Source of the DNA: Escherichia coli
GTDB lineage: Bacteria; Pseudomonadota; Gammaproteobacteria; Enterobacterales; Enterobacteriaceae
Reading direction: 5' to 3' (one strand)
DNA: 64,000 bases
Assembly: GCA_032372955.1 (NCBI GenBank)
Contig: GCA_032372955.1_4725.1
Made by a program: the position numbers and the translations under genes
Notes under the pieces: generated by a model
What the model saw: only the letters and a program-made list of their open reading frames with translations
Told to the model about the DNA's origin: nothing
Databases searched by the model: none
Shown: piece after piece, positions 1 through 64,000 of the stretch
How positions within the stretch are numbered: position 1 is the first letter of the stretch
How the letters are laid out: each line of letters starts with the position of its first letter

Positions 1-200
1 TGCGTTACGACTTCGATCCGTTAGCACTGCAGGCGCTGATCGAAGCTGCGGCTGATGCTGGCTTCACCATCCGTCCTGAGAACATCCAGCATCTGGCAGG
101 TACCGCTGTTCGTGGTAACATGGCAGCACGTGCTCGTGGTCTGGGTAACATCTCCGGTAACATCTACGCACGTAGCGATCGCCCGAATGTTGGCGGTAAC
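1..200 (+). CDS. hypothetical protein, C-terminal fragment (gene begins upstream of window)
   Basis: Frame-3 open reading frame runs from window edge to TAA 198-200 with coding-like codon usage; not in ORF track because it lacks a start. Confidence 0.4.
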
Positions 201-256
201 AACATGGGTGGGGCATTCAACCTGTTCTAATGGAAGAACGTTCGATGTAATCTGAC

Positions 257-280
257 GGGAGGGAGGGCAACCTCCCTCCC
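257..280 (+). terminator. GC-rich stem-loop downstream of upstream gene
   Basis: Inverted repeat GGGAGGGAGG / CCTCCCTCCC read directly; no T-tract. Confidence 0.35.
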
Positions 281-322
281 TTATACGTCCTAACGTTCTT
301 TTTCATTTGTAGGAGATACCCC

Positions 323-2916
323 ATGGCCATCATGCTCGATATCGTGAGTTTCGATAGACAGCTCGCAGAACTTCCTTTTACGCCGATTTTGTTGAATGAT
401 TACGATACAAAAGTCGTCGAAGAGAAGAAGAAATTAAACAGTTTTATTACCCGTGTTTACTCCAGCGATACGTTGGATATCACGCCACAATGTGGTTGTG
501 GTTTCTACAATCGTGGTGAGCTACTCGGCACGGTGTGTCCAAACTGTAAAACGGTTGTAACCTACCCAGCAGAACAAGAGATTCGTTCGACGGTTTGGGC
601 GCGTGTTCCTGAAGGAATCGATGCGTTCATTAACCCGTTGGTCCATCTCGTGCTGGCAAGCGAGTTGAATATCAAAAGCTTTGAAACGATGACGTGGCTA
701 ATTGATGCCAGTTACCGTCCAAATGTAAAACGACCCATCGAACTCAAGAACTATCTGGAGCAGCAATTCGATGTATTCGGGATACGGCGCGGTGTAAATA
801 GCTTTATACAGAACTTCGATCGCATCATGGAGATCTTGTATAAAGGACCTACGTTACGTGGACCGAAGAACACGGAGAAAGTTGACACACTACGAGAATT
901 CATCCGTATCCATCGTGATAAGTTCTTCAGTCAGTATATCAGCTTTCCTGCGGCCATGATGTTCGTTATCGAGAATACGCCAACCGGTCGTTATGCGGAT
1001 AGCAAAATGGAAGGTGCGATCGATGCTATCGGTACGTTGAACAGTATCTATCATCCAACAACACCTTTGAGCGCCAGAAAGAAAGAAAACTGGATGGCGA
1101 AAGTGCAATTGAAGCTGCTGCAATACCATGCGGCGATTTTCGATGAGTTCATCGGTAAGAAGAAAGGTATTACACGTAAAAACATATTAGGTACATTACA
1201 TCCATTCACCACGCGTACCGTAATCAGTTCGATAACAGCGAACCATCGTTATTATCATCTGCATTTCCCATACGCGCCATTTACTTTAACCAATAAAGAA
1301 CATATCCAATCCAAGTTATTCCATCGTGGTTATTCGCCAAGAGCAGCACGTGCGTTCGTTGCGGAACATGTTCGCAATTATCATCCGATGATGAGCGAGC
1401 TGCATGATGAGCTTATTGCTGATACACCGTTCGATGGGATTGTGTGTGGTTTTGTTCGAAACCCATCACTTGACCGAAGCAGTAACCAATGTCTTGAAAT
1501 CACCAAGGTTAAACGCGATCCGCAGGATAACACCATCGGGTTAAGCGTGATGATCTTGAAAGGGTCGTTAGGCCCAGTAACGCAGAAATGTTGTTACGAG
1601 GAACTCCCTAATGCGGGAACCTACTTAGAGCCTTGTCCACCAACCACGTCTGGGAACAGAGTGTGGGGCTGAACTAATCATTCAGGTACGGTAAAAGCGG
1701 CAAGGATTGGGGAATCCGCAGCGAAGTCTCCAGAACGGAGATGTGCTCAACGACTATCGCTTACGGGCGTTAGGGCCAAGCGGTGTGGGAAACCACCGGT
1801 CATTTGACCGCCGAAATGGGAGCCCCGACCAGATAATGCTGAGGGTGAAAGATATAGTCTCTTCTTACGTGAAAGACGTAAGCAGTACCTTAGGTACGGG
1901 TATGGAGTAGCGAACCATACTGAAGATTTAGATAATGCAGATTTCAGTTTTTTCAATTAAATCAATAACTTACGATGATTTATTGATACCGTCGGGATCT
2001 GGTTTCTGGTAACAGGAACATAGTTAAAACTCTCTAATTGACGGGAAGTTTCTGTAATCGGACTACACACCAACTCATCGTGGTGACACAGATGAGGGCC
2101 AGCGTAATGAACTGGGTACGGTAAAAGAGGTAGGACGGGAATAATCCGCAGCGAAGCATCTCAACAAGAACGTTCACCTGATTATAGGAATCCACGAATG
2201 TTCGTTAAGATGTGTGCTCACAGACTATCGAAAGACGCGATGTCGAGTAGAGTAGGCTCTGTTAAACACAGACCCAAACGGGAGACTCCTCGCAACGAGG
2301 ATGAAGATATAGTCGATAAACAGCGACGGGGATGCTTAATCATAGGCCCTGCCTTCCGAAAGGAAGAGCTTGGATTCCGTGAATTGCTGGGAAGGGCTAA
2401 GGCCGCTACGCCTCGTAAGAGGAACCGATAAGGTAGAAACAAGGTAGCGGATGTACGCGGCTTCAATGACAATCCCTTCGGGGATGCCTACCGTACATGA
2501 CAATGTTCGATCAGCAGCGAAGCTCCGTTTAGGAGAACGTTCAACGAATACGTGGTCTCAAGCGAGATCCAGCGCGGAAGTCCTACGTTCCATTTGGAAT
2601 ATGGATAAGATGTATTCTGGACATTCCGGTAACACCGGAAGCTGCAGGTAAAGCTGCGGGTATGAGGTAGCGACTCATGCTGAACACTACGATGAACAAC
2701 CATATCGTCCCAGACATTTGGACTGCGAAACATTTCGGGCGTTTTCGACCCGAACTCGGTATGATGGATAATAACGTACCTTTTAAGGTATCTAAGAAAT
2801 GTGAACATCAGTCACCGGTTATTTCTACCATTGACTGTTGGTTCAACGAATTCGTGGAGGGCGATGACGTAGAACCTTATCTTGACGAAATAGAAGCAAC
2901 TAACAACCATTGCTAA
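323..2916 (+). CDS. RNA polymerase beta-prime-like subunit, N-terminal part; proposed exons 323-1565, 1932-1944, 2324-2336, 2692-2916 (about 497 aa)
   Basis: Zn-finger CGCGFYNRGELLGTVCPNC and RKNILGTLHPFTTRTVI resemble bacterial beta-prime; proposed spliced product reads [21 protein letters not shown], matching the universal [15 protein letters not shown] catalytic loop; RBS AGGAG before ATG 323. Confidence 0.55.
1566..1931 (+). ncRNA. group I intron 1 (putative self-splicing, no ORF)
   Basis: Q-like AATCCGCAGC 1713-1722, R-like CTCAACGACTATCG 1746-1759, S-like AAGATATAGTC 1849-1859 (R/S complementary GACTAT/ATAGTC); exon ends in U1565, intron ends in G1931. Confidence 0.55.
1945..2323 (+). 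ncRNA. group I intron 2 (putative)
   Basis: Second copy of GGTACGGTAAAAG and AATCCGCAGC (2143-2152), R-like GCTCACAGACTATCG 2215-2230, S-like AAGATATAGTC 2304-2314; boundaries inferred from reading-frame continuity; 3' splice site unusually close to S element. Confidence 0.4.
2337..2691 (+). ncRNA. group I intron 3 (putative)
   Basis: R-like GTTCAACGAATACG and complementary S-like AAGATGTATTC; 3' module GTATGAGGTAGCGACTCATGCTGAA mirrors intron 1 end; TAGGCCC near 5' end as in intron 1; ends in G2691. Confidence 0.4.
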
Positions 2917-2931
2917 AGGAGGACGCCTGTA

Positions 2932-3570
2932 ATGGCGCAAATATTTACAGGTGGACGAGACAGTTATCGTGCACTGAGGTTCGGAGAAATGTCCTCCGGT
3001 CTCGATAAAAGCTTTATGGAGTACGGCCACAAGCTGATGAATAGCCTCGGCGGCGCAAGCGAACACGTAAAGCATTTTTACGCTGAATCGTTAGCAACGT
3101 TCGACGCATTCAATCAGATAAACTATGCTGAACTCCGTAAGACGCTGTTGAGACAATCGGAGAACATCTTCCATGACGATGTGGTTATGCCATGTATCAC
3201 CGTGGAAGACTTCCGTGCCGCAAACGGCATATCTCGACAACTGATCATGGCGTGCCCTGAATTACGTACGAAGGCACAGCGTCAGCAGATCGAGGGGTAT
3301 GCTGAATGTTACACCGATCCGTTCAGTACGTTCAGTAATGAACTGCATCCGGACTACATGCGTGTAACAGACGGTGTGTTGATAACCGATCCTAAAACAG
3401 ATGAAACGTGGAGTATTTCCTACGAGTTTGATGATCATGAACTCGACCTACCAGAACTGAGTATCGATGATAAAGCAATTACATTAACCAACTGGGACAT
3501 GGCACGTATCCTACTGCAAGTTCCTGATGGCGAAGATTTCACCAATATCGCCGGTGGTAAATTAGGTTAA
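2932..3570 (+). CDS. hypothetical protein
   Basis: ORF track; RBS AAGGAGG upstream of ATG. Confidence 0.65.
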   Translation: MAQIFTGGRDSYRALRFGEMSSGLDKSFMEYGHKLMNSLGGASEHVKHFYAESLATFDAFNQINYAELRKTLLRQSENIFHDDVVMPCITVEDFRAANGISRQLIMACPELRTKAQRQQIEGYAECYTDPFSTFSNELHPDYMRVTDGVLITDPKTDETWSISYEFDDHELDLPELSIDDKAITLTNWDMARILLQVPDGEDFTNIAGGKLG

Positions 3571-3585
3571 TCCATTTAATGGCTG

Positions 3586-3619
3586 CCCTCCCTGCCTTAT
3601 GCAGGGAGGGTTTATGCCG
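3586..3619 (+). promoter_or_regulatory. GC-rich hairpin followed by TTTATGCCG (terminator plus putative late-promoter TATG motif)
   Basis: CCCTCCCTGC / GCAGGGAGGG stem then TTTATGC; member of recurring cassette. Confidence 0.45.
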
Positions 3620-3652
3620 CATGCAATCTTAAAATTGAAAACGAGGACAATC

Positions 3653-4450
3653 ATGAGTGTAAAACGTACTTCTCTGGGCTATCGTCGCATTGCGAGCCTG
3701 GCAACCCAAGAGGATATTATCTATCGTATCGAACACGATAAATTAGAATTTACCATGAACGACGCAGCCAATATCTGCGGTCGTTTAAACATTGAACGCG
3801 ATAGCAATAATGCGATGTATGTTGCCGCATTGTATTTTAATGGACGGTTGATTGAAACGAGTTTCAGCGTTGATCGCTTTGAGGATACCAGTAGCAGAGT
3901 GAAAACATTGATGGCGAACATGTTCGTCCGTACGTATTTACGTACACGTATTTCACGTTACGTTGGAAACGGTTTATCGGAAACAGAAGAGCATGGCTTA
4001 CGTCGCGGACTTTATAAATTGCTTTTAGAATTGCTGCCTACGCGGTACGGTATTACGGTTCCTGATGTGGATGATGTGTACTGGCGAGATACGTTGGACT
4101 GGATGCTGTATCAGATTTCCGAGACGACCTCCGACCTTCGTTATACCCGAAGCTTAAAAGGAGGAAGCTATGCCGTATACCGCAGCCTTCGTTATAATGA
4201 ACAGCAACATAAGGCGATGATAGTCACACGTCTTGTCTTCACGGTGAAAAGCGGATTAGGAGATACAGCTAACATTGAACCTTTCTCTGAGAAAAGCCAG
4301 TATACGACACATCTCATCGAACCCGTCGATTGTGTTACTGACGATCATACGCTCGATCGTTACGCACGACAGATCTGGCAGACGCTGACGTTACCGCATA
4401 TGGACATCGGTCTTCAGTCGTATACGCATCGTGATAGGAGAACACGTTAA
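3653..4450 (+). CDS. hypothetical protein
   Basis: ORF track frame; start moved to ATG 3653 downstream of hairpin, RBS GAGGA. Confidence 0.6.
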   Translation: MSVKRTSLGYRRIASLATQEDIIYRIEHDKLEFTMNDAANICGRLNIERDSNNAMYVAALYFNGRLIETSFSVDRFEDTSSRVKTLMANMFVRTYLRTRISRYVGNGLSETEEHGLRRGLYKLLLELLPTRYGITVPDVDDVYWRDTLDWMLYQISETTSDLRYTRSLKGGSYAVYRSLRYNEQQHKAMIVTRLVFTVKSGLGDTANIEPFSEKSQYTTHLIEPVDCVTDDHTLDRYARQIWQTLTLPHMDIGLQSYTHRDRRTR

Positions 4451-4458
4451 TCCAACAT

Positions 4459-4482
4459 TTTTCACGGCTATATTACTTAAGT
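4459..4482 (+). promoter_or_regulatory. putative early promoter TTTCACGGCTATATTACTTA
   Basis: Near-identical motif also at 27737 and 57151, related copy at 9736; contains TATATTAC core. Confidence 0.45.
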
Positions 4483-4569
4483 GATGTACAACATCAATCG
4501 ACTGTATAAGGCATATCACATTGTCCTTATATTGGAAATTAAATCCTAACGAAATCCGAGGATAGTAAA

Positions 4570-5034
4570 ATGACTTTAGCACAAGAAACCCAAATTCTGT
4601 TTATCCTGTCTCTCATCCTGGGCGCAGGTCTTATAATTTATTTAGCAGTAGCAGGTATGCGGTTACGTGAAGATGATAAACTTTATCAGATGACCGCCAA
4701 CTGGTTATTACGTCGTATCAACAAAGACTACGACAGCAGCTACTGTGAATTACTCGACAATCTGTCCAAAGACTGGATTCGTGCTTACGCTTACCCTGTT
4801 CGCCGTATGGCACAGCTGAGCAAGAAGTGGTTCAAAGCCAATCCGCGCACGACAATCAAACTCAACGGTATGGAACAAGCAAAGGTAATGACTTGGTTAC
4901 TTAACTTCGAACAGTATCCTGAAAATTGGAAAGTGGCCAAGATTCGTACAAACCGTTCCCTGGATGAAGTTATTCGTTTAGCGGCAGAGTTGCGCGGTCG
5001 TAATGTTAACGACGTTATCGCAGCTTTGGTTTAA
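4570..5034 (+). CDS. hypothetical membrane protein (N-terminal TM helix)
   Basis: ORF track; hydrophobic stretch FILSLILGAGLIIYLAVAG. Confidence 0.65.
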   Translation: MTLAQETQILFILSLILGAGLIIYLAVAGMRLREDDKLYQMTANWLLRRINKDYDSSYCELLDNLSKDWIRAYAYPVRRMAQLSKKWFKANPRTTIKLNGMEQAKVMTWLLNFEQYPENWKVAKIRTNRSLDEVIRLAAELRGRNVNDVIAALV

Positions 5035-5045
5035 GTATTTTTGCG

Positions 5046-5096
5046 GTCTCTCCCTACCTTCGGGTGGGGAGGGGCTGCCCATTCTTTTTTATTTTT
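5046..5096. terminator. rho-independent terminator (stem-loop plus T-tract)
   Basis: CTCTCCCTACC/GGTGGGGAGGGG stem followed by CATTCTTTTTTATTTTTG. Confidence 0.6.
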
Positions 5097-5152
5097 GTAA
5101 CTTTCTACGAATTTCCACCACCCTATGAAATGAAAAGCTTGAGGAGAACGGA

Positions 5153-5602
5153 ATGATCCATTTTGATGGTAATAGCAGCCAGCATTTTTCCTTTGAGGTC
5201 GAACAAACAAACAGTACCTTGGTCGGACGTTTCGGTGATGGTAACACACCGTTGTTTACCTACACGTACATGCTCAATAATGAACAACCGATGCGAATTA
5301 ACGCGACCAACTTCATGGCGGCGTTATGGGTGATCTACGGACTTAAAGTCGCCAACAGTAAATCGTACGCCTACAATAACTTTTTTCATGCTTGGTGGCA
5401 GCTTGAGTGTTATAATCGATTAAAGATTCCCGTACCTAAACATCCAGCAGAGTTGTCCGATATTGTTTATTTGGACTGTGGGTATATCGATATGCATACG
5501 CGAACATTTTACGCACCACGCACCAATGTATCCATGCCCGTCGAACTGGAGTTAGGGCATATGCCTAACTACGATAGATTGGTTGGAATGAATTACGCTT
5601 AA
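5153..5602 (+). CDS. hypothetical protein
   Basis: ORF track; RBS GAGGAG upstream. Confidence 0.65.
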   Translation: MIHFDGNSSQHFSFEVEQTNSTLVGRFGDGNTPLFTYTYMLNNEQPMRINATNFMAALWVIYGLKVANSKSYAYNNFFHAWWQLECYNRLKIPVPKHPAELSDIVYLDCGYIDMHTRTFYAPRTNVSMPVELELGHMPNYDRLVGMNYA

Positions 5603-5615
5603 AGAGGAGTTCCTC

Positions 5616-6023
5616 ATGGCATCGAATCCGTTACCTGGGCTGTCGAGCTTTTTAACCGCGTCGGGAAAAAAGCTGGATGGGTTAATGACCAATTTCGCAA
5701 TATCGAATTATTCCCAGTCGTATTGCTACCAAGGCTCTATCGTTTCACTACCGTACCTCATTGCAACGTCGCAGTATAGCGCACCCAAATTGGAAGATGC
5801 GACATACCGGATGTTGTATGATTATTTAATGCGTTATTACGATCGCGTGGAATTGAAAGTCCGTGTCAAGTATATCGATCCGACGACGGAACGTGTCGAT
5901 CTCCAGATTGGTGGGATTGTCACAGAGAAAGGTATATCGTACGATTTGGGCGGTGTTCTGCGATCCGAGCGTGGTAATTTTATCAAGTGGCAGGAGGAAG
6001 TAAATGAAGGCGCGCCAAACTAA
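5616..6023 (+). CDS. hypothetical protein
   Basis: ORF track; RBS AGAGGAG upstream. Confidence 0.65.
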   Translation: MASNPLPGLSSFLTASGKKLDGLMTNFAISNYSQSYCYQGSIVSLPYLIATSQYSAPKLEDATYRMLYDYLMRYYDRVELKVRVKYIDPTTERVDLQIGGIVTEKGISYDLGGVLRSERGNFIKWQEEVNEGAPN

Positions 6024-6786
6024 CAGCAACGTTAGCGAAGGAACGGATTTATTGGGGTATCCGGCTGGGGTGGTGGTTGTAAATGAAGAAGAGCGCATCC
6101 GTCGCGCTCAGGATCCGTCCATCCCGAAAACAAGACCGGACATGTGGCAGGAGCTGGTAGACAACAGCGAGCTTCTACGAAAAGGTTTACAGGAGATGAC
6201 GCGTCCCAACATCCTGCCTGAATCGCTGTTTGTTAAACATTTCTTGTATCCGTTCGCAGGAATGTTTTCGCAGGATCCTGAATACGCGGAGATGCTGAGT
6301 AATAGCACCATTGTTCACGATTGGTGCAAGATAGCAGGCCAACCGCATCGTGCTGTTAATATTGTTGCTGATGGGAATAACAACAAGGTTCTGTTTACGG
6401 TACCAGCTATCTTTATCCGGACACGTTCATACATCAATCGTGACCCCAATACGTGTTTCCTCGCGATGGTGGACAAAGCACGCCGACAGTATAACTTCAA
6501 TCCTGAAAGCGCTAAAGCTTACGTCGACCATCAGCTTGATCGCTTTGCCCCAAATGAAAGCAAAGACCATGTTGTTGCTGATTACGTGCAATGGCTTCGG
6601 ATTTTTGACCATTATAACGTACCCCTTTACGACGTTCGTGATGGTTCACGTCGTACGGTAAAAGAGCGTGGGTTATTAAATGGATTGAATCTGGCCAGAA
6701 CTTCTTCAACAACTGCGTCGGTGGGTAGTAGAAACATGCCGTCTACGACGGGGACTATTAGCAGCAGCAACTTAGAGGAATTCTGA
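6004..6786 (+). CDS. hypothetical protein
   Basis: ORF track; RBS GGAGGAAG upstream; overlaps neighbours by few codons. Confidence 0.6.
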   Translation: MKARQTNSNVSEGTDLLGYPAGVVVVNEEERIRRAQDPSIPKTRPDMWQELVDNSELLRKGLQEMTRPNILPESLFVKHFLYPFAGMFSQDPEYAEMLSNSTIVHDWCKIAGQPHRAVNIVADGNNNKVLFTVPAIFIRTRSYINRDPNTCFLAMVDKARRQYNFNPESAKAYVDHQLDRFAPNESKDHVVADYVQWLRIFDHYNVPLYDVRDGSRRTVKERGLLNGLNLARTSSTTASVGSRNMPSTTGTISSSNLEEF

Positions 6787-7928
6787 TGCGGGACTTCAGT
6801 CGAAATAAAACGCCTGGGGTATTACGTGGAATCAACTTGTCGGATATTCACTTTATCCATCGTCAAACACCGACAGTAAACCTGATTAGCCAACTACGTT
6901 ACTACATCACAAAAGAAGATCCTGCGCTGCTTGATGTGATTACGTTCAGTGGCGATGTCTTCGATCGTATTACGACATTTGTGACGAGTGATGTGGTTGC
7001 TGTTCGTGCCTGGGGTACCTGGTTGTTACGGTATGCGAGAAAACACGATATTACGTTGATCTTTCTTGAGGGTACCAATTTACACGACCAGAAGCAAAGC
7101 CAGTGGTTCGTTGAACAGAACGAGGTCATGGAGATAGGAGCGAAAGTTCGTTATTACGATGATCTCTGCATGGTTGATGAAGACTTCGGTTTAAAAGTGC
7201 TTTATCTTCCAGATAACTACAGCCACGATCCGGATGTGACGTTGTCGGCTGTGAACCGACTTATTGATGAGAAGGGATCGCCGGACTTCATTCTGATGCA
7301 CGGCGCGTTCGAATATCAGCTTCCACCAGAAGCGTTAAAAGCGACATGTGTTCATAGCAGCGATGCATATAACGCAATGGTAGAGAAGACCCAAGGGTGG
7401 GTCGTGAGCGGGCATATCCACTTACAATCCCAGAAAGGACGTATCATGGTTGGTGGTTCGTTCGGCCGCTTGTCGCATGGCGAAGAAGGTCCAAAGGGGT
7501 ACCTCCGTTATACGTTAACAGAATCGTTTAACGACCAGTGGGAATTTGTTGAGAACAAGAAAGCAGATGTCTACAAGACGATAAAACTGCACGGTCTTGT
7601 TGGAGATGAAATCATTCGTGTGTTGGAACGGGAACTGGCTCCATTGAAGAAGGGCGATCATATTCGAATACGCTGCGATAAGGAAGACGATGCGGCGAAA
7701 ACGTTTCGTTCCATTCCTTCTTTGTATCCAGGCTTTGTCTGGTCAATTAAAACGGACGCCAAGAACAACCAGTCGCTATTAAAGAACAGTTTTGTCAATA
7801 ACGTTATCGAGAAAGGCGGAGACTTGACAAAGGACAACGTTAAGCGTTTGTTGGTCGAACGCATTCGTAATAAATACCCGAACGTTGATGCCTTAAAGGT
7901 TTCTGCTTGGCTTGATACGTTGCCATGA
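6786..7928 (+). CDS. calcineurin-like metallophosphoesterase, SbcD/Mre11-like nuclease
   Basis: Motifs LSDIHF, GDVFD, GTNLHD, LMHGAFE, SGHIH in canonical order. Confidence 0.55.
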   Translation: MRDFSRNKTPGVLRGINLSDIHFIHRQTPTVNLISQLRYYITKEDPALLDVITFSGDVFDRITTFVTSDVVAVRAWGTWLLRYARKHDITLIFLEGTNLHDQKQSQWFVEQNEVMEIGAKVRYYDDLCMVDEDFGLKVLYLPDNYSHDPDVTLSAVNRLIDEKGSPDFILMHGAFEYQLPPEALKATCVHSSDAYNAMVEKTQGWVVSGHIHLQSQKGRIMVGGSFGRLSHGEEGPKGYLRYTLTESFNDQWEFVENKKADVYKTIKLHGLVGDEIIRVLERELAPLKKGDHIRIRCDKEDDAAKTFRSIPSLYPGFVWSIKTDAKNNQSLLKNSFVNNVIEKGGDLTKDNVKRLLVERIRNKYPNVDALKVSAWLDTLP

Positions 7929-7947
7929 TAAGAAGGAGTTGTGGGGT

Positions 7948-8745
7948 ATGAGCGATATGTACGCCCGCACGTTAGGTGATTATCCTTTATCGGTGGGGAC
8001 GTCAGCAACATTATCAGCCGTGCAGCAACAGCCAGAAACACAGATGGATTGGTTGTTCAACCTTCGTACTTTAGCACGCAATTTCGTTGAAAGCTTTGAA
8101 GACGTTGAACAACATAAATTACCGTTATCGATGATAACGGGGGATTTTCAAAACGAGTTACTGCAGCTAAGGCAGTTGGTGAATGAACTCGTTCCCCATA
8201 TTCGCTTGCGGATATATGCGCCAACCTATGCGTCAATAAAGCGTGTTTATCCGCACGCGATACATAAGGAGCCACACACCGAAAAACAAAAAGGACTCGC
8301 TACACTTTATCGTGGGTTGATGGCGTCTGTAGATCGACTCCCTAATATCGAATCGATGGATTGTAAATTACCCACGATAACCAAGACATCGTATATCACC
8401 ACGCACTATGTTTCTGACTTGTTGGCAAGAACCGGTTTTGGTGAACTTATTTTGGTAGAAAGCCATACCGGAACTTTGAAACGAAAACATCAGTGGTCAA
8501 CCAAACTTACTGGTGGGGATCGTCCAGAGGTTGCGAACCTTCCATTTACAAAGATGACCTTGGGGACGTTCGGTGACCAAGCCGTACAGTTCAACAGCGG
8601 GCCGGTGAAAATAAAAAGGATGTTGTTAGATCTTGCGAAACAGAGTCAGTGGAATCCATTAACAACGGAAGACCGTACACGCTTTGGCGTCAACCAGTTA
8701 CGTGACCCCTTTGCAAAACGTTTTCTGTTGGACATGTTCCGCTGA
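7948..8745 (+). CDS. hypothetical protein
   Basis: ORF track frame; ATG 7948 preceded by RBS AGAAGGAG. Confidence 0.6.
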   Translation: MSDMYARTLGDYPLSVGTSATLSAVQQQPETQMDWLFNLRTLARNFVESFEDVEQHKLPLSMITGDFQNELLQLRQLVNELVPHIRLRIYAPTYASIKRVYPHAIHKEPHTEKQKGLATLYRGLMASVDRLPNIESMDCKLPTITKTSYITTHYVSDLLARTGFGELILVESHTGTLKRKHQWSTKLTGGDRPEVANLPFTKMTLGTFGDQAVQFNSGPVKIKRMLLDLAKQSQWNPLTTEDRTRFGVNQLRDPFAKRFLLDMFR

Positions 8746-8818
8746 GGCTGTAATTTTTAACTAATATTGACTATCATCTGAACCAGAAATTGATTCACAC
8801 TACGTAACGAGGCTGAAA

Positions 8819-9610
8819 ATGAGCAATTGGAATTCGGGCAGTAAACCACAAGGAAACATTATTCCTACAGCGTATGACGACAACAACTGGAAACTGTGGG
8901 CGGACGAAAAGGTTGAGGGCGGTAATTCAGTCCCCTCATTGAAAATTAGCGTTGCTAAGAATCAACCGCGTATCACGGTTTACACTGGTCGTAAAGACCA
9001 GCAGGGTCGCGCTGAAAGCATTTGGGCACGCATGAGCTCATACGCGTTCTATAACCTGCTTGCGATCCTCGAGCAGGTTGCTAAGGGTAAGCCAGGCCAA
9101 CGCTTTGCGATGAAGAACGAAAAGGTTATCGACGATCGCAATAACCCAGGTAAGAAGAAACAGATTACCGAAAGTACAACGTGGGTTGGTAAGAACGATG
9201 ATGGTTCGGTATATATCGCTGTAACAGCATACCAAAAACCAAACATCCAATTCGTATTCAAGCCACCGCGTTTCCACGCTCTGGTTGATGAGTCTGGACA
9301 ACCTTTACAGATCGGGGTTGTTTCTCCGCTTTGTGCGTTGGAATTTGTACGTATTCATCGCGCGGTGTTGCCGAGCATCCTCGCAACCAATTTCGACGGT
9401 GAAAGCCGTAGCGTAAGTAATGGTGGCAACAATAACTATAACCGTAACAATAACAACGGCGGCGGTAACCGTAATGCTGGTAACGGCCAGTACAACGGTA
9501 ACTCTAACGCATCAAGTTCGGCTTCAGTGGCCCCTGATACCCGTTGGGATGCGCCAAGCGCAAATGACGACGATGATCCGTCCGTAGCCTTTGATGGCTT
9601 AGCGTTCTAA
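8819..9610 (+). CDS. hypothetical protein, possible ssDNA-binding protein
   Basis: N/G-rich low-complexity linker and acidic C-terminal tail ending DDDDPSVAFDGLAF, reminiscent of SSB C-terminus. Confidence 0.6.
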   Translation: MSNWNSGSKPQGNIIPTAYDDNNWKLWADEKVEGGNSVPSLKISVAKNQPRITVYTGRKDQQGRAESIWARMSSYAFYNLLAILEQVAKGKPGQRFAMKNEKVIDDRNNPGKKKQITESTTWVGKNDDGSVYIAVTAYQKPNIQFVFKPPRFHALVDESGQPLQIGVVSPLCALEFVRIHRAVLPSILATNFDGESRSVSNGGNNNYNRNNNNGGGNRNAGNGQYNGNSNASSSASVAPDTRWDAPSANDDDDPSVAFDGLAF

Positions 9611-9628
9611 CAATGCTTTAGCATCGCA

Positions 9629-9649
9629 TTCTGAGTCTTCGATTCAGAA
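9629..9649 (+). terminator. short stem-loop after CDS
   Basis: TTCTGA / TCAGAA inverted repeat. Confidence 0.25.
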
Positions 9650-9735
9650 GGTAACGCGAATATTTTCCGTTAGTGCAAGGTGTCTCGCTTCGGCGGGATG
9701 CCTTGCATGCTGAGCGATAACTCAGCCGGAATCCA

Positions 9736-9763
9736 AAATTATTCACGCTTATATTACCTTTGT
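9736..9763 (+). promoter_or_regulatory. putative early promoter variant (TTCACGCTTATATTACCTTT)
   Basis: Shares TTCAC and TATATTAC with the three conserved copies. Confidence 0.35.
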
Positions 9764-9814
9764 GGTAGACGTCATAGAATACGTTTTAACAGGGAACCGC
9801 GAAAAGAGGTTGTT

Positions 9815-11401
9815 ATGCACATAGTGCCCGTCATTACGACGCAAGGAAAAGAAAAGCTGGATCACTATCTCATCAAACACCGTGATGGACGTACTGTGGA
9901 ATTTTCAGGTCAGGGTTACATCAAGATTGATGGGGATATGGCTAGCAATCAGATGCGGGAGATTAACAAGTATCTCGCCTGGATAGAACAAAAGAACCCA
10001 CGTCGAATTGACGACATCTTTGAAGGGTTCGTTAAAGCACGTGAAGCGATGGATAACTACATTGCTCCACAACAACAAATGGAGGAGTTGAGCCGCGCTG
10101 TTGGTGAAATTTACAAACCGGTTGTGTATGAAGAGATTCTGGCATTGTGTAATACCCCAGGTTGGGTAAAATTACCGCCGGACATGAAAACAACATTAGG
10201 TGAGGATGATATACCCGAGAAAACCTATTTACGAAATGATTACGTTGAGTTAACGGCGTTAGCGATCTACGTCCGTCTGATGGTGCCGATTTGGGCAGAG
10301 TTTCTGATTGACGCAGGGAAAACGTACGGGACGGTCCGTAAAGAAGAAGTGGCTATGTCGCTGATGTATAAAACACGCATTCATGATATCGCCGCTTACG
10401 ACCGACTGGAAGACTATATCCGCGCACAAACGGGTGATAAAAAGATCACGCTGTCGATGACCGTGGATTACATGTCGACGGAGAAAGTACCCGGTTGGTT
10501 GCGTTCACAAGCCATCGTTCGTCGTCTCGCTGTACGCGATTTGGACCAAGCTGTACAGCCTGTCGTTAAAGATGGGGTGTTGGTGAGTTGTACGCATCTG
10601 GTAACGTTAATCTTTAGCTATGTGAATAACCTTTGTACGGAACGACGTTTCAGTGGACCGATTCGTGAGAAAACCCCACGAGGAAACGCGCAAGATGAAG
10701 ACAGTCAAGGCGTGATCGATGCGTTGATGGTGAAAGATAAACGTTCACCGCGTGTACTCATTCTTGACATCGCCTATCTTACCCAGATGGAACGTGTGTT
10801 GCACGACGTCGACGAAACGGCACCTTACGGTAAAGTTGAAGACATGTATGCGCGTATCGCAAAACGTTACGATGGATACACGTACGCTAAACACGATGAC
10901 ACCGTTGAGTTAAAACCAATCAACCGCGGATGCCGAGCACTGGCACAATGGTTGCTTGATAGCCATCTTCCGGCGAGAAGTCTGGCACCGATTGAAGCCG
11001 TGCATCAGGCAAAAGCGTTAGCCATCGCAGCGTGCTTGTTAGACCATTGGGGTTTTCCTCAACTGGCCGCGCTGACCGTAGGTATCCAGGTTAAACGCGA
11101 CGATGTTTATCAGATTATCCACCAATTAAAACCACAGGAGATCATTACTGTCAATAAATTGTATCCACACGCCATGTATGAAGATGAACGTACAACTTTA
11201 CCGGTTGTCGGTATTAACATGGTGGCCGATGCGTTTTGTGAATGGGACTGGGATGTTTCAGCAGCAGGCCCGGAAATCCTTGAGAAAGTCCCAGCTGACC
11301 GTAAAGGATTGATGCTTTGTCCAGCAGATATCCGTCAGCAGCTTGTGCAATTAGTTGTTCGATTAAATGAACACGTAGTAAATTTAAGAGGAAAAAAATA
11401 A
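9815..11401 (+). CDS. hypothetical protein
   Basis: ORF track frame; start moved to ATG 9815 with RBS AAAGAGG; upstream part of track ORF overlaps promoter region. Confidence 0.6.
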   Translation: MHIVPVITTQGKEKLDHYLIKHRDGRTVEFSGQGYIKIDGDMASNQMREINKYLAWIEQKNPRRIDDIFEGFVKAREAMDNYIAPQQQMEELSRAVGEIYKPVVYEEILALCNTPGWVKLPPDMKTTLGEDDIPEKTYLRNDYVELTALAIYVRLMVPIWAEFLIDAGKTYGTVRKEEVAMSLMYKTRIHDIAAYDRLEDYIRAQTGDKKITLSMTVDYMSTEKVPGWLRSQAIVRRLAVRDLDQAVQPVVKDGVLVSCTHLVTLIFSYVNNLCTERRFSGPIREKTPRGNAQDEDSQGVIDALMVKDKRSPRVLILDIAYLTQMERVLHDVDETAPYGKVEDMYARIAKRYDGYTYAKHDDTVELKPINRGCRALAQWLLDSHLPARSLAPIEAVHQAKALAIAACLLDHWGFPQLAALTVGIQVKRDDVYQIIHQLKPQEIITVNKLYPHAMYEDERTTLPVVGINMVADAFCEWDWDVSAAGPEILEKVPADRKGLMLCPADIRQQLVQLVVRLNEHVVNLRGKK

Positions 11402-11402
11402 A

Positions 11403-12989
11403 ATGATCCCGATGAATGTTCGTGAAATCCTGATGGTTGAAACCGCACCGTACAACAACGTACAACGTCGTCCACTACGATTCCACGCAGATAGCATGCG
11501 TAGCATCGAAGACTTTATTAACACGACGCGGTTCGGTACGGCAACAACACCATCAGCAATCAATAAGCTTGCAACCGGGTTGTTGCAGCAGTCTGCAGAA
11601 CCTGAGGGGGTTTCGGAGATTGCGAATGGTTGGGGCACACGCCGTTTCCATTTCATGATGGCTGTAGAAGAATCCTTGGCTCTCGCACCAGGAACCAAGC
11701 GTGTCCATTACATTTCTGGATACACCGACCATTCTGTAAGCCTTGATGCGTTTACAACGCGTGCTATCGATCTGCCGAATGAACTGGTGTTCTTCTTCAC
11801 GAATGTAATCCAGGTAACCGAAACAACCACAACGGATATGTTCGGTAAGCAAATCGTTCGTGCAACCCCGATGGATGCAACGAACCTGTTGACTGGTGCA
11901 TACGACCCCGTTAATCGCGATGTTCAGTTCAGTACTCGTGTTCAGGATACGCTGACTTATGCATCGACCGCACGTTGGGTAGGCAATGGTGGTTTTGATA
12001 ACCAGTTCATGGACCCAGCGATGCAGAACGTGATGCAGCAGTTCGATCCCGCCTACGCTGACGTGGTTCATCGTACATCCTACCCACCGCAGCCGGAACC
12101 GGTTTTCCGTGGTGTGGAGGCAGCAATGTGTTTCGCAACGGAGAAAATCAAACCAGCTAGTGCCGATACGAACATCCCAACCATCTATCTAAGAAAAGCC
12201 TTCGATAATGTTGGGGCTATTCGTCAAACGTACGAAAGCGGGTCTCATCCAGGTAGCGCAGAGAACGAGGATATTTACGTAGAAGCCGCTCAAGCTGTTC
12301 GTGAAGAACCGTTGGTTGCGCATCCAGTATTCGGTGCGATTATGCGTGATGAAGGATTCGCTTTCAGCGGTAGCCTGAGTTGGGCTGACATGAAACGGAT
12401 GTTCGGTGAACATATCCGTGACGTCTTAACGTTATTCCCGTATGTGGAAGCCCGTCGCGGTACATCAGCAACCACCGAGTTTGGTTGGATGCCGACCGAC
12501 AGCCAGAGCTGGGATGTGATCGATTATCCAACGCTGTATTGTTCATCGCTTGCTGCAATGATGCCTGCTGCCATGACGTATCGCATGTTGGAATCGTTCC
12601 GTTTCATTGCTGACAACCACGGTCACCCAGAACTCGGTATCATGCCAGGTCAATGGGCGGTTGCGGTTACCGACGCCGTACCGTTCATTAAAGGATACGA
12701 TTGTAACCGTGCTGCTGAACAAATGCGTTCTGACATGATTACCAATATCCTACCCTCCATGTTGGGCAACAACCCGAATGCGGTTATGGTGAGCGGCGCG
12801 ATTAACCTGTTCCTGGACAGCCAGTTCAAGATCAGCGTTGACGGTTCTGCACCGATTCCGTACACCATGCCGAACATCAACCCATCCGCATACAGCCCGC
12901 TGCTCAACCGTAGCCAGCAGGAGGTGTATAAGCTGAGCGTTGATTTGTTTAACCTGGTGGATGCGGTAACTACCAAAGGCAACTTCTAA
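11403..12989 (+). CDS. hypothetical protein
   Basis: ORF track; tightly coupled to upstream gene. Confidence 0.65.
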   Translation: MIPMNVREILMVETAPYNNVQRRPLRFHADSMRSIEDFINTTRFGTATTPSAINKLATGLLQQSAEPEGVSEIANGWGTRRFHFMMAVEESLALAPGTKRVHYISGYTDHSVSLDAFTTRAIDLPNELVFFFTNVIQVTETTTTDMFGKQIVRATPMDATNLLTGAYDPVNRDVQFSTRVQDTLTYASTARWVGNGGFDNQFMDPAMQNVMQQFDPAYADVVHRTSYPPQPEPVFRGVEAAMCFATEKIKPASADTNIPTIYLRKAFDNVGAIRQTYESGSHPGSAENEDIYVEAAQAVREEPLVAHPVFGAIMRDEGFAFSGSLSWADMKRMFGEHIRDVLTLFPYVEARRGTSATTEFGWMPTDSQSWDVIDYPTLYCSSLAAMMPAAMTYRMLESFRFIADNHGHPELGIMPGQWAVAVTDAVPFIKGYDCNRAAEQMRSDMITNILPSMLGNNPNAVMVSGAINLFLDSQFKISVDGSAPIPYTMPNINPSAYSPLLNRSQQEVYKLSVDLFNLVDAVTTKGNF

Positions 12990-12995
12990 TCCATA

Positions 12996-13018
12996 GGTCC
13001 CCTGTTGTAGGGGGGACC
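12996..13018 (+). terminator. GC-rich stem-loop
   Basis: GGTCCCC / GGGGACC inverted repeat 7 nt after stop. Confidence 0.4.
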
Positions 13019-13045
13019 GTTGACGTAAAGAAAAGGAAATACAAT

Positions 13046-14326
13046 ATGTCGAAGCTTATCGAAGCTTATCGCAAAGCACTACAGAGCGTTAACTATTTTG
13101 AGAATGACGCCCACGAATTAGAATATCGTTTTACGGATGGGGATGGTAAAGTTGTTGCGGTTGCCGCTACCGTGGAAAGCATGCCGCTGCTGATGCCGGT
13201 TTCCGAAGTTCGTACCGGAAATCAGCTGGCTGAACGTGTGCTGTTCCATCCGCTAAGTGAAGACGTGATGAACGGCGAATCGGAAGTACTTCAGTTCCTG
13301 CGTCGTGCGATGGTTGTTCGTTTTAATGCCACGCTATGCTCCATGCTGATTTGGATGGTTGAAACCGCAATCAATCCTAAAGAAGCAAAACGTTTCGGAC
13401 CGAAGCAAAAAGAGTTCTTCAACATCCTTGCGGACGCCAGCGATAAAACATTAACGACCCTGGGCAAACTGGTCACCGTTTGGCTGAAACGTGACACACC
13501 GTATACGCTGTCCAAAATTTATCTTCGTCGTACTGGTGCAACCTACATGGGTAAGAAGATGACCCGTGTTGCGGTCGTTACTTTCCCGTTCATGGAAGAA
13601 GAACACATCAGCACGAAAGATAAGAAAACGTACTGGTGTGGTGTTGAGATTTCCAAGAAAGATCTTAACATGCTGAGAAACCTGGTTGAGTACGTTATCC
13701 CGCACGCGGGCGAAGTAAGTGAAACGTACAATGCTGGGTCAAGCGATCCTCATGCTCCGTATTTCGATTGTCTTATCCACAGCTTCGCTAAGCTGATGGA
13801 ACCGCTGAACCATCTCATCAAACTGTTTGGTGATAAGTACGACGGTAAAGAGAACGGTTATTGTGATGTTACCTGGGTCGAGGATTTTGAACCGATCAAT
13901 CAACATCGTGGTCAGATTCCGCCAGCGAAATACAACATGGGTGTAACGCTGAACAGTCGTCCACAGCCGACGGTTAAGCCAAACCCATCAGCAGCTGCAC
14001 ATGAAGGTATGCAACCGCGTCCTGCTTCAACAGGCAGTGTGATCGATAACCTGTTGGGTAAAACCGCACCTGTCCAACCTAATCAGTGGGAAAGTGGTGG
14101 TAACCAACCGGCAGGTAATAGTACGTTTGATGCGTTGATGAACCGTGTTGCGGAACGTAACGGTACGATGTTCAATAATGCTGCTTGGCCAGGCATGGGC
14201 ATGCAACCTGCTGGGTGGGGGATGCCGCCAGCACCGCAGTCGCCAAACGGTTTACGTCGTCGTGCTGAGATGGAACGTAACAACATCCTGAGCGCGTGGA
14301 CAGGACATACTGTAAATCGTTTCTGA
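13046..14326 (+). CDS. hypothetical protein with low-complexity Q/P/G/N-rich C-terminal region
   Basis: ORF track; RBS AAAAGGAAA upstream. Confidence 0.65.
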   Translation: MSKLIEAYRKALQSVNYFENDAHELEYRFTDGDGKVVAVAATVESMPLLMPVSEVRTGNQLAERVLFHPLSEDVMNGESEVLQFLRRAMVVRFNATLCSMLIWMVETAINPKEAKRFGPKQKEFFNILADASDKTLTTLGKLVTVWLKRDTPYTLSKIYLRRTGATYMGKKMTRVAVVTFPFMEEEHISTKDKKTYWCGVEISKKDLNMLRNLVEYVIPHAGEVSETYNAGSSDPHAPYFDCLIHSFAKLMEPLNHLIKLFGDKYDGKENGYCDVTWVEDFEPINQHRGQIPPAKYNMGVTLNSRPQPTVKPNPSAAAHEGMQPRPASTGSVIDNLLGKTAPVQPNQWESGGNQPAGNSTFDALMNRVAERNGTMFNNAAWPGMGMQPAGWGMPPAPQSPNGLRRRAEMERNNILSAWTGHTVNRF

Positions 14327-14357
14327 TGTATTAAGTCATCGAACGACGGCATAAATG

Positions 14358-14386
14358 CCCTCCCTACGCTTTACGCTGTGGGAGGG
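14358..14386. terminator. bidirectional stem-loop between convergent genes
   Basis: CCCTCCC / GGGAGGG between plus-strand stop 14326 and minus-strand stop 14392. Confidence 0.45.
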
Positions 14387-14391
14387 TTATC

Positions 14392-14745
14392 TTAAGCGCT
14401 GTAGTGGATTGTGCGGTACTGTTGTTTTAATGTGTTGATTGCGCTTGTATCGACAATCTTCATGGTTAGAACATCGGCGGTGTATTCCGTAGGGTCGCGA
14501 TAACCATTGAGTCTCATGGTTATCCAGTGCATTGGTTCACTGCCCTCACCGAGCAGAACACGGCACAATCCATAAAAGTTACCATCGAATTCGTAGGCGC
14601 GTTCGGGTGGTATGTCTATCGTAGAGACCAGTCCGGCATTTTTGAAATATTCCAGATGCATCTCAACAACGTTCCTGAAATCAAGATCGTGGATGAGGTC
14701 ATCGGGGTTTGTCTTAAGAAAGTCGTTCAGGGGCGTGTTAGACAT
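14392..14745 (-). CDS. hypothetical acidic protein (reverse strand)
   Basis: ORF track; start set to second Met with RBS GAGG. Confidence 0.55.
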   Translation of the reverse strand: MSNTPLNDFLKTNPDDLIHDLDFRNVVEMHLEYFKNAGLVSTIDIPPERAYEFDGNFYGLCRVLLGEGSEPMHWITMRLNGYRDPTEYTADVLTMKIVDTSAINTLKQQYRTIHYSA

Positions 14746-14776
14746 GACGTACCTCAATTCGATAATAGGAAGTCCT

Positions 14777-16945
14777 ATGCATTATAAAGAAAAACCTCTT
14801 TATGAATCTGTGAAGCAGGCAATCGCTGAAGGTAAAATCATTCCCATTAAACAGGAGTATACTGGCGTAGGGACTGGACTTAACGGGCTACTGCATTATA
14901 ACTCAGCACAGCGCGCTGCGATGTTTGGTGGACATCTTAGCCAAGCGTTGGTTATCAAAGATGCGAAACCGTCCCGACTGACGACGGGGATCGAATACCA
15001 GTACGGACAGAACACGTGGTCAGTAGAGTTTCCAGTCGAATCTCGCATCATAGATATCATCCCACGTTTCCAACCGGGGCATACAGCAAACAGCATCAAA
15101 ACAAACACGATGCATTACGTGCTGTATGAAAACCAAGAGGATGGTAACCGTCACGAGCTACGCTTGCTTGAAGTGCCTGAGCATCACATCATGCATCAGC
15201 AGTACGGTTTCCGTTTTCGACCAACCAACTTGTTCCATTCCCTTCGTCGAGGCCAGATCGTACCGCGATATTCTCGTTTGATGGAAAGCCCAGCGATCAA
15301 TCAAGAAACGCGCGAGTGGGGTTACGGTCGCGATTGCAAAGTGTGTTTCGGTAGCTTCTATCAATGTATCGAGGATGGTGGTGTTGCCCGTCGTGGTGTA
15401 TTGAAGCATTTCACCAGTACCGGCATTGAGAAGCGAACGATCACATCAGGTAAATCACGATACCCAATCAATCTCTACGGTGATGATGAGGTATATCAAG
15501 CAATACCCGAGAACGGTGAGCGTATTCGTAAGGATGGGTTGCTTGCCGCAACACGCGAAATCGATCCTATCCTTAGCGTTGTTGACATGATGACGTGTAA
15601 CCTTCAGCGTGTGGATTATGTTTACGACGATCTCACTTACGCTGAACCGAATGCGCGTGTAACGGATATCGATGTTGTCAGTGATCGACATCGTCGTTCT
15701 GGACGTCAAGCCCGCGAGCGTGCGATTATGATGGAAGAGAAGATGCGTCCTCCGTATCGTCAATTCCTGAAATACGAGAACGCAATCGGTTTGCTTTACA
15801 CCCGAATTCAGGATGCTGTTCGTAAGTACGAACGTGAACGCGTTGGTACGTCGATACGTCATCATCAAACGGTGATGTGGTGGTTGAACCTGGCTGATGC
15901 TGAACACGGTATTGATATCCGCAATCCTAACGGACAGCTACGTCATGTGTTACCAACCCGCGATTACCGTAAAGAGAATCTCGATGATTGGCGTGTGACC
16001 ATCACGTACACGTATGACGTTGTTCCAGGTATCGGGTTTAAATTCACCGGTATGGCGGGTGATAAATTCGTTGTAACCGACATCATGGAAGACGATGAAA
16101 TGCCGGTTGACCAATGGGGTAACGTTGCGGACTTCATGTTCGACGATAGTACGGTAATCAAAAGGATGAGTTTAAGTCGTGTTAACGCACCGTACATCAA
16201 CGGCGTTGGCGATCAGATCATGCGTGAACTGAAACCGGTGATGGATGCAGGCGATCTGGAGACCGCTTGGAACACACTGATGCGCTACTACTATATCGTC
16301 AGTCCTGAATTCGTGGAACAGGTTGTTGAAAAATACTGTATCACGGATGAGGATAAATGGGATCATTTACGGTACGTACAACGCCACGGTACGGAAGTTT
16401 ATATCCCGACGGACAGTATCGCAGCCGGTTCAGAACGTATGGAGAATCTGATTCGTGAGTTCCCGTTGAAGAAAGGTCCTGTACGGTATCGTGGACGTTC
16501 TGGGCAATGGCGGACAACCAAGAACGATATTGCGATCGGCGACACGTACATCATGATGTTGGAGAAGACGGCGAACGACTGGTCAGCTGTGGGTATTCCT
16601 AAACTGCAAGCGCACGGATTACCGTCGAAACTCAGTAATAGCGATAAATACAGTTCTCCGGGTAAAGAGCAACCGACTCGTTACTGTGGTGAATCTGAAC
16701 ATCGTGAAGTTACCGCCTTTGCTGGCGGATGGTTCGCAAGCGTCTTTATGGATTATGCGAACAATCCAAAACAGGTGGATAGCATCACTGAAAGCATCTA
16801 CGCGACCGATAAGCCGTCAGCGATTCCTATTGCGACCAACTTCGAGAAGTATCCCATTGGCGGTAACCGTGCGTTGAGGATTCTGTATCATCAGCTGAAC
16901 GTTGCTGGCGGACAAATCATCGACGCAGATGACTGCGAAAGCTAA
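14777..16945 (+). CDS. RNA polymerase beta-like subunit, C-terminal part
   Basis: SAQRAAMFGGHLSQA resembles beta RAMMGANMQRQAVP; GMAGDKFVVTDIMEDDEMPVDQWGN resembles GDKMAGRHGNKG...EDMPYDENG; start moved to ATG 14777. Confidence 0.6.
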   Translation: MHYKEKPLYESVKQAIAEGKIIPIKQEYTGVGTGLNGLLHYNSAQRAAMFGGHLSQALVIKDAKPSRLTTGIEYQYGQNTWSVEFPVESRIIDIIPRFQPGHTANSIKTNTMHYVLYENQEDGNRHELRLLEVPEHHIMHQQYGFRFRPTNLFHSLRRGQIVPRYSRLMESPAINQETREWGYGRDCKVCFGSFYQCIEDGGVARRGVLKHFTSTGIEKRTITSGKSRYPINLYGDDEVYQAIPENGERIRKDGLLAATREIDPILSVVDMMTCNLQRVDYVYDDLTYAEPNARVTDIDVVSDRHRRSGRQARERAIMMEEKMRPPYRQFLKYENAIGLLYTRIQDAVRKYERERVGTSIRHHQTVMWWLNLADAEHGIDIRNPNGQLRHVLPTRDYRKENLDDWRVTITYTYDVVPGIGFKFTGMAGDKFVVTDIMEDDEMPVDQWGNVADFMFDDSTVIKRMSLSRVNAPYINGVGDQIMRELKPVMDAGDLETAWNTLMRYYYIVSPEFVEQVVEKYCITDEDKWDHLRYVQRHGTEVYIPTDSIAAGSERMENLIREFPLKKGPVRYRGRSGQWRTTKNDIAIGDTYIMMLEKTANDWSAVGIPKLQAHGLPSKLSNSDKYSSPGKEQPTRYCGESEHREVTAFAGGWFASVFMDYANNPKQVDSITESIYATDKPSAIPIATNFEKYPIGGNRALRILYHQLNVAGGQIIDADDCES

Positions 16946-16956
16946 CGAGGTATACG

Positions 16957-17367
16957 ATGGATCATTCGGATAGCGTGATAGCAATGATTACGCCACATCT
17001 GTTGCGCAACCTTCCAGCACCGAACGTCAAAACGAAGAATCATAATCGTCTTCTTGGATTATATCGAGACTGGCGGGATTCTGAAGGATTGACACGGATC
17101 GCGAACATCGATGCGGCTTATGATGCATTTCGTGACGAACACGATGAAAACGGCAATCTTAAGCCCATTGCAGCGCAGTTACGTAAAGATGTCGGTGATG
17201 ATGAAGTTCGCGATCTCCGCATCTGCGAAGAGGTTGCTACGAAGACCGCTCGGGGGTTAATGTTGCTGGAACTCTTCGGTGAACAAGGCCGTACCGAATT
17301 GCAGTCTGAACTTATCGCTTGCTTCGAAGACACGTTGTTAGAATTTAAAGATCGTCCTCCTTTCTGA
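16957..17367 (+). CDS. hypothetical protein
   Basis: ORF track. Confidence 0.65.
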   Translation: MDHSDSVIAMITPHLLRNLPAPNVKTKNHNRLLGLYRDWRDSEGLTRIANIDAAYDAFRDEHDENGNLKPIAAQLRKDVGDDEVRDLRICEEVATKTARGLMLLELFGEQGRTELQSELIACFEDTLLEFKDRPPF

Positions 17368-17378
17368 TGCATATTACG

Positions 17379-17419
17379 CCTCCTCCTGCCCATGTGGTGG
17401 GAGGAGGATGTTTATGCTG
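17379..17419 (+). promoter_or_regulatory. GC-rich hairpin followed by TTTATGCTG
   Basis: CCTCCTCC / GGAGGAGG stem then ATGTTTATGCTG. Confidence 0.45.
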
Positions 17420-17485
17420 ATTAAAGGGACGGTTTATTTTAACTGCTTAACACTAGAATGTGAAGACTTAAAGAGGATCCCTGGT

Positions 17486-17833
17486 ATGAGTGATAACGAA
17501 AATCGTTCCGTAGCAGTGAACTACGTCAACAATTTAATCTTGCAAGAACTTACTCGTGATGCAGTAAGGGCATCAAATAAGCTAGGTTTTATCAACCACC
17601 ACGGACACATCATCGACATTAACAATCCTGACTGCCAGATCGTCGACATACGCAGCCAGGTCGAACACGTCGCTAACGTCATGGTTAAAGCTGAATACTG
17701 GCTGGAAACCATGAAAGAGCATGTTATCCAACCCCAACAATTAGATATCGACGTTGATGAAATTATTGAACAAGTTGAAGAGTCGTTCAATGAACTTGTC
17801 AACCACCGTATCGAAAAAGTTTTAAAGTTTTAA
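17486..17833 (+). CDS. hypothetical protein
   Basis: ORF track frame; start moved to ATG 17486 with RBS AGAGGA. Confidence 0.6.
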   Translation: MSDNENRSVAVNYVNNLILQELTRDAVRASNKLGFINHHGHIIDINNPDCQIVDIRSQVEHVANVMVKAEYWLETMKEHVIQPQQLDIDVDEIIEQVEESFNELVNHRIEKVLKF

Positions 17834-17866
17834 ACGATTGCTAACATTCACCTGAGGAAAAACATA

Positions 17867-18229
17867 ATGAACTTAATTCGCAAATTAACACTGCAAGAAC
17901 TGGCCCGTCCAATCGGTATTGAGGCAGCACTGCATGATGAAGATAGCAATGCGCTACAAGTCGCCGTGTTTACAGCAACCACGAACTACGCTGTTGATGT
18001 AGGTACCATTGAACCCGTACGTAGTTTTGAAGAAGATGCAACCGTTATTGATACCGTTGCTCAAAACGTCGCACAGGGTTTGGTTGTACTTGACCTGGCT
18101 GGTGATGCTGGTGAAGAAGCACTGCGCGAAGCGATGGCTGATTACGCAGCTAACTGGGATACCACCGTCACAATGAAAACATTCGATGGTTCTGAAGAGG
18201 AAGATACGGAAGAAGACAGCGTAGAATAA
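17867..18229 (+). CDS. hypothetical acidic protein
   Basis: ORF track; RBS GAGGAAAAAC upstream. Confidence 0.65.
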   Translation: MNLIRKLTLQELARPIGIEAALHDEDSNALQVAVFTATTNYAVDVGTIEPVRSFEEDATVIDTVAQNVAQGLVVLDLAGDAGEEALREAMADYAANWDTTVTMKTFDGSEEEDTEEDSVE

Positions 18230-18243
18230 TAAACACGAATAAC

Positions 18244-18280
18244 CCTCCCTCTCCCATGCGGAGGTGGGAGGGAATTATGT
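18244..18280 (+). promoter_or_regulatory. GC-rich hairpin followed by AATTATGTCG and T-rich tract
   Basis: CCCTCCCTCTCC / GAGGTGGGAGGG stem. Confidence 0.45.
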
Positions 18281-18386
18281 CGTTGTTTTTATTTTCCGTT
18301 ATTTCTGACGGAAATAAAGCAATATATGCAAAGGCAACGTATATCCAACATGTCATCTATTTCTACGTAGAAGAGGAAATGAGATT

Positions 18387-18872
18387 ATGGAGATAGCACA
18401 CGCCAACATATACGGCGATGGGTTAACGGTATATGAAGAAACATGGGCGAATGAACGAATTGTTTGGCTTAACGGATTCAATGTCAAAACGATCGAGGAT
18501 CCTTCGTTAGGCGTCGCATATACGTATCCTGTCGATACCTTAGAACAGCTATTTCAGGATATTCGTAACGACCTCATTGAAGTGGAGGGTGTGGATGGAA
18601 CGGTTTATGGCCGAGTCGATAAGTTCGGACGTGACCTTCGAGGCGATCATCCAAACATCATTTCTATTGGTGTTTATCCGTATTCGACATTCCCGTTTGT
18701 TGATGGCGTTTATGTTATCCGACCAAAGTTGGTTGGTGAAGAAAACGTATACCGTAACGATAAAGGATTGCGTGTGACCGAAGTGAGACAGATAAAGGGC
18801 TTCATTCTCACGGTTGTTTCGGATATATCAGACGCTATGGATCCGTACGCTCTACGACAGAAAGCCGGGTAA
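18387..18872 (+). CDS. hypothetical protein
   Basis: ORF track; RBS AGAGGAAA upstream. Confidence 0.65.
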   Translation: MEIAHANIYGDGLTVYEETWANERIVWLNGFNVKTIEDPSLGVAYTYPVDTLEQLFQDIRNDLIEVEGVDGTVYGRVDKFGRDLRGDHPNIISIGVYPYSTFPFVDGVYVIRPKLVGEENVYRNDKGLRVTEVRQIKGFILTVVSDISDAMDPYALRQKAG

Positions 18873-19017
18873 TGTCGCCGACTTTTACTCCGGCAGTGGA
18901 GATATATTAACACCTACATAACCTAAGAGAAGGGATTCCCGATGCTATCATGGCGATAGTAAATTCCAACGGAATTGGTAAACCGTATGATAAAACCATT
19001 TAAATCGGAAAGTAATA

Positions 19018-21024
19018 ATGATTACAACACAGACAACCACCACGAAACGTCGTGTGAGGGCACGCGAGCTTATGCATTGGCCGGTTGATGAGGTGTTCGA
19101 ATGGGCACAGCCTAATGACCGTGTGTATATCGAGATGGACGATGGCGTTCATGAATTGCGTGCACGACGCATTTTCTTTAGTTACATGCACTGGTCTGTG
19201 CATCGCATGTATCCTGAGACCCCACTAACAAAAGAGAACCTGGTTGATAAACGCAAGTTCACAGCGGGTTCATCGGTTGCGTTGCAAAGCGCAGCGTATC
19301 GTCAATGCATGTATGCTTATCCACAAGAGAATCGTGAGGTTCTCTGGAAAGCATTGTTCGATATGTTTAACAATGTGTATAACTTCTTTACGTATGCGTT
19401 GGAGGAATACGTAACAACGATTTGCGCGGACGATTTTTATCAGATTACCGTACACCCCGAAGTTAAGAAAATCATCGCCGAAGCGGAACCCACCCGCGAA
19501 GGTATCGAAAGCGCATACAAGAAACTGACAAAGGTACTGAGCACCGATAAAACGTTACACGCAAACCCTATTGCACGTGCGGTAAGAACCGAACACGTTT
19601 CGATCGGACAGGTGCTGCAGTGTATTGGGATGCGTGGATTCTTGACTGATATTAACTCCGAGATATTCCGTGACCCAGTGATGCGGTCATACGCAGCTGG
19701 TTTGATCTCTCTTCCAGACAGCTTGAAAGAAAGTCGTTCTGCGGCAAAATCGTTGCTGTTCAACAAAGAGCAGATTAAAAAGTCTGAATATTTCGGTCGT
19801 GAACTTCAGATAGCGACAGCGGTTGTACAACGACTCCATCCTGGTGATTGTGGTAGTAAAGAGACCATCCCGATGCCAATCCGTGATGAGACCGACCTGC
19901 GTGGCTTCCACGGTCGATTCATTATTCGTGACGACGGTTCGTTGGTAGCGATACAACCACACATGAAAGAATTGATCGGCACCACAGTGCGCATGCGCTC
20001 TGTTAACTATTGTCATCATCCCGATCCTGCTGGGGTATGTACGACGTGTTACGGTGAATTAAGTCATAACTTCGCATTGACTGATAATGTCGGCGACGGT
20101 GCAGCGCGTACCTGTTCGCAACAGGTAACGCAGAACATTCTTTCTACCAAACACCACGATGGTTCGTCAACGGTATCCACAGCACCAATCCCACCGGAAT
20201 ATCAACATATCCTTCGCTACAGCCAGAACATGAACGACATCAAACTCGCACGTGAGCTGAAAGGTAAACACGTGTTGATTAAGATGAAGTTAGGTCTTGC
20301 GAACATGTTGTACGACGTAGCGGAAGCGGAAGAAATCAGTTCGCTGATACCGCAACGTCTGTTTAACATGACGCTTTGCGATATGGAGATTTACGACAGG
20401 AAAGATGAAAGCTATCGTAAGCTCAAAGTCAATTTCGATTTCTGTGGTCGTCCTGTTGTACCGAGTAAAGCGTTTATCCGGTATCTCAAACGCCATAGCT
20501 GGGAAGTGACGTCTGACGGGATTGTGATTTTCGACTTGAAACATTGGGACAATTCACGTACGTTATTCCAGATGCCGTTAATCCACAAAAACATGATGGA
20601 ATACGCAAAAGAAATCGAACGTGAATTCAAATTCGGGAAAGGTTCTTTCAGTGCCGGATTCCTCTCGGAAGACGAAGCAACACCGGAAGAAGTTGCAAAC
20701 GTGCTGTACTATTGGCATCGCCTGTGTGCTCAGCGTCTGCGAATGAACCTTTCGCATCTCGACGTTATTCTCTACGCCAGCATGATTCGTTCACCGCACA
20801 CGAAAGATTATCGCATGCCGAAACAGGGAACAACACGATACTTCAGTACCTTCAAGAAGAACATGAACATGCGCTCCTTGAGTATGAAGTTCGCTCACCA
20901 AGAGCAGCTGGATGCGTTCCAAAACCCGAACAGTTATATCCCAACCATGAAGCCGGATCATCCGATCGACTACATGCTGTTACCGCGTAAAGAACCTAAA
21001 CCGGAGGATGTAATCACGTTATGA
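19018..21024 (+). CDS. RNA polymerase beta-prime-like subunit, C-terminal part (tentative)
   Basis: QCIGMRGFLTDINSEIFRDPVMRSYAAGL resembles beta-prime GMRGLMAKP...NFREGL region preceding the bridge helix; weak overall. Confidence 0.45.
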   Translation: MITTQTTTTKRRVRARELMHWPVDEVFEWAQPNDRVYIEMDDGVHELRARRIFFSYMHWSVHRMYPETPLTKENLVDKRKFTAGSSVALQSAAYRQCMYAYPQENREVLWKALFDMFNNVYNFFTYALEEYVTTICADDFYQITVHPEVKKIIAEAEPTREGIESAYKKLTKVLSTDKTLHANPIARAVRTEHVSIGQVLQCIGMRGFLTDINSEIFRDPVMRSYAAGLISLPDSLKESRSAAKSLLFNKEQIKKSEYFGRELQIATAVVQRLHPGDCGSKETIPMPIRDETDLRGFHGRFIIRDDGSLVAIQPHMKELIGTTVRMRSVNYCHHPDPAGVCTTCYGELSHNFALTDNVGDGAARTCSQQVTQNILSTKHHDGSSTVSTAPIPPEYQHILRYSQNMNDIKLARELKGKHVLIKMKLGLANMLYDVAEAEEISSLIPQRLFNMTLCDMEIYDRKDESYRKLKVNFDFCGRPVVPSKAFIRYLKRHSWEVTSDGIVIFDLKHWDNSRTLFQMPLIHKNMMEYAKEIEREFKFGKGSFSAGFLSEDEATPEEVANVLYYWHRLCAQRLRMNLSHLDVILYASMIRSPHTKDYRMPKQGTTRYFSTFKKNMNMRSLSMKFAHQEQLDAFQNPNSYIPTMKPDHPIDYMLLPRKEPKPEDVITL

Positions 21025-22595
21025 AGTTAGCTCGTATCGACGTCTTCTCGCATGGCATGAGGCTGAGCGGATACGGACTTCGATTTGCCCATCTTATCGG
21101 CCATTACCTTCGAGACCGTTGTTTGCATCTGAGGAAACGGCGTGACCCTCGTACACGGAGAATGGTTACCGATACCATAAACACGTATGCCGCGGCAAGA
21201 AGCGATTATAGCGAGGTATACTTACTCCGCGAACAGTTGAAATCGTTTTTGGATTTTATCTTTTCCCGAGGGATACGAAAAGAGTGGTTGGAAATCGTCT
21301 ATCACGATCCGGTACCAGGTAAGGAAGTGGAGTTCGTAAAGAAATGGAAGTTTCCATGGCGTGAAGATCAGCAAGAATGGTTGGAGTACATGGACGGGGG
21401 TAAGGATACCCCCTTCAGAATGAGCCTAAACACCGCTCAAACGGGGTCGGGTAAAACAGCCATGTCTCAGGAGATTACCTTCCGACGCGGTGTACGGACG
21501 GGCATCATTCTGTCGCCGAGATACATGCCAGGCTGGCGAAGCTCACTACTGAACTTCTTCGGAATGGAACCAGGGGACGTTATCGAGATACGCGGGAACG
21601 CTAAGGAGGATCCACCGCATCCCGACATTCCTCGTTACAGTATGTTGGAGTTTCAAACCTTGGTTGAACAAGGTGAACTCGACTTCAAAATCGCATTGTT
21701 CTCCTTGAACATGTTCCAACGTTATATTGCGGACTACGAGAAGAATAACTGCGTTGCGCCATATGCCTTTCATCCCGCTGAGTTTTGGGAAAAGACCGGC
21801 ATAGGTTTGCTGATTCATGACGAGTGTCACGAAGCATTGCATTTCTTGTTTAAGGTCAAGTGTTACGCCAATATTCCGGAAATCATTTATCTGTCGGCAA
21901 CAGCGGTATCCGATGATCCGTTTATCGAACAGATGCTGTATTTGATGTATCCGAAAGAAGCCCGTTATGCGAAAGGCGAATACAAGAAATACATTGCGGT
22001 AAATGCGGTAACGTACCGACTACGCAGTACAGATAAAGTCAGATACAAAGGGTTTGGTGGAGCTTATTCGCACACGATATTCGAACAGTCTATCATGAAG
22101 AACAAGCAACTCAAACTCGCGTATTTTAACTTCATCTATACCGTTATTATCAAGGGTTTCATGAACCAGTATCAGGAAGGTATGAAGATGCTGGTGTATT
22201 GTGCGACCGTTGATATGTGTAAGTCGTTGTCGCATTATCTCAGTGAACGTATTCCTGAGCTAGAGATCGGTCCTTATACTGCTGAAGAAGATTTCATGGT
22301 CTTGCTGGATAACGATATTAGCGTTACGACAGTGAAATCGGCAGGTACCGGTATCGACCTTCCTGACTTGGTGATGACGTTCATGACGTTAGCGATGGGG
22401 TCACGAACCGGCAACATTCAGGTGTTGGGACGACTGCGTCAGCTGAAAGGGAAGTTTGAAGGAATGACGCCAACGTTCTGGTATCTGGTATGTACTTCTA
22501 TCGAAGCGCACCGTAAATACCATCAGCGCAAGGTGGAGTTCTTCAGCGACAAAGTGCTTACCCAGCGTGTTATCGATGAAGATTTTGAATTGTAA
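21021..22595 (+). CDS. SF2 DEAD/DEAH-box helicase
   Basis: Walker A TGSGKTAMS and DEAH-like LLIHDECHEA; ATGA start/stop overlap with upstream gene. Confidence 0.65.
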   Translation: MKLARIDVFSHGMRLSGYGLRFAHLIGHYLRDRCLHLRKRRDPRTRRMVTDTINTYAAARSDYSEVYLLREQLKSFLDFIFSRGIRKEWLEIVYHDPVPGKEVEFVKKWKFPWREDQQEWLEYMDGGKDTPFRMSLNTAQTGSGKTAMSQEITFRRGVRTGIILSPRYMPGWRSSLLNFFGMEPGDVIEIRGNAKEDPPHPDIPRYSMLEFQTLVEQGELDFKIALFSLNMFQRYIADYEKNNCVAPYAFHPAEFWEKTGIGLLIHDECHEALHFLFKVKCYANIPEIIYLSATAVSDDPFIEQMLYLMYPKEARYAKGEYKKYIAVNAVTYRLRSTDKVRYKGFGGAYSHTIFEQSIMKNKQLKLAYFNFIYTVIIKGFMNQYQEGMKMLVYCATVDMCKSLSHYLSERIPELEIGPYTAEEDFMVLLDNDISVTTVKSAGTGIDLPDLVMTFMTLAMGSRTGNIQVLGRLRQLKGKFEGMTPTFWYLVCTSIEAHRKYHQRKVEFFSDKVLTQRVIDEDFEL

Positions 22596-22627
22596 CGATA
22601 GCGTTTGGTGGAATCAAAAATCAATGA

Positions 22628-22646
22628 GGGGCCTCGAAGCAGGCCC
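22628..22646 (+). terminator. short GC stem-loop
   Basis: GGGGCCT / AGGCCC inverted repeat. Confidence 0.3.
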
Positions 22647-22663
22647 TTATAACCGGAGCATGT

Positions 22664-23557
22664 ATGTCACAAGTAAGAGGCGTGAAACAAATCGCCAATT
22701 TAATGATGTTAAGTGGTGAGACACAGCAGGAACGTGAGCTGGTCTTCTTTGGTAAACTGGCTGAAGACGGTGTTGAACGTCTTCGTCAAGTCGCATCAAA
22801 AATCGAACATATGGTGCAACATCAATGGTTGTTTGATAACACAGCCGTTGGTGGTGTGAAAGGTCAGGTGCGCGCACGTGCGATACAGATCGATAACGAA
22901 GAACCGAAATACATCATGACTACGAAGGTGTATCGCGGTCCAGGTGATGCAACGGAAAGCGAAGTCGAAATTCCGGTCGAGATGTTTGACGCGATCGAAC
23001 GTATGGCTCCTGAAGGCCAAGCGAAAACACGTTACACCGTAGAAAGCGCTGATGGTCTGGCATGGGAAGTTGACGTCATCTATACACGAGACCACCAGGT
23101 TGTTGAGTGGACGAAGATCGATATTGAAATTCCGGCTGGAACTTATCTTCGTGAAAATCCGACGTTGCCTGAAGCGTTGAGTGATGTGTTTGTGCAGATG
23201 ATCGATCGTCCTCACGCAAAACGTACGGATGAAGAGAACGCTATTCTTGACGATCTGTTCAAGAACAAATTCTACATCAAGAACGATAAGGTTGTGGTGA
23301 GCAAACTTCCTGAAGGGTTTGAACGCTTTGTTGATCCTAAGGTCGTCATTGAAATGCTGATGCCTGCCATCGAACCTCTCGTAAATATGATTCCAGCGTT
23401 AAGCTACAACGAGAAGTATTTTGATTTCGATGAAGAAGGTCAGCTGAAAAGCGCTTTACAAGAACTCAAGCATGCCGCACTCAGTGTCTTACGTTTAAGT
23501 AAGAAGAACAACGAAGAGTGTGATTGCGACCAAGATAAGAATGGAGAAAATGAATGA
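22664..23557 (+). CDS. hypothetical protein, possibly CYTH-like (triphosphate tunnel) fold
   Basis: Alternating charged motifs ERE, RAR, EVEIP, EVDVI, DIEIP suggest CYTH-like strands; weak. Confidence 0.6.
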   Translation: MSQVRGVKQIANLMMLSGETQQERELVFFGKLAEDGVERLRQVASKIEHMVQHQWLFDNTAVGGVKGQVRARAIQIDNEEPKYIMTTKVYRGPGDATESEVEIPVEMFDAIERMAPEGQAKTRYTVESADGLAWEVDVIYTRDHQVVEWTKIDIEIPAGTYLRENPTLPEALSDVFVQMIDRPHAKRTDEENAILDDLFKNKFYIKNDKVVVSKLPEGFERFVDPKVVIEMLMPAIEPLVNMIPALSYNEKYFDFDEEGQLKSALQELKHAALSVLRLSKKNNEECDCDQDKNGENE

Positions 23558-23892
23558 ACGTACAACAAATCTGTTTAATCGATGATCAGTTCAGTGAAAT
23601 TAACGGTGAGCGTTACAATGTTGTAAGCTGGACGCTTTCGATGGTCCAGGCTGCTGAACAATTCCCGATGGACAAACACAGCCCTGAAGCGTTCCGCGAT
23701 GTCTATAAACAAACCCAGCTGGTTGACCGTAAACTACCCGAAGGTTACGACGACGAGAAACTACTGAACGATATTAAGCGTGCGTTCGCCTTACACATGC
23801 TAACCTTAACCGAAGACGATCCTTTAGAAATCCCTGACGAGTGGCTTATCTACGATATGGAAGCCTACTTCATGAAAGAACTCTGGTTCTAA
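23554..23892 (+). CDS. hypothetical protein
   Basis: ORF track; overlaps upstream stop. Confidence 0.6.
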   Translation: MNVQQICLIDDQFSEINGERYNVVSWTLSMVQAAEQFPMDKHSPEAFRDVYKQTQLVDRKLPEGYDDEKLLNDIKRAFALHMLTLTEDDPLEIPDEWLIYDMEAYFMKELWF

Positions 23893-23909
23893 ATTAAATT
23901 GACATAAAC

Positions 23910-23966
23910 CTTCCTCCCCGCCCGTTATGGGTAGGGAGGAAGATATGCTAACTATTTTTTTTTTTA
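23910..23966. terminator. bidirectional terminator (hairpin plus T12 tract)
   Basis: CTTCCTCCCC / GGGTAGGGAGGAAG stem then ACTATTTTTTTTTTT; lies between convergent genes. Confidence 0.55.
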
Positions 23967-25415
23967 CTCGGTGAAGTGTGGTTTATAACCAGCCTGCCAT
24001 GCGGCGGTCATGGCGTCGTAGTTGATGTGTGAAGTGCCTGCCGGGAATGTCCAACCACTCAGATCCTGATTGAACGCGAAGCACCCAGACAACATATTGT
24101 TTGCATTCTTAACAGACGAAACATCCCACGAACCGATCGGTTGGTTGAATGTAGCGCAACCGTAGAAGAGGTCCTTCATTGAAGTAATGTTGCGGGTGTT
24201 CCATTTGGTGATGTTCACGTCGTTAATAACGCTGCATCGCGTAAACATACCTTCTAACGATGTCCAGTATGCCGGGATATAATCGGGAACCTTAGTTAAA
24301 CTGTTCGCCGCAAGGAATGATGGGGCCTTAGGTAATCCGTTGTTCCAGTCAACGATTTCAGTGATGTTACCACCGGTGAAGCTTTGCTGTACCTCTGTAT
24401 CTTCAACATTGGTAGGGGTACCCGTAGCGACGATCGTACGTTCCGTAGTGTCCGCATAAGTGTGCCGATATTCATTATCGCCTGAGTCCTGCGTCGTCTT
24501 ATTCCCATCACCCCAATCGATATTGACATTTGTCCAACCATCTAATGACAATATAATGCTGCCGCCTTTTGTTTTAAGAACGTATTGGATTGGTTTAGGT
24601 GAAGCGTGACCAACAACCATAGCACCCTTAAGGCTACCGATAACCCAATCTTTCTTGGTGGTTACCAGTAACTCGGCGTCACCGTATGACCGCACCTCTA
24701 CTCTACGAGCGTCTTCGCTTCCGTTAATTGTCTGCATTGCTTGTTGCATTTGTTCGCTGGTAATATCACCATAACGAACCATGACGTTCAGGATATTCTG
24801 GAAGTACGCAGCGTCAAGGACACCTTCAGTTGTTTCGGCATTTCCGTTTTCGCCGATAACCGAGGTTGTTGCTAACAGTAACGAACCAGATGTGTCAGCT
24901 TCAACGCCATCCAGATAAACCAGATTCGTAAGATTGGTTTGCTTGATGATCGTAATCAAGCTCAACGTATCGTTAGCGATATTGAACTGAAGATTACCAG
25001 CCCAAACATAAGACGTGTTTGCAACCGGAACCGTAATGTCTTTAATACCGGTGTCTTCGAACGTAATCTGCTTATTCAGCTCGGATTCGAGGAAGTCGAC
25101 GGTTGTGTCGAATACCAATCCGTAACGTTCAGCGATCGTGTTGATGATATCCCTTACGGCGGTATCATTTTTAACGATAACCCGTAACGGGATCCCAGTG
25201 AAGTTTTTAGCGATGTCTCGACGGATATAGGTCAGGGACTGCTCGTTAAAGTAACGGCTAGCATCGTTCGGTTTGATCGTAACAACAACCGTTCCGGGCA
25301 CTTCGCTTACCGGTTCAGTTAGTTCAAATTTTACGTCGTCTAATGTCAGCTGTAAGCTGTTTTTGCTATTTACTAACGCGAGAAGTTCGTCTTTCCAGCT
25401 TTGTTTGAGTTTCAT
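23964..25415 (-). CDS. DUF285/BspA-type repeat protein (reverse strand), possible virion or host-interaction protein
   Basis: C-terminal repeats FYGCATFNQPIGSWDVSSV and GCFAFNQDLSGW. Confidence 0.55.
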   Translation of the reverse strand: MKLKQSWKDELLALVNSKNSLQLTLDDVKFELTEPVSEVPGTVVVTIKPNDASRYFNEQSLTYIRRDIAKNFTGIPLRVIVKNDTAVRDIINTIAERYGLVFDTTVDFLESELNKQITFEDTGIKDITVPVANTSYVWAGNLQFNIANDTLSLITIIKQTNLTNLVYLDGVEADTSGSLLLATTSVIGENGNAETTEGVLDAAYFQNILNVMVRYGDITSEQMQQAMQTINGSEDARRVEVRSYGDAELLVTTKKDWVIGSLKGAMVVGHASPKPIQYVLKTKGGSIILSLDGWTNVNIDWGDGNKTTQDSGDNEYRHTYADTTERTIVATGTPTNVEDTEVQQSFTGGNITEIVDWNNGLPKAPSFLAANSLTKVPDYIPAYWTSLEGMFTRCSVINDVNITKWNTRNITSMKDLFYGCATFNQPIGSWDVSSVKNANNMLSGCFAFNQDLSGWTFPAGTSHINYDAMTAAWQAGYKPHFTE

Positions 25416-25514
25416 TTATTCTGCCTTATTAAATAAGTACAACGCATATACGTCATACGATCTTGCAACAAATACAGCATAAAGCTCTGCATGATGTCAG
25501 GTAGAGCTTCTTAA

Positions 25515-27596
25515 TCACCATTCCAAGAACGCAGGTCGTGGTTTAATATCGTATTCCGTGGTGTTTACGGTAACGTATTGATCGTATCCTTCCATCGCCA
25601 ACGTTTCTTGCAAGTTAACATCATCTTGCTTGTTCACAACATATTTGACACCCGTGATTTCTTCAACAAGCTGTCGACTTAACTCCATGATTTCGTGGCT
25701 ACGTGTAGAAACGTTACCCTCGCTTCCCGTATCTAACATGAAACGATAAATCCGAACAGGTTGCGTTTGCCCTACACGGTCAAGACGGCTGATGGCTTGG
25801 ATTTCATCGGATGAACGCCATGGGTTGTTCAGGAAAAGACCGACATTACACATCAGCATCGGAACCCCTTCAGCTAAGCTATCAAATGTTGCGATAGCGG
25901 GACCGCTGTCAGGATCATCGCGTAAGCGAGCAAGTATCTGGTTGATGTTCTTGTTGGTCTTCCCGTAAATGGGTTCAGGTAAGAAACCCGCATCACGAAG
26001 CATGTTGTCGACGCGCTCAACCACCTGAACGTACGACGTGAAGATCAACACTTTGGCTTCAGCGTTGTTGATGTACCCTTCGAAGTCGATGTACTCCACC
26101 ATGTCGACATGACACCGAATGCGGGCTGCACCTAGAACACGGGCCAACGCTTCACCCTGAATTTTCAACCCAACGTACTTGATGACACTCTTGGCGTCTT
26201 TGAAAGCAATCCTTAAATCGGAAGGAAGAACCGGCATGATAGAACGTTTTTCAAACGCATTGCAGAACATCGCATCTTCTTTGTCTCTGACGGGATCGTA
26301 ACCTTTCTGGAAACGAGCGACGATCGATTCGTATCGAGATAGCTCTTTACGTTCTCCGTCGGTACGAATAGTCTTACGATAGTAGTCCAAGGCGTCATCA
26401 AAAATCTTTCTGTAGTGTCCCCAGTTATCCTTGTAATACTTCGCCCGATCGCGTACAAATATCGCCATGTCGTCGCGGATACTCGAGATGGTATAATCGC
26501 TGCCGTTAGGGAGCTTCACGTAAACATCCTGAACTTCCGGTCGGGTTTTACGATAAGCTTCTTTAGGTACAACATGCATCATGAACCCAAGACGATGTCT
26601 GAGGATATCGTTAGCGCGACTGCTGGTTAAACCGTAAATCGCTTTGAAGCTATCGACCACCTGTCCTTGGAACATCGGGTCGATACAACCTAAACATGGG
26701 ATCATCTCAGAACCCATCTGTTTAACGGGCGTACCCGACATAAACAAGACATGCACATCCGCATTCATGGTCTGACGCATCGTCTGTACGAGATCAACCA
26801 ATCGTTGGGAACGTTGGCTGTTCTTGTCGTTGAAGTTATGGCTTTCGTCAACCACGATCAACACGCGCTTCGCTGTGCGTTTATGCTTGATCATTACATC
26901 GTTTAATAAACCCATCGACTCGTAATGCAGAAAATAATACTTATCGCTTTTCTGCAACTGTGATGGTGGCATTGTATCTGACCAGAACGCGGTTTCTGTT
27001 GCGGGGTCAACGATGGCTTTGTTTACATCGGATTGCCATGCTGAACGCATGGTGTTCTTAGGACAGCAGACCACAAATACATCGACGTTCATTGCGGCGC
27101 TTAAAGCCAATGCGGTGATTGTTTTACCGGCACCAGCACCCATCGCACACACGTATCCTTTCAGTCGGTATTTAGGTACGTTACGGTTATAGATGTCGAT
27201 AAACTCATCTTGATAATCGAACAGGGAGAGCGTTAGCATTTTGTTCATGCGTGCTTTATCGAGGATTGCAGGTTGTTCGATTGTGGTATTTTGCAGCCAC
27301 GTTTCCTGCAGCAGTACCTCAATAAGGTGTTTCAGCATGCGTTTGTTACTGCGGGTATTCTTTGCTTCGATGATCGTTTCGAGAATATAAACGAAATCGG
27401 GAAGGTAAAAGTTGTGGAGACTGAGTCCACTAGAAGAGAAATTACGAAACATATGTTTCATAAATCGGGAGGTACCCCATATTCGCTGAATGTCATCTGA
27501 AAGACGCCAGGCATCGATACCCCCGATATGCACGGTGTTGTTACTCTGATTTTTAACCGCTATTCGGTTCATTAAACGATTGATTCTATCCAACAT
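25515..27596 (-). CDS. SNF2-family helicase/ATPase
   Basis: DExH box VVDESHNF, motif III FMSGTPVKQ, motif VI QAISRLDRVGQTQPVRIYRF; start set to internal ATG (MLDRIN). Confidence 0.7.
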   Translation of the reverse strand: MLDRINRLMNRIAVKNQSNNTVHIGGIDAWRLSDDIQRIWGTSRFMKHMFRNFSSSGLSLHNFYLPDFVYILETIIEAKNTRSNKRMLKHLIEVLLQETWLQNTTIEQPAILDKARMNKMLTLSLFDYQDEFIDIYNRNVPKYRLKGYVCAMGAGAGKTITALALSAAMNVDVFVVCCPKNTMRSAWQSDVNKAIVDPATETAFWSDTMPPSQLQKSDKYYFLHYESMGLLNDVMIKHKRTAKRVLIVVDESHNFNDKNSQRSQRLVDLVQTMRQTMNADVHVLFMSGTPVKQMGSEMIPCLGCIDPMFQGQVVDSFKAIYGLTSSRANDILRHRLGFMMHVVPKEAYRKTRPEVQDVYVKLPNGSDYTISSIRDDMAIFVRDRAKYYKDNWGHYRKIFDDALDYYRKTIRTDGERKELSRYESIVARFQKGYDPVRDKEDAMFCNAFEKRSIMPVLPSDLRIAFKDAKSVIKYVGLKIQGEALARVLGAARIRCHVDMVEYIDFEGYINNAEAKVLIFTSYVQVVERVDNMLRDAGFLPEPIYGKTNKNINQILARLRDDPDSGPAIATFDSLAEGVPMLMCNVGLFLNNPWRSSDEIQAISRLDRVGQTQPVRIYRFMLDTGSEGNVSTRSHEIMELSRQLVEEITGVKYVVNKQDDVNLQETLAMEGYDQYVTVNTTEYDIKPRPAFLEW

Positions 27597-27631
27597 AATC
27601 GCGCTCGATTTAATAGAATGTATGATAAAAA

Positions 27632-27660
27632 CTCCTCCCCACACCTTTCCTGGGGAGGAG
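27632..27660. promoter_or_regulatory. GC-rich hairpin in divergent intergenic region
   Basis: CTCCTCCCC / GGGGAGGAG inverted repeat. Confidence 0.35.
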
Positions 27661-27736
27661 GCCGGGGATGTCCCTTAAAATGACGTCATTCGACAATCCA
27701 TAAAATACGATGGGCATCGAAACGGACCAACACAAA

Positions 27737-27762
27737 TCCTTTCACGGCTATATTACTTACGT
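27737..27762 (+). promoter_or_regulatory. putative early promoter TTTCACGGCTATATTACTTA
   Basis: Identical 20-mer core to copies at 4459 and 57151. Confidence 0.45.
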
Positions 27763-27804
27763 GGGTAAAGAAAATTTATTAATAGATTCAAAGAGGTACG
27801 TGCG

Positions 27805-28491
27805 ATGAAATCTTTATATTCGTTGGATTGTTTAAATTTCTTATCTCAGGAAACACGCGCTGAAGTAATTGAAAATATTCGGAAGAACGATCTTGCCCAT
27901 CAAGAAGAACATGTGCTTGCTGTTGTTGAACTGGCAAATGAACTTGCTGATGTGGTTGGTATCATCAAGCCCACGGAACGTCGTCGTCTATTAACGGCTG
28001 CTTTTATGCATGATATCGCTTGCCACGAAAACAGAACATACCACCACCTTATCGGGGGTATTCGTGCGTCGGTTATACTGCTTCGTAACGAGCAGCATAT
28101 TTTCACACCGGAAGACATCGAGGAGATACGCGTACTTATTGCTGAGCATCGTGCGTCGTATTCTGGTCCACGTAGCTCGGTTGCTTCTCAGGTGCTTCGT
28201 CTGGCGGATATGGGTCGTCTCGATAGCGAACGTTTTGGTATCCGTGCAATCGAACATCGTTACGGTCAGATGAGCAAAGAGTTCGCATTACAGGAAACCG
28301 CCGACTATCTTATTTCTAAATTTGCGCCTGATGGCTACGCTTGGATTACGTATCCGGCGTTAGGTCAGCAACTTTATATGAAAGAGATTGCGGTGATTAA
28401 ATCGCTCTGTGCGGATCGTGATAAACTCATTGCTTATTTGGATGATGTTTATACGTATGTTGAAAAGAAACATGGTGAAATCATGTGTTAA
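27805..28491 (+). CDS. HD-domain phosphohydrolase
   Basis: His...HD signature (EEHVLAV ... FMHDIA). Confidence 0.55.
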   Translation: MKSLYSLDCLNFLSQETRAEVIENIRKNDLAHQEEHVLAVVELANELADVVGIIKPTERRRLLTAAFMHDIACHENRTYHHLIGGIRASVILLRNEQHIFTPEDIEEIRVLIAEHRASYSGPRSSVASQVLRLADMGRLDSERFGIRAIEHRYGQMSKEFALQETADYLISKFAPDGYAWITYPALGQQLYMKEIAVIKSLCADRDKLIAYLDDVYTYVEKKHGEIMC

Positions 28492-28513
28492 ACATGAAAG
28501 CGGAGAATAATGA

Positions 28514-28996
28514 ATGAGTATCGTTGATTTAACATTAACAGAAGTTGGTGATGGTATTGAGGTTTCGATGAAAACCTCCGACGATCGCACCGTTGTTGCT
28601 AAACTGGAAGAAACCCTGTACGGCAATTACGTGGTGGGCGTTTCAGGGAAGGTGAGTATGTATCGCCTGGCTGGTATTTTAAGCGTCTTTGATGGGGGAT
28701 TGCTGCCGTCCGACCAACTCGAGCTCCAGAACAAATTGATCGACAATGACTTCTACACGGAAAATGTGAAAGTCTTTGGTTACAGCATGATGGGTGGTGT
28801 ATTTAGCGCCGCGACGAACACGCTTAACTTCGGTACCCAACAACTGATTCAGTTCAGTATCGAAAAGGGTAAACTGAAAACGGCGTGGAAAGGCAGCGCT
28901 GCATTCACACCAACCGATCTTCTGCTTACTTCCGCAGAACAGCATTTAAAAGCAAGTAAATCGGGTCGTGCGTTTCTGGAGCAATTAAATCAATGA
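28514..28996 (+). CDS. hypothetical protein
   Basis: ORF track. Confidence 0.6.
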   Translation: MSIVDLTLTEVGDGIEVSMKTSDDRTVVAKLEETLYGNYVVGVSGKVSMYRLAGILSVFDGGLLPSDQLELQNKLIDNDFYTENVKVFGYSMMGGVFSAATNTLNFGTQQLIQFSIEKGKLKTAWKGSAAFTPTDLLLTSAEQHLKASKSGRAFLEQLNQ

Positions 28997-29550
28997 CCCC
29001 GGCCATCTTCTTTATGTCGGATACCCATTTTGATAGCGAGCGTACCTGGACGTATTCACGCCGTCCGTTCGCAAGCGTCGCTGATATGAACCAGCACATG
29101 CTGAAAGCCATCAACAAGCTTCCAAAGAACAGTGTGTTGTGGCATTTAGGTGATTGGGGTAAGTTCGAGTTCGTGGAAGCCATTCGTTCTGATATCCAGG
29201 TTCAATTGGTATTGGGGAATTGGGACGAAGACGCATACAAAGCAACAGGATTAAGCTTTGAAGCGTGGCGTGATAAATTGCTCGGTATGGGGTTTGCTGC
29301 GGTTTATGAACATCCGTTGGTATTGCCGATTAGCAATGACGAATCCTACTGGCTATGCCATAAGCCCAGCGAAAGAAACCCAGGCTACTTTAATTTATTC
29401 GGTCATATTCATCGCTGTATGTTAGCGAAGGCTAACGGACTTAATGTCGGCGTTGATCAGCATTTCTATGCGCCGATTAGTTTGGACACCGTGCGTTTTT
29501 GGCGTAATGCGATAGAAAATCATTACGACGAAGAAGTATGGATGGAGTGA
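28993..29550 (+). CDS. calcineurin-like metallophosphoesterase
   Basis: Motifs SDTHFD, LGDWG, GNWDED, GHIHR. Confidence 0.55.
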   Translation: MTPAIFFMSDTHFDSERTWTYSRRPFASVADMNQHMLKAINKLPKNSVLWHLGDWGKFEFVEAIRSDIQVQLVLGNWDEDAYKATGLSFEAWRDKLLGMGFAAVYEHPLVLPISNDESYWLCHKPSERNPGYFNLFGHIHRCMLAKANGLNVGVDQHFYAPISLDTVRFWRNAIENHYDEEVWME

Positions 29551-29560
29551 TCATTAACCA

Positions 29561-29587
29561 CCCTCCCTTCGGGGAGGGTTTATGCTG
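29561..29587 (+). promoter_or_regulatory. GC-rich hairpin followed by TTTATGCTG
   Basis: CCCTCCC TTCG GGGAGGG then TTTATGCTGCG. Confidence 0.5.
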
Positions 29588-29616
29588 CGTTACCAGCACC
29601 TGTTAAGGAGATAAAG

Positions 29617-29892
29617 ATGTCTCGATCATCGACACACCCTGATCCCTGGAAACGATTTCTTAAGGAGCTTCATTATCATGTCGCAGCTCGACCCGGTTTG
29701 AGCGCACACCAAATGGAAATCGTTCTACAGGCGTTACTCATACGACACCCTCAAGTTACACGTATTAAATCATTCATTGGATCTGGAGAGTTCTATGCTT
29801 GCAAAAACTGTTTTAGCCGTCGTGACCATTACATCTACTTCTATTATCGCGCGGTTCCTTCGTCAATGACGGGTCGCGGTGTGGATTTTTAA
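29617..29892 (+). CDS. hypothetical protein
   Basis: ORF track; RBS AAGGAG upstream. Confidence 0.6.
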   Translation: MSRSSTHPDPWKRFLKELHYHVAARPGLSAHQMEIVLQALLIRHPQVTRIKSFIGSGEFYACKNCFSRRDHYIYFYYRAVPSSMTGRGVDF

Positions 29893-29966
29893 CACATGAC
29901 TACGGTAAAAATTAACGGTTTTTCATGTTCGTATAGGACATGAAAACAAACAATAAAGGCGTTAGA

Positions 29967-30401
29967 ATGAAGAATTCCATTGTTCGTCACGATTCGGATC
30001 GCGGGTTTTTTATCGATACGGATATCCTTCACGATATTTATTTCAATGACGATCGTGAATTAGCTGAGCTTGTAGACCAACGCTCGGAGACAATCGTCGC
30101 TGCTGGAGGAATATTTAAACCTCAACGATGGGAGGGACTTGATGTTAGTATCCGTCCCATCATCAGCCGAGAAACGCCTTTTGAATTACTCTTTATTTTC
30201 TCACCCCGATCGTTACCTGATGAACAACCGACAACGTTATCCTTAACGGCTGAAGTTGGTTATTGGTCGTACCATATCGAACAAAACGGCGTGGTACGTG
30301 AGGGTACGCTCGAACCTTTGGAATTAAAGAAGTTTCTTGGTACCATCAAAGACCAAGAACGTAAACGTAACCGTGCAATACGGAAACAAAACCGGAATTA
30401 A
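29967..30401 (+). CDS. hypothetical protein
   Basis: ORF track frame; ATG 29967 has better RBS spacing than 29940. Confidence 0.5.
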   Translation: MKNSIVRHDSDRGFFIDTDILHDIYFNDDRELAELVDQRSETIVAAGGIFKPQRWEGLDVSIRPIISRETPFELLFIFSPRSLPDEQPTTLSLTAEVGYWSYHIEQNGVVREGTLEPLELKKFLGTIKDQERKRNRAIRKQNRN

Positions 30402-30456
30402 TTTATTAGCAATCTCGACCACAGAAATCGGTCACTTTTAATAGGAATTGAAAAGA

Positions 30457-30978
30457 ATGAAAAAGTTGTTTCTTGCGGCTTTATTTATTACGGCTTCAGC
30501 ACATGCTTGGGATTATAGCGAACTGGAAACCGGACACGCCAAACTAGGCACGATGTATACCTGGTCATCAGCAGAAGTCAGTGCACCAACCGCCCTGGAA
30601 GTTAACTGCTTGTCTACGGGAGGCGCGTGGGTAAAACTGGATACGGAAGATGAAGGTTATCAGGCACCTCTTCTTCGTGACTATCCGGGTATCGTTAAAA
30701 TCACGATTGGAACCGTTGATGGAATCAGTTATTTCAATGGAGAAACCGATCTTAACTTCTGGTCGAAGGGTGGACAACAGCGTTTGGTGAACTTCGTTAG
30801 TGAATTGAATCAAGCGTTGACCATTTCGGTGTTAACCGATGATGGTAAAACGTACCGCGTTCGTCCGATCGAACCGGAGATGCGAATCGATGTCCGTAAA
30901 TGTCCAGCGGGTGTGCCAGCAATGGTTGACCCCAACACGCGTACCGTACGCACACCTGAAGAAATGAACGCACTTTAA
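30457..30978 (+). CDS. hypothetical secreted/periplasmic protein
   Basis: Signal-peptide-like MKKLFLAALFITASAHA. Confidence 0.6.
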   Translation: MKKLFLAALFITASAHAWDYSELETGHAKLGTMYTWSSAEVSAPTALEVNCLSTGGAWVKLDTEDEGYQAPLLRDYPGIVKITIGTVDGISYFNGETDLNFWSKGGQQRLVNFVSELNQALTISVLTDDGKTYRVRPIEPEMRIDVRKCPAGVPAMVDPNTRTVRTPEEMNAL

Positions 30979-30993
30979 CATGGAGGAAGGTGG

Positions 30994-31257
30994 ATGGGCG
31001 TACCCATCCACCTTCACGAGGCTATTATGGCGAAGAAACCAAAGAAACGTAATAAGAGATACAATCCGAATAAACGTTCGAAGTTTACGCTGGTTTACAT
31101 GACGGACACTGAGTTCCAGGAAGCCAATCGACGTCATCGTTGTCTACGGGAAGCTTACCTCAATGAACATGGCTCTAAGGTTCTAACGGCTGCTGACGAT
31201 GTTCCTGAAGAACAGTTTACCGATATTCAGTTATTCTTATCAAAAGGAATTCAATAA
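30994..31257 (+). CDS. hypothetical basic protein
   Basis: ORF track. Confidence 0.55.
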   Translation: MGVPIHLHEAIMAKKPKKRNKRYNPNKRSKFTLVYMTDTEFQEANRRHRCLREAYLNEHGSKVLTAADDVPEEQFTDIQLFLSKGIQ

Positions 31258-32213
31258 TGAAAACGCTTATTGATACGACATGCCCTCATTGCGGACACGA
31301 CATTTCGCTGGCATCGATTCGTTACGATATGTTTTCGGATATGCCGTTGCCGAACACGTGCTATGTTTGTACTAGCTGTTTGAAAACCGTTAAGGTATTT
31401 GTTGTCGATAACAGCGCAGAACGCCATATTTCGTTTTTACCATCGGATGAAAAACACGAAGCGATTTGGTCGATTATTTTCTCTAATACAACTCGCCCAG
31501 CCAATCCGTTTGTTTCCAGTACATCGATGGCTGTTGATGTCGATTGTTTTATGTCTGAGTTAACCTTGGGTACCGTCGAACATATTAATGCGATCGCCGA
31601 TCTTTATATTGGTCAGTCGTTGAATCAAGGGCATCTGTCACCAAACGGGACTCTCTGTATCGAAGGAGACAACTACGAAGAGGCGATGTCGCATTACCGC
31701 ACGCATCTGACGATACCCATGCGCTACATCAGCGATATTCAAGAAGCCGCACTTTTCGCAACCGATCTTGCGTGGTTATTTAATGCGGTTATCCATCAAG
31801 CAAATGAGGGTACGTTGTTGCAGAAAGTTGATGGTAAGATCGGCTGGTGCCACAGCGTGCGTAGTGCGGTTGTGATCGATTACTTATTGCGTAATCGGTG
31901 GATTGCCCAACTGTTTAATTATTGGTATCAATACGTCTTGGATTACGACGTTGAGCCGGTTCTTTACAGTGCTGATGGTAGCGTCTGGTTGTCGCATGGG
32001 TTTGTTAAAGGGCTGGATGTTGATGAACCCCTGTTCCTCTATCCACGAGGATTTCGGGAACTAACGTTTGATGAGGCAATGGAACTGTTAAAACAGGATA
32101 ATCCTGTCAACCACCATGAAGAGAACGCTCGTCGATTCAGTCCTGATCGTAAAGCGACGGATCTGTCCGACAGCAATGCTTCGATAATTCCAGCAGATCG
32201 TGTCTTGCATTAA
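31257..32213 (+). CDS. hypothetical protein with N-terminal zinc ribbon
   Basis: CPHCGH ... CYVCTSC. Confidence 0.6.
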   Translation: MKTLIDTTCPHCGHDISLASIRYDMFSDMPLPNTCYVCTSCLKTVKVFVVDNSAERHISFLPSDEKHEAIWSIIFSNTTRPANPFVSSTSMAVDVDCFMSELTLGTVEHINAIADLYIGQSLNQGHLSPNGTLCIEGDNYEEAMSHYRTHLTIPMRYISDIQEAALFATDLAWLFNAVIHQANEGTLLQKVDGKIGWCHSVRSAVVIDYLLRNRWIAQLFNYWYQYVLDYDVEPVLYSADGSVWLSHGFVKGLDVDEPLFLYPRGFRELTFDEAMELLKQDNPVNHHEENARRFSPDRKATDLSDSNASIIPADRVLH

Positions 32214-32228
32214 CAAGGGGGTCTCGGT

Positions 32229-33071
32229 GTGAAAATCAGTTATCAGGAACAGGATCATCGCTGTAAACACTGTGATAAAGATCTTAGTAAACCGATGCTT
32301 GCAGCATACGGTCAACACGAACCAACGGTGGTATGTGATGACTGCGCAAGCCGCTACTCACTTGTGCGTGAAGGTGATGATGAGGGTATCCAACTTAAGT
32401 TACGTGATACCCATGAATATCGACTTCGTGTTGTCGCGGTACTGGCTCCACCGTACCAGAAAGGGAAACCCCGTAAAGCAGCATGGACGTTCGCGGAGTT
32501 CGATGTGGCGATTGATAAACCGATTACGAAAGGTCTTTCACCGTTCAACGACATCGTTGAGTATAACAACATCAAGAACGCGGTTGCTGATTTGCTCCCA
32601 TTATCACCACACAGTTGTGTCTATGGGGTTGGAACGTTACCGCAGGTGTGTTGTGTCTTACCACGAGAAACATATATATCGTTAGGTGCCCGACAACTGA
32701 TTAAGTTCTTTGGGGTATATGACGATATGCTGAGTAAGATCGGTGAGCTTCTGGTTACCATGTCGAAAACCAAAGACGTTAGCCGGAAGAACAAAGATGT
32801 GCGTATTAGTCATGCGGTTTGTGCGCATCTGATGGCGGGGTCGATGTGGTTGGGTGATTACGCTAACACGGTTATTAGCCAGCTCCCCATTTCGTACGAG
32901 GTTGTGTTTAAAGATGGCGTTTTCTACGGCGTGCGTCGTAAAGATACGGCTTTCCAGCTGAAGAATATCATTCTCGACTTACCTATCGATCATCTTATCG
33001 CCACTGTTATTTCTGATCCCTCACGCGTTGTCGACATGGTACGTGGAAAACTAAAAGGTAACCCAGCATGA
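32229..33071 (+). CDS. hypothetical protein with N-terminal zinc ribbon
   Basis: CKHCDK ... CDDC; GTG start per track. Confidence 0.55.
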   Translation: MKISYQEQDHRCKHCDKDLSKPMLAAYGQHEPTVVCDDCASRYSLVREGDDEGIQLKLRDTHEYRLRVVAVLAPPYQKGKPRKAAWTFAEFDVAIDKPITKGLSPFNDIVEYNNIKNAVADLLPLSPHSCVYGVGTLPQVCCVLPRETYISLGARQLIKFFGVYDDMLSKIGELLVTMSKTKDVSRKNKDVRISHAVCAHLMAGSMWLGDYANTVISQLPISYEVVFKDGVFYGVRRKDTAFQLKNIILDLPIDHLIATVISDPSRVVDMVRGKLKGNPA

Positions 33072-33379
33072 AACGACTATCTGCAAGACAGGTGTCGTTG
33101 TGTTACTACGGAATGGAGTACGATGCCTTAGCAAAATTGTTTCGTCAGTATCTTGAAGATCATCACCTTACCAACGATGATCTCTTTTCTTATTCTTATT
33201 TGAACTACCCGATTAACATGATACGCTACTCGGAAGCCGAAGGCGAATACCTGGTGGTTGCTTCCGTTATGCGTTATCTGTTAGTTGATCTATACAAACG
33301 TCTGTACCTGCCGGAGAGACTGCGTATACAAGAAACATTAAGGAGACTTCATAGTGAGCGTTTTACGGGAAGCGTTTAA
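33068..33379 (+). CDS. hypothetical protein
   Basis: ORF track. Confidence 0.55.
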   Translation: MKRLSARQVSLCYYGMEYDALAKLFRQYLEDHHLTNDDLFSYSYLNYPINMIRYSEAEGEYLVVASVMRYLLVDLYKRLYLPERLRIQETLRRLHSERFTGSV

Positions 33380-33950
33380 GTTCGTTGCTGGAGAACAGAC
33401 CGACGATGATATTCGGCGATTCATGGCATATATCGCACCGCTGAGTCACGATGGGGTTCCGGGACATAATGTGTTCCTGCCGTTGCGGGGTGTTTCGACA
33501 ACAGCCGCCTATGTCCGTCTGTTAACCGAGATGTTGCGGATTAGCGAGCACCCTGGTGGTACCAACCGTGTTAGCTTGAAAGGGCTTGCTGAGCAATTAT
33601 CTTACATGCCTGTTATCCGTGAGAAACCATCATGGGCGGAAGAACGTCGCGCGTTAACCCTGATACGCAATCTGGATTCTGATGCTTGGCGTGAGAACCT
33701 CATCACGTATTTGTTGATCATCAAACGTCGTCAGAAACCAGCGAAGAGTCTGCTCATTATTGACGACAACGACCCGAACGTTGATTTGGTTGAGATCACA
33801 CGAGCAATAAGCGCGTTGACCGGTGAATCAATCAATCCTAAACTTGAACCGTTGGCCGCAATCCGTCAGATGGTCAGCAGGCTGTCTGATAATACGGCCT
33901 TTGTCAATATTTGCAGCGATTACGATAAAGAAAAGGAGAGTATTCGATGA
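33354..33950 (+). CDS. hypothetical protein
   Basis: ORF track. Confidence 0.55.
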   Translation: MSVLREAFKFVAGEQTDDDIRRFMAYIAPLSHDGVPGHNVFLPLRGVSTTAAYVRLLTEMLRISEHPGGTNRVSLKGLAEQLSYMPVIREKPSWAEERRALTLIRNLDSDAWRENLITYLLIIKRRQKPAKSLLIIDDNDPNVDLVEITRAISALTGESINPKLEPLAAIRQMVSRLSDNTAFVNICSDYDKEKESIR

Positions 33951-34282
33951 TAGACAGTATCGAACTTAATGAAGAGCAGCCGTTATCGGTCGTACAACAA
34001 CTTTTAGCGCAGCATGAGCTTGTTTGGTCGGAAGAGCGTACGCCATGTGAAAACTGTCGCTATAACCATGTTGTCGCTGAGACCGTTTTTGGTTCTCTAA
34101 CTATCGAGTGGAAAGGTTGGAAGGATTATACCAGCTACGACTGCGATTTACCTTTCCCAGTCAACGATGAGTTTCCACACATCAACGCTGATAGTTTAGA
34201 TGAAGCGAAAGCGAAAGTAAAAGCTTGGTACGACTACGTGATATTGGCTGGACTCGGCCTGACAACAGATAAACCAGAATAA
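33947..34282 (+). CDS. hypothetical protein
   Basis: ORF track. Confidence 0.55.
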   Translation: MIDSIELNEEQPLSVVQQLLAQHELVWSEERTPCENCRYNHVVAETVFGSLTIEWKGWKDYTSYDCDLPFPVNDEFPHINADSLDEAKAKVKAWYDYVILAGLGLTTDKPE

Positions 34283-34294
34283 TGAAAAGGTGTT

Positions 34295-35620
34295 ATGATG
34301 AGCAAACTACTGTTTGAAATTAACGGGAAAGAATATACACCGCCCCAGGCAGTTATCGGTGCGTTATTACGATACACTGCATACCGGCGTCAAGGATGGT
34401 TGTTTGATATTGATGGACCGGCGTTTATTACAGCGATACAGGATGCTATCGCCCCGAAGAAATTATGCGATAATTACAATACTGAACTGTCGTACAAATT
34501 ATCGCCTATGGTTCCATATGCGTCCTATAAGGAACTTTTGACGGGTATATGTTCGTATGAACAAGGTGGGTCCACATCGTACACGCGTGCGCTGGAATTC
34601 GTAGAAGAAATAGTGCGTCGATTGAAAGTTGATCCGTATAACACGCGTAAGGGAATAATACAACTAATGGTGTACGATTTCTCGGCTAGCCAAGAAATCA
34701 TCGCGGAGTATAATCCTTACTTACTTATACGTGCTTTCTTCTGGATCGATGCAGCGCTAGATGATCGTTCCGGACCATGCCGTTTAGCGATTCATGCCGG
34801 TGAACGCCAGTTGAAGCAATGGTTGGAAGATTGCGATATCAATTTGCATGGCATGACGATACCCGATTTCTTCGAAGACTATTTTTCGTTATCGGGACTC
34901 GATGATGCTGTAGTAGAACTGAAACCTACGGATACCGATCCGGTTGTCGTCGAACTTAAAACCGAATCGGATACCAGCAACCATTCGTTCGAGCCGTTAG
35001 CGGTAGAGAAGCCTGCATTTTGTTTAGATGTTGAAAACCTTAGTTTGGAAAAGAATGGAGTATTGCTGGAAATCGGTATCGTGTTCTTCGATCTGGCTAA
35101 TCCAGAATCCATTGTTAACGGTCCGCGTATAGATATCTTCCCTGACGTTCATGGTCAAATCGCTGACGGCGGTCGTATCAGTGAATCAACAGTAGAATGG
35201 TGGCAAACCAAAGCACCAAAGGAAGCGCGCGACTATTGTTTTCAACATTGTAAGGCAATGGGTTATAAAGAAGCCATCGCCGAAGTAAATGCGTTCGTCA
35301 ACAGTATTCGTGACAGAATGACTGAATACTACGGTAAAGATACCTTCTATTATCTTGCTCGTGGTGAAACAGATTGGCCTCAATTAGAGCATTGGTTCCG
35401 TAAAGCGGGCTTTAAGCCAGTTTGTCGTTATAACCAGGTTCAGGATATCCGTTCGATGATTGCTGCGTATCAAGACAAACCGGTATCCATCTTAGGCACC
35501 AAAGAGTATCCAGACATGGGTATTCCGCTGATCCGTCATACCGCTATCGGTGACGCAATCATGGATGCGTACGACGTTGCGTTAGCGCGAAGCATGGCGA
35601 CGTCTAAGCTACTGAAGTGA
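34295..35620 (+). CDS. DEDDh-type 3'-5' exonuclease (DnaQ-like domain in C-terminal half)
   Basis: Exo motifs LDVENL, ARGETDW, HTAIGDAIMDAYD. Confidence 0.55.
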   Translation: MMSKLLFEINGKEYTPPQAVIGALLRYTAYRRQGWLFDIDGPAFITAIQDAIAPKKLCDNYNTELSYKLSPMVPYASYKELLTGICSYEQGGSTSYTRALEFVEEIVRRLKVDPYNTRKGIIQLMVYDFSASQEIIAEYNPYLLIRAFFWIDAALDDRSGPCRLAIHAGERQLKQWLEDCDINLHGMTIPDFFEDYFSLSGLDDAVVELKPTDTDPVVVELKTESDTSNHSFEPLAVEKPAFCLDVENLSLEKNGVLLEIGIVFFDLANPESIVNGPRIDIFPDVHGQIADGGRISESTVEWWQTKAPKEARDYCFQHCKAMGYKEAIAEVNAFVNSIRDRMTEYYGKDTFYYLARGETDWPQLEHWFRKAGFKPVCRYNQVQDIRSMIAAYQDKPVSILGTKEYPDMGIPLIRHTAIGDAIMDAYDVALARSMATSKLLK

Positions 35621-35671
35621 TAGCACCCTGCGCAATGAATATGACGATGATCGTTTAATAAAGGAAAGAAG

Positions 35672-35986
35672 ATGTCTGAAAAGCATATTGAAATTCTTGA
35701 TGCCGCTATCGCTTCGAAAGATAGCGGTACATTCATCAAAGCGGTATTTGCAGAACAGCGTAATAACCCAGCAACGCTGAATAAAGTTCGTGATGCAATT
35801 GCATTCCGTCTTACCAAGTCAGATATTTCTGATGTGGATAAAACAACGATGCGTAAATTACGCGACGATCTTAATGCATACATCGCTCGTGGTTGTACGG
35901 ATAAAACCGTTCGTGAGGTTCTCGATTCTAACGTGAAATACGAATCAGACTTCAAGAAGAACGGTTCAACACCGAAAACAGAATAA
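35672..35986 (+). CDS. hypothetical protein
   Basis: ORF track; RBS AAAGGAAAGAAG upstream. Confidence 0.6.
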   Translation: MSEKHIEILDAAIASKDSGTFIKAVFAEQRNNPATLNKVRDAIAFRLTKSDISDVDKTTMRKLRDDLNAYIARGCTDKTVREVLDSNVKYESDFKKNGSTPKTE

Positions 35987-35995
35987 CAGCATATT

Positions 35996-36036
35996 CCCTC
36001 CTCCTTCCCTGATGGGTTGGAGGAGGGTTATGTTCG
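35996..36036 (+). promoter_or_regulatory. GC-rich hairpin followed by TTATGTTCG
   Basis: CCCTCCTCC / GGAGGAGGG stem. Confidence 0.45.
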
Positions 36037-36049
36037 TATTGAGGTTAAC

Positions 36050-36349
36050 ATGCTCGATCGTGAACGATTGAAGAAAACGACAAAGCTCCTCGATGAGTTC
36101 AGAACCGCGGGTCAATTCGAGAGCTTCACTAAGAACCGAGCTATTGTTCGATTCCTTCTTTATTTGTGTTGCGTTGATTCGTCAGAGCGGGTTAGCCATA
36201 CGTGTCCTCTGCTCAACGAAAATCGTATTCCGTTATACAAAGCCGAAGAGTTATGTGAGTTCTTGATGAAATTCGGCGTTTTCTGTAACAGATATCGTGG
36301 CGATAGATCCGATGGGTATCTTGTCGAATTTAATGTCTTATTTCATTAA
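36050..36349 (+). CDS. hypothetical protein
   Basis: ORF track frame; start moved to ATG 36050 downstream of hairpin. Confidence 0.5.
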   Translation: MLDRERLKKTTKLLDEFRTAGQFESFTKNRAIVRFLLYLCCVDSSERVSHTCPLLNENRIPLYKAEELCEFLMKFGVFCNRYRGDRSDGYLVEFNVLFH

Positions 36350-36434
36350 AACATTACTGAAATAGGATATCTAATGAGGTGAAATTCCTCGCTACTACTT
36401 ACTTACTATAATTACTTATTTACCGAGGTATCAA

Positions 36435-37037
36435 ATGACTGTTTATTTGAAAATGATTAACGGGCATTCCAATGAAATTGCCGACGCTAATCGTCCTTTC
36501 AATTTATATCCCGTTCCTGACGGAGCTTGTATTGAATTCAATCGTGATCCTACAGGGAATCCGTTCATTAATGTCGTCATGAGCGATAAAACAAAAAGAT
36601 CGTTTTATCCGACAGGTAATACCTATGTCGTTGAGGATAAAACGACGGTATCCAAGTTTGAGTTCGAAGAAAAATTTAGCGCTGAAGATCGTAAAGAGAC
36701 GTTAGATTTTCTTCAGAGTTTGGATTCATATCAGAATTTACCGGCGGATATTAAATGCTTAAAAATCGAAGATATGCTGTTAGCATTAAAACATACACCT
36801 CTTAAATGTTCAGAGAAAACGCCACGCGTGTTTAATATCCGTCTATTGAAATACTGTACACAACCGGTTAGAGTGAAAGAGAGTCAAACTCCATTGCTGG
36901 AAAAGTTATTCAGCGATTGTGGTTATCCCCACGTTGGATTTATTTACCCGGAACCAGAAAAATCATCAACCGAAAGAACGGTAATGCACATTGTTGTTAA
37001 ATTACCTTCGGCGGAGAATATCCTGTCGGGTTGGTGA
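36435..37037 (+). CDS. hypothetical protein, paralog family member 1 of 3
   Basis: Shares N-terminal pattern with 37110 and 37730 (LKMI..G, NRPF, VPD, IEFNRD, GNTYV). Confidence 0.65.
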   Translation: MTVYLKMINGHSNEIADANRPFNLYPVPDGACIEFNRDPTGNPFINVVMSDKTKRSFYPTGNTYVVEDKTTVSKFEFEEKFSAEDRKETLDFLQSLDSYQNLPADIKCLKIEDMLLALKHTPLKCSEKTPRVFNIRLLKYCTQPVRVKESQTPLLEKLFSDCGYPHVGFIYPEPEKSSTERTVMHIVVKLPSAENILSGW

Positions 37038-37051
37038 TATACCTCAACCCT

Positions 37052-37077
37052 TGAAGGGGAGGGTTAAATCCCCTTCA
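37052..37077 (+). terminator. stem-loop between paralog cassettes
   Basis: TGAAGGGG / CCCCTTCA inverted repeat. Confidence 0.4.
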
Positions 37078-37109
37078 TTACTACTACTAGGACTACTAAG
37101 GAATAAAAC

Positions 37110-37643
37110 ATGAGCGTTATTGTAAAAGTAATGGGCAACTGCGATACTAGCGATCGTAACAACGCAAAACCGTTTACATTGCATGTGGTACCAGATCGCT
37201 TGACCACAATTGAATTCAACCGCGATTCGATGGGTAGACCGACACTGGAATTCGTCGCCCATGGTGATAAGGATCAACGATTTATCGATTACCCAGGTGG
37301 TAACGTTTATGTGATGGACAATGGTAACACCATCGCAACGTATGCCTATTCCTGTGGTTTTGGGAAGGATGATGTTGACCGTATGTACGCGTACGTCCGT
37401 GCTACGAAGTATGGGGAAGTGCTGGATGCGAGTGGTAAACTTGACGATCGCCTTATTTGTGCGTTGTTGGAAATCCGTTTAATCGATCGTGATATAAAAC
37501 AAACGCGCAATATCGAGTTTGTAAAATCAGACAATCCTAACTTTGTTAGTCACGTAAATCGTCTTTTACAAGAGTTGTTTACTGGTGAATTAACGGCATA
37601 TTACGCCGGTGCGAACGGCAAAATCATCGCGATCGTTAAGTAG
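37110..37643 (+). CDS. hypothetical protein, paralog family member 2 of 3
   Basis: Paralog pattern as above. Confidence 0.65.
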   Translation: MSVIVKVMGNCDTSDRNNAKPFTLHVVPDRLTTIEFNRDSMGRPTLEFVAHGDKDQRFIDYPGGNVYVMDNGNTIATYAYSCGFGKDDVDRMYAYVRATKYGEVLDASGKLDDRLICALLEIRLIDRDIKQTRNIEFVKSDNPNFVSHVNRLLQELFTGELTAYYAGANGKIIAIVK

Positions 37644-37653
37644 TAATCCCTAC

Positions 37654-37677
37654 GAGGGGGTGGGATAATACCCCCTC
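37654..37677 (+). terminator. stem-loop between paralog cassettes
   Basis: GAGGGGG / CCCCCTC inverted repeat. Confidence 0.4.
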
Positions 37678-37729
37678 AATTTGTTGTACTATCTATCATT
37701 TCTATTATCTATTATCATGAGGTTCTATT

Positions 37730-38278
37730 ATGTCTATGTTTTTGAAAATGATGAGCGGTTACAATCTCCCCGATGAGAACAATGCGAAGCCTTGTACGGT
37801 TCTACCGCTTTCGGATAAATGTAAGATCGAATTCGGTCGCGACGAGTACGGCGCACCTGTTGTAACCGTCGCCTATGAAGACGGAACAATCGAGAGCTAT
37901 CATCCTGATGGGAATACTTACCTCACCGAAGATCGTCGTACGATCGCAGCGTATGCGTACTCTGAATACGTAGCGCCAGGTCGTCGTATGGCTGTCGAGG
38001 TCACGATGAAAGACCTTAAGCGCTACGACGATTATGCACAGTTCGCAACCAATAACCAGATTGCGCATTTCCTAACTGTGTTATCTTGCGTTCCTCGCGG
38101 ATGCGGCATAACCCGTAAATGTCGTCTGTCTGTTGACGATCGTATCAATGTAGGCGATATTGATAAACTTAGCGATTTTATCGCGGATATGGGTTATCAA
38201 TTTGCTGGCTATACCACAACAAATCCGATGGATGACGAAATTATTTACGTTCTCGAATTCGCTGTTCTCGTGAAATAA
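37730..38278 (+). CDS. hypothetical protein, paralog family member 3 of 3
   Basis: Paralog pattern as above. Confidence 0.65.
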   Translation: MSMFLKMMSGYNLPDENNAKPCTVLPLSDKCKIEFGRDEYGAPVVTVAYEDGTIESYHPDGNTYLTEDRRTIAAYAYSEYVAPGRRMAVEVTMKDLKRYDDYAQFATNNQIAHFLTVLSCVPRGCGITRKCRLSVDDRINVGDIDKLSDFIADMGYQFAGYTTTNPMDDEIIYVLEFAVLVK

Positions 38279-38291
38279 GTTGATTGATGGA

Positions 38292-38320
38292 GCCTCCCGT
38301 AATGGGAGGCTTTTATGCTG
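38292..38320 (+). promoter_or_regulatory. GC-rich hairpin followed by TTTTATGCTG
   Basis: GCCTCCC GTAAT GGGAGGC then TTTTATGCTG. Confidence 0.5.
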
Positions 38321-38442
38321 CCATATCCCGTCCATCAAAACTAACGGATTTTAAGAATTCTCTGAAGCCAGGAGAACCGACGTTGTAAGTAATTAGGGCG
38401 TCTCGACAAAACTCTATTTACTTTTACGACGAGGTGAAAACG

Positions 38443-38646
38443 ATGTTAACGAAGGAATCCAAGAAGAACATTGAAGCATGGATTTTTGATAATGCGCCGT
38501 TGAATCTATCATTGGATCCGAAGGTTCGTGGTTTACAAGCTGATTTTGCGTATAACGTGTTACATGGTTGCTGTTACACGTTAAGCAATCCTAAATATCG
38601 TTATAAATTTCAGGAACTACTCGAAACACTTAGAGGATTAAAATGA
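38443..38646 (+). CDS. hypothetical protein
   Basis: ORF track frame; ATG 38443 with RBS GAGGTGAAAA. Confidence 0.55.
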
Positions 38647-39662
38647 AACAGTATTTGGACCTTTTGCAAGACATCATGGATAACGGTCGCGATAAAGCCG
38701 ATCGCACAGGTACCGGAACCCGTTCCGTATTCGGGCGTCAAATGCGTTTTGACTTGAAGAAAGGATTCCCGCTGGTAACCACCAAGAAGATTCACCTTAA
38801 GAGCGTTATCCACGAACTGCTCTGGTTTCTTAACGGTGATACGAACGTTGCTTATCTTCAAGATAACGGTGTTCGTATCTGGAATGAATGGGCTGACGAA
38901 GAAGGGAATCTAGGACCGATTTACGGCAAACAATGGCGGGAATGGATCGACTATAAAGTGGTTGTTCCGCACGATACAGAACGTACTCGTGAGTTGATGC
39001 AACGCGGCTATGAGTATTGCGGCATCCTTGACGCCGGTATGCTAAAACACCTCGTGTATGTTAAACCTCACGATCAGATTGCAAACGTAATGCGTCAGCT
39101 TAAAGAAGATCCTGATTCTCGACGGATCATCGTTAGCGCGTGGAACGTAGGCGATTTAGACGATATGCATCTCGCTCCGTGCCATTCATTTTATCAGTTC
39201 TATACCCACGAGCTCACGATCGATGAACGCGTTGATTATGTTCAACGCAATGACGTATTAAGAACCCAATGGGTTACGGATGACGTACGGCATAGTGAAA
39301 CGGAACTTTGGTTGAACGCGCATAACGTACCAACACGTGCTTTATCCTGTCAGCTTTATCAGCGATCGTGCGACGCAGTGCTTGGGAAACCGTTCAACAT
39401 CGCATCGTATTCGTTGTTAACGCATATGCTTGCCCAACAGCTGAATATGGACGTTGGTGAGTTCGTGTGGACGGGTGGAGATTGCCACATCTATCACAAC
39501 CACTTCGAACAGGTTAAAGAGCAGCTCAGTCGTGAGCCGTACCCATTACCGAAGCTAACAATCGTACGTAAACCGGAAAGTATTACGGATTACCGTTACG
39601 AAGACTTTGTGTTTGTTGGATATCAATCACATCCGGCTATCAAGGCTAAGGTGGCGGTGTAA
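38643..39662 (+). CDS. thyA: thymidylate synthase (ThyA-like, with two insertions relative to the ~264-aa canonical enzyme)
   Basis: [78 protein letters not shown]. Confidence 0.9.
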
Positions 39663-39674
39663 ATTAACAACTGA

Positions 39675-39692
39675 GGGTGGGTACGCCCACCC
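39675..39692 (+). terminator. short GC stem-loop
   Basis: GGGTGGG / CCCACCC. Confidence 0.3.
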
Positions 39693-39709
39693 TAATACGG
39701 AGAACTATC

Positions 39710-40003
39710 GTGGATGAAGTAAGTTCTGAACTGTTAGAAGCAATGGATGAGCGAGTAACCACTATCGGTTTTTATCTCACTGGTGTTACTGAAGCATTAC
39801 CCATACCGAAAAATAGTTACGAGATGGAGGCTGATAGCATACTTACACAAACCCTTCCTATACAGCTTAAAGCAGAAATTAACGAACGTCTACGCGTCGA
39901 TATGCTTACGAAAGAACAGCGTGAATCCTTGCTGGAAGCATTAGATACCATCGACAAGAGAATGACGCTTCTTAAATTAGGTTTTAAGAAGCAATTGCAT
40001 TAA
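39710..40003 (+). CDS. hypothetical protein
   Basis: ORF track frame; GTG 39710 downstream of hairpin with RBS GGAG. Confidence 0.5.
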   Translation: MDEVSSELLEAMDERVTTIGFYLTGVTEALPIPKNSYEMEADSILTQTLPIQLKAEINERLRVDMLTKEQRESLLEALDTIDKRMTLLKLGFKKQLH

Positions 40004-40033
40004 GAATATCGAGATTTATTTTAGGAGTTTAGA

Positions 40034-40174
40034 ATGGCCTGGTCATACCCCTATCGTATTCTGATAGGTGTTAAAAATAAGAAAGGTCCCCGTAAAGGTA
40101 AATGGAGATACACCTGGTTATGCGGACAGATAGAACTAAAACCAAGGATCTTCTCTGCCTGGAGTAAAAAGTGA
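40034..40174 (+). CDS. small basic protein with KKGPRKGK motif (46 aa)
   Basis: ATG with RBS TAGGAG; not in ORF track (below length cutoff); motif shared with three other small ORFs. Confidence 0.4.
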   Translation: MAWSYPYRILIGVKNKKGPRKGKWRYTWLCGQIELKPRIFSAWSKK

Positions 40175-40377
40175 TGATTAATTCTCTACAGCGCCACATA
40201 CTAAATCATGTTATCAACGACATGATTGGTGTTCGTTTAGTCAAAGGAAAACACAAGAAAGGTTGCAATAAAGGAAAACGGTTCGTGGCGTATGTGGTAC
40301 CAACGACTGAACGAAGGATCGCAAATGCTGCGGTGGATTCTATCGCGAAAGCGATGCCGTGGCTTATGTTGGACTGA
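40171..40377 (+). CDS. small basic protein with KHKKGCNKGK motif
   Basis: ORF track. Confidence 0.5.
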   Translation: MMINSLQRHILNHVINDMIGVRLVKGKHKKGCNKGKRFVAYVVPTTERRIANAAVDSIAKAMPWLMLD

Positions 40378-40403
40378 CTTTTTAGAGGAAAGAGAGGTTA
40401 CGC

Positions 40404-40595
40404 ATGCAATGTCTCGAAGTGACAGAAGCAGGTACGCTAGAATATATCGACCCGATGTATTCATCCCGATTTATCGCCACTCGATATTTGGATCGTGTTT
40501 ATAACAAACGCGTTAAACGAGGCCCAGGTAAAGGCAGACAGAAGAAAGTAAGTATTTATAAATGCCATAAAGCGCCTAATCCGGTGTATTATTGA
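40404..40595 (+). CDS. small basic protein with KRGPGKGRQKK motif
   Basis: ORF track; RBS AGAGAGG upstream. Confidence 0.5.
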   Translation: MQCLEVTEAGTLEYIDPMYSSRFIATRYLDRVYNKRVKRGPGKGRQKKVSIYKCHKAPNPVYY

Positions 40596-40939
40596 AGATA
40601 GCGTTGAAGAGGATCTACCCTATGCTTAGCATCACTTATTTTCGTCGATGCTGGTATATTCATCAGTACCGCAAAAACAGGAATCAGATTATCGATATAA
40701 AGTTTCATATTGACTCTTTACTCAAACTAGAGAAGGTGAAAGAACAACCGTTGGTTGTCGTTCGGTTGAGGTCTTTATTAGAACGTTTACGTATAGCGTC
40801 GCAGGTGAATGAACAGCTTCATCAGGCGAATAAAGCGCGTGCGCCAAGGGTTGTACGGAAATGTTATCGTTCCGGATTTAACCATCGATTGAAAAGTATA
40901 CGTAACAGTTTAAAGCATATAACGGAGAATATGGCATGA
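40592..40939 (+). CDS. hypothetical basic protein
   Basis: ORF track; AT-rich segment. Confidence 0.5.
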   Translation: MKIALKRIYPMLSITYFRRCWYIHQYRKNRNQIIDIKFHIDSLLKLEKVKEQPLVVVRLRSLLERLRIASQVNEQLHQANKARAPRVVRKCYRSGFNHRLKSIRNSLKHITENMA

Positions 40940-41580
40940 AAGATATCGCGGAAACAAAAGAAGAGAAATACACCCAACTGAAGAAGAAACTGGAGAAACA
41001 AGGTTTTCTAGCGAAACGTTTAATCCGTGTTATGCGTTATAAATACAAATGCTATTTCGGTACGGAGCTATCGAACGGTGATGCGTTTGTTAACGAGTGT
41101 CGTCGGACAATATCTCGCATTAATGACTTACAAGCGCGTAATGATTGGTGGTACAAAGAATCGGAAAACTTCACTGATACCGACCGCCGTACCGTATCCC
41201 ACTTAGAAAAACAGTTGAAGGAGTTAATGGAAGACAGAGCCGACTTACAACGTCGAATCCATCAGCGATTTGATGAGTGGGAGAAGGGGGCTTTTATTAA
41301 CGGTGATGAGATACGTATCGATAACATCATTAGACGTCTTATCGCTAAAGATGATGAGGAAGACTTACCGTTACCGGACGATCACGATACCGCGAAACAG
41401 GTTCTCGAACAAGCGGTACGTTGCATGGGTGCTTTGCTCTCCCTGGGTCATATCGAACGCAAAAAGATCGTTCAATGTAAATTCGAAAAGCTTCTCGTTC
41501 AGTTCCACCGCAAGTTCTTTTATAGCACCGAAAAAGAAGTTGCTGTACAACTAATAGAAGGTATCAATGAAGTTAAATAG
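40936..41580 (+). CDS. hypothetical protein (coiled-coil-like)
   Basis: ORF track. Confidence 0.55.
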   Translation: MKDIAETKEEKYTQLKKKLEKQGFLAKRLIRVMRYKYKCYFGTELSNGDAFVNECRRTISRINDLQARNDWWYKESENFTDTDRRTVSHLEKQLKELMEDRADLQRRIHQRFDEWEKGAFINGDEIRIDNIIRRLIAKDDEEDLPLPDDHDTAKQVLEQAVRCMGALLSLGHIERKKIVQCKFEKLLVQFHRKFFYSTEKEVAVQLIEGINEVK

Positions 41581-41935
41581 AACTGTTCGGAGTATACAGT
41601 CATTTTGGTATCGATATTGGTTTAATCGTAATTTACGTGACTTCGTTCGGCTTATCCGTTATGTGAAGCTCATGATAAATTGTCGTGAGTTAAATAGAGA
41701 GTTGGGGATAGGTAGTGCGAGGAAATATACGTACGATACAGACCCGTTTATCGAGTACTGCAATTCGTATATAAGAGATATCGTGGTTCTGATGAAATCG
41801 AGCCATGAGTTGTTTATGTATTGCGATTCTTGCTACAAGTCCTTTCTCGGACGCCGTGTTCGTGCAAATCGAATAAGAAATGCGATCTCTATGTTACATT
41901 GGCGATTTTACTATTTTCCAGACCCCGATAAATAA
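41567..41935 (+). CDS. hypothetical protein
   Basis: ORF track. Confidence 0.5.
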   Translation: MKLNRTVRSIQSFWYRYWFNRNLRDFVRLIRYVKLMINCRELNRELGIGSARKYTYDTDPFIEYCNSYIRDIVVLMKSSHELFMYCDSCYKSFLGRRVRANRIRNAISMLHWRFYYFPDPDK

Positions 41936-41940
41936 ACAAC

Positions 41941-42273
41941 GTGTATATGAATCAGACAGCTATAATTGATATTTATAACTATCGTAAATACACATCCATG
42001 CTCGATGCTGCGACTTCGCTGTTAGAGCACAAGTTACGCGAATGCAACGTACAGACCGCTACAGAAGAAGTTCTGGAAATCGCGCAGTTGTTACTTGATC
42101 GTTTAAAAGAACTTCGAATTTACGTGGCGAGCATGTATGGGAATGGTCCCGATGCTGTAAGTATTGCTTACAACAAACCAAGATTGATGGTGGAGAAGAT
42201 TATCGAGCAAACCGGTAACATCGACAATGAAATCAGCGCCTTTATAAGCGGCGTCAATACGTTAAAACTTTAA
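41941..42273 (+). CDS. hypothetical protein
   Basis: ORF track. Confidence 0.5.
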   Translation: MYMNQTAIIDIYNYRKYTSMLDAATSLLEHKLRECNVQTATEEVLEIAQLLLDRLKELRIYVASMYGNGPDAVSIAYNKPRLMVEKIIEQTGNIDNEISAFISGVNTLKL

Positions 42274-42278
42274 GAGAG

Positions 42279-42587
42279 ATGATAAAAATGAACGAAAACA
42301 ATTGTGAACTGGTTCCAGAAGAAAGGTTGGTTGCGATTCGTGATTACTTCTTGGCTGATGAAGAGAACAAACCATTCTTCGTCTTTTCGGATAATAAACA
42401 TCAAGCAACCTGTGAACTCGCTGCAGCCGAGGGTATGCGTGATGCGTTAGTGTATCGATTGGAAGCGAAACGATCTGTTGTATCAGACACGACAGAGATC
42501 GATAATGCAATCAAGGCGGTCGATCGTCGATATGACGAGTTACTTACCGAGTATGAGAAAGGGTCGCAAACGGTAATTCTTCACTAA
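42279..42587 (+). CDS. hypothetical protein
   Basis: ORF track. Confidence 0.55.
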   Translation: MIKMNENNCELVPEERLVAIRDYFLADEENKPFFVFSDNKHQATCELAAAEGMRDALVYRLEAKRSVVSDTTEIDNAIKAVDRRYDELLTEYEKGSQTVILH

Positions 42588-42617
42588 TCCGCCCCATCCA
42601 TTTGCACGGAGACGCAG

Positions 42618-42899
42618 ATGTTCAACAGTTCGATGGTGTATTACGGTAGTATCGTTCAGGTATTGGTACCTTTCATCGATGATCGTACCTGTTTAGCAGC
42701 AGACGCACGGTATATTCAACGCTGGGTAAAACTTGGGCGATTAACACGAAAACATTTACAGCATGCGATGACTTCAACCCATGCTGCGATTCATCTTATC
42801 GACCCTAACTTTCGCGACGGTAAAAGACACATTCACCTTTATCGTGAAAGTTATGTCCGCTGGTTAGAAAACGCATTAAAGGATAAAGAACATGAGTAA
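42618..42899 (+). CDS. hypothetical protein
   Basis: ORF track. Confidence 0.55.
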   Translation: MFNSSMVYYGSIVQVLVPFIDDRTCLAADARYIQRWVKLGRLTRKHLQHAMTSTHAAIHLIDPNFRDGKRHIHLYRESYVRWLENALKDKEHE

Positions 42900-43377
42900 C
42901 ACAGTTAAACTTAATGAAAACAATTTTTCAAAACTGGACGATTTTATCGAAGAATATATCGAGAAAAAGCAATGGGCTATTATCAGTGTCGCTCCTGATG
43001 AGGGAAGCGACGAGCCTGGCTTTATGTATACTGTTGGTCTAACCGAACACGGAATGCCGGAAATCTTCGTATCCGGTTACTGCCCTGCCCTTGGTTCAGC
43101 AATCAACAAACTGGGTAACTTCATGGTGAAGGCAAAGACCATCCCGTTAGGCGCGTTCGATGGTAATCTGATTTTGAAGGGTACGGGTGAAACCTTGCGT
43201 CTCGACGTACGCGAAATTGAGGATATTGAATCCTTCAACGAAGTGTATGCGATAGCGGCTTTCGCTCGATACGGTAAAAAAGTTGCAGGTATTCAGCTTG
43301 TTTGGCCTGACACCAGCAATACGTTACCACATGAAGGTGGTTACGAATCATGCTGCTGTCCGCAGATCCTGCTTTAA
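42892..43377 (+). CDS. hypothetical protein
   Basis: ORF track. Confidence 0.6.
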   Translation: MSNTVKLNENNFSKLDDFIEEYIEKKQWAIISVAPDEGSDEPGFMYTVGLTEHGMPEIFVSGYCPALGSAINKLGNFMVKAKTIPLGAFDGNLILKGTGETLRLDVREIEDIESFNEVYAIAAFARYGKKVAGIQLVWPDTSNTLPHEGGYESCCCPQILL

Positions 43378-43415
43378 TCTTAATACCAATAATTAAATTG
43401 TTTATAGGAGTTTTT

Positions 43416-43604
43416 GTGAAATCGACCATCAACCGCACCGATTTTCATCCCGATCGTATTGCGGAGACCTTTGCTCGTATGGATAATAACACGTTCGCCA
43501 TGTTGTTCAACAGCGGATTTGATTCTACCCACGAGACCAGTCGTTCTACCGGTGTGATTATCGATGCGGAATGTGTCCATGTTAAGGAAACAAACGCGGA
43601 ATAA
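43416..43604 (+). CDS. hypothetical small protein
   Basis: Track ORF 43350-43604 trimmed to GTG 43416 with RBS AGGAG. Confidence 0.35.
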   Translation: MKSTINRTDFHPDRIAETFARMDNNTFAMLFNSGFDSTHETSRSTGVIIDAECVHVKETNAE

Positions 43605-43610
43605 GACGCA

Positions 43611-43985
43611 ATGTACGTTATTATCGATGATGTTGAAGGACGACAGCTAACGCCAGTTCAATCGTTACGATTGCGTAATGCCGCATTGATGTACGCTGTG
43701 TTATGGTGGGACTGTAAAACACGCTTACCTAGCGATGCAAAATCGATGCGGCGCTATTCAGAAGCATTAGTGTCGTGTGAACATGATGAGATTTTTCAAC
43801 GACTCTTTGACCGGCTATCAGGTTATCAAGCAATCATTCGGAAGGGTTTGTTTGTCTCTATTGAATGGTTCGGTACTGAGTTACGGTTAATCGTTGACCG
43901 CAAGGGTATGACATTACGCCCTAACGCATTCGAGTCGACACGAGCGATTGCTTGGTGGGACGAGGAAGGTAATCGTCTCTGGTGA
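43611..43985 (+). CDS. hypothetical protein
   Basis: ORF track. Confidence 0.6.
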   Translation: MYVIIDDVEGRQLTPVQSLRLRNAALMYAVLWWDCKTRLPSDAKSMRRYSEALVSCEHDEIFQRLFDRLSGYQAIIRKGLFVSIEWFGTELRLIVDRKGMTLRPNAFESTRAIAWWDEEGNRLW

Positions 43986-43991
43986 TAAGCA

Positions 43992-44010
43992 CCCCGTCTT
44001 AATGACGGGG
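43992..44010 (+). terminator. short GC stem-loop
   Basis: CCCCGTC TTAAT GACGGGG. Confidence 0.35.
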
Positions 44011-44062
44011 GATACGCTTAAGTAAAGGTATGAGATCAGACAACAACCGAACGAGGTGAAAC

Positions 44063-44179
44063 ATGGTGAATAATGACGAGCTTACGGAAATAAAATCTTG
44101 GGTTGCTAAAGCGCTGCTTGCGTATAGCGCCGTCGGCGTACTGTTTGCCGTAATTGGCATGGTAGGTATGCTACGATGA
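44063..44179 (+). CDS. small membrane peptide (38 aa, one TM helix)
   Basis: ATG with RBS GAGGTGAAAC; hydrophobic ALLAYSAVGVLFAVIGMVGML; stop overlaps next start. Confidence 0.4.
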   Translation: MVNNDELTEIKSWVAKALLAYSAVGVLFAVIGMVGMLR

Positions 44180-44442
44180 GCATCGAGGATGACTTTTTAC
44201 GGAACGCACTTGACTTTTATTCTAAACCATTAACACCCGGTGGGTTGGAATTGGGTGTGGTCGATCCTGATAAATTGCATCCAATTGCTAAATGGTTGAA
44301 TCAACATCGAGAAGGGCTGTATTCCGTTGACCAACCGGAACTGGTGGCACGTTGGCATATTAAGAAAAGCGGTCTCAATATGTCGTTACAAGCGCGTGCG
44401 AACAAAGACCATATTGCCCTATCGATCATGGGTACTTTTTAA
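44176..44442 (+). CDS. hypothetical protein
   Basis: ORF track. Confidence 0.6.
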   Translation: MSIEDDFLRNALDFYSKPLTPGGLELGVVDPDKLHPIAKWLNQHREGLYSVDQPELVARWHIKKSGLNMSLQARANKDHIALSIMGTF

Positions 44443-44456
44443 CGAGGATAATTTAC

Positions 44457-45434
44457 ATGGCTTCTGTTGGCCCAATCGATAAGACACGCGATGCGGTAAA
44501 GGCGTTGCTCGAAAGAATTTATTTTGAGCTTGCGAATGCCGAACATCCAAGCGTGAGTCTTTTCGATGATAAACTCACAGCGATTAATAACGTTCATCCA
44601 ATGCTGTATCAGGATCTCCTTACGTCGTGGAAACCGATGGGTGTTTTCGCGAACGCTTTTTCAGATACCGTCGTAGCCAGCGGCTTTGAAAAACCGAAGC
44701 TACCTTTTGTCTATGAGCCGTCGGTCGATCCAAGACGGGAGCGTCTGGGTGTTTTAACGCACGCTCTGATTGACAGTATTGGTTATTATCTTTCCTCTGA
44801 ATGGACAGCTAAATATACCGAGCTGTTAGACGAATACGAGCTGTGGCGTAATCAGATCTTAACGGATGCGGAGAAGAAAGCATACGCGATCGCGTTGGCG
44901 GAGAAAACCCGCGGGGACGTTGGTCGCTTAATCCACGATTTTTACGCGGTTTTGAAACCAACCTACTACGAAACAAAACGTCAACTGACCTGGGAAGAAG
45001 CACAGGCGTTGATGCAGAGCGCAGAAACAGCGGATGATATTTCGGGTATAATCCACGATTACTGTATGTCAAGAATCCTGCTGGATAAAGGCAATCAGAA
45101 ATACGTTCGTGAGGTTCCGCTTCCCAATAACGCGATGGGGATCGCAAACGAGATTTTCGAGTTCCTGAACGAATGGAATCCGCCGTTACTTGCGATTACG
45201 TATATCTGCGATGATATTCTTACCGAGGATCTGTTCCTTCCATTGTTAGGTGAAGCGTCGCTGCGACGTTATTCCCAGACGTTCAAGAACAGCGCAACGA
45301 TGGCATCGACCGTACCGGTTAGTTTACCACGTCGTCGTAAAATGCTTACGGTATCCGCTGGCAAGATTAACCTCTTAGTGTTGTATTATGCTGTAAGAAA
45401 CGGCCTGCCAACATTAATTTTCAGGAAAAAGTAA
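44457..45434 (+). CDS. hypothetical protein
   Basis: ORF track; RBS ACGAGGATAA upstream. Confidence 0.65.
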   Translation: MASVGPIDKTRDAVKALLERIYFELANAEHPSVSLFDDKLTAINNVHPMLYQDLLTSWKPMGVFANAFSDTVVASGFEKPKLPFVYEPSVDPRRERLGVLTHALIDSIGYYLSSEWTAKYTELLDEYELWRNQILTDAEKKAYAIALAEKTRGDVGRLIHDFYAVLKPTYYETKRQLTWEEAQALMQSAETADDISGIIHDYCMSRILLDKGNQKYVREVPLPNNAMGIANEIFEFLNEWNPPLLAITYICDDILTEDLFLPLLGEASLRRYSQTFKNSATMASTVPVSLPRRRKMLTVSAGKINLLVLYYAVRNGLPTLIFRKK

Positions 45435-45851
45435 ATGGCTGAAGCGACTGTACAAAACCCCCTTTCATTGATTCAGCAAATAAACATACAGATTTCTCCA
45501 AAATGCTGTTCTCTTGAACTTGCATTATCCCACGTCGAAAGCTGGGTAACCTTTCGCCGCACGGTGCATCCGCGTTTCCCGGTAAATATCAGTCCTGTCA
45601 TCGTGGTGGCATTAGAAAACGAAGACCTTACTCAAGACATGTGGCAACGCATCCGTGGACGCATACCGCAATACGTAAATGTGATGGGTGTTCTGTTAGT
45701 AAGTGACACCGAAGCATTCGAAAGCCATCCGTTGTGTTACGCCGATGTGGTGGTTACGGATAACCCGATGATGCTTGAACGTATGCGTGCTGTGCTGACT
45801 AATCCGGTTCGAACGGAAATACTCATCGACATTAAACAGGATGCTTCTTAA
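45435..45851 (+). CDS. hypothetical protein
   Basis: ORF track. Confidence 0.6.
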   Translation: MAEATVQNPLSLIQQINIQISPKCCSLELALSHVESWVTFRRTVHPRFPVNISPVIVVALENEDLTQDMWQRIRGRIPQYVNVMGVLLVSDTEAFESHPLCYADVVVTDNPMMLERMRAVLTNPVRTEILIDIKQDAS

Positions 45852-46161
45852 CAGTTTGGGTGATAACATGCGTTATTGGAAACTTTCAGCTTATCAAATT
45901 GCGTTATTGGGTATCGACACCAAAGAGAAAGAATTGTTGCACGGTGAACTCGACACCGCTTACCTTTCAGAAAACAACATGGTTGTATGTAAATTTGTTG
46001 GGTTAACGACGCGACGTAATACGGTACATGAAACCTATGCGTTGAAGGGTAAAGGCATGCAGGAAGTTGCTGCCGTGATTCGTACCGGTATCGTGGTACC
46101 GCCAGGTGTAAGTGATAATCTTGATGAGGTGTTACATGGAACTCGTAAAGCAACCCGTTAA
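45841..46161 (+). CDS. hypothetical protein
   Basis: ORF track; alternative start ATG 45868. Confidence 0.5.
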   Translation: MLLNSLGDNMRYWKLSAYQIALLGIDTKEKELLHGELDTAYLSENNMVVCKFVGLTTRRNTVHETYALKGKGMQEVAAVIRTGIVVPPGVSDNLDEVLHGTRKATR

Positions 46162-46744
46162 TGCGTGGACGATCATGCCGGATGAAGCTGTTCGCTATGG
46201 CTTCCTGAAGAAGCACGCGCCGAAGCTCATCGATGGTACCATCGGACCGGAACAGGATTTGTTGTATGCCGTGCTGTTTGATGACTATCGTGCGATGGCG
46301 GTTTATGGTGAGTCAGGAAAAGCACACGTCGTAAGCATCGAACGTTACGTGTTTAATGAGCCGGGTGTTAAGGAACAGCTTGATGCCATCATGATGAACA
46401 CGAAACCCGTACCTGAACATATCAAGCTTCAGTTCCTCGAGATGCTGAATCCAGATGAACGGACGGTGCGGCTTATTCGTAACGATCCTGCCACCCAGGA
46501 ACTCACGGAAGTATTACTGGACCTGAAACTGCATGTCGCCCTCGAACGTGCTGAAGGGGGTAAGGTTAATACCTGTATCCGTCAATTCTGTAAATCCCGT
46601 GAAGCGAAGGTTAAACACCATCAAACACGGAATATCCTGAAAGCGATTCGTTCCGTCGCGTTACCTGAAATTAAAATGAAGGAAGTGCTGTCGTTATACG
46701 AAGCTTATATGAACGACGAAGTCGAATGCGTCGTGAAGTCGTGA
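46136..46744 (+). CDS. hypothetical protein
   Basis: ORF track frame; ATG 46136 with RBS GAGG. Confidence 0.55.
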   Translation: MELVKQPVNAWTIMPDEAVRYGFLKKHAPKLIDGTIGPEQDLLYAVLFDDYRAMAVYGESGKAHVVSIERYVFNEPGVKEQLDAIMMNTKPVPEHIKLQFLEMLNPDERTVRLIRNDPATQELTEVLLDLKLHVALERAEGGKVNTCIRQFCKSREAKVKHHQTRNILKAIRSVALPEIKMKEVLSLYEAYMNDEVECVVKS

Positions 46745-46761
46745 CGAAATAAAAGCATATT

Positions 46762-46807
46762 GCCTGTGTCCCTCCCATCATGGGCGGGCACGGGCGTTAT
46801 GCTGATG
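46762..46807 (+). promoter_or_regulatory. GC-rich hairpin followed by GTTATGCTGATG
   Basis: GCCTGTGTCCCTCCC / GGGCGGGCACGGGC imperfect stem. Confidence 0.45.
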
Positions 46808-46851
46808 TACATTTTGACAATTTTTTGGTTTCGTATGGAGGAAACGACAAC

Positions 46852-49902
<3,051 letters not shown>

Positions 49903-49906
49903 GAAA

Positions 49907-50227
49907 ATGGGTAAATGTTGGACGGATAAAGAAGATGAAGCGTTGCTGCTTATTCTTAGCACGTCACCAAAAGCGAGTTATAAAGAAGTAGCACGTTGCA
50001 TGAATCGAACACCATGTTCTATTCGCGCACGTTACATCAGGTTGAGGAAACGACGTGGTGATCTACCGCCTCGCGGGGGAGCTTACACACCCGAAGAAAG
50101 GGTTAGGATTACCATGCTTGCAAAGAAACATACCCTAAAAGAAATTGCTGAAATAATGAATCGTAGCGTACACGCCATCCGGTGTTATTGTTTTCGAAAC
50201 AAGATATCGCTTAAAGTAAGACGTTGA
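49907..50227 (+). CDS. Myb/SANT-like HTH protein, tandem paralog 1 of 6
   Basis: WTDKEDEALL plus HTH-like TLKEIAEIMNRSVHAIR. Confidence 0.55.
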   Translation: MGKCWTDKEDEALLLILSTSPKASYKEVARCMNRTPCSIRARYIRLRKRRGDLPPRGGAYTPEERVRITMLAKKHTLKEIAEIMNRSVHAIRCYCFRNKISLKVRR

Positions 50228-50239
50228 TGGGGTGGCACT

Positions 50240-50707
50240 ATGGTCAAGGACTGGACACCCGAAGAAGACGCGATATTGATTACCCTGTACCGAAACGGTA
50301 TCCCGATGCAAGAGATTGCGGCACGGCTTGACCGAACAGAAGGTTCGGTTCAAGGTCGAATTAACCGTAATCGCAAGCGCTGGAAACTCATGTCGCGTCA
50401 CCGCTATTGTTGTTTCGAAGAACGCGTGATGTTAGCCGATTATCTTAAGACGCATAGCGTAAAAGAAGCTGCAGCGATGTTCAACCGTAGCGTGGACGCA
50501 ATCGCTAAACTCTGCTACCGTTACGGTATTGTTGCATGCAAAGCGCAACGTCGAGAGATGATTTATTATCGAATACATACGCTTAGAAAAGAGAATAACA
50601 CCTGGGAGAGAATACGGAATATCATCAATAACGAATTTAACACCCATTACACGTTAAGCGGTGTTCATAGCCTCTACTACACTCAAGCATTAAAACGCGT
50701 AGAATAG
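50240..50707 (+). CDS. Myb/SANT-like HTH protein, tandem paralog 2 of 6
   Basis: WTPEEDAIL plus SVKEAAAMFNRSVDAIAKL. Confidence 0.55.
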   Translation: MVKDWTPEEDAILITLYRNGIPMQEIAARLDRTEGSVQGRINRNRKRWKLMSRHRYCCFEERVMLADYLKTHSVKEAAAMFNRSVDAIAKLCYRYGIVACKAQRREMIYYRIHTLRKENNTWERIRNIINNEFNTHYTLSGVHSLYYTQALKRVE

Positions 50708-50720
50708 GAGAAATCTCGTT

Positions 50721-51224
50721 GTGAAACCTCCAGTACGACGATGGAATCGTAAGGATGATGAACAGTTGCTGGAATTGTACTATCGTCACCCGAAATTAAA
50801 AATCCGTGAAATCGCAGAAATCATGGAAACAACGTACGGTGCAATTAAATCGAGGTTGATATACTTAAATGTTGAACGTCGTAAACCGCATAAACGTTTC
50901 AGTGTCGATGAGTTGGAATACATCAGAGTGCACTGCAAACACAAAAGTTACAAACAACTCGCACGCGATTTAAACAGGGATCCAAACAGTATTAGAACGA
51001 TTGCACACCGTCATGGTTTCAAGCGGTTAAGCGAGGCTGATACTAAGATCTTCATAGCCTTCGTTGATACATTGTTAGAAGAAACACAGGATTGGCACCA
51101 CATTGCTGAACGGGTTAATGCGCATTTCGGTATAACACGTACGAAGCAGGCTGTCTATCAGCGTTGGTGGCATCATAGAAAGAAAAGAGGGATACAAGAT
51201 GGGACGATCTCGACCGTGGCGTGA
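50721..51224 (+). CDS. Myb/SANT-like HTH protein, tandem paralog 3 of 6
   Basis: WNRKDDEQLL plus SYKQLARDLNRDPNSIRTI; GTG start. Confidence 0.5.
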   Translation: MKPPVRRWNRKDDEQLLELYYRHPKLKIREIAEIMETTYGAIKSRLIYLNVERRKPHKRFSVDELEYIRVHCKHKSYKQLARDLNRDPNSIRTIAHRHGFKRLSEADTKIFIAFVDTLLEETQDWHHIAERVNAHFGITRTKQAVYQRWWHHRKKRGIQDGTISTVA

Positions 51225-51702
51225 CGACGAGCTGAAAGATGTTACGCATCTGTATTTGAACACATCGATGACGATTGATGAAATCGCGCAACGGACAGGG
51301 CGAACACGCGCCAGCGTCGACGCGCGTCTGGGGCGTTTGGGAATACGTCAACGTCAAAAGCATCGGCCGTATACGGAAGAAGAACGCACATACATCAAGT
51401 CGGTAATCAAACAAAAATCGCTGAGGGAGATTGCGTACGATTTAAACCGTTCGTATGACTCGGTTCGTCAGTTTATACGGCTTAATAGAATTCGTCGTGC
51501 GCTAACCAAGCAAGAACGGGAAGCGATTATCGCGTTTATCGCGGAACGACTTAACGTTACCCAAAATTGGAATGTTATCACATACGACGTTGTTGTTAAA
51601 TTTGGGATTACAACGAATAAACATGCGTTGTATCAACGTTGGTGTTACTACACGAAAAACAAAGGAGCTGCCTATGCGCAAATACCGTCGCTGGACAGAT
51701 GA
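51199..51702 (+). CDS. Myb/SANT-like HTH protein, tandem paralog 4 of 6
   Basis: WRDDELKDV plus SLREIAYDLNRSYDSVRQF. Confidence 0.55.
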   Translation: MGRSRPWRDDELKDVTHLYLNTSMTIDEIAQRTGRTRASVDARLGRLGIRQRQKHRPYTEEERTYIKSVIKQKSLREIAYDLNRSYDSVRQFIRLNRIRRALTKQEREAIIAFIAERLNVTQNWNVITYDVVVKFGITTNKHALYQRWCYYTKNKGAAYAQIPSLDR

Positions 51703-52204
51703 GGAACTCTCACGCCTCGAGAATTACGCGGACCAGATACCCAGACCACCGGTTAGTGAGCTGGCTGCTGTATTTCAACGCACAGAAAGCGCGATTAAGA
51801 ATAAGTTGTATATGTTGTTCCCTTCGATGAGAACCAATGAGGCATATACAGACAACGAGATTTCCTATATTCGCGACAATATCCACAGATACTCGGTTAA
51901 ACAACTGTCAAATCATCTTGGCCGATCGAGAGCGAGTGTCGCCTCCGTAATACGACGACTTAAGCTACGTCGATACGACCCAGATGAATGGTGCAAAATT
52001 TCAGACCGTATTACAGCACTTCGACGTGAAGGAGTTAACTGGAGGGAAGTTGCTCGCATTATCAGCGTCGAGTTCAAACGGGAGTATCGTCACACACATC
52101 TTTGTCAGCGTTACTATTATAACACACGTGGTAAGAAATGGCAGCAGGTAAAGAATACACAACAACCGAAATCGCATTCATACGCCGAAACGCGGGCGTC
52201 ATGA
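51674..52204 (+). CDS. Myb/SANT-like HTH protein, tandem paralog 5 of 6
   Basis: WTDEELSRL plus SVKQLSNHLGRSRASVASV; start ATG 51674 with RBS AAAGGAG. Confidence 0.55.
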   Translation: MRKYRRWTDEELSRLENYADQIPRPPVSELAAVFQRTESAIKNKLYMLFPSMRTNEAYTDNEISYIRDNIHRYSVKQLSNHLGRSRASVASVIRRLKLRRYDPDEWCKISDRITALRREGVNWREVARIISVEFKREYRHTHLCQRYYYNTRGKKWQQVKNTQQPKSHSYAETRAS

Positions 52205-52644
52205 CATCGAAAGAAATAGGTGAAGCGTTAGGACGGAGTCAGAGAGCAATTAGCGCGATTGCTTCAATGCTTAACATCAAACTGAGTCATCGTAATCGGA
52301 ACGATATTTTATCGCGGGTTGTCCATTTACGTGATGGCGAGAACCGTCGATGGCGGGAGATCATTACCATCATTCAGGATGAGTTTGATGTCACGTATTC
52401 CGAATCGGGACTACAGCGTGGATATCAACGCGTGAAGCTCACGACGATAAAGAACACCGATCCTACTCGTCTTCGTATGTTAAATGAAATCCATCGTTAT
52501 CGGCAATACGATAAACTTCCATGGAAAGAGGTGCAAAAACGTATCGAGGTGCGTTACAACAAACATTATCAAATCACAACACTTTGTCAAATGTACCGAC
52601 GTCATCGTAATCGACTGTTAGGTAATGAGGGAATTTTAGCATGA
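52138..52644 (+). CDS. Myb/SANT-like HTH protein, tandem paralog 6 of 6 (start uncertain, overlaps paralog 5 in another frame)
   Basis: YTTTEIAFIRRN plus TSKEIGEALGRSQRAISAI. Confidence 0.45.
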   Translation: MAAGKEYTTTEIAFIRRNAGVMTSKEIGEALGRSQRAISAIASMLNIKLSHRNRNDILSRVVHLRDGENRRWREIITIIQDEFDVTYSESGLQRGYQRVKLTTIKNTDPTRLRMLNEIHRYRQYDKLPWKEVQKRIEVRYNKHYQITTLCQMYRRHRNRLLGNEGILA

Positions 52645-53174
52645 GCATCAAAACAGTAGTTATTAATGAACGGCCGTTCTATTGCGTTATCGCCTCAACG
52701 GCCGCCGATCCACACCTTTACCCACATAAACGACAGATTCGTGAGCTGTACCGTATTCTCGACGACGTAGAATCAGAGGCATGGGCTACCACGTTTATGT
52801 TTGAGAATATCCCCGATTTAAAACGCGAGTACGATGCCTTAGAACTAGAAAAGCGTTTACCAGACACCGCAAAGTTGGTCGTTATGATCGACGCCATCGC
52901 TTCGATGCCGGTAGGCCTCTTGGAAGTGAATATAGAGAGCCATATGGGTATTCATGACGTTACATCGATTATTGTAAAACCCGAATATCGCGGACGTGGT
53001 ATCGGCCACGCCTTGATGAACGAAGCACGTAACATCGCTTACCAGTGCGGTGGGCATTCTATTGGCCTGGATGTTCGTGCCGATAACGCTGAAGCCCAGG
53101 CGTTCTATGAGTCTGAGGGTTTCACGGTAAGATCGTCCTGGTTAACATCGTCCGTAAAACAGAAAGGAGCTTAA
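52641..53174 (+). CDS. GNAT-family N-acetyltransferase
   Basis: Motif A VKPEYRGRGIGHALM and C-terminal AQAFYESEGF. Confidence 0.65.
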   Translation: MSIKTVVINERPFYCVIASTAADPHLYPHKRQIRELYRILDDVESEAWATTFMFENIPDLKREYDALELEKRLPDTAKLVVMIDAIASMPVGLLEVNIESHMGIHDVTSIIVKPEYRGRGIGHALMNEARNIAYQCGGHSIGLDVRADNAEAQAFYESEGFTVRSSWLTSSVKQKGA

Positions 53175-53175
53175 C

Positions 53176-53604
53176 ATGAGCTGGTTCGATCGTAAATTCT
53201 TCACGTTGGAAGAAGTCTTGAACCTACCTTGCGACGCGAATAAGGAAAAGATCGCCGACATGCAACGAATCGCATTAACTCACGCGATTAATGATGTCTC
53301 ACAGTTCTCTATCGGTGATCGTGTTGAGCTTCCGTTCGGAACCGGCGAAGAAGGAGATAACACAGCGGTTAAATTCGTTCCCGCTGTTGTCGTGGGTGTC
53401 CATTTCACGGCATCACAAGTCAGTTACGACCTTGCGATACCTATCGACGGTTGTGACTTGTTTATGGTCTTCAACAATTTCCGTGGTGATATGCGCACGA
53501 TAGACGGAAGCAATGCGACCGATTTCATCGAGAAACGTGTTGCCGAGGCGTTGGTGAAGAAAACGCTCGGTACGCCGAATCTTAAAGTTATTGAAAATGA
53601 ATAA
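53176..53604 (+). CDS. hypothetical protein
   Basis: ORF track. Confidence 0.6.
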   Translation: MSWFDRKFFTLEEVLNLPCDANKEKIADMQRIALTHAINDVSQFSIGDRVELPFGTGEEGDNTAVKFVPAVVVGVHFTASQVSYDLAIPIDGCDLFMVFNNFRGDMRTIDGSNATDFIEKRVAEALVKKTLGTPNLKVIENE

Positions 53605-53609
53605 TTGTA

Positions 53610-53637
53610 CCCTCCCGGCATGGGAGGGCTTATGCCG
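53610..53637 (+). promoter_or_regulatory. GC-rich hairpin followed by CTTATGCCG
   Basis: CCCTCCC GGCAT GGGAGGG. Confidence 0.5.
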
Positions 53638-53653
53638 ATAAAAAGGAAACAAA

Positions 53654-54304
53654 ATGAACGACGTTATTGCATTAGTCACGCAAGGCGAAACCAAAATGCC
53701 GTTGCCGTACCAGCAGCTTGCTGCTATCTTAGAACCAATGACGCACCATCAACAATGGATCGTGCGTGAAGAATATACCCAGCGCATCGGGTGGTCATTG
53801 TTAACCATGGATACCGCGCTCCAGTTAGCGAGCATCTGTTACGGGCGACGCGTCGCTGACCTGGGTTGTGGGACGGGTTACCTGACTTACGTGTTACGTA
53901 AACTCGGTGTTGAGGATATTACCGCGTACGACATCGCAATACATCCCCATCCGTTTATTGATGATATCCAGCAAGCGGACTACACAAACATCGATCTTTC
54001 ACAGTACGACGTTATTTTACTGTCGTGGCCACCTTACGACAAACCACAAGCGGCATTGGTTGCCGCACGTATTCAACCTCACCAGCTTTTGGTCTATCAG
54101 GGTGAAGGATACGGAGGCTGCACTGGAGATGACACCTTCCATTCGATGCTTCGTTCGGATTTTGCCTCTGTGGAAGAATTCACCGTTAACTTAAATGCAC
54201 GTCATTTGAACTTTTACGGTATATACGACTCATGGACGGTTTATCGCAAGCAATCAGAATTTACAAAACAAAAGGATGATTTGGAAGATATGCGTCATGA
54301 ATGA
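53654..54304 (+). CDS. class I SAM-dependent methyltransferase-like protein with noncanonical SWPPY motif
   Basis: Motif I VADLGCGTGYLT; downstream DVILLSWPPYD resembles amino-MTase motif IV (D/N/S)PPY but with Trp before PP. Confidence 0.5.
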   Translation: MNDVIALVTQGETKMPLPYQQLAAILEPMTHHQQWIVREEYTQRIGWSLLTMDTALQLASICYGRRVADLGCGTGYLTYVLRKLGVEDITAYDIAIHPHPFIDDIQQADYTNIDLSQYDVILLSWPPYDKPQAALVAARIQPHQLLVYQGEGYGGCTGDDTFHSMLRSDFASVEEFTVNLNARHLNFYGIYDSWTVYRKQSEFTKQKDDLEDMRHE

Positions 54305-54314
54305 AGGAAAAGAA

Positions 54315-55001
54315 ATGGAGGACCGTTTTATGTTAATCGTAACCAGCAGGCAGGAAGTATCCGATTGGCTTAACATTCATCTTAACGCTAACGCCTCCCC
54401 AGGGGGCGTTGTGATCAATCCCGTTTATAATGGGCTGCCGTTCAAAGCTCGATATGAACGAGGTGCGTTGGTATCTGCGAAAGTGAATGACGTCTCATTA
54501 AATCCGGAACATGCTTTACGCGTATTTCGTATTCCGTTAACGATCAATTATCGTGGTTTAGCAAAAGTGATGGTCGTTTCTGGTACGGTATGTAAATACG
54601 CTGAAGCGTCTATCGATGATTTTCATAATGGGGTAAGGCACTTTAGTGCGGTTGCTGTAGGTTATCCTGAAGCGGATCGGGTTGAGGTTATCGAACAGGG
54701 ATCTACAGCTATTCCGTCCGACGTGTTTAAACTGCGTTGTTTGTTCGAGACTTGGCGCTTAGCCAGCTTCAAACAGTCGCGAATCGTTCCACATCGAACA
54801 GTATCGGACGCGCTACGACAGCTTGATGTGATCGTCGCAACGTTAAATCGGACAAAAGGTATTTCTGCGTTGTTGTTTTCGTTGAACAGTCCAGAAGACC
54901 GTTCACGAACGCAGAATCCAGACTGTGTGTTCTTAACCCCGGAAGGAGTTATCCATGGTTTACCGAAGAAGTCTCTGGAAGGTAAGATGGCAACGTCTTA
55001 A
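54315..55001 (+). CDS. hypothetical protein
   Basis: ORF track frame; ATG 54315 with RBS GAAGGAAAAG. Confidence 0.55.
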   Translation: MEDRFMLIVTSRQEVSDWLNIHLNANASPGGVVINPVYNGLPFKARYERGALVSAKVNDVSLNPEHALRVFRIPLTINYRGLAKVMVVSGTVCKYAEASIDDFHNGVRHFSAVAVGYPEADRVEVIEQGSTAIPSDVFKLRCLFETWRLASFKQSRIVPHRTVSDALRQLDVIVATLNRTKGISALLFSLNSPEDRSRTQNPDCVFLTPEGVIHGLPKKSLEGKMATS

Positions 55002-55045
55002 GTGGTTATGTAAAGAGAAATGGAAAAAGATAAAGAGGGCTTTAA

Positions 55046-55645
55046 ATGACAGTGGTGAGTATTACTGAGCCGCGGTTTATCCGCGAAGTTATCGACCGTC
55101 GTCGATCGGTGATCGTTGCTTACGGACGAATGGAAAGTACCGCACCTCAAGAACTTTGCGTGCTATTCCAGGGGTGTTTCGTACACCGACAGGAAGGCCA
55201 TAAGGGTAAAATCGTTCCTGGTGATTTGATTAAAGCGATGCGTAAGATCGATGTTGAACAACGCAAGCTGAATCTGTCGCATCGTCTGCCTCCCCTCGAT
55301 GAGGCCGAAGCCAAAGACTTCGCCGATCGGGTTATGAAATCAGCTATCGTTCAGTACTTCGGAAACATGCCAAGCAAACGTAATAAAGCCTTACATGTTG
55401 AATCCGATCAGCTGCTTCATTGGAATTCGAAAGCGTTCCGATTCGAAGAGGTGTTCTTACCCACTTTCGGTAAACGGTTGGCGTGGGACTTTTCAACAGA
55501 GTATGTTTACAGCGGAGACATCCCGCCAGAAATACAACATAAGAAAGGGAAAGTACTAGAAGAGCAAACAGAAGCTGCAGTCATCGAACAGGTTTACCAG
55601 CGTCTGACATTCTGGTTGTTCGGACCAATACTGGAACCTAAGTAA
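55046..55645 (+). CDS. hypothetical protein
   Basis: ORF track; RBS AAAGAGGG upstream. Confidence 0.6.
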   Translation: MTVVSITEPRFIREVIDRRRSVIVAYGRMESTAPQELCVLFQGCFVHRQEGHKGKIVPGDLIKAMRKIDVEQRKLNLSHRLPPLDEAEAKDFADRVMKSAIVQYFGNMPSKRNKALHVESDQLLHWNSKAFRFEEVFLPTFGKRLAWDFSTEYVYSGDIPPEIQHKKGKVLEEQTEAAVIEQVYQRLTFWLFGPILEPK

Positions 55646-55723
55646 AACATTACATACACCAAATAACTTTTTAATACCGGGTAAATCCTCCTTATCTAAA
55701 CATATTTCAAAAGGACAGTAATC

Positions 55724-56170
55724 ATGCAAATTACAAAAGCAGAACGTATCGAAATTTTCAAAACCACAAAAACCAACGAACAGAATCGAATCGCTAACAA
55801 TACTCGACTGGTTGCTCGAATGTTGCGTGCGGGCTACGAGCAAGCCTCTCGATTTACCAGCCATTTAAAGCAGACTGGCATTGCTTATTACGACGAAGAT
55901 AAAGACATTCTGATTTACACCGGATGGATCGAAAACCATTGCTGGTGCGATCACGGACATGCGATAATGCACCTGCTCCCAAGCGGTAACGTTAGCGTAA
56001 CGTTTACATTAACGCCGTTGATGGTGCGTCGTGCGTTCCGTATGAATAACTTCATGGAACTGCAGGCGTACGTCCCAATAGCAGCAAAGATGGTATTACC
56101 GACCATCCACGATTGCACGGATATTGTATTCGATGGAAAAGACCTATCCATCACGTACTATTTAGATTGA
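55724..56170 (+). CDS. hypothetical protein
   Basis: ORF track; RBS AAAGGA upstream. Confidence 0.6.
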   Translation: MQITKAERIEIFKTTKTNEQNRIANNTRLVARMLRAGYEQASRFTSHLKQTGIAYYDEDKDILIYTGWIENHCWCDHGHAIMHLLPSGNVSVTFTLTPLMVRRAFRMNNFMELQAYVPIAAKMVLPTIHDCTDIVFDGKDLSITYYLD

Positions 56171-56177
56171 GGGAAAG

Positions 56178-57134
56178 ATGATGGCTGTGCTAACGCCCAG
56201 ATACTTCACCTTCGTTTGCGGTAATAAACCGAAATTTAGTTACAGTGATGATATCCATCGCATGCTACGTAACCGCGTAGCAAAAGCGTTGATTGCACTC
56301 ATTTCGGAGCGTTACGGGTTTGGTCTCGATTACCCCAAAGAAGGAGGTCGGCTGGTTGCTCCGTTACCACCGAATGATCATCCGATACACCCGTTATTGG
56401 ATACGGTGATTCTTCCCCTGTTCACTGAACAGACGCCCCTAACAAAAAGTTTATGTCGCCATTTGCTCTATGATTACAGTGTGCTGTGGGAGCCATTACG
56501 TACGATGCAACCACCGCGTAATTTAGGCGTATTTGACAAGTATGAAGTGTCAACCATTGTTAATCTGCTTGGCGGCGAACATGCTTTAGGTTGGCGCGTT
56601 GCCGATGAACTTACGATAAGTTGGGGGGTGAGTAACGTCACAGATTACGATATAGACCGTAAACAAATCTGTCTTTGGGAGCATACCGGCCCGACAGTGC
56701 AAGAACTGCTTGATATGCCCAATCTCTTCTACACGGGAGTGATACTGGGTTATCGGCCAGGGGATAAGGACTTCTACCTCGAAAATCATCGATGGTTAAC
56801 GCAATATGGGCACACTTTAACCTACCCAAAACTTGAAGAAATGGGGAATAATGTTTGGTGTATCCGTAATTTAGCCATTCTTCCCGATAACGAGCATTTT
56901 GCGAAAATACTTGCCGATAAAGGAGGCATGGAAGATATTTACAGCGTGTGTTTTGATTTAGGCATCGCCTGTGTCTTTCGTATCGCTGACGTCGGAGGGA
57001 GTCCGCGCATCGAGATGGTTGAACGCTATCGTTGGGCAGAAGGTACGATACCACCTGATGAAATACTCAAACTTTTCCCTGAGGTTGTGGTTAAACGGAT
57101 TAATGAGATCCAACCCTACTTAGCAAAAGCGTGA
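56178..57134 (+). CDS. hypothetical protein
   Basis: ORF track; RBS GAGGGAAAG upstream. Confidence 0.6.
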   Translation: MMAVLTPRYFTFVCGNKPKFSYSDDIHRMLRNRVAKALIALISERYGFGLDYPKEGGRLVAPLPPNDHPIHPLLDTVILPLFTEQTPLTKSLCRHLLYDYSVLWEPLRTMQPPRNLGVFDKYEVSTIVNLLGGEHALGWRVADELTISWGVSNVTDYDIDRKQICLWEHTGPTVQELLDMPNLFYTGVILGYRPGDKDFYLENHRWLTQYGHTLTYPKLEEMGNNVWCIRNLAILPDNEHFAKILADKGGMEDIYSVCFDLGIACVFRIADVGGSPRIEMVERYRWAEGTIPPDEILKLFPEVVVKRINEIQPYLAKA

Positions 57135-57150
57135 ATGGGTTAATACATTA

Positions 57151-57175
57151 ATTTTCACGGCTATATTACTTAGGT
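57151..57175 (+). promoter_or_regulatory. putative early promoter TTTCACGGCTATATTACTTA
   Basis: Third identical copy; followed by hairpin GGTGAAGC...GCTTCACC. Confidence 0.45.
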
Positions 57176-57242
57176 GAAGCAATGCAGTAATCAGCTTCAC
57201 CTTGAATTATTAGCAACCAATCCAATATAAAAGGATGTCAAG

Positions 57243-57560
57243 ATGAGTATGTTTAAAATGGCTGTATTCGCTATTCGTAATAATCGCGATATCTTAGGTC
57301 ATTTGGAAGCCGACGCGGAAGGAACATTGATTCGTTTCATGCGTCGTGTTAAAGAAGCCTTTGATAATCGCGAGTATCTCGTGGAAGTTGTTGAGGACCT
57401 TCCACCGAACTCGATGCGTTTTGTCGCTATCGATGGGTCCGCAACCGACATCCGTTTCATCACCGTTAACGGAACAATGATGATGTTTTCGGGCGATGAT
57501 ACTGTTACAGGGCTGTTTCCAATCGTAACGGTTCTGGGTCATTTCTTACGTGCAAACTAA
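57243..57560 (+). CDS. hypothetical protein
   Basis: ORF track; RBS AAAGGATG upstream. Confidence 0.6.
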   Translation: MSMFKMAVFAIRNNRDILGHLEADAEGTLIRFMRRVKEAFDNREYLVEVVEDLPPNSMRFVAIDGSATDIRFITVNGTMMMFSGDDTVTGLFPIVTVLGHFLRAN

Positions 57561-57563
57561 TCA

Positions 57564-57586
57564 GGCCCCCCTAAATGGGGGGGCCT
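57564..57586 (+). terminator. GC stem-loop followed by TTTATACC
   Basis: AGGCCCCCC TAAAT GGGGGGGCCT. Confidence 0.45.
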
Positions 57587-57620
57587 TTATACCGATTTTA
57601 TTTCAACGAGGATCTTTATC

Positions 57621-58043
57621 ATGAAACTGTTCAAAAATATCGCATTCGCTATCGTCACCACTCTGGCTTTTGTTAGCACGCAAGCACAGGCTAACTGGAT
57701 GGCTCGTGGGAATAACTGTTACGCCTACAGCGAAGACGGTCGTTATCAGATTGGTATCTCCGATCGTTCGCTTGTTGTCATGGGTCAATTTCAATGCCGT
57801 GCGCACTATCCGATGTCTGATACCGTAGGAATCAATGGACGTGTATACCAAGCATTGAATATCTGCAGTCCGGACATGCGTTTGATCCCGGTTATTAGCC
57901 TTGCGAATACAGATCAAGCTGCTAGCGCAATCGCCAGCCTTAAAGAAGCACGTCGTGCGCGTATTCGTGCGTTTAACGAAACCATCATCGTAAATACCGA
58001 TGATATTCAGGCATGCGCTAACAGTGTAGCGGCCGTACGTTAA
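57621..58043 (+). CDS. secreted/periplasmic Cys-containing protein
   Basis: Signal-peptide-like MKLFKNIAFAIVTTLAFVSTQAQA; several Cys in mature part. Confidence 0.6.
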   Translation: MKLFKNIAFAIVTTLAFVSTQAQANWMARGNNCYAYSEDGRYQIGISDRSLVVMGQFQCRAHYPMSDTVGINGRVYQALNICSPDMRLIPVISLANTDQAASAIASLKEARRARIRAFNETIIVNTDDIQACANSVAAVR

Positions 58044-58079
58044 TAGGTATTGTAACATTTTACTTTCGAGGAAAATATC

Positions 58080-58430
58080 ATGAAAACGTTAACTAAATTG
58101 TTTGTTGCTGTTGCTATTCTGTTCGGTAGTGTTGTCGGTTCAGCACAGGCTGGATTGCTGGATAGCCCAGAGGTTTACGATAAAGCAAAAGCAATCTACA
58201 TGGCCATGGAGAGCATGACGCCAGCAGACCTTGAAGAATGTGGTGTTGATTTCGGTACCCCGAAAGAACTTCCCGGAGTTAAGAACCCTACCAACCCCAG
58301 CGTGAAATTGAAAGTGGCAGACTTCGAAGTTTTCAACCCCTCTTTCAAGACCTACGCGCGGGTTCGTATACTTGTTGATCCAGCAACCGGTGTTGTTCAG
58401 GGCGGTGAATATCTCTATCTGGGTAAATAA
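58080..58430 (+). CDS. secreted/periplasmic protein
   Basis: Signal-peptide-like MKTLTKLFVAVAILFGSVVGSAQA. Confidence 0.6.
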   Translation: MKTLTKLFVAVAILFGSVVGSAQAGLLDSPEVYDKAKAIYMAMESMTPADLEECGVDFGTPKELPGVKNPTNPSVKLKVADFEVFNPSFKTYARVRILVDPATGVVQGGEYLYLGK

Positions 58431-58448
58431 TTGAGTAAGGACAATACG

Positions 58449-58658
58449 ATGATTCCAGCTAACCCTCTTTTAAGTATCAATCCTTTCCACAGCAATCCTG
58501 GTGTCGATCAGATACAACCTGCTTTTTTATCACAGTTCCGGGCTGATTATGATGGCGACACCGTAACTGGAAACAGTATCCGTCTGTTGAATCGCCGCAA
58601 GAAAGGTCCAGGTAAAGGCAAAGTAAAAATCATTCAACGTTTAATCTCTTATGTATAA
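58449..58658 (+). CDS. small basic protein with KKGPGKGK motif
   Basis: Track ORF trimmed to ATG 58449 with RBS TAAGGA; motif shared with 40034-40595 cluster. Confidence 0.5.
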   Translation: MIPANPLLSINPFHSNPGVDQIQPAFLSQFRADYDGDTVTGNSIRLLNRRKKGPGKGKVKIIQRLISYV

Positions 58659-58676
58659 ACCAACACTGTTTGATAA

Positions 58677-58716
58677 GTGCCGCCTACATATGGGCGGCAC
58701 TGCTCTGGTCTTTATG
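58677..58716 (+). promoter_or_regulatory. GC stem-loop followed by TTTATGTTG
   Basis: GTGCCGCC TACATATG GGCGGCAC then TGCTCTGGTCTTTATG. Confidence 0.4.
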
Positions 58717-58740
58717 TTGTACAACAGTTGTCAAGGAGGT

Positions 58741-58821
58741 ATGTGGGTACGTGCGTTGTTACTCGCATTCGCGTTAGTGATGTTTCTAAAATTTGAATCA
58801 TCGCTTTATCAGAAAAAGTAA
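58741..58821 (+). CDS. tiny hydrophobic peptide (26 aa)
   Basis: ATG immediately after strong RBS CAAGGAGGT; sequence MWVRALLLAFALVMFLKFESSLYQKK; below track cutoff. Confidence 0.3.
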   Translation: MWVRALLLAFALVMFLKFESSLYQKK

Positions 58822-58831
58822 GAAGGAGTTC

Positions 58832-59026
58832 ATGATGGGACATATGCTACTACGGGGATTAACGGGGATGGTTCTAGCATGGATGGTCATTGGGTTTTGT
58901 GGGATGATGTTCTTCATGGTCGATGAACCTGCTGCCCGAATTAACGTAGGGTTATGGTTCGTCTTCTTGATGATAGCGGTATTCGTTATCGTTACCTTGT
59001 TAAGGAATGTAGGAAAGCGCAAATAA
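58832..59026 (+). CDS. small two-TM membrane protein, holin-like
   Basis: Two hydrophobic helices and charged C-terminus RNVGKRK; RBS AAGAAGGAG. Confidence 0.45.
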   Translation: MMGHMLLRGLTGMVLAWMVIGFCGMMFFMVDEPAARINVGLWFVFLMIAVFVIVTLLRNVGKRK

Positions 59027-59042
59027 ACGAACGGGAAAAGCC

Positions 59043-59414
59043 ATGGGTTTAAAGACATACGCAAAAATCTATTTCATTTTCACTTTTATAATGATTGGGA
59101 TTTCTGCAGCGAATATCGATTTTGAAACAACGACGGAACGCGTTTATTACGTTATCCGAACCATCGTTTGTGTTATAGGGCAGCTTCCCCTTTTGTATAT
59201 TTGTACATGGTCGACGCGTAACATCAGACGGTTTGTCGTGTATGGGTTCGCGTACGTTCTTTTTATGCTTGTTATGTGGCAGGTCGATGCTCGACTGAGC
59301 GATATCGCAAATATCATCGCAACGGCGATTCTCAGTGCAACAAGCTGGTGTTTATTTTTACCGATGTGTCGACGTGTCGAGGATGAAGGTTATGGGTATC
59401 ATGGAGAATCTTAA
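59043..59414 (+). CDS. multi-pass membrane protein
   Basis: Four hydrophobic segments. Confidence 0.55.
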   Translation: MGLKTYAKIYFIFTFIMIGISAANIDFETTTERVYYVIRTIVCVIGQLPLLYICTWSTRNIRRFVVYGFAYVLFMLVMWQVDARLSDIANIIATAILSATSWCLFLPMCRRVEDEGYGYHGES

Positions 59415-59703
59415 GTTAACTAATCGCATCCTTGTCGATAGAGAAGTTGTTTTACGCGAGATACGAAGCGTGATGGCGATCTTTAATCTGGATCATCGAT
59501 CTGCCATTATGTCTATTCTCTTGAATAAAACAACCTTTAATATCCGGGAGATACGTCGTATTCACAACGGTATGGAACGACGGCATAAATTAAGCGACGA
59601 ACTCGTACATTGCGAGTTTATACCGCATCAAGTCTATCGACGTATTTATCGTGATCCATGCCTTCGGGATAAATACAACCTATGGCTCGACGGTAGAGGT
59701 TAA
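59392..59703 (+). CDS. hypothetical basic protein
   Basis: Track ORF trimmed to ATG 59392 with RBS GAGGATGAAGG. Confidence 0.45.
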   Translation: MGIMENLKLTNRILVDREVVLREIRSVMAIFNLDHRSAIMSILLNKTTFNIREIRRIHNGMERRHKLSDELVHCEFIPHQVYRRIYRDPCLRDKYNLWLDGRG

Positions 59704-59955
59704 CATCTTTGAGAAACTATATGAATTCAAACGATGTACACCTTTACCGCGTTGGATGCGGGAAATGGGTTCTGTTATCCAACGTTATGTTTATTGCCAA
59801 ACCAGAGGAGACCGTAATTTCAGTACCGTTTATTTCTGTCGTGGATGTCGGGCAAACATCTGACGCTAACCTGCTGCCCGCTGAATAGAACAACCCGATG
59901 ACGGGATGCGTTATCAAGACGCCAGTGGACAGCACCTTATCGTGAGGTTATTAAG

Positions 59956-60453
59956 ATGCAAGGTATTTTACACACGTTGATTTTAGGGCTTGTTATGTTG
60001 CTTATCACACCGTTCAGTCAAGCATCGGTGAACGCAGGACCTAGAATCGATTGCCGGAAAGAGATCGTCGCATGCGCTGTGTATATGGAAGCCAGAGGCG
60101 AATCTGTAAAAGGGCAATACTCCGTGGCGTTTTTAATACATAATCGATCTATGGACTACCGATTCCCTACGAACGTCAAAGACGTCGTACTGCAAAGAGG
60201 TCAATTCCCCTGGACAAAACAAAGGCGTATTGTCATACGCGATCACGCTGCTTTTGAGCGAGCAAGAGCAATAGCACGAGAGGTCGCAACATTACGTTAC
60301 ACTGACATTGCGGCTTACCATAAAGCCGACCCAACACGAGGAGCCGTATTCTTTAACGCGAAACATCTTCGCCCTAAACATTTCAGAAAACATGCTACCA
60401 ATATCACCGTGGTAGACAGCCACATTTTCTTTGGTAAACGACGTCACACGTAA
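59956..60453 (+). CDS. SleB/CwlJ-type cell-wall hydrolase with N-terminal signal or signal-anchor, candidate endolysin
   Basis: VYMEARGESVKGQYSVAFLIHNRS matches Hydrolase_2 core; hydrophobic N-terminus HTLILGLVMLLITPFSQA. Confidence 0.6.
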   Translation: MQGILHTLILGLVMLLITPFSQASVNAGPRIDCRKEIVACAVYMEARGESVKGQYSVAFLIHNRSMDYRFPTNVKDVVLQRGQFPWTKQRRIVIRDHAAFERARAIAREVATLRYTDIAAYHKADPTRGAVFFNAKHLRPKHFRKHATNITVVDSHIFFGKRRHT

Positions 60454-60467
60454 AACAAATCCGTATG

Positions 60468-60501
60468 CCCTTCCTGCGTAATGCAGGAAGGGTTTATGCT
60501 G
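60468..60501 (+). promoter_or_regulatory. GC-rich hairpin followed by TTTATGCTG
   Basis: CCCTTCCTGC GTAAT GCAGGAAGGG then TTTATGCTG. Confidence 0.5.
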
Positions 60502-60546
60502 TTAAACTGACTAAATGTAATCATCCTAATAAAGAAGGAAATCATC

Positions 60547-60804
60547 ATGAAAACGATCAAAGCAACTAAATCCGTTAAAACAAATAAAACTAACGTTCAG
60601 CCGCTGCACCATATCACGGTTTACCGTAACAAAGATAACGCCATCACCAAGTTCCGCGTTCGTGTAAAAGCGGCTGAATCCGTATTAGAGAAATTGGTTG
60701 ATATGACGGTTTCTGTCGATGCCTATGATTCGTATCAGAAAGCAATGCTGGCAGCAATTCAAATCCGCGATAAAGCGCTGAACAACCCAATCAACGCATT
60801 TTAA
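60547..60804 (+). CDS. hypothetical protein
   Basis: ORF track; RBS AAGAAGGAAATC upstream. Confidence 0.6.
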   Translation: MKTIKATKSVKTNKTNVQPLHHITVYRNKDNAITKFRVRVKAAESVLEKLVDMTVSVDAYDSYQKAMLAAIQIRDKALNNPINAF

Positions 60805-60826
60805 TTACTTAGCAACTTAGCAAACG

Positions 60827-60862
60827 GTTCTTCTCTTCCTGAAGCTGTGGAGGGGAAGAACC
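60827..60862 (+). terminator. imperfect stem-loop
   Basis: GGTTCTTCTCTTCC / GGAGGGGAAGAACC. Confidence 0.4.
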
Positions 60863-60933
60863 AGAAAGGAGTAATTATGTTTTCTTTTGTTGTCAGCGAA
60901 GAACAATTAGCGAAATTCAAATAACGTGCATGG

Positions 60934-61377
60934 ATGGCTATCAAGGAAGGAGTCATTGAACCCGGAATATTACCCGCGTGCCAGGCGTTGTTAGATGCGC
61001 CTGGTGTTGCACCGATGTGGTCATGCGAAGGACACGATAATGTAACCCGTAAAGTGGTCGTTGATGGGAAAACAAGCACAAAGGTTGTTCGTAAGCACCC
61101 GCACGTTATCGTCGCTGTAACGACCGAAGGGTTGTCTTATATAGACGCTATAGGTGAATGCTTACGACGCCAACCCGCTGATTATATTTGGCGAATTGGG
61201 GTTAACAGATTGAGCGATCCCACCAAAGAAGATGACACGTCGGAGACACTCTATTGGGCTTGGGATATCCACTCGGTTAATTTCAAACATCGCGATGGCG
61301 GGACAATGGAGGAACGCGGTCAACGATTAAACGCTGCTATTCTGGAAGCGGTAGAGTTCGTAAAGAACAAGAATTAA
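60934..61377 (+). CDS. hypothetical protein
   Basis: ORF track; no obvious RBS, possibly coupled to upstream 15-codon ORF 60877-60924. Confidence 0.5.
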   Translation: MAIKEGVIEPGILPACQALLDAPGVAPMWSCEGHDNVTRKVVVDGKTSTKVVRKHPHVIVAVTTEGLSYIDAIGECLRRQPADYIWRIGVNRLSDPTKEDDTSETLYWAWDIHSVNFKHRDGGTMEERGQRLNAAILEAVEFVKNKN

Positions 61378-61454
61378 CTTTTACAGAAATTCAGTAACCT
61401 GTGTACTTGTAATCATGTCGCGTAAAAGACAATCTTTTGTTTGAGGAATAGAAA

Positions 61455-62204
61455 ATGCAAGAAGCACGTTATCAAGGAAGCATCATGCTTTCCTGTGGTT
61501 TTGTTATCGAACACCCAACGCTTGGTAAATTGTTCATCAAAGAAGAAATACGTAAACCAGGACAATCGAAGAACTTTTCGCCGCTTTTAGCCGCTAAAGC
61601 CTTATTAGAATCGTTCGAGGATATTAACGTCGTCACTTATCACACAACGTTATATCAAGCTGATGGGTACAGATGGTTCGACGGATGGATTCGTGTTCAT
61701 CACGATCAGATCGAGGTCGCTGTGGGAAACCTAGACGCTCTTCCGTTTACCCGTCATGATATCGATGCTGTTAAAATCGATCATAGTGACGCGGTGATCA
61801 AACTGCAGGACGATGAGTTGATCCAAGATGTACGTCGTTTCTGGTCGAACTATCAGGATAACATTTTGATTCCGGTACCTGACGAACTCTCTAAAGTTTA
61901 TGATGGACTGGTTAGCGAGAAGGGGGACGTATGGCGCACGTGCGAAGATCCCTATCGCTTCTTTACACGTAAACAAAAAGAACGTTTGATGGTACGCGGC
62001 TGGATTGAGAATCCTCTCGGCGATGTTTACCATTACGTTGATGCGGAAGCTGTGGTAAGTGACGAACGGCATAAATTTGATATTCGTGATGAACAGTTAA
62101 TATGGACAGCGCAGCGTTCAGTAGAGCAAGATGATGTGATTACTATGTTCTATGATCCTGAAATCAAATTGACTCTGTTTGTAGAAGGGGATATTGACGA
62201 ATGA
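61455..62204 (+). CDS. hypothetical protein
   Basis: ORF track; RBS GAGGAATAGAAA upstream. Confidence 0.6.
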   Translation: MQEARYQGSIMLSCGFVIEHPTLGKLFIKEEIRKPGQSKNFSPLLAAKALLESFEDINVVTYHTTLYQADGYRWFDGWIRVHHDQIEVAVGNLDALPFTRHDIDAVKIDHSDAVIKLQDDELIQDVRRFWSNYQDNILIPVPDELSKVYDGLVSEKGDVWRTCEDPYRFFTRKQKERLMVRGWIENPLGDVYHYVDAEAVVSDERHKFDIRDEQLIWTAQRSVEQDDVITMFYDPEIKLTLFVEGDIDE

Positions 62205-62776
62205 ATTGGATTAAGGTAGTGTTGTTTATTATACTTGTTGCTGTATCTATCGGACTATTCTTTTACACACGTCGGAAAGAACAGAAACGTAAACCGAGCA
62301 GACCGTTGGTTACCGGTGTTGTAACACCCGCAAAACAGTCTGAATTACCTAAATCGCTTTATATGACGGAAGTGACTTTAGATGCATCTAAAGGCAATGA
62401 GCTTGTGCTCGAAATGTTAATGCAGAAACATTATAAAGATGCTGTATTGACTGCCGAGTATTGGGTTGATCCTAACAGGCCAGGCAAACGCTGGCGCGCA
62501 TGGTATCCTTTACATGTGCCGTGCACAAACACCTGGATTGAGTGGCCTGCATTGGTTAGCTATCGTTCAACCGATAAAGCGAACAAAGCAGCGTTCTTCT
62601 TAGACACCAATCGTTTCAAATGGTATCCCGATAAGGTAACGAATGAGCCGGTATGGATGCCTAAGAAAGGTGGTACGTGCTTTACTGTTGGACAAGTCCT
62701 GTTAACAGATTTGGACGACCAGAACAACTTCTTTGTCATTGAAGAAGAAAAGCTTAACGATCTGATTCCTTACTAA
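62201..62776 (+). CDS. hypothetical protein with N-terminal TM helix
   Basis: ORF track; hydrophobic WIKVVLFIILVAVSIGLFFY. Confidence 0.6.
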   Translation: MNWIKVVLFIILVAVSIGLFFYTRRKEQKRKPSRPLVTGVVTPAKQSELPKSLYMTEVTLDASKGNELVLEMLMQKHYKDAVLTAEYWVDPNRPGKRWRAWYPLHVPCTNTWIEWPALVSYRSTDKANKAAFFLDTNRFKWYPDKVTNEPVWMPKKGGTCFTVGQVLLTDLDDQNNFFVIEEEKLNDLIPY

Positions 62777-62795
62777 TCGTTCGATATAACGGTAC

Positions 62796-62854
62796 ACGGT
62801 GTTCATCCCTAAAAAGGATGAACACCGTTTTCCTATTTTTCGTTTTTTTTTTTT
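62796..62854 (+). terminator. rho-independent terminator
   Basis: ACGGTGTTCATCC / GGATGAACACCGT stem followed by long T-tract. Confidence 0.7.
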
Positions 62855-62913
62855 GAGGTTCCCATGGTATGAATTAGGTTTCTTTCCTATCAACGATCAT
62901 CTATGAGGTCAGT

Positions 62914-63744
62914 ATGTATCCTGAAGCATCGTGGCAGGAAGAAGCGTTATCTAAAATAAACGCTTATCTCCAGCATCCGTTGTCTCTGTCAGACATTACG
63001 TTAACGCCAGCCTGGTATGGTGCATCAGGTCGGTTACGCCTTTCTATAGCCCCCACACCACAATCGGTTTACTACGTCGAAGACCCCGTACAGGTTTATC
63101 TTCAACGTCGCGATATTAATAAGCTCTTTATCAAACACCAACCTTTTATTGTCGTTGCTGATATGACGACGACAGCAGACTGCTTAACGCAGCTGTTTAA
63201 GAAGTATGGGTTGAAGATCGATTTAACGATCTTTGATTCTTCAGCGTTAGCGTTACCGGTTAAATTTGAAAGCGGTGAGAAAACCATATCTGTTCCCGTT
63301 CTTTCTGACGCATCAGCATCGTGGTACGGTACGTTTCAATTCCTCGCACGAAAAGATGTAAGTGCCGATATTAGCGAACTGATTACGGTACGAGAACCGC
63401 TAACCTCGTATTATCCAGAAGATAGTAAACAAGGGGATTTCCACACATTCAGTACATACGGCATCAAGCTAAATATACCGCCGCAAGATGCGATACGTTC
63501 GATGTCGGTTGGAGATACTCCCGAAGGATACAACGCATTCCGTTTAGCCTCATCGCTGATTTCAATGAGTTATACCTCAGCTTGGGAACTCATCACAACA
63601 GCCAGTGTCGTTTATAATGGAAAAGTTGCCGATGCGAACGATTTAGATGTTCCAATACTTCCGTCGTTCGGAAGCTCTGTTCTGGTGTTAAAACCTCATT
63701 CCGATAGCGGCGTCAGCAGCAAACTTTATTTTAGTTACGATTAA
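62914..63744 (+). CDS. hypothetical protein
   Basis: ORF track. Confidence 0.6.
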   Translation: MYPEASWQEEALSKINAYLQHPLSLSDITLTPAWYGASGRLRLSIAPTPQSVYYVEDPVQVYLQRRDINKLFIKHQPFIVVADMTTTADCLTQLFKKYGLKIDLTIFDSSALALPVKFESGEKTISVPVLSDASASWYGTFQFLARKDVSADISELITVREPLTSYYPEDSKQGDFHTFSTYGIKLNIPPQDAIRSMSVGDTPEGYNAFRLASSLISMSYTSAWELITTASVVYNGKVADANDLDVPILPSFGSSVLVLKPHSDSGVSSKLYFSYD

Positions 63745-63758
63745 GGTGGAGTAAATAA

Positions 63759-64000
63759 TGGCGACATTCTTACCTGACGATAAGCAGGATCTGGTTGACC
63801 AACTCAATATACTAAATAAAACAGATATCCCGGTTGATGGTATCGCAGTCACTGCTGTTGGCGATAGTCAAAAACTTGATGGTGTTGGAAAATACACGGG
63901 GACGGTTACGGTTAATAAACCAAAACGGTCATTCGCGACATTGTTTCCGTTCGGCGCGATCATGAAAAAAGAAACCGGTGATGAGGATGTTACTGGTCGC
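63759..64000 (+). CDS. hypothetical protein, N-terminal fragment (runs off window end)
   Basis: ATG 63759 with RBS AAGGTGGAG; open to window end. Confidence 0.45.

Follow-up and report, generated by a model that had tools for sequence, protein, structure and literature searches.

A compact three-gene operon of a jumbo phage joins an HD-domain phosphohydrolase to a calcineurin-like metallophosphoesterase (MPE), with a lineage-specific gene between them. The cassette resembles auxiliary nucleotide metabolism more than an established anti-immunity device. The explanation given most weight, held tentatively, is that the operon is a discrete, probably early auxiliary cassette whose products reshape or clean up the nucleotide pool during infection. 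It was found in a window of 64,000 nucleotides (the whole stretch of DNA analysed) from a jumbo phage that infects E. coli and forms a phage nucleus; Escherichia phage Goslar is a 96% relative.

Operon layout

The three ORFs at 27805-29550 correspond to Goslar gp159, gp158, and gp157. Their existing Goslar annotations read "putative HD superfamily hydrolase", "hypothetical protein", and "putative phosphoesterase or phosphohydrolase", respectively. The operon and its borders comprise the following features:

25515-27644, − strand: SNF2-type helicase gene, divergent from the operon
27632..27660, − strand: boundary terminator-like hairpin of the helicase gene (-24.4 kcal/mol, z=-2.2), a putative terminator in the Goslar annotation
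27741..27763, + strand: promoter-like motif TTCACGGCTATATTACTTACGTG, 48 nt before the HD start codon
27749-27756, + strand: AT-rich core TATATTAC of the promoter-like motif
27805..28491, + strand: HD-domain phosphohydrolase, Goslar gp159, 228 aa, predicted member of the YedJ/YpgQ/PenF clade
28514..28996, + strand: lineage-specific protein, Goslar gp158, 160 aa, with a GGAG ribosome-binding site upstream
28993..29550, + strand: minimal calcineurin-like MPE, Goslar gp157, 185 aa, aq_1665/COG4186 family, phrog_547
29560..29586, + strand: terminator-like hairpin ACCCUCCC-UUCG-GGGAGGGU, then UUUAUGC, 10 nt past the MPE stop codon

This succession of promoter-like motif, three genes, and strong hairpin terminator points to a single transcription unit. 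The gp158 stop codon overlaps the MPE start codon (ATGA). The distal hairpin is unusually stable (MFE -21.4 kcal/mol, z=-4.1, with none of 200 shuffles equally stable) and is also detected by a terminator scan; the Goslar annotation has no terminator at this position. At the other border, the helicase hairpin stands between the helicase gene and the operon promoter region.

The operon recurs, together with its promoter-like motif, terminator, and adjoining helicase, in a metagenomic relative (L011/L012) whose operon proteins share 38%, 38%, and 51% identity with those of the window. The L012 hairpin, at the equivalent position, has another stem, an identical UUCG loop, and a U-tract (z=-5.6). 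Nine Goslar-like contigs carry the operon intact, and across them each of the three genes shows strong purifying selection (dN/dS 0.03-0.10).

Promoter-like motif and timing

The 23-mer TTCACGGCTATATTACTTAnGTG occurs in three exact copies in the window (at 4461, 27741, and 57154) and in none of 100 shuffles; a variant fourth copy lies at 9742. Each of the four is intergenic, lies on the + strand, and precedes by 48-93 nt the start of a gene that bears a ribosome-binding site. The motif is conserved in L011/L012, and a related motif, TATATTACTTA, lies upstream of the HD gene in L011. A sigma-70 scan of 27400-30600, where 6.2 sites would be expected, gave a single promoter-like site, at 29940-29968 beyond the 3' end of the operon, and no site before the HD gene. 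The Rfam scan of the whole window gave no match. The core TATATTAC is presumably the phiKZ early consensus; a literature search for this string gave no lead.

The early promoters of jumbo phages, read by the virion RNA polymerase, are described as phage-specific, conserved, AT-rich motifs of about 10 nt that precede early operons and are centred near -10 of mapped starts (PMC7598289). The window motif fits this class description, which suggests that TTCACGGCTATATTACTTAnGTG marks an early, virion-polymerase promoter. In Goslar, 175 of 249 genes are on by 5 min post-infection, a genome-wide count.

The first-pass annotation had described HD and MPE ORFs, starting at 27805 and 28993, that flank one further ORF in a single short operon downstream of an early-promoter-like motif. 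Both ORFs match exactly in coordinates and significantly in Pfam and PHROGs, and the operon is upheld, with added support from the conserved terminator, the ATGA overlap, and conservation in the distant relative. The motif stands as a repeated element and, going by the class description, as a putative early promoter.

The HD phosphohydrolase

gp159 belongs to the HD superfamily, with its H...HD...D motif and all-alpha fold. It matches Pfam HD (PF01966; E=5.7e-8, 33.5 bits, cut-off 22) and phrog_3921 of PHROGs (2e-30); its metal ligands H36, H69, D70, and D135 are invariant across 67 family members; and its AF2 model is all-helical (pLDDT 96). An indexed protein search returned no HD relatives, so an exhaustive search took its place; the family is present in about 95 jumbo-phage records.

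Profile comparison places the family, in all probability, in the YedJ/YpgQ/PenF clade of nucleotide 5'-phosphohydrolases: the family profile matches 2pq7 (3e-16), YedJ (4e-12), and YpgQ (3e-4). The spacing from the HD pair to the distal Asp is 65 residues, the same as in YpgQ. Class I 3',5'-cyclic-nucleotide phosphodiesterases are recognised by a PDEase_I profile, a C-terminal nucleotide pocket, and a longer interval, about 117 residues in PDE4D numbering. The gp159 fold resembles that of class I cyclic-nucleotide phosphodiesterases.

Five further columns are strongly conserved in the family: H32 (67/67), R147 (62/67), Y/F151 (58/67), H168 (63/67), and K172 (66/67). Matched by spacing and through the 2pq7 alignment, rather than by direct alignment to either enzyme, family residues correspond to YpgQ H25, H29, H58, D59, D124, R136, F140, and H158 (PMC8177086), and to PenF R140, F144, H174, and K178, whose mutants are inactive (PMC11592144). 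The window protein departs from the family at two of these substrate columns: H151 for Y/F, and Y168 for H. The reported kcat/KM of YpgQ on dNTPs is very low (PMC8177086), so the reference activity itself may not be physiological.

Two signalling-enzyme families were compared with gp159. The HD-GYP hallmarks (HHExxDGxGYP about 60 residues past the HD pair, and an HD_5-type profile) are absent from the protein, as are those of SpoT, Mesh1, and the small alarmone hydrolases (an HD_4-type profile together with close structural similarity).

Gene order connects the HD family with thymidylate synthesis. Vibrio phage pTD1 has the order DHFR, HD, ThyA; the HD gene adjoins ThyA in Photobacterium phage PDCC-1; and ThyA lies 1.5 kb from HD in Proteus phage 10. 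This linkage is seen in three sampled phages, from two of about eight sampled lineages. In the window, ThyA lies 10 kb downstream of the operon, within the same co-directional block. The "putative phosphohydrolase" of SA002, two genes from its HD gene, was considered as an MPE or HD protein and rejected: it has no similarity to them and no Pfam domain.

The metallophosphoesterase

gp157 is a calcineurin-like MPE with the five motifs DxH, GD, GN, H, and GHxH. It matches Pfam Metallophos_2 (PF12850; E=4.1e-8, 33.8 bits, cut-off 27) and the PHROGs family phrog_547, "phosphoesterase" (1e-30). D10, H12, D54, H123, H138, and H140 do not vary in a 56-member alignment, in which N76 is conserved in at least 90%; residues specific to the family are R17, R24-P25-F26, and N151-V-G-x-D155. 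The gene is under purifying selection (dN/dS 0.03-0.09), and the AF2 model is confident (pLDDT 97).

Within the superfamily, gp157 falls in the aq_1665/COG4186 family (phrog_547). Its family profile matches 1xm7 (3e-15, positions 2-164) and MJ0936 (1e-3), Foldseek aligns the model with 1xm7 (E=4e-9, TM 0.68), and COG4186 is named in the Goslar annotation. The nucleases PolD-DP1 and Mre11 are second-tier structural matches (TM about 0.45-0.5); gp157 itself, at 185 aa, has neither a capping nor a DNA-binding domain. Comparison with PdeM (NCBIfam TIGR04123) gave 19.7 bits, over 30 residues only, against a cut-off of 150.

The MPE and HD families differ in phyletic distribution, and the two are paired only in the Goslar clade; none of the sampled chimalliviruses outside that clade carries this MPE. 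The phage MPE family is scattered over unrelated large virulent phages, sometimes as tandem paralogs. Its neighbours mostly form nucleotide- or NAD-metabolism islands (ThyX, Nudix, and MazG; elsewhere TK, PnuC, NAMPT, and PRTase). The contexts are heterogeneous, and tRNA-repair and counter-defence genes occur among the neighbours too.

The middle protein

gp158 has no match in Pfam, PHROG, NCBIfam, PADLOC, or PDB, and is restricted to Goslar-like genomes and the syntenic position in L011/L012 (38% identity, E=1e-30). This syntenic homologue in a distant relative, along with a dN/dS of 0.07-0.10, shows the ORF to be a real gene. Two candidate relationships were rejected. In RisingSun and Miami the HD gene is followed by genes of about 160 aa, which show no homology to gp158 and constitute families of their own. 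A PDB profile lead to the PpnP/UPF0345 nucleoside phosphorylases (E=0.3) was accompanied by no Pfam match, and hhalign against E. coli PpnP gave a probability of 1.2% over 17 columns.

Possible roles of the cassette

The tentatively preferred explanation, remodelling of the nucleotide pool, runs as follows. Injected virion RNA polymerase would presumably read the promoter-like motif, yielding a single mRNA for the HD enzyme, the 160-aa protein, and the MPE that would end at the hairpin past the MPE gene. The HD enzyme, as a metal-dependent hydrolase of the YedJ/YpgQ/PenF type, would most likely bind a (deoxy)nucleoside 5'-phosphate. It could act like YpgQ, which removes pyrophosphate (dNTP to dNMP plus PPi), or like PenF, which removes phosphate (dNMP to nucleoside); either activity would supply or balance the phage thymidylate pathway, or clear unwanted nucleotides. 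The MPE would be a minimal binuclear phosphodiesterase that most likely targets a small molecule derived from a nucleotide, or else the end of a nucleic acid. The 160-aa protein, apparently coupled to the MPE in translation, is probably its partner in function, and the operon products may be coupled physically or functionally. The HD-MPE pairing would then be an acquisition of the Goslar clade, and no obligate two-enzyme system.

The first-pass annotation had wavered between phosphodiesterases of immune signals and nucleotide metabolism. For the HD enzyme the evidence leans to metabolism, because its closest families are YedJ, YpgQ, and PenF; the phage family appears to keep their nucleotide-binding residues; and the gene is linked to ThyA and DHFR elsewhere.

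Under the alternative, the HD enzyme, the MPE, or both would hydrolyse the second messengers of host immunity: the cyclic di- and trinucleotides of CBASS, the cCMP and cUMP of Pycsar, the cADPR isomers of Thoeris, or the cyclic oligoadenylates of type III CRISPR. An early promoter would put the enzymes in place before signalling starts, and the likeness of the HD fold to class I cyclic-nucleotide phosphodiesterases is consistent with such a role. However, neither gp159 nor gp157 falls in a known immune-signal-degrading family, and this role is unlikely. Rather unlikely as well is a broader form, in which the cassette performs counter-defence directed at nucleotides, not at protein or DNA, and destroys either immune messengers or toxic nucleotide analogues that defence systems produce, for instance chain terminators of the viperin type, which would poison the RNA polymerases of the phage. 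Its agents would be a phosphodiesterase-like HD enzyme, possibly dinuclear, and an MPE with a lineage-specific partner.

Host takeover in the manner of phage T5 would make the MPE a host-DNA nuclease, or part of one, with the HD enzyme disposing of or recycling the released deoxynucleotides. In T5, A1 (host DNA degradation) and dmp share a pre-early transcription unit, with two small ORFs between them, and A1 was classed as calcineurin-like by Iyer et al. An early MPE of a mycobacteriophage causes damage to host DNA and contributes to immune evasion (PMC12287305), and the PolD-DP1 and Mre11 matches also point towards nucleases. Nevertheless, homology to Dmp or A1 (hhalign probability below 1%) or to the mycobacteriophage MPE (0.4%) is not detectable, and the 185-aa MPE is devoid of capping and DNA-binding domains. 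The HD gene, moreover, is kept in RAY and PCH45, phages that do not degrade host DNA, and the MPE is missing from the sampled chimalliviruses outside the Goslar clade. Takeover of this kind is accordingly quite improbable.

A last alternative is RNA end-healing. Host anticodon nucleases or toxins would cut tRNAs or mRNAs, and the MPE, the HD enzyme, or both would ready the broken ends for repair by taking off the 2',3'-cyclic phosphate or 3'-phosphate. The MPE domains of CthPnkp and lambda phosphatase do such chemistry (PMC2190708); for a few jumbo phages, Iyer et al. place calcineurin-like and HD domains in such a role; the gene of one MPE homolog overlaps a Thg1-like gene and is three small genes from an HD-domain CCA-adding enzyme; and the EFDG1 MPE comes after an Rv2179c-like exoribonuclease. 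This is the least probable role, and a very doubtful one, given that no RNA ligase or polynucleotide kinase is present in the operon or annotated in the Goslar equivalent of the window, that the conserved HD-family residues are mononucleotide binders in YpgQ and PenF, and that a tRNA-repair context is found at only one of about ten MPE loci.

Significance

Chimalliviruses are a model for the phage nucleus, and most of their genes are unannotated. A widely conserved accessory HD hydrolase can now be placed, provisionally, in the YpgQ/PenF nucleotide-hydrolase clade, and in Goslar it shares a compact and conserved operon, probably an early one, with an MPE that is horizontally mobile. If the enzymes only adjust dNTP supply, this is routine auxiliary metabolism. 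If they instead hydrolyse immune signals or toxic analogues, they would form a new enzyme family for phage counter-defence, and nucleus-forming phages would still require soluble anti-signalling factors. Were the broader counter-defence role to hold, the chimallivirus-wide HD family would be a new class of phage anti-immunity hydrolase.

Comparison with known systems

The T5 pre-early operon (A2 - A1 - dmp) likewise combines a nucleotide phosphohydrolase (Dmp, a 5'-dNMPase and putative HD protein) with calcineurin-like A1, and has small ORFs between. The likeness is one of organisation only: A1 is a 555-aa protein with a role in DNA transfer as well, and A1 and Dmp were rejected as homologues of the MPE and HD proteins (hhalign probabilities 0.5% and 0.1%; neither has a Pfam match).

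The cluster A mycobacteriophage MPE (A10ZJ24 gp48/Bxb1 gp47) is similarly early, has phosphodiesterase activity, and is implicated in beating host immunity. It is, however, a 254-aa protein whose reported target is host genomic DNA, and hhalign (probability 0.4%) puts gp157 in another MPE family than Bxb1 gp47. The phage immune-signal nucleases Acb1 and Apyc1 and the predicted HD-GYP and HD-alarmone phosphodiesterases of jumbo phages have other traits in common with the cassette: they are phage-encoded, early, and metal-dependent or phosphodiesterase enzymes acting on nucleotides. Iyer et al. (2021) put forward this idea for jumbo phages.

For gp157, the nearest likeness is to Aquifex aeolicus aq_1665 (1XM7)/COG4186 and, much more distantly (E=1e-3), to MJ0936/YfcE: single-domain MPEs, about 180 aa long, in which the five metal-binding motifs are complete. 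The residue after GN is not His in gp157, as is true of diesterases of the YfcE/MJ0936 type; aq_1665, itself uncharacterised, lacks the R-x6-RPF motif of the phage family.

For gp159, the counterparts are the stand-alone HD nucleotide phosphohydrolases B. subtilis YpgQ (5DQV), S. antibioticus PenF, E. coli YedJ (3GW7), and 2PQ7, the last two uncharacterised. Identity to them is only 14-20%. The phage family, like 2pq7, has the additional invariant residues R77, H80, H115, R116, and S118, and gp159 carries a C-terminal helical extension for which class I phosphodiesterases give the better alignment. Unlike YpgQ, PenF, and YedJ, it is encoded by a phage, in an operon that is probably early.

Operon anatomy

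Over positions 27000-30500 the window shares 96.3% identity with vB_EcoM_Goslar, a nucleus-forming Escherichia jumbo phage (Chimalliviridae), and the three genes considered here are Goslar gp159, gp158, and gp157, in that order. The first-pass annotation placed an HD-domain phosphohydrolase gene at 27805 and a calcineurin-like metallophosphoesterase (MPE) gene at 28993, with one ORF between them. These coordinates are exact, and Pfam supports both domains above threshold: HD for gp159 (E=5.7e-8) and Metallophos_2 for gp157 (E=4.1e-8). In PHROGs, gp159 matches phrog_3921 (unknown function) and gp157 matches phrog_547 (phosphoesterase), each with E near 1e-30. The middle ORF, gp158, has no match in Pfam, PHROGs, NCBIfam, PADLOC, or PDB.

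Features of the operon and further copies of the promoter-like motif
27741-27763, +, promoter-like 23-mer TTCACGGCTATATTACTTACGTG upstream of the HD gene
27805-28491, +, HD gene (gp159), 228 aa; Goslar annotation "putative HD superfamily hydrolase"
28514-28996, +, middle gene (gp158), 160 aa; Goslar annotation "hypothetical protein"
28993-29550, +, MPE gene (gp157), 185 aa; Goslar annotation "putative phosphoesterase or phosphohydrolase"
10 nt past the MPE stop, terminator-like hairpin ACCCUCCC-UUCG-GGGAGGGU, then UUUAUGC
4461-4483, 9742-9764 (variant), and 57154-57176, +, other motif copies, ~23 nt

The window holds three exact copies of TTCACGGCTATATTACTTAnGTG (4461, 27741, and 57154), whereas 100 shuffles gave none; a variant lies at 9742. 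All four copies are intergenic, on the plus strand, and followed 48-93 nt downstream by a start codon with a Shine-Dalgarno sequence. According to a review of jumbo-phage RNA polymerases, early operons in each of these phages are preceded by a conserved, phage-specific AT-rich motif of ~10 nt, which is centred near -10 and recognised by the virion RNA polymerase (PMC7598289). The window motif fits this class as a putative early promoter, and by analogy we infer early expression of the trio; Goslar expresses 175 of its 249 genes by 5 min into infection. Four copies per 64 kb imply either that early transcripts are long and polycistronic or that there are further promoters of another kind.

A separate GGAG ribosome-binding site serves the middle gene, whose stop codon overlaps the MPE start (ATGA), implying translational coupling. 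The hairpin beyond the MPE gene (-21.4 kcal/mol, z=-4.1) and, on the other side, a divergent SNF2-type helicase gene (25515-27644) with its own terminal hairpin make the trio a bounded unit. An Rfam scan of the whole window found no family match. The Goslar sequence carries an annotated group I intron and HNH endonuclease (169269-169645) beside an RNA polymerase beta-subunit gene; with no match in the window at gathering threshold, that locus lies outside the window, differs, or scores below threshold.

Conservation and distribution

A distant relative, represented by two metagenomic contigs (L011, 4.5 kb, and L012), has the same layout: opposite-strand helicase, HD, a 161-aa gene, and MPE. 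Compared with the window proteins, HD (E=5e-50) and the middle protein (E=1e-30) are each 38% identical, MPE is 51% identical, and the helicase 46-55%. The motif TATATTACTTA again lies upstream of the HD gene, and the hairpin after MPE has another stem with the same UUCG loop and U-tract (z=-5.6). The trio is also complete, without gaps, in nine Goslar-like contigs, with dN/dS of 0.025-0.041 for HD, 0.068-0.098 for the middle gene, and 0.034-0.086 for MPE. The earlier description as one short operon is thus borne out by its bounded anatomy, its layout in the distant relative, and its integrity in the nine contigs; the layout, integrity, and low dN/dS also mark the middle ORF as a genuine, constrained gene.

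Three side observations can be added. L012 has a second promoter-like motif, TTCAAGGCTACATTACTAAGGTG (1397-1419), between the operon terminator and the next gene; the window has none between terminator and next ORF (29617), so downstream genes may differ in expression between the phages. The L011 helicase (2-2437, minus strand) carries, relative to the window helicase, a ~360-aa insertion exactly at the Walker-A (GAGKT) region, with flanks at the 46-55% identity; its location and length point to an intein or the insertion of a homing endonuclease. Near-identical copies of MPE (cluster P0002, 28993-29547) and of the middle protein (cluster P0095, 28514-28993) occur in NCBI Escherichia coli and Salmonella enterica Enteritidis assemblies, which suggests that these bacterial assemblies contain DNA of Goslar-like phages, through contamination or pseudolysogeny, and that the host range possibly includes Salmonella.

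The two enzymes are distributed differently. HD homologs were found in 95 phage records at 26-34% identity; among the matches listed, carriers are ~190-295 kb, jumbo or near-jumbo, and mostly of chimallivirus lineages, including RAY, Ea35-70, RisingSun, PCH45, OBP, Miami, pTD1, Aphrodite1, and the Aeromonas PS1 and D3 groups. MPE homologs (129 records) occur in quite unlike phages: Yoloswag-type Erwinia phages; Enterococcus, Bacillus, and Streptomyces myophages; Xanthomonas phages; and others. Because 12 HD neighbourhoods sampled outside the Goslar clade lack MPE, and ~10 sampled MPE neighbourhoods lack a stand-alone HD gene, the pairing is a Goslar-clade feature and not a conserved two-enzyme system. 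The enzymes have separate histories, and the middle gene is confined to the Goslar clade. Many chimalliviruses have a 150-165-aa gene after HD (L003 4678-5163, L005 4658-5152, L006 4154-4618, L008 4181-4651, L023 3730-4209, and L025 3630-4088). These genes can be sorted into three or more mutually related groups (RisingSun/Miami; ACP1/Yubaba; SA002/SNUABM_37), to none of which the window ORF has detectable similarity; size and position alone are conserved.

The HD enzyme

An exhaustive search yielded 351 cluster representatives. In an alignment of 67 members, H32, H36, H69, D70, R77, H80, H115, R116, S118, D135, and G177 are invariant. The profile matches stand-alone HD proteins: 2pq7 (3e-16), E. 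coli YedJ (4e-12), B. subtilis YpgQ (3e-4), 3djb, Lin1889, and SE1688. YpgQ is a Mn-dependent (d)NTP pyrophosphohydrolase, itself of weak activity, with metal ligands H29, H58, D59, and D124 and helper residues H25, R136, F140, and H158 (PMC8177086). PenF, a YpgQ-like 5'-nucleotidase, depends on R140, F144, H174, and K178 (PMC11592144). Judged by spacing and by the alignment to 2pq7, the phage family has an apparently corresponding residue set: HxxxH; HD, then 65 residues to D135; R147 (62 of 67), 12 residues beyond; Y or F four residues later (58 of 67); H168 (63 of 67); and K172 (66 of 67). The window and Goslar enzymes instead have H151 (~nt 28255-28257) and Y168 (~nt 28306-28308), as if two putative substrate-pocket residues had traded places; in L011 the usual Y and H are present.

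Gene contexts also point to metabolism. Vibrio phage pTD1 carries the HD gene between those for dihydrofolate reductase and thymidylate synthase; in Photobacterium phage PDCC-1 thymidylate synthase directly follows it; Proteus phage 10 has a ThyA homolog at a distance of 1.5 kb; and the window ThyA gene (38643-39662), 10 kb further downstream, belongs to the same co-directional block. We place gp159 in the YedJ/YpgQ/PenF clade. Most likely it would hydrolyse the 5'-phosphate chain of some (deoxy)nucleotide. With the extra invariant residues H80 and H115, a dinuclear site of the diesterase type would be possible.

The metallophosphoesterase

Across 56 aligned MPE members, metal ligands D10, H12, D54, H123, H138, and H140 are invariant and N76 nearly so; R17, R24-P25-F26, and N151-V-G-x-D155 are family-specific. 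Aquifex aq_1665 (1xm7), itself of unknown function, is the one good relative with a solved structure (profile E=3e-15, Foldseek E=4e-9, TM 0.68). MJ0936 is distant (1e-3), and MPE nucleases such as PolD DP1 and Mre11 are weaker structural matches (TM ~0.45-0.5). An NCBIfam search rejected PdeM, and profile comparison rejected kinship with T5 A1 and with the mycobacteriophage immune-evasion MPE. Neighbours elsewhere are varied, but most are enzymes that act in the metabolism of nucleotides, NAD, or nucleic acids:

Gene contexts of MPE homologs
ThyX, second MPE, Nudix, MazG
PnuC, thymidine kinase, NAMPT, a phosphoribosyltransferase
L016 (218-kb metagenomic contig) 3255-6567, Thg1-like enzyme, CCA-adding enzyme
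L013 (83-kb metagenomic phage contig) 2217-11432, DHH phosphoesterase, 5'-3' exonuclease, NADAR
L009 (Enterococcus phage EFDG1) 3467-6172, Rv2179c-like 3'-5' exoribonuclease, two tandem MPE paralogs

In L016, MPE overlaps the end of the Thg1-like gene and a CCA-adding enzyme with an HD domain lies three small genes downstream, a putative phage tRNA-repair cluster. An Acb1 (anti-CBASS) homolog 5 kb downstream of the L013 block makes it a possible counter-defence island. After these, the L009 run has a small ORF and one more MPE, its third, which resembles Ser/Thr phosphatases; Goslar gp147 is likewise an Rv2179c-like (DUF5051) exonuclease, ~5 kb downstream of MPE (window ~34295-35620). The predicted substrate class is broad: a phosphodiester or phosphoanhydride, either within a molecule of the nucleotide type or at the end of a nucleic acid.

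Possible roles

The best-supported reading, offered tentatively, is that the trio may be an early-expressed auxiliary cassette for the nucleotide pool. The HD enzyme would convert or clean up (d)NTPs or (d)NMPs, and MPE, with its translationally coupled partner gp158, would hydrolyse a related phosphoester. Of the two options in the first-pass annotation, HD residues and contexts favour, for that enzyme, nucleotide metabolism over degradation of immune signals. The latter is unlikely: it would suit the PDE-like fold of the HD enzyme, the dinuclear site that it may have, and what was predicted before for jumbo phages, but both enzymes fall outside every known signal-degrading family tested, and the family-specific residues and gene contexts of HD point to mononucleotides. 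That the whole trio is a nucleotide-directed counter-defence unit is quite unlikely. A T5-like module for host-DNA breakdown is very doubtful, attractive as the analogy to T5 organisation is: no homology to T5 A1 or Dmp was found, and RAY and PCH45, phages that leave host DNA undegraded, keep the HD gene. RNA end-healing, with the L016 neighbourhood as its single supporting context and no ligase or kinase nearby, is most improbable.

Relation to known systems

The generic annotation of all three genes was already known from Goslar, and gp159 and gp157 are new members of known families. New here are a bounded, conserved operon; the placement of a chimallivirus-wide HD family in the YpgQ/PenF clade; the linkage of HD with ThyA; and a mobile MPE that is specific to the Goslar clade, with a private partner protein. 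Together, these findings are useful, not surprising.

Follow-up and report, generated by a model that had tools for sequence, protein, structure and literature searches.

Three adjacent small ORFs, and a fourth lying further along the same strand, encode proteins that share a (K/R)(K/R)G(P/C)xKG(K/R) motif in the 64,000-nucleotide stretch of DNA analysed here (hereafter the window). They raise the question of whether these are genuine, related genes and what proteins built around such a motif would do for the genome that carries them.

Four small ORFs and their shared motif

The region is 94-97 % identical by megablast to Escherichia phage vB_EcoM_Goslar, an E. coli jumbo phage of 237,307 bp that belongs to the chimalliviruses and forms a nucleus. 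All four small ORFs that a reading of the sequence alone had reported at 40034, 40171, 40404 and 58449 were present with the peptides quoted for them, and each has a Goslar orthologue annotated as 'hypothetical protein':

P1, 40034..40174, + strand: 46 aa, ATG 40034; motif KKGPRKGK at nt 40079-40102; orthologue gp139
P2, 40174..40377, + strand: 67 aa; motif KKGCNKGK at nt 40255-40278; orthologue gp138 ('HOV27_xxxxx')
P3, 40404..40595, + strand: 63 aa, ATG 40404; motif KRGPGKGR at nt 40515-40538; orthologue gp137
P4, 58449..58658, + strand: 69 aa, ATG 58449; motif KKGPGKGK at nt 58599-58622; orthologue gp102

The likely start of P2 is ATG 40174, matching Goslar, with GTG 40171 as an alternative. 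This ATG overlaps the P1 stop codon as TGATG, and the overlap is kept in the window, in Goslar and in the relatives L025 and L026. SD-like sequences lie 6-9 nt 5′ of all four starts (AGGAG, GGAG, GAGAGG and AAGGA for P1 to P4), the AGGAG of P1 being 6 nt 5′ of its ATG. The encoded proteins have a mass of 5.5-7.7 kDa and a pI of 9.8-10.6, each with 10-13 K+R, among which lysine predominates over arginine, and 3-8 aromatic residues. The surroundings of P4 look like an envelope or lysis neighbourhood, contrasting with the nucleotide-metabolism context of P1-P3.

Six-frame translation of the window gave four matches to the strict pattern [KR][KR]G[PC].KG[KR] (nt 40079, 40255, 40515 and 58599), always on the + strand and within the P1-P4 ORFs, and 100 second-order Markov shuffles gave none, while the looser [KR]G[PC].[KR]G[KR] matched four times versus 0.02 expected; these statistics are generous because the pattern was defined after inspection of the data. 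The complete 237-kb Goslar genome contains exactly four strict matches, which are the four orthologues. No further paralogue was found in Goslar by a whole-genome regular-expression scan or by HMM search of 6,918 stop-to-stop segments from Goslar and the window, in which the other motif ORFs ranked next-best with weak scores.

A paralogous family under coding constraint

P1-P4 form one paralogous family of small basic proteins, and the similarity that joins them is longer than the 8-residue motif, following the pattern R-h-h-x(3-5)-(K/R)(K/R)G(P/C)xKG(K/R)-x-(K/R)-h-h-h. Scores from hhalign for pairs of family profiles were judged against column-shuffled nulls (150 shuffles):

P3-P4: score 35.4, null 10.4±2.4, shuffles at or above the observed score 0/150
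P1-P4: score 25.5, null 9.3±2.2, shuffles at or above the observed score 0/150
P1-P2: score 18.4, null 9.1±2.3, shuffles at or above the observed score 0/150
P2-P3: score 12.0, not above null, shuffles at or above the observed score 26/150

At the level of profiles the linkage is thus strong for P3-P4 (hhalign probability 92 %, E 5e-7, 34 columns), good for P1-P4 (probability 36-66 %) and moderate for P1-P2, where the match covers 14 columns; P2 is attached to the other members solely via the motif and P1. P3 and P4 are collinear, P3 being without the 7-residue ADYDGDT insert of P4. No DNA similarity is left between the paralogues and their proteins share little identity beyond the module, and as far as can be judged from sequence divergence the paralogues are old.

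All four are real genes under constraint. Orthologue comparisons gave pN/pS values of 0.06-0.27 for P1, 0.08-0.19 for P2 and 0.35 for P3. P4 is divided into a hypervariable N-terminal part of 31 residues, with pN/pS of 0.38-1.25 over these codons, and a nearly invariant C-terminal part of 38 residues, the C-terminal module giving 0.05-0.26 in 5/6 pairs and 0.69 for the window versus Goslar. Among the window, Goslar and the relatives L028-L031, the P4 codons for RRKKGPGKGKVK differ synonymously with the exception of one R/C change, and the differences between phages within the motif codons (GGT/GGC, CCA/CCG and CGC/CGT) are synonymous. The four paralogues encode the motif by differing codons, which excludes a repeat at the DNA level; a DNA-level repeat or SD-like element was rejected on this ground together with the synonymous-only orthologue variation.

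A degree of variation is nevertheless tolerated within the module. The fourth motif position is not fixed, being C, Y or V in P2 orthologues. One P3 orthologue (L026) reads KRGPGKRK, so that the second Gly is lost, and P3 is missing altogether from the relative L025; the motif is therefore not absolutely required. In L026 a 93-aa ORF has the P1 module as its C-terminal portion. Some Goslar-like phages carry P4 orthologues of 96 aa (P0033, P0035, P0036 and P0041; L028/L029 6001-6291) with an internal tandem duplication of a 'D-x-D-x-D...IRLL-x-RRK' unit, in which GDRDSDSAVKEHIRLLVRRKNS resembles ADYDGDTVIGNSIRLLNRRKKG and the first copy is without the GPGKGK tip.

Many Goslar-like genomes (235-249 kb), recovered from E. 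coli, Salmonella and Enterobacter samples, encode orthologues with 66-98 % identity. The motif is kept in them and, in P4, its codons vary synonymously only, which speaks against the possibility raised beforehand that it is a generic, unconserved low-complexity basic patch. The same sequence-only reading had proposed looking for the motif in other jumbo phages, and conservation held within the Goslar-like orthologues and stopped at the Goslar lineage. With the four proteins as queries, tblastn against 50,697 phage records returned Goslar only, plus RNA polymerase (RNAP) matches for P4; word-indexed searches of 5.8 billion proteins returned Goslar-like sequences only; and an exhaustive hmmsearch of a P3+P4 profile against 1.84 billion representatives gave three matches, all to the family's own clusters. 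No motif ORF was found at ThyA-anchored loci in 15 more distant jumbo-phage contigs, and neither the other chimalliviruses nor anything else searched yielded a bearer of the motif family. On these sequence searches the family is genus-restricted, confined to the Goslar lineage. Our literature search found no mention of gp102, gp137-gp139 or the motif.

A scan of IMG/VR with back-translated KKGPGKGK recovered Goslar-like sequences, chance ORFs and the tail of an unrelated family, phrog_32989. The octapeptide of this protein of ~55 aa from uncultivated viral contigs is identical to that of P4. It ends ...GTLKYIVKKGPGKGKEPKK*, so that the motif is a C-terminal tail behind a helical segment and not a hairpin tip; its contigs are low-GC and not Goslar-like, and the protein is unrelated apart from the octapeptide. 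A tail of the form ...YIVKKGPGKGKEPKK* was seen in IMG/VR contigs L040, L043, L045, L046, L048 and L049.

Early expression and predicted structure

All four genes appear in published Goslar RNA-seq taken at 30 mpi under ChmA knock-down and in a non-targeting control (Supplementary Table 2, bioRxiv 10.1101/2023.09.20.558163):

gp102 (P4): reads 274/322/304 in the control and 242/263/292 in the knock-down, log2FC +1.1 to +1.3
gp137 (P3): reads 174/222/190 in the control and 87/83/116 in the knock-down, log2FC +0.2 to +0.4
gp138 (P2): reads 191/219/201 in the control and 100/97/121 in the knock-down, log2FC about +0.4
gp139 (P1): reads 62/92/77 in the control and 16/15/48 in the knock-down, log2FC -1.0 to +0.4

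Read counts are modest. Structural genes drop by 4-7 log2 units under ChmA knock-down, and set against that drop a log2FC of -1.0 to +1.3 places all four genes in the early, nucleus-independent class, whose transcripts that study assigns to the EPI vesicle present before the nucleus (bioRxiv 10.1101/2023.09.20.558163). P1-P4 are thus expressed early.

The names gp102, gp137, gp138 and gp139 do not occur in the supplement to a preprint on Goslar virion proteomics, a weak negative because tiny Lys-rich proteins yield few tryptic peptides. A role as virion internal or DNA-condensing protein was rejected in view of this absence, taken as the weak negative it is, and of the early expression.

AF2 models were obtained from family alignments of P2 and P4, both shallow, with mean pLDDT of 64 and 56, respectively. 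The P2 model has a helix (5-19), a strand (22-25), the motif loop (26-38), a second strand (39-42) and helices at 45-66. In the P4 model residues 1-38 are disordered and a hairpin follows (E44-52/E59-67), running from IRLLNRRKK through the GPGKGK tip to VKIIQRLIS; with a pLDDT of ~82 this tip is the sole part above 80 in either model. Two independent models thus agree, with moderate confidence, on a predicted β-hairpin that has the motif as its tip or loop. An AP2-like, dsRBD-like or winged-helix reading of the αββα model of P2 was rejected, Pfam giving no match and Foldseek none better than E 0.7.

Candidate functions and the RNA polymerase-like segment of P4

The motif had been described at the outset as not recognisable as a described domain, and comparison with known families agreed. 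For P1-P4 there was no Pfam match and no PADLOC-DB defence or anti-defence family at E<=10; the best E-values were 0.14-0.22 in PHROGs (not significant) and 0.12 in NCBIfam (far below cutoff), and searches of the PDB gave nothing better than E 1.7 by profile and E 0.7 by Foldseek fold comparison. The family is undescribed; small, basic, early proteins are frequent products of phages, and P1-P4 are a lineage-specific example.

Three groups of known proteins resemble it in part. The motifs of AT-hooks (PF02178) and the Q/RGR motifs of H-NS/Lsr2, which read the DNA minor groove, are likewise short, Gly/Pro-containing and Lys/Arg-flanked; however, the GRP/RGR core of the AT-hook is absent from P1-P4 and their orthologues (KKGPRKGK, KKGCNKGK, KRGPGKGR and KKGPGKGK), and an AT-hook is an extended peptide in a disordered region whereas the motif of P1-P4 is a predicted turn between β-strands. 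HU and IHF (Bac_DNA_binding, PF00216), which work as dimers, are small and basic like P1-P4; their arms consist of two long antiparallel strands with a basic Pro-x-x-Gly-Lys tip, as is predicted for P1-P4, and the tip of the HU/IHF arm inserts into the DNA minor groove. Homology to this arm (R-N-P-x-T-G) was rejected, as hhalign scores of 8-12.5 against a 5-sequence HU/IHF alignment fell within the shuffle null. P1-P4 are half the size of HU/IHF or less, and the helical dimerisation body is without counterpart in P1, P3 and P4, P1 having ~7 residues ahead of the hairpin and P4 a predicted disordered N-terminus; the P2 model has one N-terminal helix and C-terminal helices, yet Foldseek gave no match to HU. 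Basic hairpins of ribosomal proteins (the 'VKGPGxGRE' loop of uS11; KOW, PF00467) are Gly/Pro/Lys-rich inter-strand turns that contact RNA, in proteins of a size and pI near those of P1-P4. Here uS11 was the sole PDB hint, at a non-significant E of 1.8, and there was no KOW or ribosomal Pfam match and no fold match.

Charge and the predicted β-hairpin make nucleic-acid binding by P1-P4 plausible. The reading that we tentatively favour, while placing it somewhat short of an even chance, is that of a β-hairpin acting as a cationic arm, probably in oligomeric form, to bind nucleic acid early in the host cytoplasm; we infer it from the charge and aromatic residues of the proteins, their predicted structure, the timing of expression and the pattern of conservation. 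The conserved core would be a hairpin in which an amphipathic strand (R-h-h...) leads through the motif into a second strand, with the two glycines and the proline making the turn and the lysines decorating the tip, so that it could touch the phosphate backbone or a groove of the nucleic acid as a cationic arm. A lone hairpin would not be a stable fold and oligomerisation is assumed: the hairpins would probably first pair into a small β-sheet oligomer, and P1 and P2, being translationally coupled, may form a heterodimer. Since transcription precedes or is independent of the phage nucleus and translation takes place in the host cytoplasm, the likeliest targets would be on the host side (nucleoid DNA, rRNA/ribosome or mRNA) during early take-over, the enclosed phage DNA being a less likely target. 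Against this reading, none of the known DNA- or RNA-binding families in Pfam, PHROGs, NCBIfam or the PDB (by sequence or fold) matched P1-P4, AF2 confidence is modest, lysine prevails over arginine with no GRP/RGR core, and the losses of P3 in L025 and of the second Gly in L026 also count.

This lack of a matching nucleic-acid-binding family would fit a hairpin that serves as a protein-protein module, docking by β-augmentation or electrostatics on an acidic host or phage surface, for example on a ribosomal protein, on a factor for defence or house-keeping in the host, or on the acidic tail of shell or tubulin. The family would then comprise small early effectors of host take-over or anti-defence, an explanation that we regard as unlikely while the strongest of the alternatives. 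The genes are early, lineage-specific and fast-evolving, with the pN/pS of the P4 N-terminus reaching 1.25, with duplications and with alternative forms; the presence and absence of P3 and the fusion of P1 are typical of arms-race accessory genes; and a lone hairpin requires a partner. However, no PADLOC or anti-defence match was obtained, the invariant part is the charged tip, and the high pI and many aromatics suit nucleic acid at least equally.

More doubtful still is that the motif is a sorting signal, NLS-like, toward the EPI vesicle, the phage nucleus (by PicA/Imp import) or the capsid. Its K-K-x-x-x-K-x-K character resembles classical basic targeting peptides, and the phage nucleus has selective import; recognition there is reportedly of surface patches and not of a linear motif. 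The motif occurs in just four tiny proteins of a 237-kb genome and is absent from known nuclear proteins (polymerases, ligase), it would be embedded between β-strands in the models and not in a free tail, and the silence of the virion proteomics supplement on the four gene names counts against it as well.

The other alternative of this low rank arises from P4, which carries a further segment upstream of its hairpin:

RNAP β′-like segment of P4, 58512..58580, + strand: residues 22-44, IQPAFLSQFRADYDGDTVTGNSI, resembling the catalytic loop of the chimallivirus virion RNAP β′

Here ADYDGDTV follows PAFLSQF, giving the Asp triad D-[FY]-D-G-D in conserved flanks, in P4 only and not in P1-P3; P3 keeps the flanks without the triad. 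By tblastn P4 matches the RNAP β′ of about 45 phiKZ-like phages at an E of about 4 database-wide, pairwise blastp against PhiPA3 gp212 gives 31 bits, and hhalign against a profile of the virion RNAP (vRNAP) β′ junction from 10 phages gives a probability of 84 % and E 7e-6, with 0/150 shuffles reaching the score. In Goslar gp205/exon 2 and PhiPA3 gp212 (NADFDGD) ~23 residues match P4, and the basic hairpin lies outside the match. P4, at 69 aa, cannot be a polymerase subunit: the match spans 23 columns, the double-psi β-barrel and other β′ domains are absent, and AF2 models this stretch as disordered. DNA identity between the P4 segment and Goslar's own gp205/exon 2 junction is just 32/69 (46 %), which indicates that the resemblance is old and at the protein level, neither a recently copied segment nor a DNA decoy; a role for P4 as DNA decoy or repair template for a homing endonuclease was rejected on the same 32/69 nt. 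Common descent from RNAP β′ and convergence are not fully separable for the segment on the sequence comparisons.

The corresponding Goslar gene is itself interrupted. Its gp205 ends '...LAGLGGD', the gene being split inside the DFDGD codons (NC_048170 about 211753-213800), and an unannotated exon 2 ('FDGDTVSVNVLYS...GPRGA*') lies 2,044 nt downstream, just 5′ of gp207; the 2,044-nt insert in this virion β′ gene holds the HNH gene gp206 and an annotated group I intron. The reconstructed gp205/exon 2 junction aligns uninterrupted with >200 chimalliviruses. The Goslar nvRNAP β′ gene gp247 also ends '...GYNADF' at its intron, and across all frames of Goslar and the window gp102 has the only uninterrupted D[FY]DGD outside a tail-fibre gene. 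It is improbable, in our estimate, that P3/P4 and via them the whole family descend from the catalytic-loop segment of the virion RNAP β′, precisely where a group I intron with an HNH homing endonuclease has entered the gene in Goslar-type phages, and act on that system. Under such descent the protein could, for example, combine a mimic of the β′ active site or homing site with a nucleic-acid-binding hairpin and modulate RNAP assembly or intron homing or, alternatively, the endonuclease of a competitor phage during co-infection.

The resemblance of the middle of P4 to an RNAP β′ fragment would also suit a slightly less credible idea, that recombination or homing left the ORFs behind as decaying remnants, functionless or nearly so, which share the motif through recent duplication. 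The loci adjoin genes prone to homing endonucleases (thyA, split in L026, and the RNAP genes with introns), P3 is lost in L025 and truncated variants exist (P0034, P0039 and P0096). Yet pN/pS is well under 1 with synonymous-only changes in the motif codons, the paralogues are old enough for DNA similarity between them to be gone, intact SD sites and translational coupling are kept across tens of genomes, and the genes are transcribed. Hardly credible at all is a purine-rich element at the nucleic-acid level (AAGAAAGG...AAAGG, for example an SD-like ribosome pause or a site bound by protein) that translates by chance to KKG..KG: KKG/KG is necessarily encoded by the SD-like AAR-AAR-GG and AAR-GG, but P3 uses AAA CGA GGC ... 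AAA GGC AGA, the third positions of the Gly/Pro codons vary between paralogues and between orthologues without changing the amino acids, the pattern occurs in frame and on the coding strand only, and the window has no Rfam match.

Nucleus-forming jumbo phages are a leading model of viral compartmentalisation, and most of their roughly 170 early genes are without an assigned function. The family now defined is small, cleanly bounded and paralogous; its structural motif is sharply conserved, its genes fall into an early class of expression, and its members are small enough for peptide synthesis and could reveal a new host take-over activity. Small basic proteins without known function are frequent in phages and the family belongs to one genus-level lineage; its general significance is therefore modest, unless the RNAP/intron connection is functional.

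Introns and homing genes were also observed at other loci. In the window a 368-nt insert that is not in Goslar breaks the nvRNAP β′ gene (323-2700; gp247 homologue, annotated ORF 323-1672) after '...VMILKG'. Two tandem, full-length, sub-threshold group I intron matches (1545-1881, 30 bits; 1996-2323, 44 bits) have a tiny exon ('YNADF') between them, the locus lacks the HNH gene gp186 of Goslar, and a downstream exon with the remaining Asp triad was not located. In L026 (a Logan SRR32206242 contig of a diverged Goslar-like phage) the thymidylate synthase gene just 5′ of P1-P3 is split at 75-2202 by a gene for a GIY-YIG/NUMOD3 (I-TevI-like) homing endonuclease, an arrangement that recalls the T4 td intron, and thyA of the window (38643-39662) is intact.

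Around P4, within 57621-59414 of the window, genes for two signal-peptide proteins (57621-58043 and 58080-58430) lie on one side of the gene and those for several small predicted membrane proteins (58793-59026 and 59043-59414) on the other; in Goslar the endolysin gene gp098 comes after the latter. One further feature follows P4:

Stem-loop, 58676..58700, + strand: GC-rich, 11-bp stem GUGCCGCCUAC...GGGCGGCAC, 18 nt past the P4 stop codon

A simple terminator scan picked up just a short sub-stem at 58692-58705. With a folding energy of -24.3 kcal/mol (z = -3.2), the stem-loop may be a terminator or RNA-stability hairpin between P4 and the membrane-protein/endolysin genes.

Follow-up and report, generated by a model that had tools for sequence, protein, structure and literature searches.

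In this study, we relate a tandem array of six genes (g1 to g6) in a 64,000-nucleotide stretch of DNA, here called the window, to known families of DNA-binding proteins. The six consecutive open reading frames (ORFs), all on the + strand at 49907-52644 in the ORF listing of the window, are orthologues of gp119 to gp114 of Escherichia phage Goslar (96% nucleotide identity), and the phage that hosts them is a Goslar-like, nucleus-forming jumbo phage of E. coli. On sequence grounds, the array is a lineage-specific expansion of an already known kind of multi-helix-turn-helix (HTH) protein with predicted DNA binding. The best overall explanation, to which we give about an even chance, is that the six form a phage-specific family of double-stranded DNA (dsDNA) binding proteins that would serve as accessory regulators of phage DNA transactions.

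Each protein is a chain of three-helix units of approximately 50 residues, here termed A, B and C; comparison by hhalign shows homology between A and B (E 1.7e-9). The first gene, g1 (49907..50227, 106 aa, orthologue of gp119), is a truncated member with units A-B only. It is followed by four genes of A-B-C architecture, namely g2 (50240..50707, 155 aa, gp118), g3 (50721..51224, 167 aa, gp117), g4 (51199..51702, 167 aa, gp116) and g5 (51674..52204, 176 aa with a short tail, gp115), and by the most conserved member, g6 (52138..52644, 168 aa, gp114), which is built as B-C-C′. The six consecutive, partly overlapping ORFs of the original prediction are thus confirmed, and its motifs can be assigned to units. 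The W-T/N-x-E-E-D-x-x-L element ascribed to every gene belongs to unit A and is found in five of the six; g6 has no unit A and opens with unit B (Y-T-T-T-E-I-A-F-I). The segment S-x-K-E-I-A-x-x-L-N-R-S-x-x-S/A-V is indeed present in all six as unit B, with a related copy in unit A, and the proposed third, W/Y-containing element is unit C, present in g2 to g6, duplicated in g6 and absent from g1. Only the first tryptophan is conserved in unit A; its place is taken by Y/F in unit B, and unit C shows W...F...Y/W at a different spacing.

The family signal shared by the six ORFs is far above chance by profile comparison. All six match PHROG 323 (E 1e-19, 6e-18, 1e-14, 9e-18, 2e-20 and 8e-10 for g1 to g6), over profile positions ~93-270 of 319, and among 743 six-frame ORFs of the window a family HMM matched these six only, with no further member elsewhere in the window. 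The identity between paralogues, put at 30-40% by eye in the original prediction, is 22-37% (42-89 bits) for most pairs by pairwise BLASTP, with weaker signals for g3/g6, g4/g6 and g1/g6. We found no DNA-level similarity between paralogues, and physical overlaps are the sole trace of the duplications. Pfam searches likewise returned the expected Myb and HTH matches. In g1, Myb_DNA-bind_6 (35.7 bits, cut-off 22.9) and Myb_DNA-binding (32.6 bits, cut-off 24.4) are above threshold, as is Myb_DNA-bind_6 in unit C of g3 (residues 104-151, 27.3 bits); g2 (16.7 bits) and g5 (18.5 bits) remain below the Myb thresholds, and g4 and g6 have no Myb match. Across g2 to g4, the families above threshold are Sigma70_r4_2 (34.3, 27.3 and 27.5 bits, respectively; cut-off 25.7), HTH_23 and HTH_28, the latter two scoring 26.8 and 27.4 bits in g2, and no Pfam family reaches its cut-off in g5 or g6.

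Structurally, AlphaFold predicts three trihelical bundles, and the units are modelled as three-helix bundles with an HTH formed by helices 2-3; the AlphaFold2 model of g6 has nine helices (pLDDT 78). The top structural matches are the GcrA DNA-binding domain (PDB 5yiu), Tc3, Myb/SANT and Cbp2, in agreement with the DNA-binding fold that had been anticipated, and sequence profiles of PDB entries match Cbp2 (2lvs, E 8e-9) and c-Myb (E 2e-5). All six proteins are strongly basic, with a pI of 9.7-10.4 and a net charge of +11 to +16. We infer that the six most likely bind DNA. SANT-type and Cdc5-type Myb-like domains may bind protein or RNA instead of DNA, and the six could accordingly be modules for such a partner, with the phage multisubunit RNA polymerases, mRNA export components or nuclear-shell components as candidates. 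Since the top matches (GcrA DNA-binding domain, Tc3, c-Myb, Cbp2 and D5, discussed below) are all DNA binders, and strong positive charge and basic linkers suit nucleic-acid binding, we regard a non-DNA role as very unlikely.

Comparison with these matches delineates what is particular to the array. For GcrA of Caulobacter, to which GcrA-like proteins of phages are also compared, Pfam PF07750 scores ~14 bits in the window proteins against a cut-off of 26.9, and matches end at profile position ~60 of 155; the C-terminal sigma-70-interacting domain of GcrA is not found in the window proteins, whose C-terminal parts are further trihelical units in a tandem repeat, unlike GcrA. The R1R2R3 region of c-Myb resembles the window proteins in its tandem three-helix units of ~50 residues, but the window units do not retain the three evenly spaced tryptophans of a Myb repeat, and g5 and g6 do not reach the Myb thresholds. 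The original designation as Myb/SANT-like is therefore apt only in a loose sense: it is borne out by the Pfam matches of g1 and unit C of g3, but the tryptophan signature is missing, g5 and g6 reach no Pfam threshold, and the nearest characterised phage relative is D5 of T5. With Cbp1/Cbp2 the window proteins have only the tandem-HTH architecture and the 2lvs profile match in common: NCBIfam HTH_Cbp1 gives 16.1 and 20.0 bits against a cut-off of 140, and Cbp1/Cbp2 bind archaeal CRISPR repeats, whereas the window belongs to a phage of another host lineage and has no CRISPR context.

The nearest characterised phage relative is protein D5 (T5.118) of bacteriophage T5, which gave PHROG 323 its name ("transcriptional regulator, D5-like") and matches this family at E 1e-71. 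Alignment of the six to 23 D5 sequences (hhalign) gave a probability of 95.6% and an E of 1.2e-8 over 96 columns, covering only units A-B against D5 residues 134-235 and not the full four-unit length. By this profile evidence, the six are distant kin of the C-terminal HTH pair of D5. The gene neighbourhood is alike as well, as an NAD-dependent DNA ligase gene (47133..49208, + strand) lies directly upstream of the array, while in the T5 record the D5 gene directly follows ligA/ligB. The array directly follows the ligase gene also in three relatives (L002, L006 and L009), and g1 adjoins it in relatives without a gp120-like insertion. The gp120-like upstream ORF was itself considered as a component of the array and rejected: no family matches it, and it behaves as an insertion that is cleanly present or absent, whatever the state of g1. 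The differences from D5 are nevertheless considerable. D5 has 255 aa and four units and is conserved in T5-like phages; the window proteins have 106-176 aa in two or three units, lack the N-terminal units of D5, carry a unit C with no demonstrable counterpart to its last unit, and belong to an array confined to Goslar-like phages. By eye, D5 is also much less basic than the window proteins (pI about 10). Because two of four units are matched, HTH repeats attract each other in profile comparisons and D5 is less basic, the analogy offers weak grounds for transferring its function. The T5 record annotates D5 as a DNA-binding protein on which DNA replication and late transcription depend and which takes part in shut-off. 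T5 D5 is detected by the type IX retron Kva2; the HTH fold of D5 is reported as the trigger and to bind retron msDNA, and D5 expressed alone in E. coli is mildly toxic (PMC13405049).

How the six might work is suggested by their architecture. Three homeodomain/Myb/GcrA-like HTH units per protein, with short basic linkers between them, would insert the third helices of consecutive units into one major groove after the next, reading an extended site, a mode likened to tandem Myb repeats, the bipartite domain of Tc3 and archaeal Cbp1/Cbp2. Third-helix identity is 0.69-0.72 within orthologue groups versus 0.20-0.27 between paralogues. Because the third helices of a given paralogue are preserved in divergent relatives, each of the six probably has a recognition site of its own, different from the other five, and probably acts as a sequence-specific regulator in phage DNA transactions. 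Kinship to D5 and the position after the ligase gene in the replication region make accessory regulation of such transactions the most likely role, which we infer to be exerted on phage rather than host DNA; it may consist of transcription class switching and/or replication, presumably inside the phage nucleus. The very high pI and net charge, small size and basic linkers would also suit low-specificity, histone-like proteins that coat or compact phage DNA, with six copies as dosage or temporal variants, all the more as T5 D5 has classically been described as an abundant dsDNA protein that binds cooperatively. We consider this distinctly unlikely, as paralogues of 22-37% identity with their own third helices point to distinct specificities and not to dosage, and no mention of gp114-gp119 was found in the supplement to the Goslar virion study.

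The Sigma70_r4_2 matches of g2 to g4 raise another alternative, namely that the six are host-directed takeover factors, acting early in the cytoplasm to silence host or defence genes before chromosome destruction, either by binding host DNA or by competing with sigma-70 region 4 at promoters or on RNA polymerase. Entry into the chimallivirus nucleus needs a specific import route, which leaves the cytoplasm as the default location; moreover, the D5 protein alone is mildly toxic, and accessory, lineage-specific, mosaic genes are typical of host-interaction functions. Yet the likeness to sigma-70 factors ends at the region 4 HTH. Region 2 was not found (no Pfam Sigma70_r2 match in the six proteins), no other RNA-polymerase-binding module was detected, and the NCBIfam sigma models, with cut-offs of 43-320, give 13-22 bits. 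A phage-directed role is at least as good a fit for six conserved, distinct paralogues that lie in the replication region, and host DNA is largely degraded by 60 min of Goslar infection, limiting the time for such action (PMC9891218). Taken together, a host-directed function appears unlikely. A scan of the window for sigma-70-type promoters found fewer promoter-like sites than shuffled sequence, a shortage expected of a phage with its own polymerases. In 34 intergenic gaps, 7-mer enrichment returned Shine-Dalgarno-like words only and no candidate binding or promoter motif, a point against the regulatory reading, and a tRNA scan of the window found none.

The RNA polymerases of nucleus-forming jumbo phages work without sigma factors, and we know of no transcription or replication specificity factors for these phages. 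Six conserved, distinct, predicted DNA-binding paralogues beside a ligase gene are candidates for such factors, and D5 provides a concrete functional model. The transcription modulation suggested in the original prediction is still a guess, to which kinship with D5 gives a better frame. In a bolder version of phage-directed regulation, the six would be a toolkit that programs a sigma-less, nucleus-enclosed genome, each paralogue directing phage RNA polymerases or the replication machinery to its own sites as part of a split and diversified D5-like switch, with cassette turnover between close relatives driven by HTH-sensing host sensors, in the way that Kva2 detects T5 D5. Although we assign this version a slim probability, if true it would give the first description, in a chimallivirus, of factors dedicated to transcription or replication specificity, and would exemplify how defence can drive the diversification of a phage DNA-binding family. 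The D5 HTH as a retron trigger suggests that such proteins may be a contact point with host immunity. If the six are ordinary accessory regulators, the gain for Goslar-like phages is a modest one in annotation. Searches of the literature for gp114-gp119 and for Goslar together with Myb, and the main text of jumbo-phage papers, yielded nothing on these genes.

The A/B repeat itself is very common, chiefly in long proteins with many repeats: a search of 1.84 billion representative proteins gave 9,197 matches at E <= 1e-3. Among the best 150 of these matches, only six proteins (154-176 aa) match across A-B-C, and those that are traceable come from Goslar-like contigs. Proteins of bacteria and phages with the pattern W-T-x-E-E-D ... 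I-A-x-x-L-G-R-S carry 3-10 repeats per polypeptide or are fused to enzymes, in contrast to the window, where six short stand-alone genes divide the repeats among them and each end in a distinct C unit. The same A/B repeat is found in P0039 (a helicase plus nine repeats), P0015 and P0044, and the A-B pair forms the N-terminal part of the phage HNH endonuclease families phrog_1891, 8446, 7545 and 3377, with matches to the first three restricted to the N-terminal 80-120 profile positions; by fold, it also matches endonucleases of other jumbo phages. Occurrence in HNH endonucleases and in the helicase fusion P0039 is the pattern expected of a DNA-targeting module. These matches, together with the erosion of g1, could also be taken to mean that the six are mobile-element relics, free-standing DNA-binding modules left over from the decay of HNH homing endonucleases and now largely or wholly without function. 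However, an HMM search of the window turned up no nuclease remnant, Pfam gave no HNH nuclease domain in the six, the common C unit and conserved order argue for tandem duplication and not for independent insertions, and all six frames are under purifying selection and intact in every relative examined, making relics extremely unlikely.

Regarding this selection, dN/dS against Goslar is 0-0.26 across the six genes (0.21 for g1, 0.13 for g2), and the g6 protein is 100% identical to that of Goslar, with 9 synonymous and 0 non-synonymous changes; against the relative L002, dN/dS is 0.07-0.24. The duplications are old, because paralogues have no DNA similarity and relatives with a ligase dS of ~1.3 from the window keep 1:1 orthologues in the same order, in line with the old local expansion first proposed. 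Fast evolution in place, its suggested alternative, would account for a minor part of the divergence at most. Among relatives, a divergent cassette of g1-g5 is exchanged, g1 is shortened or missing, and g6 hardly varies; most of the large differences come from cassette exchange, since dS is saturated as well as dN. Positive selection as the driver of this divergence was also considered and is unsupported, dS being saturated wherever dN is high and dN/dS lying in the above range of L002. In the window, g1 has lost unit C; its L002 orthologue (h1) has 152 aa and includes this unit, and the gene is missing from the relative L005; both losses count against the regulatory reading. The array was seen only in Goslar-like genomes and lies outside the conserved chimallivirus gene set, so that a core transcription or replication factor is excluded. 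Searching g5 by tblastn against 50,697 phage records gave Goslar as the single match, and IMG/VR gave Goslar and one relative and nothing else. Such gene-by-gene mosaicism provides a natural experiment on the diversification of phage DNA-binding families.

The gene boundaries also deserve comment. The gaps g1/g2 and g2/g3 measure 12-13 nt, and the subsequent genes overlap by 26 nt (g3/g4), 29 nt (g4/g5) and 67 nt (g5/g6). A Shine-Dalgarno-like purine run precedes each of the six starts, including the GTG start of g3 (AGGAGA). A single long repeat gene that has been split, or whose parts are joined by read-through or frameshifting, was rejected as an explanation because every gene possesses a start and a Shine-Dalgarno sequence of its own, the frames differ, and orthologues have the same boundaries. 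The only pair in one frame is g1 and g2, with one stop codon and four codons between them. For g5, we set the start at 51674 and not at the mechanical ORF start of 51572, based on the Goslar annotation, an AAGGAG Shine-Dalgarno sequence and the paralogue alignment. For g6, the long start has the Shine-Dalgarno context GGTAAGAAATG, and helix 1 of the AlphaFold2 model (residues 9-18) lies upstream of the start annotated in Goslar. The long start is further supported by replacement of the internal Met by Leu in a 71%-identical orthologue and by retention of the N-terminus in L005, where the overlap with g5 is absent, and it corrects the annotated start of Goslar gp114.

We find that the six consecutive plus-strand genes at window positions 49907-52644 form a tandem array of paralogues, as the original prediction of six Myb/SANT-like helix-turn-helix (HTH) proteins had proposed. 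Most paralogue pairs share 22-37% identity (42-89 bits) in pairwise BLASTP, and a family HMM searched against the 743 six-frame ORFs of the window retrieved precisely g1 (49907-50227), g2 (50240-50707), g3 (50721-51224), g4 (51199-51702), g5 (51674-52204) and g6 (52138-52644). A Shine-Dalgarno-like sequence precedes each of the six starts, and three gene junctions overlap, by 26, 29 and 67 nt. Only the stop codon of g1 and four codons (50225-50239) separate g1 from g2 in the same reading frame; read-through would give a g1/g2 fusion, for the occurrence of which we found no evidence.

Judged by its sequence, the window derives from a phage closely related to Escherichia phage vB_EcoM_Goslar (a nucleus-forming chimallivirus, Goslarvirus), with 96.1% identity end to end in a nucleotide alignment of 49000-53500. 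Genes for helicases, an exonuclease and split RNA-polymerase beta/beta' subunits lie elsewhere in the window, in line with a phage of this type. Each of the six ORFs has a single counterpart in Goslar (gp119 for g1, gp118 for g2, gp117 for g3, gp116 for g4, gp115 for g5, gp114 for g6), and the six are partly known already from RefSeq, which labels gp119 a 'SANT/Myb domain-containing protein' and gp114-gp118 'hypothetical protein'; a note on gp115 mentions that it weakly resembles a transcriptional regulator from a Streptococcus phage. We found no published functional work on Goslar gp114-gp119 in the literature. Since dN/dS against Goslar is low (0-0.26) and stops are absent, g1-g6 are real genes; g6 carries nine synonymous and no non-synonymous differences, and against a more distant relative, L002, dN/dS is 0.07-0.24. 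The Goslar annotation begins gp114 at an internal ATG (147 aa), and a start 63 nt upstream gives 168 aa and the 67-nt overlap with gp115. Several observations indicate that this upstream position, 52138, is the true g6 start: the added N-terminal stretch (window 52138-52200; 9139-9201 of the Goslar segment L001) restores helix 1 of unit B in a structure model, its Shine-Dalgarno is better than that of the internal ATG, the internal Met is Leu in a 71%-identical orthologue, and the stretch is kept in the relative L005, where no upstream gene overlaps it.

Alignment of the six proteins with their orthologues defines three units of about 50 residues each: A (W-T/R-x-E/D-E/D-x-x-L ... E-I-A ... 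R-T-x-x-S/A-I/V), B (Y/F-T-x-x-E ... K-E/Q-I/L-A ... N/G-R-S-x-x-S/A-I/V) and C (W-x-x-I ... E/H-F ... L-x-Q-R-Y/W). The architectures are A-B in g1, A-B-C in g2-g5 and B-C-C' in g6; the motifs first described are present, except that the N-terminal W-T-x-E-E-D unit is missing from g6 and the third unit from g1. A and B are homologous (hhalign E 1.7e-9), while homology of C to A/B was not demonstrable by sequence. The g3 unit C scores above the Pfam Myb_DNA-bind_6 threshold. That the proteins are SANT-like modules binding protein or RNA is, in our assessment, very improbable. The six proteins are all strongly basic, with pI values of 9.7-10.4 and net charges of +11 to +16. Low-specificity architectural proteins are a decidedly doubtful reading. 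Third helices of the units share 0.69-0.72 identity among orthologues versus 0.20-0.27 among paralogues, a pattern that a separate conserved target for each paralogue would lead one to expect.

A single family joins all six proteins, namely PHROG 323, 'transcriptional regulator, D5-like' (E 8e-10 to 2e-20), which bears out the shared domain. Its prototype is the T5 protein D5 (T5.118; E 1e-71), with four HTH-type units by eye. A profile of the six matched a 23-member D5 alignment with 95.6% probability (E 1.2e-8), A-B aligning with D5 residues 134-235. According to its T5 record, D5 binds DNA, takes part in shut-off, and is needed for both DNA replication and late transcription. A type IX retron is reported in a 2026 preprint to be triggered by the D5 HTH, which binds its msDNA; D5 by itself is mildly toxic according to the same work (PMC13405049). 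In T5 (record positions 66538-68077) the end of ligB, an NAD-ligase gene, runs into the D5 gene; in Goslar-like genomes without a gp120-like insertion, g1 likewise directly follows the NAD-ligase gene, possibly by coincidence. DNA binding by g1-g6 proteins is, in our view, quite likely. With about an even chance, they would be sequence-specific dsDNA binders with tandem HTH, probably acting on phage DNA as accessory regulators of transcription and/or replication. Host-directed takeover is unlikely; host DNA is mostly gone by 60 min post infection (PMC9891218), restricting such a role to early times. The unit architecture, D5 link with ligase synteny, corrected g6 start and cassette-like mosaicism are new here, of limited importance unless the proteins are specificity factors for sigma-less chimallivirus polymerases or targets of host sensing.

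L002, whose ligase gene differs from that of the window by a dS of about 1.3, retains six orthologues in unchanged order (57% to 90% identity). With all of A-B-C, the 152-aa g1 of L002 is full length, so the window g1 has lost unit C. L005 has five genes only, without g1; its g2, g3, g4 and g5 are 70, 51, 39 and 48-50% identical to those of the window, versus 94% for g6 and 85-99% for flanking genes, and DNA homology stops at 49923 and restarts at 52153, exactly bracketing g1-g5. Compared with L002, g2 and g5 have a dS of 0.25-0.39, while that of g1 and g3 exceeds 2; against L005 it is saturated for g2-g5. Because synonymous divergence differs from gene to gene, relatives swap divergent alleles, one gene or one cassette at a time, and protein evolution in place is not accelerated. 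No nucleotide similarity is left between paralogues, and the duplications are old; of 'old or fast-evolving', only the first part holds. The gp122 (46852-47136) and gp111 (53654-54304) orthologues are 66-67% and 58-73% identical to relatives, versus 85-99% for neighbours, and gene-scale mosaicism is therefore general in the region, not array-specific.

The array represents a known kind of phage protein that has expanded in one lineage, the short A-B-C form being confined to Goslar-like phages. Goslar was the sole match among 50,697 deposited phage records, and IMG/VR yielded Goslar and one relative, nothing else; among the best 150 matches from 1.84 billion cluster representatives, only six proteins (154-176 aa) match across A-B-C, the traceable ones from Goslar-like contigs. 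The A/B repeat is very common (9,197 matches at E <= 1e-3 in those representatives), mostly in proteins of 300-900 aa with 3-10 repeats, some with enzyme fusions, e.g. helicase. Families of phage HNH endonucleases begin with this A-B pair as well; that g1-g6 are homing-endonuclease relics is barely plausible.

Between the ligase gene and g1 lies the gp120 insertion (49193-49903, 711 nt), a clean presence/absence carried by the window, Goslar and L005, lacking in L002, L008 and L009, and uncorrelated with g1 state; its 235-aa ORF (49195-49902) matched nothing in Pfam, PHROG or NCBIfam. The homologue of Goslar gp108, kept in L005, is missing from the window at an indel of about 340 nt (window 55645-55692; L001 12645-13032). 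Absent from window and Goslar is a D12-class N6-adenine methyltransferase gene of several relatives (L002 904-1728, L004 902-1728, L006 714-1540, L009 1-373), sited between gp125 and gp124 homologues (equivalent window position about 45851); its two ORFs in L004 and L006 (176 + 113 aa) suggest a frameshift. L009 is a Goslar-like contig (AASNJI010000001.1, 198,944 bp) in GCA_012441205.1, labelled Escherichia coli by NCBI, with an intact g5 orthologue missing from its called genes. The gene at window 44457-45434 is orthologous to Goslar gp126 (97.8% aa identity), the 'collar filament' protein of the virion neck according to a 2026 preprint, placing a structural gene just upstream of the ligase/HTH block.

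Follow-up and report, generated by a model that had tools for sequence, protein, structure and literature searches.

On balance, we consider it likely that the methyltransferase-like protein encoded at 53654..54304 of the window (the whole 64,000-nt stretch of DNA that was analyzed) is a functional class-I SAM-dependent transferase from a mainly viral family that carries its own W-P-x-Y motif, and that the GNAT acetyltransferase encoded two genes upstream is independent of it. An earlier note made from the same DNA had read this protein as a methyltransferase with an altered catalytic motif, in which a Trp stands before the two prolines where D, N or S is usual, and had proposed either an altered specificity or an inactive binding module. 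The Trp is indeed found there, within the sequence L-L-S-W-P-P-Y at residues 122-128. The alignments presented below show that it belongs to the family's own motif rather than to an alteration of another one, and the selection estimates speak against inactivity.

The Gene and Its Genomic Setting

At the DNA level, the region shares 96.4% identity with the jumbo phage vB_EcoM_Goslar of Escherichia, which forms a phage nucleus. Its relevant features are the following:

52641..53174, + strand: GNAT acetyltransferase gene (Pfam Acetyltransf_1, E=8.9e-15, 55.4 bits against a cutoff of 20.7)
53176..53604, + strand: intervening ORF of 142 aa, pI 4.7, which separates the GNAT gene from the methyltransferase gene
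53610..53628, + strand: GC hairpin CCCTCCC-GGCAT-GGGAGGG with a perfect 7-bp stem, between the upstream ORF and the methyltransferase gene
53654..54304, + strand: methyltransferase-fold gene of 216 aa plus stop, from the ORF list; ortholog of Goslar gp111, assigned to PHROG 19090 / the 'WPxY-GEGxGGC' family

The window protein presents 93.5% amino acid identity to Goslar gp111 (YP_009820796.1) over all 216 residues. The two proteins differ by 14 amino acid changes, none of which falls in the conserved motifs, and the gene order is the same in both genomes (acetyltransferase gp113, hypothetical gp112, and gp111). In RefSeq, gp111 is labeled "class I SAM-dependent methyltransferase" and its record notes a weak similarity to PhiCh1p84. 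The annotated start of gp111 differs in being 7 residues longer (MPIKGNK). The homopolymer run at 53640-53644 is A5 in the window versus A4 in Goslar and in a second relative, and the extra A puts the upstream start of Goslar out of frame, so that the shared ATG at 53654 is likely the true start. This comparison of sequences suggests that the annotation of gp111 is 7 codons too long.

The ORF itself is genuine and not a chance reading frame, since it has thousands of homologs and its dN/dS ratio relative to Goslar-type orthologs is 0.13-0.17 (0.17 for the comparison with Goslar and 0.13 for that with a 90%-identical relative, none of the substitutions falling in the conserved motifs). Purifying selection is strong along the whole length of the gene, and the canonical elements of SAM binding are all conserved: D/E69, the three glycines, D93, and R38. 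Together, the dN/dS ratios and the retention of these elements argue against a decaying or inactive module.

The hairpin sits in the 49-nt gap located 5' of the methyltransferase gene. Its predicted RNA fold has an energy of -16 kcal/mol (z = -2.4), and its stem is identical in Goslar and in the 90%-identical relative, with one substitution in the loop. It is possible that this hairpin represents a transcript boundary or a stability element. It was not among the terminator-like sites listed by a scan of the region for intrinsic terminators, and it is not a classical intrinsic terminator since it lacks a T-run. The promoter scan of the region remained at background level. On the downstream side, the ORF 54276-55001, as called from its first start, overlaps the stop of the methyltransferase gene by 29 nt. 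The corresponding gene of Goslar (gp110) is annotated with a start at the equivalent of ~54330, which makes it probable that the overlap only reflects the choice of the earliest start codon.

The SAM-Binding Half and the Predicted Fold

Four features of the coding sequence are needed in what follows:

53855..53878, + strand: motif I, A-D-L-G-C-G-T-G, residues 68-75, the glycine-rich SAM-binding loop after strand 1
53930..53932, + strand: codon of D93, the acidic residue that ends strand 2
54017..54037, + strand: family motif IV, L-L-S-W-P-P-Y, residues 122-128, the end of strand 4 and the W-P-x-Y turn
54101..54133, + strand: G-E-G-Y-G-G-C-T-G-D-D, residues 150-160, the invariant loop from strand 5 to helix E

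Conservation was counted across the 158 best-scoring members, aligned to the profile, of the 8,077 cluster representatives described below. Motif I is intact, as the earlier note had stated: its glycines are conserved in 149 to 156 of the 158 members (G71, 149; G73, 156; G75, 155) and residue 69 is acidic in 157 of them. All the generic Pfam models of methyltransferases align at this region. D93 is present as D in 153 of the 158 members and ends strand 2, which spans residues 89-93 in both structure models. In class-I methyltransferases, the hydroxyls of the SAM ribose are canonically bound by an acidic residue that closes strand 2 and, by analogy, D93 would bind the ribose of SAM. R38, conserved in at least 90% of the members, is located in the N-terminal helical lid.

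Structure prediction, which the earlier note had proposed as a check, yielded a confident model: with a deep alignment, AlphaFold predicted a minimal class-I (Rossmann) methyltransferase fold with a pLDDT of 96.0 and a pTM of 0.91. Motif I, the acidic residue of strand 2, and a seven-stranded alpha/beta fold similar to that of solved methyltransferases place the modeled protein in the superfamily of class-I SAM-dependent methyltransferases, SAM binding and methyl transfer being its predicted activities. The structural neighbors recovered by fold searches, which ran on a first and less accurate model, had similar scores throughout, and no subfamily stood out among them. The substrate-side half alone (residues 116-200) presented no PDB match at E<=10 and no Pfam match. 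Similarly, searching Pfam and NCBIfam with the protein returned only sub-threshold matches to generic methyltransferases, all limited to the SAM-binding half (MTS with 19.5 bits against a cutoff of 23, over residues 63-94 only; PrmA with 17.8 against a cutoff of 22). When 105 members of the family were scanned singly, Methyltransf_23 was found in 82 of them and no specific family emerged.

A Family-Specific W-P-x-Y Motif and an Invariant Loop

When 14 homologs with identities as low as 26% were first aligned, W125, P126, and Y128 were invariant and position 127 was occupied by P, C, A, or D. The larger alignment gave the same picture: W125 is present in 158 of the 158 members, P126 in 155 and Y128 in 143, and position 127 is P in 73 members, D in 31, C in 20, N in 13, and S in 7. 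Since the second Pro is variable and W125 is invariant, the motif of this family is W-P-x-Y and not a mutated (D/N/S)PPY. In this alignment, Trp125 (codon TGG at 54026-54028) is an invariant hallmark of the family and not an altered catalytic site.

The earlier note had based its reading on a PPY tetrad that follows motif I at the spacing typical of gamma-class amino-methyltransferases and HemK-like enzymes. The spacing itself holds: motif I precedes motif IV, 54 residues separate G71 from W125, and two PADLOC DNA-methyltransferase models span this interval, aligning from motif I to residues 128/129 (residues 56-129). The tetrad, however, is partly coincidental, since its second Pro is not conserved among the homologs. 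The note had also considered that the Trp could be uniform in a characterized family, which would make it unremarkable. It is uniform here, but in a family that has no characterized member.

The strongest conservation of the family was missed in that first reading and lies in the loop of residues 150-160. G150 is found in 158 of the 158 members, E151 in 157, G155 and C156 in 155 each, T157 in 144, D159 in 117, and D160 in 122. The loop is ordered in the deep-alignment model, where the block has a pLDDT of ~97 and isolated bridge residues are assigned at P127 and T157, and the W-P-x-Y motif probably packs against G150-E151-G-x-G-G-C156-T-G-D-D. Two further residues, F162 and D192, are conserved in at least 90% of the members.

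A Large and Mostly Viral Family

An exhaustive profile search recovered 8,077 representatives of clusters defined at 50% identity with E<=1e-3, and 1,317 with E<=1e-30. The window protein matched PHROG 19090, whose function is not assigned (E=3.6e-17 over residues 37-198), and it possesses all the invariants of that family: W125, P126, Y128, G150, E151, G155, and C156. The match and these shared residues identify it as a member of PHROG 19090, that is, of the 'WPxY-GEGxGGC' family. The members are mostly viral or metagenomic and include proteins of jumbo phages and haloarchaeal viruses. The family probably extends to giant viruses: several Klosneuvirinae and Bodo saltans virus "methyltransferase" paralogs were matched in a library of viral structures.

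Deposited phage genomes contributed only 32 records when searched with tblastn. These comprise jumbo phages of 234-322 kb with Aeromonas, Klebsiella/Serratia, Salmonella, Xanthomonas, Pseudomonas, Stenotrophomonas, and Raoultella hosts, one uncultured phage of 462 kb, and the haloarchaeal viruses PhiCh1, phiH, and HGTV-1. Among bacterial MAG contigs, a gene of the family was found in very few. The window protein is ~25% identical to PhiCh1 ORF83 (PhiCh1p84) over residues 38-199, and ORF83 and PhiH1_425 of phiH share with it the W-P-x-Y and G-E-G-x-G-G-C motifs common to the family. Members of the family are acidic (median pI of 5.1 and net charge of -8) and present no target-recognition domain.

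We found no named or characterized member in the databases and literature searched. The source names of the relatives do not go beyond "hypothetical protein" or "SAM-dependent methyltransferase", and literature searches for Goslar gp111, PhiCh1 ORF83 / PhiH1_425, and the motif strings returned nothing functional, PhiH1_425/ORF83 being described at most as "uncharacterized". In metagenomes, five family members (P0065, P0101, P0135, P0153, and P0088) are domains inside larger proteins: one of 1,932 aa with four matched stretches, one of 2,030 aa, two with TPR repeats (871 and 926 aa), and one of 576 aa with two methyltransferase domains. No recognizable domain other than TPR was found in the extra regions of these fusions.

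Taken singly, the gene of the window is ordinary, since its Goslar ortholog already bears the label of a generic methyltransferase. What the alignments add to this known label is a Trp that is invariant and marks out a large, mostly viral, and unstudied branch of the methyltransferase fold. The family is of broader interest, with its thousands of members and an extremely conserved active-site architecture that has no counterpart in Pfam or in the PDB. If its substrate were identified, an accessory gene widespread among viruses would gain an annotation, and a new modification of nucleic acids or nucleotides, or a new viral methylation of a host component, could come to light. In nucleus-forming phages, it would also be informative to learn on which side of the boundary of the phage nucleus the enzyme acts. 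It would be reasonable to select the whole family for biochemical characterization.

Possible Substrates and Chemistry

In every class-I methyltransferase, the positions that follow strands 4 and 5 border the acceptor pocket. In the mechanism that we propose, SAM would be bound canonically by D69-x-G-x-G-x-G, D93, and R38, and the pocket facing its methyl group would consist of W-P-x-Y, the loop 150-160, F162, and D192. The acceptor would then lie between W125/Y128, which follow strand 4, and the E151/C156 loop, which follows strand 5. W125 and Y128 may stack on the acceptor or cage it, E151 may act as the acid/base that handles protons, and C156, just before the N-terminus of helix E, could serve as a Michael nucleophile.

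Our leading guess, which we hold tentatively, is that such a protein performs a Cys-assisted C5 methylation of pyrimidines, in a nucleotide or a nucleic acid. The invariant Cys a few residues before helix E and the invariant Glu that ends strand 5 are reminiscent of the Cys/acid pairs found in enzymes of the m5U, m5C, and Dcm types. Among PDB entries, the best match of the profile was a 23S rRNA m5U methyltransferase (the RlmC-like protein of P. horikoshii, 8z62), whose alignment places W-P-x-Y on D-P-P-R of motif IV and strand 5 on "LIYV". In TrmA and RlmD of E. coli, the catalytic Cys belongs to Y-x-S-C-N-P and occupies an equivalent place after strand 5. The alignment of the two PADLOC DNA-methyltransferase models through residues 128/129 is also consistent with this chemistry, as is the genomic context of two haloarchaeal viruses. 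In PhiCh1 (locus L005, 789-3974), the start of ORF83 lies 4 nt ahead of the stop of a gene for an N4-cytosine DNA methyltransferase, and a C5-cytosine methyltransferase gene is found just upstream. PhiH1_425 of phiH is arranged likewise, after C5- and N4-cytosine methyltransferase genes (PMC6210493). No other hint of clustered methylation genes was seen around any family member, and the Goslar-type copy lies among hypothetical genes. One further homolog neighbors genes for a thymidylate kinase and a dCMP deaminase.

Several observations weigh against this guess. The profile-profile comparison with TrmA and RlmD of E. coli (hhalign) covered motif I only, with a probability of 19%, and the Pfam model of m5U methyltransferases (tRNA_U5-meth_tr) matched none of the members scanned, so that the idea of a Cys nucleophile is one of analogy. 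The sequences around the Cys also differ, with Y-x-S-C-N-P in the m5U enzymes and Y-x-G-E-G-x-G-G-C-T-G here, and the present family is acidic and contains neither a TRAM domain nor a central RNA-binding domain. With homology limited to motif I, the protein is not a member of the m5U family (TrmA/RumA), which we retained as a mechanistic analogy only. The acidic character and the lack of a target-recognition domain speak against stand-alone binding of DNA or RNA polymers, whereas a free nucleotide would be compatible. Finally, C156 and D159/D160 could be structural residues involved in loop packing or helix capping.

Alternatively, the substrate could be a cationic acceptor methylated on nitrogen: the Lys, Arg, or N-terminus of a protein, which may be a translation or ribosomal protein of the host, or else a polyamine. 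W125, Y128, and F162 would form an aromatic cage for it, together with E151, D159, D160, and D192. This is possible, although we regard it with some doubt. The acidic nature of the family and the aromatic and acidic character of the conserved pocket residues agree with such an acceptor. Moreover, METTL21A/B/D, METTL18, PrmA, and FAM86A are the structural neighbors with the lowest rmsd (Foldseek), Mtq2 is a structural neighbor as well, and some members are fused to TPR repeats, which mediate protein interactions, in a family devoid of target-recognition domains. On the other hand, the near-invariant Cys156 is left unexplained, Methyltransf_16 was detected in only 2 of the 105 members, and the list of structural neighbors is flat. 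The gene context does not yield any substrate candidate either.

It is rather unlikely, albeit worth stating, that the family represents a new catalytic architecture, shared by viruses of bacteria, archaea, and probably eukaryotes, in which an invariant Trp stands for the polar residue of motif IV and the chemistry is done by the Glu/Cys loop. Such an enzyme might be a hitherto unrecognized SAM-dependent pyrimidine-C5 methylase that acts on free nucleotides or a universal RNA, or a SAM transferase of a group other than methyl that modifies either the nucleic acid of the virus or a conserved target in the host.

We consider it improbable that the protein is a gamma-class or HemK-like amino-methyltransferase (N6-adenine, N4-cytosine, or glutamine-N5) whose tetrad has mutated to WPPY with an altered specificity. 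The family does resemble the enzymes that carry (D/N/S)PP(Y/F/W), such as M.TaqI-type gamma N6-adenine methyltransferases, HemK/PrmC, Mtq2, RsmD, and METTL5. It shares with them the class-I fold, the order of motifs I and IV with a spacing (54 residues) in their usual range of ~50-65, a Pro-containing turn that ends in Tyr after strand 4, and weak matches of sequence and structure. However, it differs by the invariant Trp in place of the hydrogen-bonding D/N/S, by a position 127 that is P in fewer than half of the members, and by the additional invariant Glu/Cys glycine-rich loop. In the mechanism of M.TaqI and HemK-type enzymes, D, N, or S offers the target amino group a side-chain hydrogen-bond acceptor that Trp is unable to give. 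A Trp without exception and a variable second Pro leave no sign of a (D/N/S)PP ancestor in the family. No Pfam or NCBIfam model of amino-methyltransferases reached its cutoff, the matches covered motif I only, and N6_Mtase and N6_N4_Mtase were absent from the 20 families listed by a family-wide Pfam scan. The substrate-side half, as described above, resembles nothing in the PDB or Pfam. Lacking the polar first residue, a conserved second Pro, and a family model at threshold, the protein was not assigned to the (D/N/S)PP(Y/F) amino-methyltransferases.

Quite improbable as well is a function other than methylation, either as a module that sequesters or senses SAM or as an enzyme that transfers an aminocarboxypropyl group in the manner of nicotianamine synthase or MccD. 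Phages manipulate SAM pools, the catalytic position of motif IV is non-canonical, and nicotianamine synthase (MtNAS) and MccD are found among the structural neighbors. Nevertheless, these two proteins score no better than dozens of ordinary methyltransferases, and a mere binder would need neither the near-invariant W125, Y128, E151, and C156 of the acceptor side nor the strong purifying selection that acts over the whole length.

The GNAT Gene and the Neighborhoods of the Family

The GNAT that the earlier note had described as adjacent is a real gene with an intact acetyl-CoA motif (R-G-R-G-I-G, matching Q/RxxGxG/A). It was assigned to PHROG 3810 (acetyltransferase) and is RimI-like, below the NCBIfam cutoff. 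It is not directly adjacent, however: the ORF of 142 aa stands between the two genes. This ORF is conserved as the hypothetical gp112 of Goslar, whose record likens it to a protein of Erwinia phage Bue1, and it presented no match in Pfam, PHROG, or PADLOC.

That the methyltransferase and the GNAT form a two-enzyme module modifying a common substrate is extremely improbable: they lie close on the same strand (52641-54304) in the window phage and in Goslar, but another ORF intervenes and the homolog neighborhoods in Aeromonas, Salmonella, Klebsiella, and PhiCh1 contain no annotated GNAT. More broadly, no recurrent neighbor cluster, at the BLAST level, was found in more than 5 of the 93 loci, and among 150 immediate neighbors each Pfam family occurred at most twice, with no GNAT among the 25 families listed. 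With no recurrent partner across the 93 loci, guilt by association fails, and a conserved methyltransferase-GNAT pair is effectively refuted. Since the homolog neighborhoods lack a GNAT, the closeness of the two genes is a feature of the Goslar lineage alone and has no bearing on function. The GNAT gene is thus an independent accessory gene and a bystander.

Just upstream of the GNAT gene, positions 49907-52644 (+ strand) contain six consecutive paralogous ORFs (49907-50227, 50240-50707, 50721-51224, 51199-51702, ~51674-52204, and 52138-52644) with mutual identities of 23-37%. Each encodes one or two Myb/SANT-like helix-turn-helix repeats (W-T-x-E-E-D ... N-R-S-x-x-A-I), and the last one matches PHROG 323, 'transcriptional regulator, D5-like'. 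This array constitutes a putative set of tandem DNA-binding regulators.

The homolog located near nucleotide-metabolism genes (P0188) is encoded at 8001-8750 on JGI metagenome contigs of 0.6-2.2 Mb (L095-L098), where most of the surrounding genes are unannotatable. Its flanks encode, on the opposite strand, the thymidylate kinase, the protein with a dCMP-deaminase domain, an IcmW-like protein, and split gyrase/topoisomerase IV genes. These contigs could originate from an intracellular bacterium or a giant virus.
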